Virus record (IMG/VR): IMGVR_UViG_3300045988_094612 | Location: 1 to 12,602 of that record | Reading direction: 5' to 3' (one strand) | Source of the DNA: a virus | Length of the DNA stretch: 12,602 bases | Part shown: positions 1 through 12,602 of the stretch, piece after piece | Position numbering within the stretch: position 1 is the first letter of the stretch | Layout of the letters: each line of letters opens with the position of its first letter | Notes under the pieces: generated by a model | What the model was told of the DNA's origin: nothing | Database searches by the model: none | Seen by the model: the letters and a program-made list of their open reading frames with translations, nothing else | Translations under genes and position numbers: made by a program

Positions 1-37
1 AAATATCCAAACCCCCCCCCGCTGCGAGATGGGAATT
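1..37. repeat. Left inverted terminal repeat: AAATATCCAAA-C9-GCTGCGAGATGGGAATT
   Basis: Seen directly. The reverse complement of positions 12565..12602 is identical except for a C9 versus C10 homopolymer. The sequence is a GC island in an AT-rich genome and starts with the 5'-AAA reiteration typical of protein-primed sliding-back origins. Confidence 0.9.
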
Positions 38-109
38 AAATTTGAAAAATGTAAAGATTGTAAATATTATAATTATATACTTGACTTTTATTAAACTTTG
101 TGAACTAAA

Positions 110-180
110 CATAATACTAAATTACTACTAATATAGTACTAGTTAGCAATTACTAACTACTAAATTACTACTAATTTAAA
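110..180. repeat. Cluster of TACTA/ACTA iterated motifs in the non-coding left-end region; the 16-mer ACTAAATTACTACTAAT occurs twice
   Basis: Seen directly. TTACTACTAAT occurs at about 121..131 and 165..175, and TACTAG/TTACTAACTACTAA lie between them. No ORF in the region. The position between the left origin and the first promoter suggests protein-binding iterons. Confidence 0.5.
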
Positions 181-263
181 ACTTTTCTAAAAATATTAAA
201 ATTATTGTTGACAATTCTAAAAATATTATATATAATAAGCGTGTCAATAAAGAAAGCGAGGAA
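173..263 (+). repeat. Copy A of a perfect 91-bp direct repeat comprising promoter, leader and Shine-Dalgarno site
   Basis: Positions 173..263 are identical to 545..635 (offset 372 bp) as read from the sequence. Confidence 0.9.
208..236 (+). promoter_or_regulatory. Consensus sigma-A/sigma-70 promoter: TTGACA (208..213), 17-nt spacer, TATAAT (231..236)
   Basis: Exact match to the -35 and -10 consensus hexamers with the optimal 17-nt spacer. It is followed by the SD GAGGA (258..262) and the ATG at 269. Confidence 0.8.
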
Positions 264-268
264 AATTT

Positions 269-520
269 ATGACACAAAATCAACTAAAAACATTACAAGA
301 TTGTATGAAAGATTTAGAAAATGTAACACAAGAAGAACAAGGAATTTATTACAGCGATTTATTAAGCGTTTTAGTTACAAACGTTGAAAAGATTAGTTAT
401 ATTAAATTTACTAAAAAAGTTGAACAAGCTATAAGAGTATATATAATCAGTATTATAGCTAATAATGATATTGATTATCGTATTAAAAATGAATTGCTTG
501 TTACATTTTTAAAATTCTAA
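269..520 (+). CDS. Early small protein (83 aa), function unknown
   Basis: ORF with an SD (GAGGA) 6 nt upstream, driven by consensus promoter A. No recognisable motif. Confidence 0.7.
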   Translation: MTQNQLKTLQDCMKDLENVTQEEQGIYYSDLLSVLVTNVEKISYIKFTKKVEQAIRVYIISIIANNDIDYRIKNELLVTFLKF

Positions 521-544
521 ATAAAAATAGGTTAGAGGATTACA

Positions 545-635
545 AATTTAAAACTTTTCTAAAAATATTAAAATTATTGTTGACAATTCTAAAAATATTA
601 TATATAATAAGCGTGTCAATAAAGAAAGCGAGGAA
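545..635 (+). repeat. Copy B of the 91-bp promoter/SD direct repeat
   Basis: Identical to 173..263. Confidence 0.9.
580..608 (+). promoter_or_regulatory. Second consensus sigma-A promoter: TTGACA (580..585), 17-nt spacer, TATAAT (603..608)
   Basis: Lies within repeat copy B. It is followed by GAGGA (630..634) and the ATG at 642. Confidence 0.8.
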
Positions 636-641
636 TATTTT

Positions 642-710
642 ATGATAAGTGAAATTGATTTTAAGAAATTGCAAAAAGTAAAGCTAAATATGTACGTAGG
701 TATATTATGA
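642..710 (+). CDS. 22-codon leader ORF (MISEIDFKKLQKVKLNMYVGIL). Its TGA stop overlaps the ATG of the next gene (ATGA)
   Basis: It starts at the position equivalent to the ATG of ORF 269 relative to the duplicated SD. Its stop at 708..710 overlaps the ATG at 707..709. It may be a coupling or regulatory uORF. Confidence 0.35.
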   Translation: MISEIDFKKLQKVKLNMYVGIL

Positions 711-1039
711 CAATAAAATGCGCTGATTTTTGGTTAATTCGTGACAAATTTGATAAATCACCTAAGTTGTATTTAGACGTCGTGGGCGATTATTATTTAG
801 AACACGTCACAACCGCATATTACTTTGAAAACGATATCGCATATTATTACGACCGCCATATGGTTAAATGGCATTTAGTAGATTTAAGACTGCATCGCAT
901 TATATTAACGGCTAAAAATAAAGAAGCCGTTTTACAACTAGCGCACGCAACGCGCACAAGAATAAAAGAATATAGAAAACAAAATGAATACATATACATG
1001 TGGCAAGAAAGTCAAGAAATATTAAGGGGGTTACAATAG
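707..1039 (+). CDS. Early protein (110 aa), unknown function, locally GC-richer
   Basis: ORF with only a weak SD of its own (AGGT). The ATGA overlap with the leader ORF suggests translational coupling. Confidence 0.6.
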   Translation: MTIKCADFWLIRDKFDKSPKLYLDVVGDYYLEHVTTAYYFENDIAYYYDRHMVKWHLVDLRLHRIILTAKNKEAVLQLAHATRTRIKEYRKQNEYIYMWQESQEILRGLQ

Positions 1040-1040
1040 C

Positions 1041-1292
1041 ATGAAATATAATACATTAATTAAAGACATTAAAAAGCGTAAGTTATGGGATGTAATAATT
1101 TACATTGAAAACGCGGACAATCACGCAAGTATATTTTATTATTTGTATGACTTCGAAATTTATATTAAAGCACGTTATCATAATCAAGAAAGATTTGTAG
1201 ATTTTACACTAACTTATATTAGAAAAAGAAAAGAGCTTCATATTTGGGGACAAACTTCAAATTATAAAGAATGGAAGGACGTACAAATATGA
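1041..1292 (+). CDS. Early protein (83 aa), unknown function
   Basis: ORF preceded by AGGGGG. Its TGA stop overlaps the next ATG. Confidence 0.6.
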   Translation: MKYNTLIKDIKKRKLWDVIIYIENADNHASIFYYLYDFEIYIKARYHNQERFVDFTLTYIRKRKELHIWGQTSNYKEWKDVQI

Positions 1293-1519
1293 CCGATAAA
1301 GAAATAAAAGACTTAAAAGAAGATTTAGAATATTATCAACTTACATTTAGTATGGTTAGATATAAATTAAGTAATTATAAAGAAATAATTTTAGAACTAA
1401 ACGAACTTTTAAACGATTATTTAGATCAAAATGAAATTTTTAAAAATTTAAGCACAGATAACGCATATAATTTAAAAGAGATACTAGATGATCTAGATAT
1501 AGACTTTTACAATTATTAA
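1289..1519 (+). CDS. Small acidic protein (76 aa), paralogue 1 of a tandem pair
   Basis: The preferred start is ATG 1289 (SD GGAAGGA at 1274..1280, 8-nt spacing, ATGA overlap with the upstream stop) rather than the track start 1271. There are about 18 acidic versus 8 basic residues. It is a paralogue of 1555..1788. Confidence 0.6.
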   Translation: MTDKEIKDLKEDLEYYQLTFSMVRYKLSNYKEIILELNELLNDYLDQNEIFKNLSTDNAYNLKEILDDLDIDFYNY

Positions 1520-1554
1520 ATCGCTTCTCATTTAATAAGAAAGAGGTAAAACAA

Positions 1555-1788
1555 ATGTTAGAAAAAGAACTAAACGATATAAAAGAAAAATTAGAATTTT
1601 TAGAATTAATGAACGACTCAAAAGATTATAAAATAAAAAAATACGAATTTTTAATACTACAATTAAACGAACTTTTAATTAGTACCACTGATATGACGCA
1701 AATAGATATATTTAATGCTTTAGTTGGTGATAGTCCAAACACATTAAACAAAATATTAGATACGCTAGACTTAAATTTAAACTATTAA
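1555..1788 (+). CDS. Small acidic protein (77 aa), paralogue 2 of the tandem pair
   Basis: SD AAGAGG upstream. It shares a (K)E(I/L)xDxKExLEy N-terminus, a central ILxLNELL block and an ILDxLDxxxxNY C-terminus with 1289..1519. A 14-nt stretch AAACGAACTTTTAA and the 3' flank GCTTCTCATT are conserved at the DNA level. Confidence 0.65.
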   Translation: MLEKELNDIKEKLEFLELMNDSKDYKIKKYEFLILQLNELLISTTDMTQIDIFNALVGDSPNTLNKILDTLDLNLNY

Positions 1789-1845
1789 AATAGCTTCTCA
1801 TTCAAATTAACATATATTAAGAGAAAGAAAAGGAGGTTAATTATT

Positions 1846-2301
1846 ATGAGATTAAAACTTACTATGAAAATCAATACAAAGGAGGTGACCTATGAAGATG
1901 AAGGCAAAAAGAAAACTTTTAAAAGCTATTACACCTATTTAAAAGTGCCATTTGAAGCACCTGAGGGTAAAGATGTATCATTTAATTTACACTTTAGGCA
2001 AGATTGTGAGAACGCGTACGGTCGTGATTTAAACGGGGTTGTTACCGCTATTGTGGATGTACCTTGGTACGTTGTAGTTAAAGAGGGTAAAAATGAAGAT
2101 TACACTAAACAAGCTAAAATGATATTAAATGAAATATACGGCAAAAAAAGATTTGAAAACATTTGGCTTCATAAAATCTTAGATTATAAACCATTTGAAG
2201 AGAAAGAAGAAAACGACGACGATTTATTAGAATTTGACACGACAAAAAAGACTAAAGACGTTGAAAACATTAAAACAACCGACGACGATTTACCATTTTA
2301 A
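1846..2301 (+). CDS. Putative single-stranded DNA-binding protein or SSB mimic (151 aa) with a duplicated SSB C-terminal acidic tip (NDDDLLEF and TDDDLPF-COOH)
   Basis: Strong SD AAAGGAGG. The C-terminus ...TTDDDLPF matches the conserved Firmicute SSB C-terminal tip (E. coli SSB ends DDDIPF). An internal second copy is encoded by the direct repeat GACGACGATTTA at 2215 and 2281. The N-terminal part is beta-rich and could be an OB fold. An SSB is expected in a protein-primed replication module. Confidence 0.45.
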   Translation: MRLKLTMKINTKEVTYEDEGKKKTFKSYYTYLKVPFEAPEGKDVSFNLHFRQDCENAYGRDLNGVVTAIVDVPWYVVVKEGKNEDYTKQAKMILNEIYGKKRFENIWLHKILDYKPFEEKEENDDDLLEFDTTKKTKDVENIKTTDDDLPF

Positions 2302-2314
2302 GGAGTTAATAAAA

Positions 2315-2569
2315 ATGACAAAAGATATTAATATAACCGATTTTTTCACTTATTTTGTAGTCAATTACAAGCAAGACACTAAATATATGGTTTATTTACT
2401 AGTATATGGAGGTGGCAAACTATATATTAATAACGATTTGACATTTACATATGAACAACCAAATAAAATGAGTTTAATCGGTGTGCTTACCTTATTTGAA
2501 GAAATAATTCAATGCGATTGTGAGAATTTATTAGATATTCTTTACATAAAGGAGGTAATTAAAGACTAA
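2315..2569 (+). CDS. Early protein (84 aa), unknown function
   Basis: The preferred start is ATG 2315 (SD AAGGAG 2300..2305, 9-nt spacing) rather than 2234, which lies inside the previous gene. The stop overlaps the next ATG (TAATG). Confidence 0.55.
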   Translation: MTKDINITDFFTYFVVNYKQDTKYMVYLLVYGGGKLYINNDLTFTYEQPNKMSLIGVLTLFEEIIQCDCENLLDILYIKEVIKD

Positions 2570-3330
2570 TGCCTAAGAGACTTAAATTAAATTTATCTTA
2601 TAACGATTTAAATAAAATGTCTCTTACTGATTTAAAAAGCTATGCCATAAAGCTTAACAACGTTGCAAACTTGAGAGTAAGAAAGCTAAGAGAATTTGCT
2701 CCTTACTCTCCCGCTTTGTCTTCATACGAACGTAGCGAGTTAGGTACTTTTAGAATTGGTAAGGACGCGGATATTAATAGCTTACGCAAAAGCGTAGCTA
2801 GGGCAAAACACTTTCTTGAAATGGAGACGAGTACAGTTAGAGGTTCTATAAATGTTACATTACGCACTTTAAAACGCTTCGGTATAGAACCTCCTGATTT
2901 TAGCAAGAAAGAAAAAAAACCAAGAGGACGACCAAAAGGTTCAAAAAATAAAATTAAAACAAACGTACCTAAAGAGAAAAAACCAAGAGGACGACCAAAA
3001 GGTTCAAAAAATAAAAACGCATATAGTCAATATATTGAGACCGTAAAATGGTTATATTCAAAGAGAGAATTATTAAAAGAGTTCTTCGACTTGTACAATA
3101 GATATAAAGATTTATACCATGGTGGCGAACTACCTAGTGATACTATTAAAGTAGGTATGGATGTATTTTTGGACCTTAAAAATGATTTATTACAAAAAGT
3201 TGGCGACGAATGGGTAAATAGAGAAACGGGAGAAATAGTAGACCGAGACCAAATATTCTTTGATATTATGAATCAAAAAATAGAGAGAATGCACGACTAT
3301 ATTTATAGCTCATACAATCAATATAACTAA
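2569..3330 (+). CDS. Putative terminal protein (253 aa) carrying two tandem AT-hook motifs (KKPRGRPKGSKNK x2)
   Basis: It sits immediately upstream of, and is coupled to, the protein-primed DNA polymerase, as in phi29 gene 3 / gene 2. Its size is similar to phi29 TP (266 aa). By eye it resembles phi29 TP around YHGGELPSDTI (phi29 YAGGKPQGTI). RGRP is the AT-hook core. There is a Ser/Tyr-rich C-terminus. Confidence 0.5.
   Translation: MPKRLKLNLSYNDLNKMSLTDLKSYAIKLNNVANLRVRKLREFAPYSPALSSYERSELGTFRIGKDADINSLRKSVARAKHFLEMETSTVRGSINVTLRTLKRFGIEPPDFSKKEKKPRGRPKGSKNKIKTNVPKEKKPRGRPKGSKNKNAYSQYIETVKWLYSKRELLKEFFDLYNRYKDLYHGGELPSDTIKVGMDVFLDLKNDLLQKVGDEWVNRETGEIVDRDQIFFDIMNQKIERMHDYIYSSYNQYN
2913..3017 (+). 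repeat. Roughly 40-bp direct repeat, two copies 63 bp apart, encoding the two AT-hook units
   Basis: AAAAAACCAAGAGGACGACCAAAAGGTTCAAAAAATAAAA occurs at about 2915..2954 and 2977..3016. Confidence 0.85.
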
Positions 3331-3332
3331 TT

Positions 3333-5420
3333 ATGAAACAATACAATACGATTAAGGAGTGTTTAGCAAATGTAAAAAACTTTAAAACATACAAAAAAAG
3401 ACATAGAGATAAATACTTTAATAATCGTATTTGCTTTGACATTGAAGTATCTAGTTTCTATGTTGAAGGTATTGAAAAAGAACTAACTAAAAGAGCATGT
3501 TGTTACGCTTATATTTTTGGTATCGACGGCAATTATAAAATCGGTAGAAGCTTAGAAGAATTTATAAAAGACGTTGATTATCTTGAGTATGTTATGCATA
3601 AAAAAGACCCTGAAGCACATATAGTTATATGGATCCACAACTTAGCATATGAGTTTCAGTTTATTAGAAAGTATTTTGAGATACAGGAAATTTTAGCAAA
3701 CGACGAGAGAAAGATTATATACGCAGTTACTAAAAATAATATCGAGTTTAGATGTAGCTATATGTTGAGTGGATACTCTTTACGTAAAGTAGGAGAAAAT
3801 CTAAGACACCATACCGCTAAAAAAATGGTAGGAGATTTAGACTATTCCTTATTAAGAGGATCTACAACTCCACTAACTGAAAAAGAAATCGGATATATCA
3901 GGGAAGACTACGAGGTATTAGACAACTACATTGAAGAAGAACTCGAAACTTATCAATATATCTCACGATTACCATTAACTAAAACGGGTAAAGTAAGAAA
4001 GTTTTGTCGTAAAGTTTGCAATGAAAAAGGCGACTATAGAAAAAGATTTATTAAAAATCTTGTTATTAACGACGCTCAAGAATATATGCTTATGCGACGT
4101 GCTTTCATGGGAGGCTTTACACATGCTAACTCATTGGCTGTTAATAACTTAATTAGAGATGTAACATCTATCGACTTTACTAGCTCTTATCCCGCCGTTA
4201 TGGTGAGTGAGATGTTCCCTATGAGTCGAGGTCAAATAATAGAGATTAAATCTTTAGACCAAATAAAAGAATTATCTAAAAGAAACTGTCTTATATTTGA
4301 TATAGAGTTTTGGGATTTAGAAAGTACTTTTATTTATGAGTCTTATTTGTCAAGTTCACATGGTATCACTGAGGGAGCTACGACGATAAACAATGGTAGA
4401 ATAGTTATGACTAAATATTTAAAAACTACAATAACTAACATAGATTTAGATATAATAGAGAAAGTTTATAAATGGACTAAATGTAAAATAGGTTTGTGCT
4501 ACGTTTATAAAAAATGGTACCTCCCTACTACATTTGTAAAAAGTATCTTAATGTTATATAAAGACAAAACAACTTTAAAAGGTATTGACGACAAGATAGC
4601 CGAATACATGAATTCCAAAGAAATGTTAAACTCTTGTTATGGTATGACTGTTACTGATATTATTAAACCTGAGGTAGAATATGACGACGAGGAGGGGTGG
4701 CATACCGAAGAAATGACACTCGATAAACGAGGAGAATTAGTAGAAAAGTATAACAATCAGCGCTCAAGGTTTTTATTCTATCCATGGGGTGTTTTTATCA
4801 CAGCATATGCTAGGCGGAACCTGTGGTCAGGTATTTTAGAATTTGGAGAAGATTACTGCTATAGTGATACCGACTCGATCAAAGGAATTAATTATAAAAA
4901 ACATAAGAATTATGTTGATAAATACAACGATATATGTTATCATAAATTAGAGGTAGCAATGAGTTATCATAAACTTGATATATCATTGTGCGCTCCGACA
5001 ACTATAAAAGGAGAAAAGAAAATCATAGGCGTTTGGGATTATGACGGTCATTATGATATGTTCAAAACTTTAGGAGCTAAACGCTATATGGTATATAACA
5101 ACAAAGGATTATCATTAACTATATCAGGAGTTAATAAAACTAAAGCAGTACCTTATTTACTCAAAAAGTATAAAAACGATATACAACAAATATTTGATAG
5201 TTTTAGTAATGGATTTGAGGTACCCTCACCACATGCGGGCAAGCAAATTCTTACATATATTGACTATGAAACGAGCGGAGAGTTTATGGACTATTTAGGC
5301 AATAGACAAACGTATCATGAGTTAAGCTCAGTACATATGGAAGAGGGAAGCTATACATTGACAATGAGTGACGAGTACTTAAAATTCTTAGCGGAAGGAG
5401 TGAAGATAGATTATGTATAA
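3333..5420 (+). CDS. Protein-primed family-B DNA polymerase (695 aa)
   Basis: Contains Exo I FDIEV, Exo II HNLAYE (phi29 HNLKFD), Exo III YIRED, motif A DFTSSYPA (DxxSLYPS), motif B KEMLNSCYG (Kx3NSxYG), YPWGVFITAYAR (phi29 TPMGVFITAWAR), motif C YCYSDTDS (YxDTDS) and KRYMVY (KxY). The N-terminus YKIGRSLEEFI matches phi29 YKIGNSLDEFM. There is no SD; the start is 2 nt after the TP stop, suggesting coupling. Confidence 0.95.
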   Translation: MKQYNTIKECLANVKNFKTYKKRHRDKYFNNRICFDIEVSSFYVEGIEKELTKRACCYAYIFGIDGNYKIGRSLEEFIKDVDYLEYVMHKKDPEAHIVIWIHNLAYEFQFIRKYFEIQEILANDERKIIYAVTKNNIEFRCSYMLSGYSLRKVGENLRHHTAKKMVGDLDYSLLRGSTTPLTEKEIGYIREDYEVLDNYIEEELETYQYISRLPLTKTGKVRKFCRKVCNEKGDYRKRFIKNLVINDAQEYMLMRRAFMGGFTHANSLAVNNLIRDVTSIDFTSSYPAVMVSEMFPMSRGQIIEIKSLDQIKELSKRNCLIFDIEFWDLESTFIYESYLSSSHGITEGATTINNGRIVMTKYLKTTITNIDLDIIEKVYKWTKCKIGLCYVYKKWYLPTTFVKSILMLYKDKTTLKGIDDKIAEYMNSKEMLNSCYGMTVTDIIKPEVEYDDEEGWHTEEMTLDKRGELVEKYNNQRSRFLFYPWGVFITAYARRNLWSGILEFGEDYCYSDTDSIKGINYKKHKNYVDKYNDICYHKLEVAMSYHKLDISLCAPTTIKGEKKIIGVWDYDGHYDMFKTLGAKRYMVYNNKGLSLTISGVNKTKAVPYLLKKYKNDIQQIFDSFSNGFEVPSPHAGKQILTYIDYETSGEFMDYLGNRQTYHELSSVHMEEGSYTLTMSDEYLKFLAEGVKIDYV

Positions 5421-5495
5421 ATTTTACAAATTACAAACTATATTAGATAAAAAGTTTACTTTTATAAGAATGCCTAGAAGCTACGGGTATAGAGA

Positions 5496-6599
5496 ATGGC
5501 TAAAGAAAAAGAAGAACATTATAGATTAGATAAAATACTAGCACATAAAGCACAATATTATATGATTATCGGTGAGCGTTCTAATGGCAAGACTTATGCT
5601 ATCTTAGAACACTGCTTAAAGGAATATGTTAAAAGCGGATACAAGAAAGAATTTTGTATCTTGAGACGTTGGCAAGACGACTTTAAACCTAAAAACTCTA
5701 CGCAAATGTTCGCGGGTCATATTCAAAATGGTGTAATAACTAGACTCACAAAGGGAGAATTTAACTCGGTATCTTATTTAGGTGGTCGTTGGTATCTAGC
5801 ATTTGTCGACGAGCACGGAGCTACAACAAAGAAAATGCAAACACCTTTTTGCTATGGTTTTGCTCTTAATGACCAAGAACACATTAAATCAATCTCATTC
5901 CCTAATATTAAAAATATTTTCTTTGACGAGTTCTTATCAAGTAATTACTATCTACCTGATGAATTTGTTATCTTCATGAACGTATTATCAACTATTATAC
6001 GTTTACGTAACGACGTTACAATATTCATGGCAGGTAACACGATCAATCCTTATGCACCTTACTTTAATGAAATGGGATTAAAACATGTTAAGAACATGAA
6101 AAAAGGTGAGATTGAAGTATATACTTACGGTGATAGTGGGCTTAAAGTAGCAGTTGAGTTCTCGGACTATTACGGTAAAAAGAAGAGTAACATCTACTTT
6201 GCTTTTGACAATCCTAAACTAACTATGATTACAGGCGTTGGGGGTACTTGGGAAATAAACATCTACCCTCACTTGCCTTGTAAATATAAGCCAAAAGAAA
6301 TATTATTTACTTATTTTATTTTATTCGACAACGAGATATTCCAATGCGAAATCGTTTCAACAAACGATATGACGTTCACATACATACACCGTAAAACGGG
6401 AGAGTTGAAAGACAAGGGGGACTTAATATTCGACCTTGTACCAAATGGGAAGCCTAACTATGTTACTAACATCTATAGTTCTGGTAGTCCTGTAGTAAAT
6501 ATGATTTTATCCTTTTTCAAACTGAGTAAGGTTTTTTATCAAGACAATACGGTAGGTGAGTCAATAAGAAACTATTTACAAGTTTGTATTAGAGGCTAA
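5496..6599 (+). CDS. DNA packaging (encapsidation) ATPase, phi29 gp16-like (367 aa)
   Basis: Walker A GERSNGKTY and Walker B IFFDEF. The block IKNIFFDEFLSSNYYLPDEF...AGNTINPYAPYFNEMGL resembles phi29 gp16 TIVFDEFIREKDNSNYIPNE...LSNAVSVVNPYFLFF. Confidence 0.9.
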   Translation: MAKEKEEHYRLDKILAHKAQYYMIIGERSNGKTYAILEHCLKEYVKSGYKKEFCILRRWQDDFKPKNSTQMFAGHIQNGVITRLTKGEFNSVSYLGGRWYLAFVDEHGATTKKMQTPFCYGFALNDQEHIKSISFPNIKNIFFDEFLSSNYYLPDEFVIFMNVLSTIIRLRNDVTIFMAGNTINPYAPYFNEMGLKHVKNMKKGEIEVYTYGDSGLKVAVEFSDYYGKKKSNIYFAFDNPKLTMITGVGGTWEINIYPHLPCKYKPKEILFTYFILFDNEIFQCEIVSTNDMTFTYIHRKTGELKDKGDLIFDLVPNGKPNYVTNIYSSGSPVVNMILSFFKLSKVFYQDNTVGESIRNYLQVCIRG

Positions 6600-6658
6600 A
6601 ATAGAAATGGAGGTATATCAAAATAAATACCACTTTAGAAAATATTGTAGATAGCTCC

Positions 6659-6898
6659 TTGATAGTCTTAACAGGAACTGTGGGAATACAACAAATCGAG
6701 TCTATTATAGGAATTATTAGTGTATCTTTATCAGTTCTATGGATTTTGTTCAAGTTGGCCTTAAAAGTGTACCAAGCTCTTAAGAATAAAGACTATAGCA
6801 ACTTAGAGAACAACATTAATAAGACTAAAGAAGAACTCGACAAGATTAAAGAAGACTTAGAAAGCAGGAGAGAAAATGGCGGACAAGATACCGAATAG
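6659..6898 (+). CDS. Small membrane protein (79 aa): an N-terminal transmembrane helix plus a charged coiled-coil tail. Candidate holin.
   Basis: The hydrophobic segment IIGIISVSLSVLWILFKLAL is followed by a K/E-rich C-terminus. The ORF has no in-frame ATG, so the start is presumably TTG 6659 (no SD) or GTG 6680. Its stop overlaps the connector gene start. Confidence 0.4.
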   Translation: MIVLTGTVGIQQIESIIGIISVSLSVLWILFKLALKVYQALKNKDYSNLENNINKTKEELDKIKEDLESRRENGGQDTE

Positions 6899-7889
6899 GC
6901 AAGATTGGAGTTATGAAAAATTATTAGGTTGTAATAGAAACCCATTGAAAGACAAAGAGCGCTTAGTATGTCAACACAAAAGTTACATGTTATCACGTCT
7001 TAATCAGTTGTTTGAATGGGACGGCTTACCAGAGACAATACCACAAAAAGAGTTTGAATGGATATTATTAATGCAGGGCAAAGCAACTATTGCCGACGTA
7101 CCTAACAAAGGCTTATATGCTTTTCAATCCAACTTAGGAGGTATCTTGAACCCTTACTACTTACCTACTCAGTCAATTGTAGTCAATCCTTACTTACCAT
7201 TTAACAAGGTACTTGAGGTTGATAAAGATTGTGTTGTAATTCGTAACACTTCAACATTTACTCCTATTAATGATATGTTAGATTTATACGCTAACATGCT
7301 AGCCGAGATTGATATATCTTTAAGAATTGCTACCGTTAATAGTCGTATTAGTTCTCTTATATCCGTAGGAGACGAAGCGACCAAAGATAGTGCTACGAAG
7401 TTCTTAGAAGATATAGAAAAAGGCAAGCTAGGAGTTATAGCTACTAACAAATTCATGGAGAGTCTTAAAGGTGGTCTTAATGCAATTCAATATGCAGGTA
7501 CTATTAGTAACATTCAGGACCTTATAGAATTAAGACAGTACATCTTAGCTACGTGGTTTAACCAACTTGGCTTAAACGCTAACTATAATATGAAACGTGA
7601 AGCTATCAACGAGAGCGAGGCTGATTTAAACGAAGAGGCTTTAATGCCATTGATAGACGATATGTTGCAATGTAGACAAGAGGGAGCCGAGAAAGTTAAT
7701 GCTATGTTTGGTACTAATCTTAGTGTTAAACTCAACTCTTCATGGAAGCTCCAAAGAAAAGAAATAGAAACATCTATGGAACTTGCCGAGAAAGAATTAA
7801 ATACCGAAGAAAACGAAGAAACACAAGAAGAGGGAGAAAGTAAGGAAGAACCAACCGAAGACAAGGATAAAGAAAATGATAACGATTAA
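6876..7889 (+). CDS. Head-tail connector / portal protein, phi29 gp10-like (337 aa) with an acidic C-terminal tail
   Basis: LSRLNQLFEWDGLPETIP matches phi29 connector LAYQLFEWENLPPTI. The size is similar (phi29 309 aa). SD AGGAGA upstream. Confidence 0.8.
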   Translation: MADKIPNRQDWSYEKLLGCNRNPLKDKERLVCQHKSYMLSRLNQLFEWDGLPETIPQKEFEWILLMQGKATIADVPNKGLYAFQSNLGGILNPYYLPTQSIVVNPYLPFNKVLEVDKDCVVIRNTSTFTPINDMLDLYANMLAEIDISLRIATVNSRISSLISVGDEATKDSATKFLEDIEKGKLGVIATNKFMESLKGGLNAIQYAGTISNIQDLIELRQYILATWFNQLGLNANYNMKREAINESEADLNEEALMPLIDDMLQCRQEGAEKVNAMFGTNLSVKLNSSWKLQRKEIETSMELAEKELNTEENEETQEEGESKEEPTEDKDKENDND

Positions 7890-8652
7890 AGATTATTTTG
7901 AACCATTAATGATGGACGATACCGAGGAAACAACCGGAATATTTAGAGCACTTGAAGAGGTAGTAAAAAGTCTAACTACACCTGACGAGATTTTAACAAA
8001 AATCTTTGATGGTAAAGGTAGTGTACTTGATATGGACTATGTCTATACACACGCATACTCTAAATGGTGTGCTTTTATACTAGAGAGATTAACTGAGTTT
8101 GTTAAAACTCTAATGCCATCTATTAGTGACAATAGAGCAAAAGTACTTACATTAGGAACACAAATCGCACCGTTATTATTAACTCGTTTCTCCGAGATTT
8201 GGAAGAAAAAGTATGTAGCTATTACCGCCGATTACACTCCAACAAACGACTACAAAGAGAATGAGAAAGTTGATTACACTTCCCACGGTGTTGATACTCC
8301 TCAAACTACTACAACGAGTAAAACGAGTACTGACACTACTCAGTCAACTAGTGTAACTCAAAATGCTAATACATATGCTTTTGATAGTATAAGTGAGACT
8401 CCTACCGCTCTCAACACAGGTGACCAAAGTGTCAATAGTACGGGTGCTCCTGATAAAAACTATACTGAGACTACCACAGGTGGAACCAATACAAGTGATG
8501 TCAACAGCACTAACACAATCACTAGGGAGGGAAAACACGGCTCAACCAACTATAGTGTATTAATTGAAAACGAGCTTAAACTACGTGAATACGATTTTTA
8601 TCAAGAGATGTTCAAAGATATTGATAGTATATTAACGTTATCAATTTATTAG
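7876..8652 (+). CDS. Structural protein (258 aa): a helical N-terminal half and a Thr/Ser/Asn-rich low-complexity C-terminal half. Possible lower-collar or head-fibre analogue.
   Basis: ORF coupled to the connector gene (start lies within the connector's last codons). About 110 residues are greater than 45% T/S/N. There is no recognisable motif; the assignment rests on position only. Confidence 0.4.
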   Translation: MITIKDYFEPLMMDDTEETTGIFRALEEVVKSLTTPDEILTKIFDGKGSVLDMDYVYTHAYSKWCAFILERLTEFVKTLMPSISDNRAKVLTLGTQIAPLLLTRFSEIWKKKYVAITADYTPTNDYKENEKVDYTSHGVDTPQTTTTSKTSTDTTQSTSVTQNANTYAFDSISETPTALNTGDQSVNSTGAPDKNYTETTTGGTNTSDVNSTNTITREGKHGSTNYSVLIENELKLREYDFYQEMFKDIDSILTLSIY

Positions 8653-8668
8653 AAGGGAGGACACAAAA

Positions 8669-8932
8669 TTGTACGTAGGAGGATATTTATTAATTAGCCT
8701 ACCTTTTGAAGCTAAGGCAGGCACACACAAAGTAGATGGTATCTACAATAGACTTGAAAGTAACTTATACAAAGCAACTAGGGTTAATGGGTTATACAAC
8801 ACAGTTGGACAAATTAGTGATTTTTATGTAACTTTTGTATTAACCACTGGTAATTATGTAGCAAAAGTTAATAGTACCGTAGGAATTACTACTATTACAA
8901 TTAAACCAACTGACGAGGTAGTATTTGCATAA
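8669..8932 (+). CDS. Small beta-rich structural protein (87 aa), TTG start
   Basis: Strong SD AAGGGAGG (8653..8660) lies 8 nt upstream of TTG 8669. The ORF has no in-frame ATG before residue 1. Confidence 0.5.
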   Translation: MYVGGYLLISLPFEAKAGTHKVDGIYNRLESNLYKATRVNGLYNTVGQISDFYVTFVLTTGNYVAKVNSTVGITTITIKPTDEVVFA

Positions 8933-9237
8933 TGGGTGGAATAATTGAAATAACAATACCTTATGAATTATGGGATAACACTAATACGTACCCTATACAA
9001 TTACCAAAAGGTACATATAAGTCTTTAATTGAAACACCTAGCAAAGTTTTATATATTCATGTTGTAGAATCTAAGACAAAGGATGTAGATTACACAGGTA
9101 GAGAATATATCTTAAACACTTTAGAAGCAATTACAACACTTGAAACAAATGAAAATTCAATAGATATTAGTATCGGCTTTAACAATATCGCTAACGAGTT
9201 TTTTATCACATCGGACGATACTATAAGCTATAAATAA
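8932..9237 (+). CDS. Small structural protein (101 aa), unknown function
   Basis: TAATG overlap with the previous gene. The composition is beta-rich. It sits immediately upstream of the major capsid gene but does not look like a helical scaffold. Confidence 0.5.
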   Translation: MGGIIEITIPYELWDNTNTYPIQLPKGTYKSLIETPSKVLYIHVVESKTKDVDYTGREYILNTLEAITTLETNENSIDISIGFNNIANEFFITSDDTISYK

Positions 9238-9265
9238 ATTTGAAAAGGAGGAATATATATTTTAA

Positions 9266-10411
9266 ATGACAGTAAAACAAATTTATGAATTAGTAAACGC
9301 AAGTACAAAACAAGTATTAGGAGAAACTGCTATCCTTACTGAAGATTTATCCAATGTCATTGATATTGGTACTGAAATCTTTAACGCTAACGCAGTAGAT
9401 AACTATGTCAAAACTTTAGTTGATAGAATTGGTAAAGTTATCTTTGTTAATAGACCCTATAGTGGTTCTATCCCTTCAGTCTTAATGGACTCATGGGAGT
9501 ACGGTTCAGTCACTGAAAAAATTCAAATGGATTTACCTGAAGCCGAAGTCAACGAGTCATGGGAATTACAAGATAGAGCTACTTATGACCAAAACTACTT
9601 CTATCAACCAAAAATCTCTGTTAAGTTCTTTAATAAGATGGTAACTTTTGAAGTTCCAATGTCAATCACTGAAAGACAAGTTCAAGAAAGCTTTACCTCA
9701 GCTCAAGCTTTAGGAAGCTTTGTTGGCATGATTTGGACAATGATTGAAAACTCCATGACCGTTAAACTTGATAGTTTAATCTTAATGACTATCAATAATA
9801 TGATTAGCTTAACTGACTTAGCTAACGGTGGCGGAGAAGCTCAACACGTCCATTTATTAACTGAATATAAAGCTCTCAATCCTGACTTTACAAAAACAGG
9901 TGAAGCTGCAATGACTGATTTAGGTTTCTTAAAATATGCCGCTTTTAGAATTAAATTAGTAGCAGGTCGAATGACTCAATATTCGGATGTCTTTAACGCT
10001 GAAAAGAAATCAAGACACACACCTAAGGATTTAATGCACATTGTATTATTATCCGACTTTAAAAATGCAGCGGATGTATATTTACAATCTGATACATTCC
10101 ACAATGAACTATCAGCTTTACCAAATAGTGAAACAGTTCAATATTGGCAAGGTTCAGGTAATGGTAGTGACGCATTTACATTCGCTAATACATCCAAGAT
10201 TAATATCAAAAACTCCAATGGCAATACATATACTAAGTCTAATATCATTGGCGTTATCTTTGATAGAGACGCATTAGGTGTTACTAAGAAAAATACACGT
10301 ATTCGCTCACACGTTGTTGATAAAGCTGAGTTCTACAACTATTGGTATAAAGCTGATGTAGGCTACTTCAACGACTTAAGCGAAAACTTCGTTTGCTTCT
10401 TAATTGATTAG
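9266..10411 (+). CDS. Major capsid protein, phi29 gp8-like (381 aa)
   Basis: YVKTLVDRIGKVIFVNR matches phi29 gp8 ITSLVDRIGLVVIRQ (recalled). The size and position fit, and the gene is followed by a strong terminator. SD GGAGGA upstream (13-nt spacing). Confidence 0.7.
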   Translation: MTVKQIYELVNASTKQVLGETAILTEDLSNVIDIGTEIFNANAVDNYVKTLVDRIGKVIFVNRPYSGSIPSVLMDSWEYGSVTEKIQMDLPEAEVNESWELQDRATYDQNYFYQPKISVKFFNKMVTFEVPMSITERQVQESFTSAQALGSFVGMIWTMIENSMTVKLDSLILMTINNMISLTDLANGGGEAQHVHLLTEYKALNPDFTKTGEAAMTDLGFLKYAAFRIKLVAGRMTQYSDVFNAEKKSRHTPKDLMHIVLLSDFKNAADVYLQSDTFHNELSALPNSETVQYWQGSGNGSDAFTFANTSKINIKNSNGNTYTKSNIIGVIFDRDALGVTKKNTRIRSHVVDKAEFYNYWYKADVGYFNDLSENFVCFLID

Positions 10412-10419
10412 TTGAAATT

Positions 10420-10450
10420 AGGGGGTATAGAAATATACCTCCTTTTCTTT
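10420..10450 (+). terminator. Rho-independent terminator: 10-bp stem AGGGGGTATA/TATACCTCCT with a GAAA tetraloop and a TTTCTTT tail
   Basis: Seen directly. The stem is 10420..10429 pairing with 10434..10443 (one G-U pair), the loop is GAAA, and a T-rich run follows. It lies just after the capsid gene stop. Confidence 0.7.
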
Positions 10451-10468
10451 AAATAAAAAGGAGAAAAT

Positions 10469-10690
10469 ATGAAATTAAAAGAAGTCTTAAAATTAATTAA
10501 CAATGAATTTATTAATTATACAATATACCGTGATAAAAAAGTTGTTGCTCACTTTTCTACAAGATACCAAAAAGAAGTAGAAGAGATAACAAGAAGATAC
10601 GGACACTATAACGTTACAAATATTGGAGCTTTCATAACTTGTGACTATGAATGTGTTGTGTCATTAACACTTGAGGAAGTATTGTTATGA
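10469..10690 (+). CDS. Small protein (73 aa), unknown function
   Basis: Good SD AAAAAGGAGA 7 nt upstream. ATGA overlap with the downstream tail gene. Confidence 0.55.
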   Translation: MKLKEVLKLINNEFINYTIYRDKKVVAHFSTRYQKEVEEITRRYGHYNVTNIGAFITCDYECVVSLTLEEVLL

Positions 10691-12519
10691 AGATAACTTT
10701 ATACCAAAATGTTAGTGAACATAACCAAATGGACAAGGATTTAACTAAAGTTAAAGATATTGACGGTAAGTTTAAACAATCCACTAATATTATGAGTCCT
10801 GTATTAGTATTGAGTTATGCAACACTTCCCGATTTTAATTATATATATATTGAAGAATTAGCTCGATATTATTTTGTTGACAGTATCACAAGTATTAACG
10901 AAGGGATATGGCAAATCAATTGTAGTGAGGATGTATTAGAGACTTACGGGATCGGGATATTAAATCTTACGGCATATGTAACTAGAAATGAAAATGAATA
11001 TAATGATTATATTATAGATAAATATCTTATAAAAACAGCTAAAAAACTATATGATATTATTACACCATTAGAAAATGAGACCGACGGAAGAAATTTATTT
11101 TTAAACAATAACACCTTTAATATAGATTTTACACATGATGGCGCCCCTGCGGAGCTATCTAGTGTAACGGACTCTTTTTGTTATACTATCTCAACTAGCA
11201 ATATGACTGGAGGCCCAATTTTATTTGACCCTGAAACAGGAGTACCTACAAGCTTAGATTATATGCAAGCTAGTATAGATAATAATCAATATTCCAAATA
11301 TGGTGTTACTCAATGGGGTAAACAATTTTATCACGATGGCTTTAATAAAGTATGGGCTTTAAATAATAATAACTTACAAGCTATAGGTTCTTTACTCAAA
11401 GCAAAAGTTACAGATGTAGAAAGTGGAAGAATGTATGAAAATCTAGGTCAAATGATAAATGGATTAAAAGTATATCCATTTTCTATACCTGAGTATTTTT
11501 ATCTATGTGGTATAAGTGTAGATAAACTACCACAAGGTAATTATGCGGATTACATGAAAAAAAAACAAGGAGATAACAAAAACATACAACCTATTACAAT
11601 AGGTAACACCGCAATTGAAAATCTAGTCACTTCCGAAAAAAACACTATAGGCCAATCAGCTAACTTATATGGTGCTCCACAATTAACAGGTTGGTTATTA
11701 CCGCACCAAATAATGAGTTGCAAACTAGCTACCTTTGGTTTTGATAATGACGCTATATTATACAATAATTATCTTGATTATGAACCTTATACACAATTAC
11801 AACTTTATGTTCCGTTCTTCGGTTATATAACTATTCCTACAAATGTAGTAATAGGTAACAAAATATATTTATATTTATCGGTAGATTTTATAACGGGACT
11901 AGGAACATTATATATCACAGTAGATATAAATGGTAAAGAAACTTTAATTAATACTCAAAATAGTAAAATTGCTTATGACCTCGCTTATGGTTCTACAAAT
12001 ATAAATGAATTAGAAAGACTAACCGAATTAACCAAATCTAGGGATGCGAACAGGACAATAAGTAACATAGTAGGGAATGCATTAAGTGTTCTAACAGCTA
12101 TACCAATTGGTACGGTAAATCCAATCGCAGGAGTTACAATGGGTTTAAGTGCTTTAGTCAATACCGCACGAGGAAGTTTTAGCGATATAACTACTTATTT
12201 TAATGATGTAGACTCCAGCGCTACGACTCCTTTAAATGGTAATACCGTTTCGGGGGGAGGATCCCAAAATGGGGCAAGCAATTTGATATCACCGCGTGGG
12301 ATATTTATACTAAGAGAAAGAGTAGAAGAATATAGACCAACTTCTAATTATGCTAAATTCTTAGGTAGACCGCTAGAGATACAAAAGAATATATCTAAAT
12401 TACATGGATTTACTAAAGTGGGTAGTGTTCGTATAGAGGGAGATGATTTTGCCAAAGCTACCGAGCAAGAAAAACAAACAATAGAACAAACCTTAAAAAA
12501 TGGTTTTATACTCAGGTGA
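10687..12519 (+). CDS. Tail knob / distal tail tube protein, phi29 gp9-like (610 aa)
   Basis: SPRGIFILRERVEEYR matches phi29 gp9 GYRGVYVIKKQLKAEYR (recalled). The Gly/Ala-rich hydrophobic segment NALSVLTAIPIGTVNPIAGVTMGLSALVNTA is analogous to the gp9 membrane-active loop. The size (phi29 599 aa) and the C-terminal pattern are similar. Confidence 0.65.
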   Translation: MKITLYQNVSEHNQMDKDLTKVKDIDGKFKQSTNIMSPVLVLSYATLPDFNYIYIEELARYYFVDSITSINEGIWQINCSEDVLETYGIGILNLTAYVTRNENEYNDYIIDKYLIKTAKKLYDIITPLENETDGRNLFLNNNTFNIDFTHDGAPAELSSVTDSFCYTISTSNMTGGPILFDPETGVPTSLDYMQASIDNNQYSKYGVTQWGKQFYHDGFNKVWALNNNNLQAIGSLLKAKVTDVESGRMYENLGQMINGLKVYPFSIPEYFYLCGISVDKLPQGNYADYMKKKQGDNKNIQPITIGNTAIENLVTSEKNTIGQSANLYGAPQLTGWLLPHQIMSCKLATFGFDNDAILYNNYLDYEPYTQLQLYVPFFGYITIPTNVVIGNKIYLYLSVDFITGLGTLYITVDINGKETLINTQNSKIAYDLAYGSTNINELERLTELTKSRDANRTISNIVGNALSVLTAIPIGTVNPIAGVTMGLSALVNTARGSFSDITTYFNDVDSSATTPLNGNTVSGGGSQNGASNLISPRGIFILRERVEEYRPTSNYAKFLGRPLEIQKNISKLHGFTKVGSVRIEGDDFAKATEQEKQTIEQTLKNGFILR

Positions 12520-12526
12520 TTATAGG

Positions 12527-12549
12527 CTCATGGGATTTACTCTCATGGG
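12527..12549. repeat. Direct repeat CTCATGGG (12527..12534 and 12542..12549) between the last gene and the right ITR
   Basis: Seen directly. GC-richer than the surroundings. Possible origin-proximal binding site. Confidence 0.5.
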
Positions 12550-12564
12550 CTTTTCAATTGTAAT

Positions 12565-12602
12565 AAATTCCCATCTCGCAGCGGGGGGGGGTTTGGATAT
12601 TT
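12565..12602. repeat. Right inverted terminal repeat: AATTCCCATCTCGCAGC-G10-TTTGGATATTT
   Basis: Reverse complement of 1..37, with one extra base in the homopolymer. Confidence 0.9.

Follow-up and report, generated by a model that had tools for sequence, protein, structure and literature searches.

A 12.6-kb human-gut phage sequence bounded by 37-bp inverted terminal repeats, very probably a complete protein-primed linear genome

Among cultured phages, the best protein matches to the stretch of DNA analysed here (the window, 12,602 nt in full) come from the Astrithrvirus-like phages, taken as Salmonella phages astrithr, Astrid and assan, Acinetobacter phage Phanie, Pectobacterium phage DU_PP_III, Enterobacter phage Entb_47 and Vibrio phage K58 g2. 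Their genomes measure 10.4–11.9 kb and their inverted terminal repeats (ITRs) 84–219 bp, with a layout of terminal homotrinucleotide (GGG), short spacer and C tract starting at position 11–12, as at the ends of DU_PP_III (GGGATATCCG-C10, ITR 219 bp), Phanie (GGGTTATCCG-C6, 171 bp) and K58 g2 (GGGCTATCCT-C6). At 19.3 kb, the genome of phage phi29 is larger; its early genes, located at either end, run on the opposite strand, its ITR measures only 6 bp, its ends start 5'-AAA, and it encodes a pRNA. The tectivirus PRD1, whose double-jelly-roll capsid encloses an internal membrane, is placed in another viral realm; its terminus, in an ITR of 110 bp, reads GGGGATACGTG-CCCCTCCCC, with a reiterated terminal GGGG and a C-rich run at 12–20, and it replicates by protein priming with stepwise sliding-back (PMC4974454). 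Finally, 12–13-kb phi29-like genomes from gut or sewage are represented by Amedibacillus phages AD70P2 and AD70P3 (Guelinviridae) and by uncultured 'Bacteriophage sp.' contigs from human faeces, MT836125 among them.

We conclude that the window is very probably the complete, unit-length linear double-stranded DNA genome of an uncultured human-gut phi29-like podophage, whose ITRs are its ends and origins and whose replication is protein-primed. By protein comparison it is a distant relative of the Astrithrvirus group (amino-acid identity 41–44% for the DNA polymerase, pol, and 47–52% for the major capsid protein, MCP), with no nucleotide-level similarity to it. The two share a core gene order (terminal protein (TP)-like ORF, pol, ATPase, small membrane protein, connector, capsid, tail knob) and a Glu in place of Asp in polymerase motif Exo II. 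They differ in that the window is 12.6 kb long, has termini starting AAA instead of GGG, has an ITR of 37 bp, carries all of its genes on one strand, has its early genes in a block of ~2.3 kb ahead of the TP candidate where the others have them clustered at the right on the reverse strand, encodes the tail knob in a single 610-aa ORF rather than in two genes (the Phanie group), has no recognisable endolysin, has a GC content of 31.5% against 32–40%, and comes from the human gut with translation signals that look Firmicutes-like. The likeness to PRD1 is confined to the terminal sequence, its polymerase being only 22% identical to the window's. The Guelinviridae and MT836125-type genomes (pol 33–34%, MCP 30–38% identical) are more distant from the window than the Astrithrvirus group is and have unrelated terminal sequences; AD70P2, with an ITR of 55 bp, lacks the homotrinucleotide and C tract that the window has.

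The inverted repeats noticed when the window was read from its letters alone are real: positions 1–37 (AAATATCCAAACCCCCCCCCGCTGCGAGATGGGAATT) match the reverse complement of 12566–12602 at 37 of 37 bases, identity ends sharply with base 38 already mismatched, and the chance of an exact 37-nt terminal inverted match is ~1e-24 given the window's base composition. That reading had taken 38 bases at the right, starting the arm at 12565, and had reported a C9 versus C10 difference that proved to be a miscount, as there are nine in both arms (12–20 at the left; 12583–12591, as G, at the right). The left ITR, a presumed replication origin, consists of AAA (1–3), an AT-rich spacer (4–11), the C9 tract (12–20) and a 17-mer, GCTGCGAGATGGGAATT (21–37); the right ITR, presumed to be the other origin, has its terminal TTT at 12600–12602, and the template strand at the terminus ends 3'-TTTATAGG.... 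Both termini thus begin 5'-AAA as had been said, and the C tract next to the end is likewise present, at a conserved position that is common to the cultured relatives and matches the offset in PRD1; runs of seven or more C or G occur in the window only in the two ITR arms. The sequence given in that reading for the phi29 ends is correct for the left one, which reads AAAGTAAGCCCCCACCC and has a C-rich run close by, like the window; the right one has no C tract. The 17-mer, proposed as a specific recognition element, has a GC content of 53% (54% for the ITR and 31.5% for the window) and is conserved only partly between strains (core CGAGATG).

Contigs of diverged strains from other assemblies place the end at the same point. 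Four of them (L001, L004, L063 and L098) finish at the base homologous to the window's right end, all four starting 5'-AAAT, with terminal sequences that vary (AAATATCCAAA-C9, AAATGTACATA-C8, AAATATGCAAA-C8 and AAATATAAATA-C7, respectively). Seven more contigs are broken within the ITR, L005 and L048 have left ends broken inside the left ITR, and the contigs of many relatives are short by 4–23 nt at their ends. Sequence running through the ends, which the sequence-only reading had held to be incompatible with genuine termini, was found in 0 of ~18 related contigs, and no contig joining the right end to the left was found. In the rabbit-gut relatives L089 and L090, four ITR positions differ and every change is mirrored at both ends, a pattern that we read as concerted evolution; counted against the main reading, the two partial ITR copies of L048 differ at two positions. 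The 37-bp ITRs are very probably the physical ends of the genome. Against this, metagenome assemblies can drop a few terminal bases, so that the true end may be slightly further out.

The coupled pair of TP and family-B polymerase genes on which the sequence-only reading relied was borne out in its polymerase half. All genes, repeats and hairpins described from here on are on the + strand. The 695-aa polymerase (3333–5420) is of the protein-primed type (Pfam PF03175, 44 bits with a cut-off of 25.8; PHROG 1907, E 6e-62), and all of its Exo I–III, A, B, C and KxY motifs align with the polymerases of phi29 (of the same type; 23% identity over 502 aa) and PRD1, with D36/E38, N103, Y188/D192, D281/S284/Y286/P287, K429/N433/G437, Y510/D512/T513/D514/S515 and K583/Y585 invariant among the three. 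The 253-aa ORF at 2569–3330 is a putative terminal protein, assigned by position and by N-terminal homology to the Astrithrvirus ORF. It stops 2 nt ahead of the pol start (3 nt for the TP gene of PRD1); PRD1, astrithr and phi29 likewise have the two genes adjoining, and a TP-sized ORF as the immediate upstream neighbour of pol is a feature shared with phi29 and the Salasmaviridae. The candidate's N-terminal domain (~aa 20–110) matches that of the upstream-of-pol ORF in Phanie and astrithr at an hhalign probability of 89–92%, and PMC11476376 names the Astrithrvirus ORF at that position as the terminal-protein counterpart. The candidate differs from that ORF in its two HMGA-type AT-hooks, PRGRPKGSKNK (nt 2908–2953 and 2971–3016; match to PDB 2EZD, E 4.8e-4), and in a different, longer C-terminal half, a helical bundle with an invariant Pro189-Ser190 (nt 3133–3138) in a loop joining two helices. 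The candidate has no detectable homology to phi29-family TPs, p3 included (hhalign probability ~1%), no similarity detected to PRD1 P8, and no Pfam or PHROG TP match; its AF2 model (pLDDT 72) gave generic helical matches only, with no fold likeness to the phi29 or PRD1 TPs.

Upstream, a 100-nt direct repeat occurs at 169–268, where it contains a 12/12 consensus promoter (TTGACA-17-TATAAT, 208–236) as well as the first gene's ribosome-binding site, and again, 98% identical, at 541–640 (consensus promoter 580–608). The first gene, an early ORF of 83 aa (269–520), holds the first place in relatives too and has no family match; it is followed by further early ORFs of 110 aa (707–1039) and 83 aa (1041–1292) and by two early paralogues of 82 aa (1271–1519) and 77 aa (1555–1788), their paralogy marked by three direct repeats (D5, D7 and D10), all at a spacing of 266 nt. 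The 151-aa ORF at 1846–2301, with a homologue in L043 and no Pfam or PHROG match, is a candidate single-stranded-DNA-binding protein (SSB), as its acidic tail DDDLPF resembles the C-terminal tip of bacterial SSB. An 84-aa ORF (2315–2569), for which an 84-aa gene is called at the equivalent position in relatives, completes the block.

Downstream of pol are the virion and packaging genes, of which three fall in the phi29 Pfam families for gp16, gp10 and capsid: the gp16-type DNA packaging ATPase (5496–6599; PF05894, PHROG 2150), the upper collar or connector (portal; 6876–7889; PF05352, PHROG 2038) and the phi29-type MCP (Phi29_MCP; 9266–10411; PF25622, E 2e-49, PHROG 2006). Because these three are present, the "phage or plasmid" of the sequence-only reading resolves to phage. 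A small hydrophobic membrane-type protein (79 aa, 6659–6898; PHROG 1009, E 1e-6), whose gene keeps its place between those for the ATPase and the connector in relatives, is 72% identical to its L043 homologue. The position of the Thr/Ser-rich 258-aa ORF at 7876–8652, with homologues in L043 and L089 only and no Pfam or PHROG family match, suggests a candidate lower collar protein. ORFs of 87 aa (8669–8932) and 101 aa (8932–9237, varying between strains, with a length that differs among relatives) precede the capsid gene, and a terminator-like hairpin (10420–10443) and a 73-aa ORF (10469–10690) follow it. The 610-aa tail (tail-knob) protein (10687–12519) has ~100 aa homologous by local blastp to the small tail-knob ORF of astrithr, DU_PP_III and Phanie, the name being that of section 2.6 of PMC11476376. 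A terminator-type RNA hairpin followed by UUUUC (12524–12552; −15.7 kcal/mol, z = −4.06, matched in stability by 0 of 200 shuffles) comes 13 nt before the right ITR. No pRNA, such as phi29 encodes, was detected (Rfam; left-end fold z = −0.56).

Several other explanations of these ends and genes were weighed. In casposon-, pipolin- and polinton-type elements, too, terminal inverted repeats accompany a family-B polymerase, so that the window could be a self-synthesising element of this integrated or transposable kind, excised from a host chromosome by the window boundaries; we regard this as extremely improbable, with no integrase, Cas1 or transposase in any ORF by Pfam and PHROG profile searches, a full phi29-type virion and packaging module present, host flanks on none of the related contigs, and matches in bacterial genome collections only to whole phage-sized contigs binned into mutually inconsistent metagenome-assembled genomes. 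Scarcely more credible is an assembly or library artefact (adapter remnant, chimeric fold-back read or homopolymer tailing) that hides a circular or circularly permuted genome. Artefacts are known among metagenomic ITR contigs (PMC9610469), the C9 homopolymer is error-prone, and the contigs of most relatives break in or near it; but four contigs from different assemblies and strains share the end base and have diverged termini (adapters would not vary by point substitutions), the virion-sequenced cultured relatives show a matching terminal layout, the ITRs of L089 and L090 co-vary at both ends, and the window has no direct terminal redundancy, nor any contig a right–left join.

A milder version, in which the near-complete contig lacks a few terminal nucleotides, so that the real ITR would extend a little further and might begin with bases other than AAA, we hold to be improbable. 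Protein-capped ends are under-represented in libraries, the shortfall among relatives' contigs fits such loss, and the deposited astrithr ITR is 18 bp as against 84 bp in the near-identical Astrid; however, five contigs with four different terminal sequences share one stop base, and the C tract starts at 12 here versus 11–12 in DU_PP_III, Phanie, K58 g2 and PRD1, so that at most ~1 base would be missing. Somewhat less improbable, though still unlikely, is that the ends and protein priming are genuine while the phage is of a satellite type needing a helper for adsorption or lysis, like Phanie, which requires a helper phage according to PMC11476376. No endolysin, receptor-binding protein, tail fibre or spike was recognised among the ORFs by Pfam and PHROG profile searches, and autonomy as a phage, as distinct from autonomy as a replicon, is therefore putative. 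Against a need for a helper, the tail knob is one 610-aa protein and not the split two-gene form of the Phanie group, the lack of an HMM match to a lysin says little in so divergent a phage, and the small membrane protein and remaining ORFs could supply lysis.

The interpretation of the window as a protein-primed linear replicon with genuine termini is supported by the ITR, the gene content, the shared stop point of contigs and the terminal layout of cultured relatives, and protein priming from the ITR ends is the most likely mode of copying. On the analogy of phi29, Nf, GA-1, Cp-1 and PRD1, the polymerase and the putative terminal protein would bind each end as a heterodimer, and dAMP, opposite the second or third T of the 3'-TTTA template end, would be joined to a side-chain hydroxyl of the terminal protein. 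Sliding back, which requires at least 2 nt to be reiterated at the terminus (PMC4974454; PMC3480470), would then recover the terminal base, and synthesis would continue by strand displacement, leaving one terminal protein covalently on each 5' end; the gp16-type ATPase would package this protein-capped unit-length DNA via the phi29-type connector into the phi29-type capsid. The ends would stay identical because one machinery must recognise both. We infer the covalent protein–DNA link and the initiating position from this analogy, and likewise infer whatever part the C tract, the 17-mer or the AT-hooks may play. Read in this way, the window genome would be a new virus of a familiar kind, and not a surprising one.

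The two extremities of the window carry an exact inverted terminal repeat (ITR): positions 1-37 (AAATATCCAAACCCCCCCCCGCTGCGAGATGGGAATT) agree with the reverse complement of 12566-12602 at 37/37 positions, and identity breaks off sharply at base 38. With the window composition (31.5% GC), the probability of an exact 37-nt inverted match at both extremities is about 1e-24; GC is 54% in the ITR and 53% in the 17-mer (positions 21-37) that follows its C tract. The 37-bp repeats of the sequence-only reading are thus upheld, and the difference that it saw between their arms, C9 on one side and C10 on the other, was a counting slip that arose because 38 bases (12565-12602) had been taken on the right side. 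Both arms hold nine C/G (12-20 and 12583-12591); no other run of C or of G in the window is as long as seven. Both ends start with 5'-AAA, the template strand ending in 3'-TTTA (3'-TTTATAGG), and the candidate origin elements within the repeat are the C9 tract and a CGAGATGG box.

Whether the contig ends are the genome ends was judged from close relatives (87-100% nucleotide identity) gathered from IMG/VR, ENA, Logan and the metagenomes of JGI and GenBank. Apart from the window itself, four contigs extend to the outermost base, all four with the same homologous stop and with differing sequences: at their right termini L001, possibly from the same sample, reads as the window does (AAATATCCAAA-C9-GCTGCGAGATGGGAATT), L063 reads AAATATGCAAA-C8-AGCGAGATGGGAATT, L098 AAATATAAATA-C7-TGCGAGATGGGAATT and L004 AAATGTACATA-C8-TACGAGATGGAATT. 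The AAAT start is conserved in these four. Seven more contigs (L005, L007, L008, L009, L048, L049 and L075) stop 4-23 nt early, within the repeat. Read-through at an end, named beforehand as the observation that would speak against genuine termini, was sought in the assemblies, and none of about 18 related contigs passes an end, whether by continuing into other DNA or by a junction of right end to left end. In two rabbit-gut relatives (L089 and L090, with major capsid proteins 51% identical to that of the window) the ITRs are at least 77 bp long and differ at four positions, with every change mirrored at both ends, which indicates concerted evolution as expected for functional ITRs. In L048, a human-gut relative, the partial ITR copies at its positions 1-15 and at its right end disagree at two neighbouring bases (TGCGAGATGAGAATT vs TGCGAGATGGAAATT); either a truly imperfect ITR or a chimera assembled from co-occurring strains could account for this. 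A search for more left ends with a subterminal anchor returned one contig, already known. The 17-mer has no exact match in IMG/VR, and a looser terminal pattern gave mostly unrelated matches there.

The arrangement of the ends is also found in cultured phages, whose ITRs we took from the deposited genomes. The window (AAATATCCAAA-C9), DU_PP_III (GGGATATCCG-C10, ITR 219 bp), Phanie (GGGTTATCCG-C6-TCC, ITR 171 bp) and K58 g2 (GGGCTATCCT-C6-T-C5) all begin with a homotrinucleotide, after which a short spacer leads to a C tract that starts at position 11-12; this layout is absent from the deposited ends of Astrid and astrithr. Comparing the offset of the C-rich run between window positions 1-20 and the termini of five other genomes of our set (L086, L079, L096, L099 and L085), we find its onset 11-12 nt from the end in the window clade, DU_PP_III, Phanie, K58 g2 and PRD1, and 9 nt from the end in phi29, at the left end only (AAAGTAAG-CCCCCACCC, ITR 6 bp). 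In PRD1 (GGGGATACGTG-CCCCTCCCC, ITR 110 bp) the run occupies 12-20, as in the window. This positional likeness spans two viral realms. Within the window clade the AAAT start, a C7-C10 tract and the CGAGATG core of the 17-mer are kept, the remainder being variable with small indels. The 17-mer, proposed as a specific recognition element, is therefore conserved as such an element only in part at best, since the bases outside its core vary between strains. We dropped TATCC as a conserved terminal motif: it is common to the window and the phages of Gammaproteobacteria, but sister strains have TATGC, TATAA or TGTAC. The right end of L043, a relative with a terminal-protein candidate 40% identical to that of the window, is ATTCCAA-CCCCACCCC-TCGGAAGCGGAATAT.

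These comparisons bear on three other accounts of the ends. That an assembly or adapter artefact produced the ITR is very unlikely in view of the concordant stops in diverged strains, the co-variation of both ends and the layout common to cultured relatives; for adapters in particular, the terminal 11 nt carry point substitutions between strains, which rules out such an origin. It is likewise very unlikely, on the same grounds, that the repeats bound an integrated element with terminal inverted repeats; in addition, no integrase, Cas1 or transposase was recognized among the window ORFs with Pfam and PHROGs. That a few terminal bases are missing from the window is unlikely given the five concordant stops and the C-tract offset.

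Every credible ORF is read from the + strand, and together these ORFs occupy 93% of the window. Pfam and PHROGs give family assignments to four genes: a DNA polymerase of family B and of the organellar/viral, protein-primed type (3333-5420; PF03175, 44 bits where the cut-off is 25.8; PHROG 1907, E 5.6e-62), a Gp16-type packaging ATPase (5496-6599; PF05894, E 4e-12; PHROG 2150), a phi29-type connector (6876-7889; PF05352, E 2e-17; PHROG 2038), and a phi29-type major capsid protein (9266-10411; PF25622, E 2e-49, with a matching PHROG). The last gene is a single 610-aa tail-knob ORF (10687-12519), one segment of which shares homology with the small tail-knob ORF found in Astrithrvirus phages; 83 nt beyond it the genome ends. 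Residues of the polymerase that are invariant in comparison with those of phi29 and PRD1 comprise D36 and E38 (Exo I), N103 (Exo II), Y188 and D192 (Exo III), D281, S284, Y286 and P287 (motif A), K429, N433 and G437 (motif B), Y510 and D512-S515 (motif C), and K583 and Y585 (KxY). Its Exo II motif reads HNLAYEF, with Glu (E107) in place of the catalytic Asp66 of phi29; this Glu is also present in the astrithr, Phanie and L043 polymerases, and not in those of phi29 or PRD1.

The sequence-only reading had posited a coupled terminal protein (TP) and polymerase gene pair. The polymerase half is secure from its Pfam and PHROG matches; the TP half is a candidate by position and by N-terminal homology. 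The ORF at 2569-3330 (253 aa) ends 2 nt ahead of the start codon of the polymerase, which has no Shine-Dalgarno sequence of its own, and the order TP then polymerase is that of PRD1, astrithr and phi29. Its N-terminal part (about aa 20-110) contains the motifs ANxR, SPA and TSTVxG and shares homology (hhalign probability 89-92%, E about 1e-6; blastp E 5e-6) with the ORF that immediately precedes the polymerase in Phanie, astrithr and DU_PP_III; a review treats that ORF as the counterpart of phi29 p3 (PMC11476376). A profile of the window clade gave an hhalign probability of about 1% against an alignment of phi29-family TPs (phi29, Nf, GA-1, Karezi and PumA2) and 0.1% against PRD1 P8; seven family members had no TP match in Pfam or PHROGs, the profile retrieved only an AT-hook peptide from PDB sequences, and an AF2 model (pLDDT 72) found only generic helical-bundle matches. 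The model has a C-terminal helical bundle in which an invariant Pro189-Ser190 lies in an inter-helix loop. Because this placement resembles that of the loop with the priming Ser232 in phi29 TP (PMC4974454), we take Ser190, by inference only, as the candidate priming residue of the putative TP.

Midway along this ORF are two tandem AT-hooks, PRGRPKGSKNK (nt 2908-2953 and 2971-3016; aa 114-129 and 135-150), an 11-mer that matches the second AT-hook in human HMG-I(Y) residue for residue (PDB 2EZD, E 4.8e-4). The hooks are found in the window clade and the L043 clade and are missing from the homologous ORFs of astrithr, Phanie, DU_PP_III and the rabbit-gut relatives. Phage TPs recurrently have basic, DNA-binding, nucleoid-targeting segments (PMC4974454), and the hooks are consistent with a TP without proving one. 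In the collection of papers searched, none joined the AT-hook with terminal protein and protein-primed.

The virion and packaging genes, together with the tail-knob segment, settle the earlier choice between phage and plasmid in favor of a phage. As a replicon it also deserves the description 'self-contained' that it had been given; as a phage it may not, for no endolysin, holin family, tail fibre, spike or receptor-binding protein was recognized among its ORFs with Pfam and PHROGs, and its relative Phanie is a satellite phage that requires a helper myophage (PMC11476376). No tRNAs were found in the window; no pRNA matched in Rfam at E up to 1, nor did any other Rfam family, and the fold of the left non-coding region (38-210) is no more stable than those of shuffled sequences (z = -0.56). 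This region holds a motif, TACTAAATTACTACTAAT, twice (115-140 and 158-183), flanking a small palindrome (ACTAGTTAG..CTAACTA) and conserved from strain to strain; an early regulator or a protein that organizes the origin may bind there.

Transcription appears, from its predicted signals, to run left to right. Two perfect (12/12) sigma-70 consensus promoters, TTGACA-17-TATAAT, lie at 208-236 and 580-608, one in each copy of a 100-nt direct repeat (169-268 and 541-640, 98% identical), so that a strong early promoter unit has been duplicated. Copy 1 runs up to the first gene, ending immediately ahead of its start codon (269), and copy 2 stops 67 nt upstream of the ORF at 707; these repeats probably explain why the assemblies of many relatives break in this region. 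At the other extremity, 13 nt upstream of the right ITR, a strong RNA hairpin (12524-12552, z = -4.06) followed by UUUUC is formed by two CUCAUGGG copies that pair via a palindromic CAUG core and G-U pairs; highly conserved among strains, it is a terminator-type element, at which transcription from the two promoters would end. The early ORFs differ in number and identity between strains, whose genomes measure 12.3-13.2 kb. Two adjacent ones, 1271-1519 (82 aa) and 1555-1788 (77 aa), are paralogues, visible as direct DNA repeats with 266-nt spacing. The 151-aa ORF at 1846-2301, which has no Pfam or PHROG match, ends in TTDDDLPF, closely mimicking the acidic tip of bacterial SSB (...DDDIPF in Escherichia coli); it is a candidate phage SSB and might engage host SSB-interacting proteins.

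Among isolated phages, protein searches put the Astrithrvirus-like group nearest: Salmonella phages astrithr, Astrid and assan, Acinetobacter phage Phanie, Pectobacterium phage DU_PP_III, Enterobacter phage Entb_47 and Vibrio phage K58 g2, at 41-44% amino acid identity for the polymerase, 47-52% for the capsid and 35-52% for the proteins overall. Megablast of the window found no nucleotide match among 50,697 phage records; by ICTV convention a genus is bounded at about 70% intergenomic similarity. In the broad sense the element counts as a phi29-like phage, having a polymerase of the protein-primed clade, a linear genome with ITRs, terminal reiteration, and a capsid, connector and gp16 ATPase of phi29 type. 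It lies outside Salasmaviridae, the family of phi29 proper, because the pRNA gene near the left end and the p3-type TP of that family were both undetected in the window. It also lies outside the genus Astrithrvirus, on the grounds of absent nucleotide similarity, its one-strand gene layout, its fused tail knob and its AAA ends; the Astrithrvirus group has GGG ends, a tail knob in two genes with an endolysin behind, and a reverse-strand cluster at the right end. The window belongs to an uncultured clade of genomes of about 12.3-13.2 kb, in which a human gut metagenome is the explicit source of at least one contig (L048, PRJEB1220). TGA is a stop codon, which excludes alternative code 4, and together with strong AAGGAGG ribosome-binding sites this suggests a standard-code, probably Firmicutes-like host. 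A host scan of genome contigs returned only phage-sized contigs, in inconsistent MAGs (Oscillospiraceae, Muribaculaceae, Staphylococcaceae and Methanobrevibacter); these members of the broader group (L089-L093) look like binning contaminants and not host evidence.

We infer that the element works like phi29 or PRD1. By analogy, a heterodimer of TP and polymerase would bind each genome end and join dAMP to the TP, templated by the 2nd or 3rd T at the 3'-TTTA end; the complex would then slide back one or two positions, recovering the terminal base, and strand-displacement synthesis would proceed from both ends, perhaps with the DDDLPF-ending protein coating the displaced strand, and the gp16-type ATPase would then package the unit-length, protein-capped DNA. 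Initiation is placed at the 2nd T in phi29 and GA-1, at the 3rd in Nf and Cp-1 and at the 4th C in PRD1, and sliding-back requires a terminal reiteration of at least 2 nt (PMC4974454; PMC3480470). The AAA at both window ends provides it, so the compatibility with sliding-back suggested from the bare sequence is borne out. A more ambitious combination strikes us as rather improbable: that this is a gut lineage of separate genus or family level whose priming protein has gained two HMGA-type AT-hooks, which would tether the TP/polymerase complex to AT-rich subterminal DNA or the host nucleoid, and that the C-rich run at 11/12-20 would act as a functional origin element in protein-primed phages of two realms (PRD1 as well as the window clade and the Astrithrvirus-like phages), the left end of phi29 having a comparable run. 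Origin recognition would in that case follow a common spacing rule and not a lineage-specific sequence.

The element will not surprise a specialist, and the modest interest lies in the AT-hook TP candidate and the C tract kept at a fixed offset across protein-primed phages; these two, with AAA and GGG ends on a similar layout, are leads for the study of protein-primed replication. The case confirms that genuine genome termini can be recognized by a short ITR on a metagenomic contig, and completeness can be checked without wet-lab work by same-base stops in diverged strains, co-varying ends and a layout as in cultured relatives. Such compact sets of TP, polymerase and origin are candidates for orthogonal replication systems. 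For the phages themselves, a human-gut lineage with all its genes on one strand is added to the smallest known tailed phages, placed between the Gram-negative Astrithrvirus group and the Gram-positive phi29-like phages.

Follow-up and report, generated by a model that had tools for sequence, protein, structure and literature searches.

Why does a small phage genome begin with two identical copies of a predicted early promoter, placed on either side of its first early gene? The question is raised by the left end of the window, by which we mean the whole stretch of DNA that was analysed, a complete linear phage genome of 12.6 kb (12,602 nt) with 31.5% G+C. The original prediction, which was made from the letters alone, described a module of promoter, leader and Shine-Dalgarno (SD) sequence that is duplicated around the gene referred to here as ORF1, and proposed that promoter and ORF1 together form a 372-bp unit, inserted or duplicated by recombination between promoter copies and liable to be lost or amplified by the same route. 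Our objectives were to place the genome among its relatives, to describe the repeat and the genes that adjoin it, and to assess the age and stability of the arrangement by comparison with related left ends. We consider it likely that the locus consists of two early-expression cassettes of about 100 bp, in tandem and 372 bp apart around ORF1, which carry putative early promoters, are ancestral rather than recent, exchange sequence with each other, and act as joints in the shuffling of small early genes.

The genome and its kind

The gene set of the window is of phi29 type. Pfam matches identify a DNA polymerase B of the protein-primed type at 3333-5420 (PF03175, 1.9e-11), a phi29 gp16-type packaging ATPase at 5496-6599 (PF05894, 4.3e-12), a gp10-type connector at 6876-7889 (PF05352, 2.3e-17) and a phi29-type major capsid protein at 9266-10411 (PF25622, 2.3e-49), and the PHROG search of the window's proteins returned a match to phrog_1907 (5.6e-62). 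All substantial open reading frames lie on the + strand, and the genome is bounded by inverted terminal repeats (ITRs; Table 1), a type of terminus that the relatives share. The nearest named relatives are Astrithrvirus phages, with capsid identities of 52% to Acinetobacter phage Phanie and 49% to Salmonella phage astrithr. Neither megablast with the whole window nor blastn with positions 100-720 found a match among 50,697 phage records, or any genus-level nucleotide similarity to Salmonella phage astrithr. Taken together, the ITRs, the phi29-type genes, the capsid identities and the lack of a nucleotide match in these records indicate that the window is a complete linear phi29-like genome from a clade that is related to Astrithrvirus and appears to be absent from the annotated phage records searched.

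Like the window, astrithr and Phanie are linear genomes of about 11-12 kb with ITRs and the same order of polymerase B, ATPase, connector and capsid genes; they differ in a G+C content of 37-40%, against 31.5% in the window, in the lack of nucleotide similarity, and in the leftward genes at their right end, which the window lacks. No comparable direct repeat or duplicated promoter cassette was found in Phanie, astrithr or L011, which are the more distant relatives. The search for a host gave no relative of the 610-aa last gene in GTDB genomes, and the capsid protein had relatives only at 44-51% identity, on short contigs mis-binned in gut MAGs. An Rfam search at the gathering threshold found nothing, and there are no recognisable recombination genes in the 12.6-kb genome.

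Several features elsewhere in the genome deserve mention. The putative terminal protein is ORF 2569-3330 (253 aa), which has no family match and is assigned only from its place upstream of the polymerase gene. A 46-nt direct repeat within it (2908-3016, 98% identity, 63-nt spacing) encodes KKPRGRPKGSKNK twice, and the doubled peptide looks like a pair of AT-hook (PRGRP) motifs of the kind that would bind the minor groove of DNA. The 37-nt ITR holds a run of nine C (AAATATCCAAACCCCCCCCCGC...). Similar runs lie near the termini of close relatives, of Phanie and of the relatives L011 and L012 (48% GC), which may point to a conserved role as an origin or in recognition by the terminal protein. The ITR of L011 is 205 nt long and filled by iterons that recur every 8 nt. 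At its 3' end the polymerase gene contains an 11/12 promoter-like site, TTGACA-16-TAAAAT, at 5358-5385; the packaging ATPase gene begins 110 nt further on. The site is kept in eight of nine relatives and could be a middle or late promoter, although its conservation may simply reflect coding sequence. The sole convincing hairpin resembling an intrinsic terminator is found at 10420-10443 (10 pairs and a T-run), directly after the capsid gene, and the opposite strand has an overlapping hairpin there. The F0 family is represented by two tandem paralogues (1271-1519 and 1555-1788, repeats at 266-nt spacing); complete relatives have one copy, and two are seen otherwise only in the near-identical fragments L020-L022.

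Sampling of relatives

Related genomes were collected by three routes. A capsid-based scan of IMG/VR yielded eight genomes with 93-98% capsid identity, four of which include the left end (L004, L007, L009 and L010, all from one metagenome). Look-ups through F1, the family of ORF 707, for which only three clusters were found, gave L016, L017 and L030 together with the fragments L018-L022, and look-ups through ORF1 homologues gave L023-L029. The left end is present in 14 genomes and L030 is one more, nearly complete, which makes 15 in all; seven of these were sampled independently of ORF1, most of the added genomes having been obtained through ORF1 homologues, so that the sample is biased towards ORF1-bearing genomes. 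An exact scan of viral contigs with a window-specific 37-mer gave 0 matches, and a scan with a conserved 27-mer returned only the four genomes already known and one duplicate in a metagenome collection. An independent Logan contig from another sample, L021, is 100% identical to window positions 606-2943.

Anatomy of the repeated cassette

As originally described, the repeat is exact over 91 nt. The copies, which lie 372 nt apart, still agree at 98 of 100 positions when the comparison is widened to 100 nt, and the two exceptions are 172/544 and 264/636. In 200 sequences simulated from the window with a Markov-1 model, exact direct repeats did not exceed 17 nt, the longest per sequence being 14.3±1.0 nt, and the second-longest repeat in the real sequence is 40 nt. 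Both copies contain the predicted TTGACA-17-TATAAT promoter, a leader and GAGGA, which stands 6-7 nt before an ATG in each case; the downstream ORFs and the ATGA overlap between the 22-codon mini-ORF and ORF 707 are likewise present as claimed, and the predicted transcripts of the two copies would have the same 5' end. Promoter-like sites are no more numerous in the window (63) than in shuffled sequences (65.9±6.9), for which reason only the 12/12 sites are informative; there are two of these in the genome, one in each copy. For copy A the start of transcription is predicted near 243, which would leave a leader of about 26 nt.

Table 1. Features at the left end of the window, and gene content of the variable block to the left of F1 in the window and its relatives
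Feature	Position	Strand	Description
Left inverted terminal repeat	1..37	.	37 nt, pairs with 12566-12602, 100% complementary
ACTA-rich direct repeats	115..183	+	between ITR and cassette A; TACTAAATTACTACTAAT twice, ending AATTTAAAAC
Cassette copy A	169..268 (exact 173-263)	+	A/T-rich upstream part; -35 208-213; -10 231-236; SD GAGGA 258-262
14-mer TTCTAAAAATATTA, copy A	185..198, 215..228	+	
ORF1, family F5	269..520	+	83 aa, conserved early gene
ORF1 3' flank	521..540	+	AGGTTAGAGGAT; motif follows ORF1 in every context
Cassette copy B	541..640 (exact 545-635)	+	-35 580-585; -10 603-608; SD GAGGA 630-634
14-mer TTCTAAAAATATTA, copy B	557..570, 587..600	+	
Mini-ORF, putative deletion scar	642..710	+	22 codons; 642-685, F14-type 5' end; 686-710, F7-type 3' end
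ORF 707, family F1	707..1039	+	110 aa, first early-core gene; in all relatives
Variable block, window			F5, scar
Variable block, L004			F5
Variable block, L009 and L028			F5 F9 F7
Variable block, L010			F5 F9 F13 F7
Variable block, L007			F5 F9 F16 F13 F7
Variable block, L029			F9 F5 F7
Variable block, L017			F9 F5 F10 F7
Variable block, L023			F9 F5 F11 F10 F14 F7
Variable block, L016			F11 F10 F5 F7
Variable block, L024 and L025			F5 F11 F10 F7
Variable block, L026			F5 F11 F14 F7
Variable block, L027			F5 F17 F18 F7

Two shorter elements recur within the cassette. The 14-mer TTCTAAAAATATTA has exactly four occurrences, all of them inside the cassettes, and with up to two mismatches allowed it is found nine times against an expectation of 1.76±1.47; an ATTGT-N2-ACAAT inverted repeat spans the -35 element. 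To the left, the ACTA-rich repeats are conserved and the anchor ACTACTAATTTAnAACTTTTCTA is present in 14/14 left ends, even before promoters unrelated to that of the window; upstream of the ACTA-rich repeats the relatives are alike, and three alternative promoter types begin downstream of them. The leader is unstructured. RNA folding of positions 500-660 gave -14.7 kcal/mol against -17.3±3.0 in shuffles (z = +0.89), and no terminator or stem-loop of the kind found in the promoter-early stem-loop (PeSL) cassettes of T4-type phages was called between ORF1 and copy B, near 520-640. The first letters of the leader, TGTCAA (243-248), are the reverse complement of the -35 element TTGACA (208-213) and form part of a 10/12 promoter-like site on the minus strand (247-220) that faces back into the cassette; no significant RNA structure arises from this complementarity in the fold.

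ORF1

Homologues of ORF1 fall into 34 clusters at 75-95% identity. Every one of them lies on contigs of this clade, which measure up to 13.8 kb, and no record of the window's exact protein was found in the contig index. A median dN/dS of 0.24 over 90 pairs indicates purifying selection. Neither ORF1 nor the other small early ORFs have a Pfam or PHROG family, and the AlphaFold model of ORF1 is helical and of low confidence (pLDDT 63.7).

In one respect the notion of a promoter-ORF1 cassette stands, since ORF1 is a movable gene that takes first, second or third place in the early block of the relatives. The expectation that the 372-bp unit would be present in some genomes and absent from others did not hold: ORF1 was found in 15/15 genomes, including the seven recovered without using it, and none lacks or amplifies it. 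Recombination of the whole 372-bp unit must therefore be rare or selected against. Recombination between the two copies themselves is evident from the genome-specific variants that they share, as set out below.

Age of the pair and homogenisation of the copies

One explanation of a perfect repeat is that it is young. A recent, genome-specific duplication or insertion of promoter plus ORF1, which is what was first proposed, would account for the 91-nt identity, for the sharp boundaries of the repeat and for the different places of ORF1 in relatives. The comparison of left ends points elsewhere. Five genomes (the window, L004, L007, L009 and L010) have the same two-copy layout with the same boundaries (AATTTAAAAC on the left, ATGA on the right) and an ORF1 homologue between the copies, the copy spacing in the other four assemblies being 372-378 nt, and a layout shared in this way is not a recent insertion. 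The window and L004 each have 2 differences between copies A and B and L009 has 2/58, whereas L007 has 14 and L010 has 19; the 14-19 events in the last two genomes imply that the duplication predates their divergence. The pair therefore appears to be ancestral to the sub-lineage of five genomes, and we regard a recent origin as very unlikely and largely refuted.

If the pair is old, the identity of the window's copies has to be explained in another way. Two haplotypes of the cassette can be told apart, alpha (leader GTTGT…, SD AAGGGAGAAAA and mostly ATTCC in the promoter spacer) and beta (leader AAGCG…, SD AAAGCGAGGAA). L007 and L010 carry an alpha copy A and a beta copy B, L009 has two alpha copies, the window two beta copies, and L004 the same alpha/beta chimera in both; the haplotypes thus group by genome and not by position. 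Between copy A of the window and copy A of L007 differences occur only at 218, 237-241 and 255-261, which are alpha/beta sites, with none from 95 to 217, while the neighbouring ORF1 differs by 5.6%. Genome-specific variants held in common by both copies, together with differences confined to alpha/beta sites, indicate gene conversion or repeated recombination between the copies. We conclude that copies A and B evidently exchange sequence in concerted evolution, and that at least 44 nt of copy A in the window appear to have been replaced by B-type sequence, as a conversion tract rather than a new insertion, which would account for the perfect identity of the two copies.

An error of assembly has to be weighed at this point, in which the assembler collapsed a repeat whose copies really differ, or copied one that is present only once. 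The repeat exceeds typical k-mers, both Logan contigs L020 and L021 break inside it, and several relatives come from one multi-strain metagenome, where a repeat of 100 nt could appear more homogenised than it is through strain-chimeric assembly or bubble-popping. Against this, the same architecture was recovered in five assemblies, namely the window and four others with two copies around the same gene, which shows that the repeat is not an oddity of one contig, and distinct copy sequences were resolved in L007 and L010. L021, which reproduces the window in a different sample, starts exactly 30 nt before the first mismatch between A and B (636); this is the start expected from the Logan graph, which we take to have k=31, if the repeat to the left of 636 is equally perfect in that sample, and it speaks in part against the caveat. 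An artefact is in our judgement extremely improbable.

Gene shuffling to the left of F1

Clustering of the early proteins defines a conserved core that runs rightwards from F1 (F1, F2, F0, F3, F4, sometimes F8, F6 and the polymerase). To the left of F1 the gene order varies in almost every genome (Table 1). The part that varies in content is the stretch downstream of copy B, with 0-4 genes, and not ORF1.

Signals for expression vary along with the genes. Nine genomes have an unrelated leftmost promoter after the same upstream anchor ACTACTAATTTAnAACTTTTCTA; these include a type II promoter, TTGAAA-16-TATAAT with AAGGAGGTCATTATT, and a type III promoter in L025 and L026. The tandem arrangement is consequently not essential, nine relatives having a different, single leftmost promoter. 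From ORF1 onwards L028 and L009 are collinear at 94% over 4,291 nt. ORF1 of L028 follows a type II promoter, and copy B in L028 lacks exactly the 30 nt between the internal 14-mers TTCTAAAAATATTA, a loss that also removed the -35 element. In L017 copy B is truncated at its 5' end. Pieces of leader and SD without a promoter (GTCAATAAAGAAAGyGAGG…ATGAC, or TAAAGAAAGCGAGGAAA) stand before F10, F14 or F5 in other genomes and are confined to the variable block, and in L027 only the last ~40 nt of F9 remain. On this comparison the cassette, its internal 14-mers and the leader/SD piece serve as joints where small accessory early genes have been lost, exchanged and put in a new order.

The same data bear on a further explanation, in which the identity of the copies is selected because the cassette holds operator sites and the two copies are co-regulated, for example in early shut-off. 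Candidate sites would be the 14-mer repeats 30 nt apart and the ATTGT-N2-ACAAT over the -35 element, and candidate regulators ORF1 or the AT-hook-like protein encoded at 2569-3330. Such a role would fit the restriction of the four 14-mers to the cassettes, the presence of a TTCTA-containing pair in the unrelated type II and type III promoters as well, and the conservation of the cassette, which equals that of coding sequence. It sits poorly with the 14-19 differences between A and B that are tolerated in L007 and L010, with the loss of one 14-mer and the -35 element in L028, with the outright replacement of the cassette in nine genomes, and with ORF1 itself, which has a low-confidence model and in which Pfam and PHROG detected no DNA-binding domain. 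Selection for co-regulation is thus rather unlikely to be the reason for the identity, although it is compatible with two ancestral, exchanging cassettes, the reading that we prefer.

The mini-ORF as a deletion scar

The original prediction had copy B drive the 22-codon mini-ORF that precedes ORF 707, and comparison with relatives suggests how this ORF came about. Positions 642-689 agree with the starts of genes beginning MITEI(N/D)F in L007 and L010 at 32/48 nt, where 15.1±3.2 would be expected by chance, and the same mini-ORF in L020 (282-336) matches the start of F14 in L026 at 85%. Positions 686-710 repeat, letter for letter, the final 25 nt of the L009 gene 787-993, a member of F7, including the stop that overlaps the F1 start. 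The mini-ORF accordingly reads as a deletion scar that joins the 5' end of an F14 gene to the 3' end of an F7 gene, and not as a designed leader.

A second deletion can be placed just upstream. In L020 the same mini-ORF is preceded by the cassette leader and an F10 pseudogene, and the window has the arrangement of L020 minus 259 nt between two AAAGCGAGG repeats. L020 thus appears to preserve the undeleted state of the window's B junction, with the joint inside the shared SD at 635/636, and a 259-nt deletion between the AAAGCGAGG repeats explains why the perfect repeat ends at …GCGAGGAA, immediately before a T. The F10 pseudogene itself (L020 39-170) is cut short at 43 of 99 codons by a CAA to TAA change and has lost its 3' end; its presence in a close relative of the window indicates that the accessory block is decaying in this lineage.

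F1 lacks its own SD, and in all relatives but one the stop codon of the preceding ORF overlaps the F1 start (ATGA, 707-710 in the window); in L004, F1 is fused straight to cassette B. The scar has kept an ORF that ends in the ATGA overlap, and translational coupling to F1 has therefore probably been retained; the scar may persist because it keeps ribosomes terminating at ATGA. A programmed -1 frameshift from the mini-ORF into ORF 707 was also considered, since the two frames are related by -1 and CAAAAAG occurs at 672-678. It was rejected because the 0-frame codons are CAA AAA GTA, which offer no X XXY YYZ heptamer, and it is further countered by the relatives, which show the mini-ORF to be a fusion scar, and by L004, which expresses the gene without the mini-ORF.

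Discussion

The arrangement suggests how the left end may operate. Host RNA polymerase would start at both cassettes soon after entry of the DNA, to judge from the promoter consensus, each cassette supplying an A/T-rich upstream stretch, a consensus sigma-70-type promoter that is predicted to be strong, a leader of about 26 nt, a strong SD and ATGA. Since no terminator was called between the copies, only copy A would serve ORF1, and both copies would contribute transcripts of the rest of the early operon. As the related genomes show, the copies do recombine, and parts of the cassette are breakpoints where small early genes are deleted, replaced or moved.

The closest known counterpart is the PeSL cassette of T4-type phages, which joins an A/T-rich region and a sigma-70-like early promoter to a stem-loop, an SD and a start codon (Arbiol et al. 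2010, PMC2839356). Such cassettes are concentrated beside ORFans in the hyperplastic parts of the genome, where they bring about the shuffling of modules (PMC2839356; Comeau et al. 2014, PMC4122927). The window resembles this system in its repeated small cassettes with an A/T-rich upstream region, consensus early promoter, SD and start codon, in the small genes of unknown function alongside, and in a hypervariable region where cassettes bound the indels, replacements and reordering between close relatives. It differs in other respects: the window cassette has no stem-loop or terminator (fold z = +0.89); there are two full copies in the first 640 nt, with leader/SD fragments in relatives, as against about 50 cassettes in T4-type phages; the genome is a 12.6-kb one of the protein-primed podophage type without recognisable recombination genes, and not that of a T4-like myovirus; and homogenisation of the copies is directly visible in the window's clade. 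By analogy the cassette would work like PeSL, but it is not a member of the PeSL family. Genomes with F11 (157 aa) provide a related observation (L016 638-750, L023 1291-1404, L024 936-1049): the last part of the gene contains an 11/12 promoter-like site, after which a hairpin, AAGGTTAA-CGC-TTAACCTT, spans the stop codon and is followed by the promoter-less leader piece GCGTCAATAAAGAAAGTGAGG. This combination of promoter-like site, hairpin and leader is closer to PeSL.

Other comparisons concern the parts separately. The early promoters A1-A3 of T7 are tandem strong promoters for host RNA polymerase that drive the early operon from near the genome end. Those of phi29, A2b and A2c, are likewise tandem, strong, read by the host enzyme and near the genome end, and serve the early operon (review PMC11476376). 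Neither set consists of long exact repeats or has a gene between identical copies, whereas the window has both, and the phi29 promoters are under the control of p4 and p6, while the Pfam and PHROG matches of the window include neither a p4 nor a p6 homologue. Lambdoid phages have short conserved 'boundary' sequences at gene borders, and in T7 deletions occur between short direct repeats. Here too, short shared sequences at gene starts, namely the AAAGCGAGG SD piece and the 14-mers, act as crossover points where modules are exchanged and deleted; the difference is that the shared sequence in the window is the expression signal itself and reaches 100 nt, a length sufficient for ordinary homologous recombination.

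A more ambitious proposal is that the leader/SD and the 14-mers form a dedicated exchange site at which small early genes are captured, swapped and dropped, for instance if the protein-primed polymerase switches templates in the course of strand-displacement replication. We think this quite unlikely; if true, it would amount to an integron-like renewal of host-takeover or anti-defence genes in minimal phages that lack recombinases of their own. As a side possibility, ORF1, the sole gene never lost, might act on the cassette.

For ancestral cassettes that exchange sequence and serve as joints, the account that we favour, the implications are more modest. With promoter function predicted from the sequence, the locus would represent phage genome plasticity of a familiar kind and no new class of mechanism. 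It nonetheless offers a compact natural case of expression signals that double as recombination substrates, documented in 15 genomes, where gene conversion between promoter copies, a 30-nt deletion between internal repeats that removes the -35 element, promoter replacement, SD-to-SD deletion and permutation of gene order all fall within about 1.5 kb. Two lessons may apply to the reading of phage genomes: a perfect repeat need not be young, and mini-ORFs after strong promoters can be deletion scars that are kept for translational coupling.

Follow-up and report, generated by a model that had tools for sequence, protein, structure and literature searches.

Two small acidic open reading frames in the early region of a phi29-like virus, ORF A and ORF B, are almost certainly diverged allelic versions of one and the same orphan gene, whose family occupies one fixed locus in one viral clade. 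Most related genomes carry A or B singly, so the two are alternative alleles of a fixed gene, and the tandem seen here is a minority arrangement. The window, by which we mean the whole 12,602-nucleotide stretch analysed, is a complete genome of 12.6 kb with inverted terminal repeats of 37 nt and all of its genes on one strand. Its clade consists of ~12–13 kb protein-primed podoviruses that are phi29-like and related to Astrithrvirus; polymerase identity among the related genomes is 94–97%, the window polymerase shares just 43% identity with Astrithrvirus, and the clade appears to be undescribed so far. The acidic gene is found at a constant position in each clade genome whose contig spans the locus, bordered across clade genomes by an 83-aa gene on the left and an SSB-like gene on the right, in an early block ordered g83b, A/B, SSB-like, g84, terminal protein (TP) and polymerase (Pol). 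This universality and fixed position mark it as part of the early core and not of the variable accessory set, whose slot sits farther left of the locus, between 520 and 707. The features of the region are as follows.

580–608, plus strand: perfect sigma-70-type promoter match (TTGACA-17-TATAAT), the nearest upstream candidate for the operon promoter
1041–1292, plus strand: basic 83-aa early gene (pI 9.3), with translational coupling to the acidic gene throughout the clade
1289–1519, plus strand: ORF A, A-type allele, an orphan acidic and predicted helical early protein (76 aa, net charge −10, pI 4.15)
1520–1554, plus strand: A–B spacer, a shortened copy of the spacer preceding the SSB-like gene
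1520–1532, plus strand: relic of the ancestral tail codons I-A-S-H, ATCGCTTCTCATT, in frame after the TAA
1537–1546, plus strand: ribosome-binding site of ORF B, AAGAAAGAGG
1555–1788, plus strand: ORF B, B-type allele (77 aa, net charge −7, pI 4.32)
1789–1845, plus strand: spacer from ORF B to the SSB-like gene
1789–1810, plus strand: relic of the tail codons (…ASHSN followed by a stop), AATAGCTTCTCATTCAAATTAA, shifted here by one base and hence non-coding
1830–1836, plus strand: AAGGAGG, ribosome-binding site of the SSB-like gene
1846–2301, plus strand: SSB-like gene (151 aa) with an SSB-type C-terminal tip, DDDLPF; delimits the locus on its right in every genome

For ORF A, a start at 1289 and not at the upstream ATG at 1271 is supported by its homologues, which all open with M-x-[DE]-K-E. 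This ATG overlaps the stop codon of the upstream 83-aa gene (ATGA), inside which lies a Shine–Dalgarno-like AAGGA, and a similar AGAGG precedes ORF B. These ribosome-binding sites, together with dN/dS values near 0.6 for A (0.58–0.62) and 0.3 for B (0.28–0.34), each indicating purifying selection, and the existence of >60 variants of the acidic gene, argue that both frames are coding. The resemblance between A and B is far beyond chance (BLASTP, 41% identity over 75 residues, E=9e-13) and is visible at the DNA level as a repeat with a period of 266–270 nt (repeats D5, D7, D10 and D14), in which adjacent homologous units carry homologous flanks, namely a post-stop relic and a ribosome-binding-site spacer. 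The original prediction had described a pair of diverged paralogues at these positions in the early region, with net charges of about −10 and −7 and C termini reading ILDDLDIDFYNY and ILDTLDLNLNY. All of this holds: both ORFs and both termini are as described, recomputation returned the charges listed above, and the pair lies in the left-arm operon, 3' of the promoter at 580–608 and 5' of the SSB-like, TP and PolB genes.

Duplication is not the usual state of the locus: most relatives are single-copy. Among the 21 contigs covering the locus, an A-type allele is the sole copy in 8 (L012, L013, L016, L017 and L029–L032; 83–100% identical), a B-type allele in 7 (L001–L004, L006, L007 and L009) and an intermediate allele in 2, and the A+B tandem is present in 4. 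Widening the census to IMG/VR brought up no contigs beyond the B-only ones already counted, all from a single sample, and a JGI metagenome scan gave at least one fragment among the matches listed. The A–B junction of the window recurs in L018, L019 and L033, and the duplicated unit spans the start codon to the next start codon. Plausibly, at somewhat less than even odds, the tandem is neutral and non-adaptive, either a by-product of unequal recombination between A-type and B-type phages during co-infection or the remnant of an old duplication since resolved in most lineages, with one copy redundant; this reading concerns the meaning of the duplication and not the biochemical function of the protein. 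The few tandem contigs share that single junction, which points to one event, and A-only and B-only genomes are both common and evidently viable. ORF B of the window is in addition a truncated 77-aa form whose post-stop relic is drifting through indels, and A alleles show mosaicism at their 5' ends (MTDK- in the window, MLEK- in L018 and L033). Yet the three tandem sequences that are independent of one another (window/L019, L018 and L033), which come from different samples, all have both ORFs unbroken, and tight packaging in a 12.6-kb genome would be expected to make a useless 266-nt insert vanish fast.

Each ORF had also been credited with conserved flanking DNA. The element GCTTCTCATT does follow both ORFs, at 1523–1532 and 1793–1802, immediately 3' of each stop codon, but it is a C-terminal coding relic rather than a shared signal. 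The commonest allele is an 85-aa B form (B85) with seven extra residues after a conserved Tyr (…YTNASHSN), and ORF B of the window is a truncated version (B77) of this common allele, which ends …LNLDDYTNASHSN. Judged by its codons, the GCTTCTCATT flank is what remains of an ancestral C terminus (…DDYTNASHSN) that an in-frame TAA has severed, and the short A and B alleles almost certainly both derive from the 85-aa form: a TAA right after the conserved Tyr shortened it, leaving the old tail codons (GCTTCTCAT…) as a conserved flank. In all eight A-only contigs the relic is still complete and reads in frame. A promoter or terminator at GCTTCTCATT was ruled out, as consensus scans show none there. 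Stop-codon read-through into the conserved post-stop codons was rejected for B77, whose relic is indel-shifted in the window and in L033.

The promoter at 580–608 is a candidate for driving an operon of g110, g83b, A, B, SSB-like, TP and Pol. This promoter is part of a 100-nt direct repeat (541–640) whose first copy occupies 169–268, and perfect sigma-70-type promoters occur only at 208–236 and 580–608, so that all the strong promoters of the genome are at its left end. Together with the (D)DDLPF tip of the SSB-like protein, these perfect promoters suggest a low-GC Gram-positive host; a literature search by sample accession found no paper on host or environment. A consensus scan found no terminator-like sites in 1–3400, and neither Rfam nor ARAGORN detected a structured RNA or tRNA in the region. 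Such a layout, with two perfect promoters and genes on one strand, leads one to expect a temporal regulator, for which there is as yet no candidate; being small, acidic and early, the A/B protein might modulate host RNA polymerase or a sigma factor and help to switch transcription, as an early takeover protein like AsiA or Gp2. We regard this as improbable, because the family has no similarity to known anti-sigma or RNAP-binding families and the host polymerase is highly conserved, which makes deep allelic divergence unexpected. Immediately downstream of the locus, the 151-aa gene encodes a putative single-strand-binding or SSB-interactome-hijacking protein, the SSB assignment coming from the DDDLPF tip alone; no sequence match to it was found in Pfam or the PDB. 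The terminal-protein candidate (2569–3330) is very basic, with two KKPRGRPKGSKNK repeats.

By the searches applied, the acidic family is an orphan confined to one clade. An exhaustive HMM search of 1.84 billion representative proteins gave matches in the window's clade only, and a word-indexed search of 5.8 billion proteins gave nothing beyond it. Best E-values in Pfam and PHROGs (0.02–0.1) fell far short of the cut-offs, PADLOC returned no match, and the NCBIfam match of one related allele was at chance level (P0007, E 0.024, with 13.7 bits where the cut-off is 399 bits). PDB sequences, searched with a profile, likewise yielded nothing, the best hit (OspG kinase, E=0.054) being judged chance. 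Foldseek gave no match with E below 1 for the A model against the PDB or for the B85 model against BFVD; fold searches are little informative here, the query models being extended helices. Against the family profile, phi29 p56, p6, p5.5, p1, gp7, p16.7 and p17 scored at most 2.9 bits (hmmsearch), and a comparison with the astrithr proteome found no counterpart of the acidic gene in the Astrithrvirus relatives, which have the TP/Pol/ATPase core in common with the clade. Nothing in the way of homology, fold match or predicted partner ties the family to a known inhibitor, and at present the product is an orphan hypothetical protein.

The protein is predicted to be soluble, all-helical and acidic. 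AlphaFold places helices at residues 3–56 and 62–69 of A (pLDDT 77) and at residues 2–44, 49–58, 61–71 and 75–81 of the 85-aa B form, whose tail (77–85) is disordered; these are single-chain models with low to moderate confidence (pTM 0.33–0.42). Along the N-terminal helix of ~40 residues, a hydrophobic 3–4 repeat runs unbroken over residues 2–41, a heptad pattern that suggests oligomerization, and the invariant core of the family is I-L-x-L-N-E-L-L. This helix is near charge balance (net about −3 over residues 1–41). Most of the negative charge is held by the two or three short amphipathic helices that follow, and in A it is concentrated in residues 42–76. In being small, strongly acidic and, on prediction, predominantly alpha-helical, the protein resembles helical DNA mimics of the gp5.9/Gam/Ocr type; A carries −0.13 charges per residue, and B, with −0.09, is only moderately acidic. 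Acidity can be only weak evidence of DNA mimicry, as phi29 p56, p6, gp7 and p17 are all acidic, with net charges from −7 to −21, and serve four distinct functions. The idea that the acidic aromatic C terminus (…DIDFYNY-COOH or …LNLDY-COOH) mimics the C-terminal tip of SSB was dropped as a general account, since B85, the most frequent allele, runs seven residues beyond the conserved Tyr.

Identity between allele classes is 38–54% at the locus, against 74–98% in the flanking genes and 94–97% in the polymerase. The acidic locus is the most divergent positionally conserved gene except the tail protein, a second rank that fits a host-interaction protein, and its dN/dS is 3–8 times that of the enzymes. 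No positive selection was demonstrated, dN/dS being below 1 for both A and B. A-type alleles occur in backbones with differing TP and tail types and so behave as an exchanged cassette. Among 13 loci, neither the type of tail nor that of TP correlates clearly with carriage of A or B; in L003, L009 and L012, the A and B alleles that diverge most accompany the divergent TP type.

We tentatively propose, as a possibility to be taken seriously, that the acidic protein acts as an oligomer which, in the manner of a DNA mimic, inhibits a host factor of defence or DNA metabolism, with alleles that track target variation. It would oligomerize via the N-terminal helix, and early in infection its acidic C-terminal helices would occupy a basic nucleic-acid-binding surface of the host protein, giving competitive, DNA-mimic-like inhibition; A/B allelism would mirror variation in the host target, and stacking both alleles would broaden the target range. 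The proposal draws on the divergence of the locus against its conserved flanks, the raised dN/dS relative to enzymes, the cassette exchange, the charge of A and the precedent of gp5.9. Several observations pull the other way. B is only moderately acidic and the N-terminal helix, at net −3, is unlike gp5.9; dN/dS is below 1 in both alleles, the monomer models are of low to moderate confidence and no known inhibitor is linked; the tandem is rare and could be a neutral recombination by-product; and a universal gene with a fixed place among replication genes equally suits a phage-internal function. A more specific form of the inhibitor proposal is unlikely: A and B would be interchangeable alleles that set specificity in a new family of coiled-coil DNA-mimic-like inhibitors, each for a different variant of a single host defence or DNA-binding protein. 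On that version stacked phages would evade both host variants, possibly as A:B hetero-oligomers formed via the ILxLNELL core, and the window would hold, among the smallest tailed phages, a minimal natural two-allele counter-defence locus.

The phage-internal function is nearly as probable as the inhibitor role. As an accessory factor in replication or transcription, matching phi29 genes 6/5.5 in position, the protein could be an acidic oligomeric adaptor or chaperone for the polymerase, the TP candidate or the SSB-like protein, or could organize replication complexes. Its universal presence in locus-covering clade genomes, fixed position, co-transcription and translational coupling all speak for such a factor, as do a gene order that parallels phi29 6, 5.5, 5, 4, 3, 2 and the company kept by the most divergent alleles with the divergent TP type; phi29 p6 is itself acidic (net −10), so acidity is no objection. 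However, similarity to p6, p5.5, p1, p16.7 and p17 is at most 2.9 bits, the N terminus is not basic as in p6, A-type alleles occur with both TP types, and the Astrithrvirus relatives are without a counterpart. A tight partnership is also hard to reconcile with polymerase, ATPase and MCP at 93–99% identity where the acidic gene stands at ~40%. A morphogenetic, scaffolding-type protein is very improbable. The model for it would be phi29 gp7, a small acidic helical scaffolding protein (98 aa, net −10) that forms a coiled-coil dimer; A and B are like it in size, helical and heptad character and charge, and the clade has no annotated scaffolding gene. But gp7 scored only 2.7 bits (hmmsearch), and A/B lie in the early/replication block, ~7.5 kb upstream of the MCP gene (9266–10411) instead of next to capsid genes, and evolve far faster than the capsid protein (MCP 93–98% identical across genomes where the acidic gene is at ~40%); 7876–8652, between portal and MCP and weakly similar to astrithr gp07, is another candidate internal or scaffold gene.

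Should the inhibitor role be true, the family would be a new group of very small helical inhibitors, and its natural allelic series (A, B85, B77 and intermediate) would map specificity determinants directly, in a 12.6-kb phage in which each gene can be assigned. The analysis clarifies that the protein is not p56-like, that the duplication is two stacked alleles of a core early gene and that the flank is a coding relic. For annotation, the family merits a profile of its own.

Among known systems, phi29 p56 is a DNA mimic that inhibits UDG (PMC3239192, PMC3711442), and its dimer has three antiparallel beta strands and one helix per chain (PMC3239192). Like p56 (net −7), A and B are small, acidic and early and come from a protein-primed podovirus, and the original prediction had named p56 as a possible model. 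That comparison does not survive: phi29 gp0.8/p56 scored 0.0 bits by hmmsearch, the monomer prediction proposed alongside it came out all-helical for A and the 85-aa B form, at moderate confidence, and the p56 gene is at the end of the genome, past the polymerase, whereas A/B lie upstream of the SSB-like gene. The slot that they occupy is that of phi29 p6 and gene 5.5 in the early operon (small gene(s), SSB, small gene, TP, Pol), directly 5' of the SSB gene if the neighbour's identity, read from the DDDLPF tip only, is accepted. The DNA-binding N terminus of p6 is basic. Although A matches p6 in net charge, A and B have no basic N-terminal DNA-binding segment, are shorter (76–85 aa against 104 aa) and show no homology to it (−0.5 bits; gp5.5, 0.3 bits).

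The T7 protein gp5.9 is a RecBCD inhibitor, an acidic parallel coiled-coil DNA mimic (PMC9836394). Like A and B, it is small, acidic and mainly helical with a coiled-coil heptad pattern, is encoded among phage replication genes and has homologues that are not detectable beyond its own phage group. It has no sequence similarity to the A/B family, and its charge is spread along the coiled coil, whereas that of A/B sits in short C-terminal helices after a nearly charge-balanced N-terminal helix, in a putative dimer; the protein-capped ends of the window phage would also make a need for RecBCD/AddAB inhibition less obvious. Lytic phages, for example T7-like phages, have fixed hot-spot loci that hold alternative early anti-restriction or anti-defence genes. 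The A/B locus is like these in its conserved position, conserved borders and deeply diverged versions that move between backbones, and differs in that its alternatives are homologous alleles of one family, not unrelated genes.

ORFs A and B, two tandem small acidic early genes, are real genes and proved to be the diverged paralogues originally predicted (41% identity over 75 residues, E=9e-13, BLASTP), with computed net charges equal to those first estimated:

1289-1519, + strand: ORF A, 76 aa, net charge -10, pI 4.15
1555-1788, + strand: ORF B, 77 aa, net charge -7, pI 4.32

At the DNA level the copies line up with a period of 266-270 nt, post-stop sequence included (repeats D5, D7, D10 and D14), and Shine-Dalgarno-like sequences precede both. 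Comparison with homologues places the start of A at 1289, not 1271, its ATG overlapping the stop of the upstream 83-aa gene. Both genes are under purifying selection (dN/dS 0.58-0.62 for A, 0.28-0.34 for B); for comparison, the polymerase, packaging ATPase and major capsid protein (MCP) give 0.05-0.10, and the tail protein with two small virion-module genes 0.29-0.44.

A search of 5.8 billion proteins recovered 63 sequence clusters of the family, all from ~12-13 kb contigs or their fragments. These fall into four groups: A-type proteins of 76 aa, B-type proteins of 85 aa that end in ...LNLDDYTNASHSN, truncated B-type proteins of 77 aa that end in ...LNLDY, and a single intermediate allele, P0059 (83 aa, with 54% identity to A; contig L010, 977-1228). 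P0059 joins an A-like N-terminus and an A-like 2-residue deletion to a C-terminus that is B-like and retains the whole ASHAN tail, and has GAA at the very codon that is TAA in A-type alleles. We retrieved 22 related contigs; in the 13 whose polymerase was compared, its identity is 94-97%. The locus is fully covered in 21 contigs, window included, a census biased in that A-type proteins were deliberately sought.

Arrangement of the locus in the 21 contigs
B only: 7/21 contigs (L001-L004, L006, L007, L009)
Intermediate only: 2/21 contigs (L010, L011)
A only: 8/21 contigs (L012, L013, L016, L017, L029-L032)
A then B: 4/21 contigs (window, L019 (identical), L018, L033)

The same 83-aa gene and the same ~150-aa gene flank the locus in every case (21/21), which makes A and B alternative alleles of a single early gene at a fixed place. 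In the window the tandem pair is real, but it is a minority arrangement (4/21). The suggestion of an accessory region did not hold: the gene keeps its place, and the clade's variable accessory slot is found further left, at 520-707, between genes 269-520 (83 aa) and 707-1039 (110 aa). That slot carries one to four extra small ORFs in relatives (including L004 504-1752, L007, L002, L013 and L016) and is empty in the window and L009. Because the A-B junction is identical in 4/4 tandem contigs, all four descend from one event. The duplicated unit runs from start codon to next start codon, comprising the ORF, the relic after its stop and, in shortened form, the spacer and ribosome-binding site normally 5' of the next gene; it may go back either to an old duplication with later reciprocal losses or to unequal crossing-over, in recent times, of an A-type with a B-type phage. 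That carriage of both alleles is a neutral recombination product rather than adaptive we rate a little short of an even chance.

Conserved DNA had been reported to flank each copy, and GCTTCTCATT does follow both stops (1523-1532 and 1793-1802); what changes is its meaning, as a relic of C-terminal codons. The 85-aa alleles end GAC GAC TAT ACA AAC GCT TCT CAT TCA AAT TAA (D-D-Y-T-N-A-S-H-S-N-stop), the intermediate allele ...GAC TAT GAA ATC GCT TCT CAT GCA AAT TAA and the 77-aa B alleles ...GAC TAT TAA ATT GCT TCT CAT TCA AAT TAA, while all A-type alleles read ...AAT TAT TAA ATC GCT TCT CAT..., the intermediate-type sequence with GAA changed to TAA. Comparison of these ends identifies GCTTCTCATT as the remnant of A-S-H-(S) codons after an in-frame nonsense mutation, which sits directly after a conserved Tyr; P0059 probably shows what the ancestor of A looked like. 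One-base indels have since shifted the relic in the B copies of the window and L033, opposing stop-codon read-through into it. Residues 77-85 of the 85-aa B tail are predicted by AlphaFold to be disordered (pLDDT <50), consistent with a dispensable tail.

Searches of Pfam, PHROGs, NCBIfam and PADLOC gave no family match for A or B, HMMER profile searching run exhaustively on 1.84 billion representative proteins gave four matches, all from this clade, and a profile search of PDB sequences gave chance-level matches only. AlphaFold2 (input alignment of 30 sequences) models A as a long helix (3-56) followed by a short one (62-69), with a mean pLDDT of 77 ( 93-94 over the first 20 residues) and the 85-aa B as helices 2-44, 49-58, 61-71 and 75-81 (mean pLDDT 63.5). 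Neither model found a match in fold searches. The family alignment shows a 3-4 hydrophobic repeat that is unbroken over residues 2-41, a broad invariant hydrophobic core (Y30, I34, L37 and L41, within ILxLNELL) and about ten nearly invariant acidic columns. Counted from the sequences, the charges of the N-terminal helix almost cancel (net -3 in both A and B), and the surplus of negative charge falls mostly in residues 42-76 (net -7 in A, -4 in B). From the models and alignment we infer that the N-terminal helix oligomerises and that a small module, acidic and helical, forms the C-terminal part.

The window (12,602 bp, 31.5% G+C) is a complete linear genome, as judged from perfect 37-nt inverted repeats (AAATATCCAAACCCCCCCCCGCTGCGAGATGGGAATT, containing a C9 run) at its exact ends (1-37 and 12566-12602); these fit the expectation for protein-primed replication and are far longer than the 6-nt terminal repeat of phi29. 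All long ORFs lie on the + strand, and the genes include a family B polymerase of the protein-primed type (PF03175), a packaging ATPase of the phi29 gp16 type, and a connector and an MCP that are both phi29-type; no recognisable endolysin domain was found anywhere in this genome. None of 50,697 phage records is a close DNA relative. The nearest named phages are the Astrithrvirus group (~11.6 kb; Salmonella phage astrithr, Acinetobacter phage Phanie), which match the window in core gene order, at 43% identity for polymerase, 51% for ATPase and 49% for MCP. A 79-aa membrane-type protein (6659-6898) occupies the place of astrithr's small gp05, and the 610-aa tail protein (10687-12519) resembles astrithr gp09 at its N-terminus. 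Among otherwise near-identical genomes this tail protein shows 43-95% identity and a 101-aa gene (8932-9237) 59-86%; both are probable host-range determinants. The sole good intrinsic-terminator-like hairpin on the + strand (10420-10443; 10-bp stem, then a T-run) lies directly 3' of the MCP gene.

Perfect TTGACA-17-TATAAT matches occur at 208-236 and 580-608. In total, promoter-like matches do not exceed the number in shuffled sequence; hence it is this perfect, duplicated pair alone that stands out. Each lies in one copy of a 100-nt direct repeat (169-268 / 541-640, 98% identical) that in relatives brackets or precedes the accessory slot, and which may serve as both promoter and recombination substrate. 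No terminator-like site occurs from the two promoters to the polymerase gene, which argues that A and B are most likely co-transcribed early with the replication genes. Their downstream neighbour (1846-2301, 151 aa) ends in DDDLPF, and (D)DDLPF-COOH is kept in 14/16 related loci. Bacterial SSB proteins characteristically end in such a tip, although the body of this protein has no SSB profile match. The tip suggests that the host SSB interactome is hijacked, and is a hint of a Gram-positive host with low GC. Inside the protein the motif recurs in nearly the same form, as NDDDLLEF (DNA repeat 2195-2226 / 2261-2292). The gene at 2569-3330 (253 aa) has a homologue in astrithr gp02 (32% over 85 residues, E=8e-5), which directly precedes the astrithr polymerase gene, and probably encodes the terminal protein (TP). 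This candidate carries a tandem duplicated AT-hook-like segment, KEKKPRGRPKGSKNK (repeat 2908-2953 / 2971-3016), and its gene exists as two deeply different clade types (87-90% vs 57-61% identity to the window). Absent from the window is an extra 87-88-aa gene that some clade genomes carry between the 84-aa gene and the TP gene (L007 3233-3499, L009 2088-2354, L010, L013, L017).

As for function, we tentatively favour an early, oligomeric, acidic helical protein that would bind and block a basic nucleic-acid-binding host protein, its allelic divergence mirroring variation of the host target. Favouring this are the identity between allele classes (38-54%, vs 74-98% for flanking genes and 94-97% for polymerase), the presence of A-type alleles in backbones with differing TP and tail types, and a constraint 3-8 times weaker than on the enzymes. 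It is weakened by the presence of the gene throughout the clade, at a fixed place among the replication genes, and by dN/dS values that give no sign of positive selection. The main rival, a phage-internal replication accessory that might serve as chaperone or adaptor to the SSB-like protein or to the TP candidate, which is very basic, is nearly as likely. Less likely than either are a role in modulating RNAP, which we consider improbable, and one in scaffolding, which we consider highly improbable. Small acidic early phage proteins are a familiar kind, and A and B add a new orphan family whose population structure is the informative part of the result, its function being putative.

The window order of small acidic gene(s), SSB-like gene, small gene, TP and polymerase parallels phi29 genes 6, 5.5, 5, 4, 3 and 2. 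Phi29 p56, p6, gp7 and p17 are all strongly acidic (net charges -7, -10, -10 and -21) and have four different functions. Against phi29 p6, gp5.5, p1, gp7, p16.7 and p17 the family profile scores at most 2.9 bits, and against p56 0.0 bits. Membership of the p56 family is also rejected on fold: p56 is a dimer with three antiparallel beta strands and one helix per chain (PMC3239192), whereas A and B are predicted to be all-helical. The original prediction is supported in part, its diverged acidic paralogues standing and its p56-like candidate, duplication as the norm and reading of the flanks falling away. The nearest functional analogy is T7 gp5.9, a small acidic protein that forms a parallel coiled coil, mimics DNA and blocks RecBCD (PMC9836394); A and B resemble it only in size, charge and helical, heptad character.

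Follow-up and report, generated by a model that had tools for sequence, protein, structure and literature searches.

Phages that are phi29-like in the broad sense share a hallmark set consisting of p8-p11, DNAP and Ter (PMC11476376). Phage phi29 itself (Salasmaviridae, Picovirinae) has a 19.3-kb genome with divergent early and late operons and a terminal inverted repeat (ITR) of 6 nt. Considerably smaller relatives are known. The Astrithrvirus group (cluster 23) consists of wastewater isolates on Gram-negative hosts with linear genomes of 11–12 kb bearing ITRs and with the gene order terminal protein (TP), DNA polymerase (DNAP), ATPase, small transmembrane (TM) protein, connector, lower collar, major capsid protein (MCP) and tail knob. 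The knob of this group is split into proteins of ~146-158 aa and 570-850 aa, with Ig-like domains (PMC11476376), tail fibres are not reported for the group, and a CHAP lysin is encoded downstream of the knob in Phanie and astrithr. Many phi29-like gut genomes of 12–15 kb were also described previously (clusters 12-30 of PMC11476376; MT836125.1); among such phages, the Amedibacillus phages AD70P2 and AD70P3 (12.2 kb) were isolated on their host.

The stretch of DNA analysed here (the window, 12,602 nt) is a whole linear genome and not a fragment of a longer one. It is bounded by a perfect 37-nt ITR (1–37 and 12566–12602, no strand assigned; 100% complementary), which starts with 5'-AAA and contains a C9 run. 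The same terminal motif forms the endpoint of related contigs, and the related contigs in public data reach about 13.4 kb at most. The genome was judged complete on these grounds, in agreement with the original prediction, which had treated it as such. The window has a GC content of 31.5% and contains 18 plausible ORFs, all of them on the plus strand, as are all the other stranded features described below; TGA serves as a stop codon in these ORFs and no tRNA genes were found in the window.

The six phi29-like hallmark genes, i.e. those of protein-primed DNAP, gp16 ATPase, connector, lower collar, MCP and tail knob, are present. The DNAP (3333–5420; PF03175, E 1.9e-11; phrog_1907, E 5.6e-62) possesses the exo/pol motifs FDIE, HNLAYE, DFTSSYP, KEMLNSCYG and YSDTDS. 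The gp16-type DNA packaging ATPase (5496–6599, 367 aa; PF05894, E 4.3e-12; phrog_2150, E 1.1e-31) harbors Walker A (GERSNGKT) and Walker B (IFFDE) motifs. The gp10-like connector, or upper collar protein (6876–7889, 337 aa; PF05352, E 2.3e-17; phrog_2038, E 3.7e-38), has an acidic C-terminal tail, and the phi29-type MCP (9266–10411, 381 aa) matches PF25622 with E 2.3e-49 and 169 bits at a cut-off of 27. The original prediction had named these four genes from the letters alone; all of them are borne out by Pfam and PHROGs. The proposed order of ATPase, connector, MCP and knob also follows from the gene assignments.

The TP had likewise been considered recognizable by eye, and here the comparison was less favorable: hhalign detects no similarity between the candidate (2569–3330, 253 aa) and phi29 gp3. 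This protein has a net charge of +20 and two AT-hook-like KPRGRPKG repeats. It is proposed as the candidate TP by its position, adjoining the DNAP on the upstream side, and by its membership in the family of the Astrithrvirus-group pre-DNAP ORFs, with matches to the ORFs that precede the DNAP in L016 (8e-9), Phanie (4.5e-6), L013 and astrithr; its covalent linkage to DNA is putative.

Lower collar and knob were identified through fold searches alone, since the sequence-level tests were weak or empty. With single sequences of phi29 gp11 and gp9 as targets, hhalign yielded motif-level or weak matches only (probabilities of 0.8%, 4% and 74%), and for both proteins neither a profile search of PDB sequences nor tblastn against phage records returned anything. 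The fold search with the product of ORF 7876–8652 (258 aa) retrieved phi29 gp11 and the corresponding proteins of Andhra and P68. By its fold it is an ordinary gp11-type lower collar (proximal tail tube protein), the type that combines a helical domain with a long beta-hairpin tube. Thus the genome does not lack a recognizable lower collar, as had been supposed, and this ORF most probably does not supply some missing function in a new form.

The last gene (10687–12519) encodes a 610-aa protein whose best nine Foldseek matches in the PDB are tail knobs without exception (E 3e-9 to 6e-5), including those of phi29 (5fb5, 3.2e-9), C1 (gp12; 4eo2, 2e-5) and Andhra (8egs, 5.9e-5). The model, which is only partly confident (pLDDT 59), aligns with the full length of phi29 gp9. 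The gp9-like knob named by the original prediction is therefore confirmed by fold. Its N-terminus is conserved (~100 aa match astrithr gp09 as well as the 'tail knob' of Phanie), the middle regions are variable, and a hydrophobic Gly/Ala/Ile-rich stretch is located at about aa 458–497.

Three small ORFs surround the MCP gene, and searches of the small ORFs against the PDB and phage records gave nothing. The head-module protein of 87 aa (8669–8932) is 76-95% conserved in the clade and has homologues just upstream of the MCP in L030 (2.4e-6) and L016 (1.4e-3); no family or PDB match was found for it. The next ORF (8932–9237, 101 aa) is variable (59-86% identity among close relatives) and has no match in family databases. 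It had been suspected of supplying an essential missing function; it cannot fill such a role because it is deleted in the relative L012, and it is evidently dispensable. The 73-aa ORF (10469–10690), also without matches in family databases, is 91-97% conserved and is connected with the knob gene by ATGA translational coupling. An intrinsic terminator-like hairpin (10420–10443, z = -3.3) follows the MCP gene.

Between the ATPase and the connector lies the sole ORF with a strong TM segment (6659–6898, about 79 aa; KD19 2.27). Its product is a small protein that would span the membrane once and has a charged, coiled C-terminus; it is a holin-like candidate and matches phrog_1009 (E 1e-6), a family with no assigned function. 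Its start codon is uncertain and may be either TTG 6659 or ATA 6623, the latter standing behind a conserved GGAGG. The variable sites are distributed over the codon positions as 10/4/19, and the ORF is under purifying selection. TM proteins occur at the matching position in Phanie, astrithr and L013. Public gene callers leave blank a 276-nt stretch at 6600–6875. An RNA gene in this stretch was considered and rejected, as substitutions mostly affect the third base of codons read in the frame of the TM ORF.

By sequence comparison, the genome appears to be a sister lineage of the Astrithrvirus group, outside the genus. The ICTV sets the genus at about 70% nucleotide similarity to Astrithrvirus astrithr; a megablast search of 50,697 phage records with the entire window as query gave no match, and because there is no similarity at the nucleotide level the phage is not a member. 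The proteins are closer: identity to the group is 49-52% for the MCP (52% to Phanie, 49% to astrithr), ~50% for the ATPase, ~43% for the DNAP and 35-37% for the connector. The gene order given above for this group is shared, as are the small linear genome with ITRs and the lack of reported fibres, and the 171-nt ITR of Phanie has a C-run similar to that in the 37-nt ITR of the window. The original prediction was correct that this is a 12.6-kb phi29-like genome on one strand, but its size, gene order and nearly unidirectional layout are not novel, being already known for the Astrithrvirus group and for many 12–15 kb gut genomes (PMC11476376). In contrast to the group, the window has a single unsplit knob gene, no CHAP lysin downstream of it, no genes on the minus strand near its right end, extra ORFs of 87, 101 and 73 aa around the MCP, a lower GC content and Gram-positive-like SD sites, and it originates from the human gut.

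With phi29 the window has in common the protein-primed replication module, the gp16-type ATPase, gp10 connector, gp11 lower collar and gp8-type MCP, the unsplit gp9-type knob (610 aa versus 599 aa in phi29) and the 5'-AAA start of the genome. It differs in size and gene order, in its longer ITR, in having all genes on the plus strand instead of divergent operons, and in lacking a recognizable gp7 scaffold, gp8.5 head fibre, gp12 appendage, gp13 tail lysin, gp15 endolysin and pRNA. The Amedibacillus-type phages resemble it in their origin (human gut or sewage), size (12–13 kb) and low GC content, and they share with it a phi29-type MCP (30-38% identity), a homologue of the knob and a small TM protein of the GFPI type. 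Their gene order, however, is ATPase, helical acidic scaffold-like ORF, MCP, knob and connector, and they carry a recognizable lysin (CHAP in AD70P3, GH24 in MT836125.1). The window thus looks like an evolutionary intermediate, with head and replication genes nearest to the Astrithrvirus group, which infects Gram-negative bacteria, and an unsplit, phi29-like knob; the latter bears on the proposal that the knob was split in a single event, ancestral to the Gram-negative branch.

The original prediction also stated that no lysin, appendage, scaffold or pRNA can be recognized, and this has stood up. Searches of Pfam, PHROGs, NCBIfam and PDB sequences and phmmer, applied to the 18 ORFs and other frames, revealed no lysin, appendage or scaffold; six real lysins and phi29 gp7, gp8.5, gp12, gp13, gp14 and gp15 gave no phmmer match on any of the six frames, gp14 included. 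No peptidoglycan hydrolase, fibre or scaffold is detectable in the window, in 12 close relatives or in three remoter ~12-kb lineages (L028, L029 and L030). Two hiding places for a lysin were considered. The variable middle of the knob (aa 120–340) has no PDB or Pfam match as a profile, and in L009 and L012, the largest relatives, the additional early genes are small ORFs that do not encode lysins. For pRNA there is no Rfam match at E<=1, and the non-coding stretches are short; among seven that were folded, structure is seen only at the terminators. To our knowledge, pRNA occurs only in Bacillus phages and is absent from phi29-like phages outside the Bacillus group; its absence here therefore means nothing.

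All close relatives were found in IMG 3300045988, described as a human faecal co-assembly, and one further relative comes from a MetaHIT-type sample. With this genome, the smallest known tailed phages gain a well-defined lineage that is apparently prevalent in the human gut. A host could not be derived from genome contigs: the only matches were ~50%-identical contigs binned to unrelated MAGs (Oscillospiraceae, Muribaculaceae, Staphylococcaceae, Methanobrevibacter), which are mis-binned and uninformative. The strong GGAGG ribosome-binding sites, the GC content and the DDDLPF tail of an early protein would suggest a low-GC Bacillota-type host.

We consider it probable, with moderate confidence, that the phage to which this complete genome belongs is a virulent phi29-like mini-podovirus of the human gut, which replicates by protein priming and is sister to the Astrithrvirus group. 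In such a phage the early genes would be driven by two duplicated sigma70 promoters, the basic 253-aa protein would prime replication at the AAA-starting ends, and the ATPase would package DNA via the connector with no recognizable pRNA. The tail would consist of the lower-collar tube and a hexameric knob only; the variable regions of the knob may bind the receptor and its hydrophobic loop may open the membrane, as in phi29 gp9. Release would require the single small membrane protein and a muralytic activity which is either too divergent to be recognized or supplied by the host (autolysins). What counts against this explanation is that no muralytic enzyme, fibre or scaffold is seen and that six relatives outside the clade have a Pfam-recognizable lysin (the types seen in other relatives are GH24, GH25, CHAP and amidase). 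We know of no lysin-less tailed phage of a walled host. An artifact of assembly, incomplete or chimeric, with the lysin and fibre genes on unassembled sequence, would explain this, and the window is indeed a metagenomic contig, several of whose relatives break off at a poly-C/G tract close to the ends. Such an artifact is highly improbable given the perfect ITR at both termini, the terminator hairpin immediately ahead of the right one, the 93% coding density with no broken genes, and the recurrence of the same gene set, never above about 13.4 kb, in more than 12 independent assemblies (JGI, ENA, Logan, NCBI).

Another explanation, which the original prediction had offered as an alternative and for which there is a precedent, is dependence on a helper: the phage would have its own replication, packaging, head and stubby tail, and a co-infecting phage would provide adsorption or wall penetration via its tail, and perhaps lysis. 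According to the review PMC11476376 (section 2.6) and to PMC13587820, both citing Pourcel et al. 2024, the nearest isolate by MCP, Acinetobacter phage Phanie, needs a helper myophage: its virions reportedly infect only when attached to the tail of Aci01-1. The same review suggests that relatives may use this strategy. For HK97-fold phages of 12-20 kb, a satellite lifestyle is said to be common, and neither receptor-binding protein nor lysin was found in the window or its clade. However, Phanie itself has a CHAP lysin and a split knob with Ig-like domains, so its dependence is not explained by gene loss, and the traits tied to this dependence are missing from the window, whose knob is unsplit; moreover, Salmonella phage Astrid, of like architecture and from the same group, is described as non-satellite (bioRxiv 10.1101/2025.06.18.659913). 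We regard helper dependence as rather unlikely. It is quite improbable that the phage grows autonomously on a gut bacterium with little or no cell wall (of a Bacillota lineage resembling Mollicutes but with the standard genetic code), where no muralytic enzyme is needed, the knob meets the membrane directly and a single membrane protein is enough for release. The missing entry and exit lysins and fibre in the clade and in L028, L029 and L030, each of which keeps a small TM protein, would fit such a host, as would the low GC content, the strong SD sites and the membrane-active-looking stretch of the knob. But TGA as a stop codon excludes Mycoplasma and Spiroplasma (though not Acholeplasma-like lineages), the scan of genome contigs gave only the mis-binned ones, and non-detection of a lysin does not prove its absence.

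Beside the favored mini-podovirus, a broader suggestion can be made tentatively: a widespread human-gut tailed-phage lineage, possibly several ~12-kb phi29-like ones, may encode neither peptidoglycan hydrolase nor receptor-binding appendage, relying on wall-less hosts or, like Phanie, on the tail and lysis functions of another phage. If so, helper dependence or lysin-free release would recur as a strategy among the tailed phages of smallest size. The most useful lead is that, consistently, neither lysin nor fibre can be detected in the window and in three further ~12-kb lineages. If this lack is real, one has to ask how a tailed phage could get into and out of its host equipped only with a collar, a knob and a single small membrane protein, and also whether helper dependence, as shown for Phanie, is common among mini-podoviruses.

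The early region contains a 100-nt direct repeat (copy 1, 169–268) containing a predicted sigma70-type promoter (208–236, 12/12 match) and the SD of the first ORF; copy 2 (541–640; predicted promoter 580–608) is followed by a 22-codon mini-ORF (642–710), and at this site L009 and L012 carry ~1.1 kb of additional early genes. The ORFs at 269–520 (83 aa, 90-96% conserved in L006, L009, L011 and L012), 707–1039 (110 aa, 96-97% conserved), 1041–1292 (83 aa), 1846–2301 (151 aa, C-terminus ...DDDLPF) and 2315–2569 (84 aa; ATG start, with the frame open from TTG 2234) have no family matches; that at 1846–2301 may encode an ssDNA-binding or host-replisome-recruiting protein. Two acidic ORFs, 1271–1519 (82 aa) and 1555–1788 (77 aa), are paralogues, as follows from direct repeats 266 nt apart and tblastn cross-matches. 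A promoter-like site (5358–5385, 11/12, consensus match only) stands ahead of the packaging and structural genes, and a strong terminator-like hairpin (12524–12552; -28.9 kcal/mol for 12520–12602, z = -3.7) follows the last gene.

The window (12,602 bp, GC content 31.5%, 93% coding) is bounded at both ends by a perfect inverted repeat of 37 nt (1–37 and 12566–12602). Its 18 plausible ORFs are all on the plus strand, and a ribosome-binding site of the GGAGG type precedes most of them. Because TGA serves as the stop for three ORFs, one of them in an ATGA overlap, the genetic code is standard. The same gene set was found in 10 related IMG/VR contigs as well as in many more assemblies from Logan, ENA, JGI and NCBI. 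Several related contigs end at a shared terminal motif …CCCATCTCGCAG-polyG, and no related contig longer than about 13.4 kb was found in any of these collections. Judging by the perfect inverted terminal repeat, the common terminal motif and the lack of a longer relative, the window is the entire linear genome and not a piece of a larger one, in line with the original prediction of a whole small genome. An incomplete assembly would contradict both the terminal repeats and the agreement of many independent assemblies and is extremely improbable. All IMG/VR relatives originate from metagenome 3300045988, described in a preprint as co-assembled human faecal samples. Further samples in which the clade occurs include SRR25477366 and ERZ28620786.

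The lower collar, originally predicted to be missing, is present in this genome according to the predicted fold of the 258-aa product of ORF 7876–8652, which refutes this part of the original prediction. The protein has no Pfam, PHROG or PDB-sequence match. An exhaustive HMMER search gave a family of 784 representatives, and the AlphaFold2 model based on a 60-sequence alignment is confident (pLDDT 83.8). The predicted fold consists of an N-terminal helical domain, long β-hairpins (residues 126–219) and C-terminal helices. In the PDB, Foldseek ranked three lower-collar chains highest, those of phi29 (6qz9_0A, E 7.8e-9), Andhra (8egr_I) and P68 (6iac_B), with β-barrel pore toxins after them; the same pattern was reported for gp11 in a 2024 review (PMC11476376). 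In addition, one family member matches PHROG 3225 (“adaptor Ad4”), motifs of the family consensus can be aligned to gp11 residues 87–107 and 253–268, and the protein is matched by the collar-position ORF of the more distant contig L016 (E 2.7e-11) and by gp07 of Astrithrvirus astrithr (E 6e-3).

The last ORF (610 aa) has no sequence-level match. Its model, built from an alignment of 19 homologues, has a pLDDT of 59 and is confident at residues 1–130, 330–430 and 540–610. As all nine Foldseek matches at E ≤ 1e-3 are tail knobs (phi29 gp9, C1 gp12 and Andhra), the modelled protein is a full-length, single-gene tail knob, which agrees with the initial guess. Among the structural proteins the knob varies most (43–95% identity), with peaks of variability at residues 140–220 and 440–520. 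Its hydrophobic Gly/Ala/Ile-rich stretch (residues ~458–497) is probably a membrane-penetrating loop, as in phi29 gp9 (Xu et al. 2016, as cited in PMC11476376). The window encodes its knob in one gene, like phi29 and further phages that infect Gram-positive hosts, whereas in the Astrithrvirus group an N-part is followed by a C-part; this split was proposed to date from the ancestor of the Gram-negative-infecting branch (PMC11476376). The layout of the knob gene differs among the relatives, with split, unsplit and variously reordered forms. In L016 (3566–5805) the C-part (595 aa) precedes the N-part (150 aa), and L030, another distant contig, has several knob-related ORFs (3217–6774).

Pfam and PHROGs confirmed four other genes named in the original prediction: the protein-primed DNA polymerase (DNAP; PF03175; phrog_1907, E 5.6e-62) with its Exo and Pol motifs, the gp16-type ATPase (PF05894) with its Walker motifs, the connector (PF05352) and the phi29-type major capsid protein (MCP; PF25622, E 2.3e-49). 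The call of ORF 2569–3330 as the terminal protein (TP) is weaker. The ORF is located immediately upstream of DNAP, its product is basic, and its N-terminal motif block is common to the pre-DNAP ORFs of the Astrithrvirus-group phages Phanie (an Acinetobacter phage) and astrithr and of the distant contigs L013 and L016; no similarity to phi29 gp3 was detected. We infer that it encodes the TP. A tandem 46-nt repeat (2908–2953 and 2971–3016) codes for two AT-hook-like KPRGRPKG motifs in this candidate (aa 117–124 and 138–145), an insertion missing in its homologues from the same four genomes.

Three small ORFs surround the MCP gene. The conserved 87-aa ORF has homologues in L030 and L016 that directly precede MCP. 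The 101-aa ORF upstream of MCP (8932–9237) varies more than any other small gene of the clade (59–86% identity) and is dispensable, since the close relative L012 lacks it and has only ~100 nt (L012 9782–9881) between the 87-aa ORF and MCP. Translation of the 73-aa ORF is coupled to that of the knob gene. No ORF of the three resembles the helical acidic scaffold encoded upstream of MCP in the Amedibacillus phage AD70P3 and the gut genome MT836125.1.

At the sensitivity reached, no lysin, fibre, scaffold or pRNA could be recognised in the window, as originally predicted. No lysin was found in the window by Pfam, PHROGs, NCBIfam and PDB sequence searches, in the variable middle of the knob by profile search, or in all six window frames by phmmer with the lysins of relatives and phi29 gp13 and gp15. 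Relatives outside the clade have lysins of the GH24 (MT836125.1), GH25 (L016), CHAP (AD70P3, Phanie and astrithr) and Amidase_2 (L013) types; the extra genes of larger clade members are small early ORFs only. No Pfam-recognisable lysin was found in L028, L029 and L030, more distant contigs of ~12 kb with single-gene knob homologues. That neither the window nor several other ~12-kb gut phi29-like lineages yielded a muralytic or receptor-binding gene is a lead to pursue. L028–L030 are Logan contigs of 11.6–12.8 kb from three phi29-like lineages, each encoding a small transmembrane (TM) protein within the structural module. In L028 a fragment of a C-5 cytosine DNA methylase is also present, and the late genes lie upstream of the early ones.

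The sole predicted membrane protein of the window is encoded by ORF 6659–6898, left uncalled by public gene callers. The distribution of substitutions by codon position (10/4/19) shows that the ORF is coding, and TM proteins occupy its position in Phanie, astrithr and L013. It is the obvious candidate for a holin-like protein. There is no canonical start behind the conserved GGAGG (6609–6613): at the proper distance ATA (6623) stands in frame, and a canonical start codon first occurs as TTG at 6659. Relative to all 12 relatives, one nucleotide (T at ~6608) is inserted in the window. The related contigs L001, L002, L003, L004, L013 and L016 share a small single-TM protein in which a conserved (V/L/M)GFP(I/V) motif precedes a coiled C-terminus, and a GFPI-type single-TM protein adjoins the lysin in MT836125.1. 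The window protein has the same layout without the GFPI motif.

The early region contains a direct repeat of 100 nt (169–268 and 541–640, 98% identical), each copy with a perfect sigma70 promoter (TTGACA-17-TATAAT) and a ribosome-binding site. Behind the second copy lies a mini-ORF of 22 codons (642–710) that overlaps the ATG of ORF 707 (ATGA). At this site L009 and L012, two close relatives, have additional small early genes totalling ~1.1 kb. The window therefore resembles a deletion derivative, which may have arisen by recombination between the promoter repeats. Two paralogous acidic helical early ORFs (1271–1519, 82 aa; 1555–1788, 77 aa) form DNA repeats 266 nt apart; close relatives mostly have one copy, more similar in sequence to the second ORF. 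The 151-aa early protein (1846–2301) has no family match, ends with ...TTDDDLPF and contains an internal ...NDDDLLEF. The acidic C-terminal tip of bacterial SSB (DDDLPF in the Bacillota type) recruits host replication proteins, and we take the end of the 151-aa protein to resemble it. The protein could be a phage SSB or its mimic, and its tail hints at a Bacillota host. Further putative regulatory elements are a promoter-like site in the 3'-terminal part of DNAP (5358–5385) and one terminator each behind the MCP gene and the knob gene.

The gene complement covers protein-primed replication, packaging and a head–connector–collar–knob particle, and we regard an autonomous phage as the rather likely interpretation. 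The two repeat-borne sigma70 promoters would drive the early genes, the TP candidate would prime replication at the 5'-AAA ends, and late expression would be shaped by the promoter-like site and the two terminators. Receptor recognition probably resides in the variable knob; release may combine the TM protein with a muralytic activity, either unrecognised or host-derived. Dependence on a helper is suggested by Phanie, the closest isolate by MCP, which requires a helper myophage (PMC11476376); however, Phanie itself encodes a lysin and its knob is split, and Astrid was described as a non-satellite phage. We consider a helper fairly unlikely. A wall-less host would explain the missing entry and exit lysins together with the missing fibres, but this explanation seems to us quite improbable.

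The “miniature, rearranged” architecture of the original prediction belongs to a group described before. The annotated order in the Astrithrvirus group is that of the window: small ORF, TP-like ORF, DNAP, ATPase, small TM protein, connector, ~185-aa protein, MCP and knob. Phages of this group, “cluster 23” (11–14 kb), lack tail fibres, have a small lower collar and encode the knob in two genes; many further phi29-like genomes of 12–15 kb come from human metagenomes, and outside phi29 and its Bacillus relatives no pRNA is known (PMC11476376). Accordingly, neither the size and gene order nor the near-unidirectional transcription and missing pRNA are novel. The window has no nucleotide-level similarity to any deposited phage and thus represents a distinct lineage outside the genus Astrithrvirus. 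Phi29-like mini-phage contigs with ~50% MCP identity (L016–L020) are binned in MAGs of unrelated taxa (Oscillospiraceae, Muribaculaceae, Staphylococcaceae and Methanobrevibacter), in agreement with the review's caution about the mis-assignment of these contigs to bacteria and archaea (PMC11476376).
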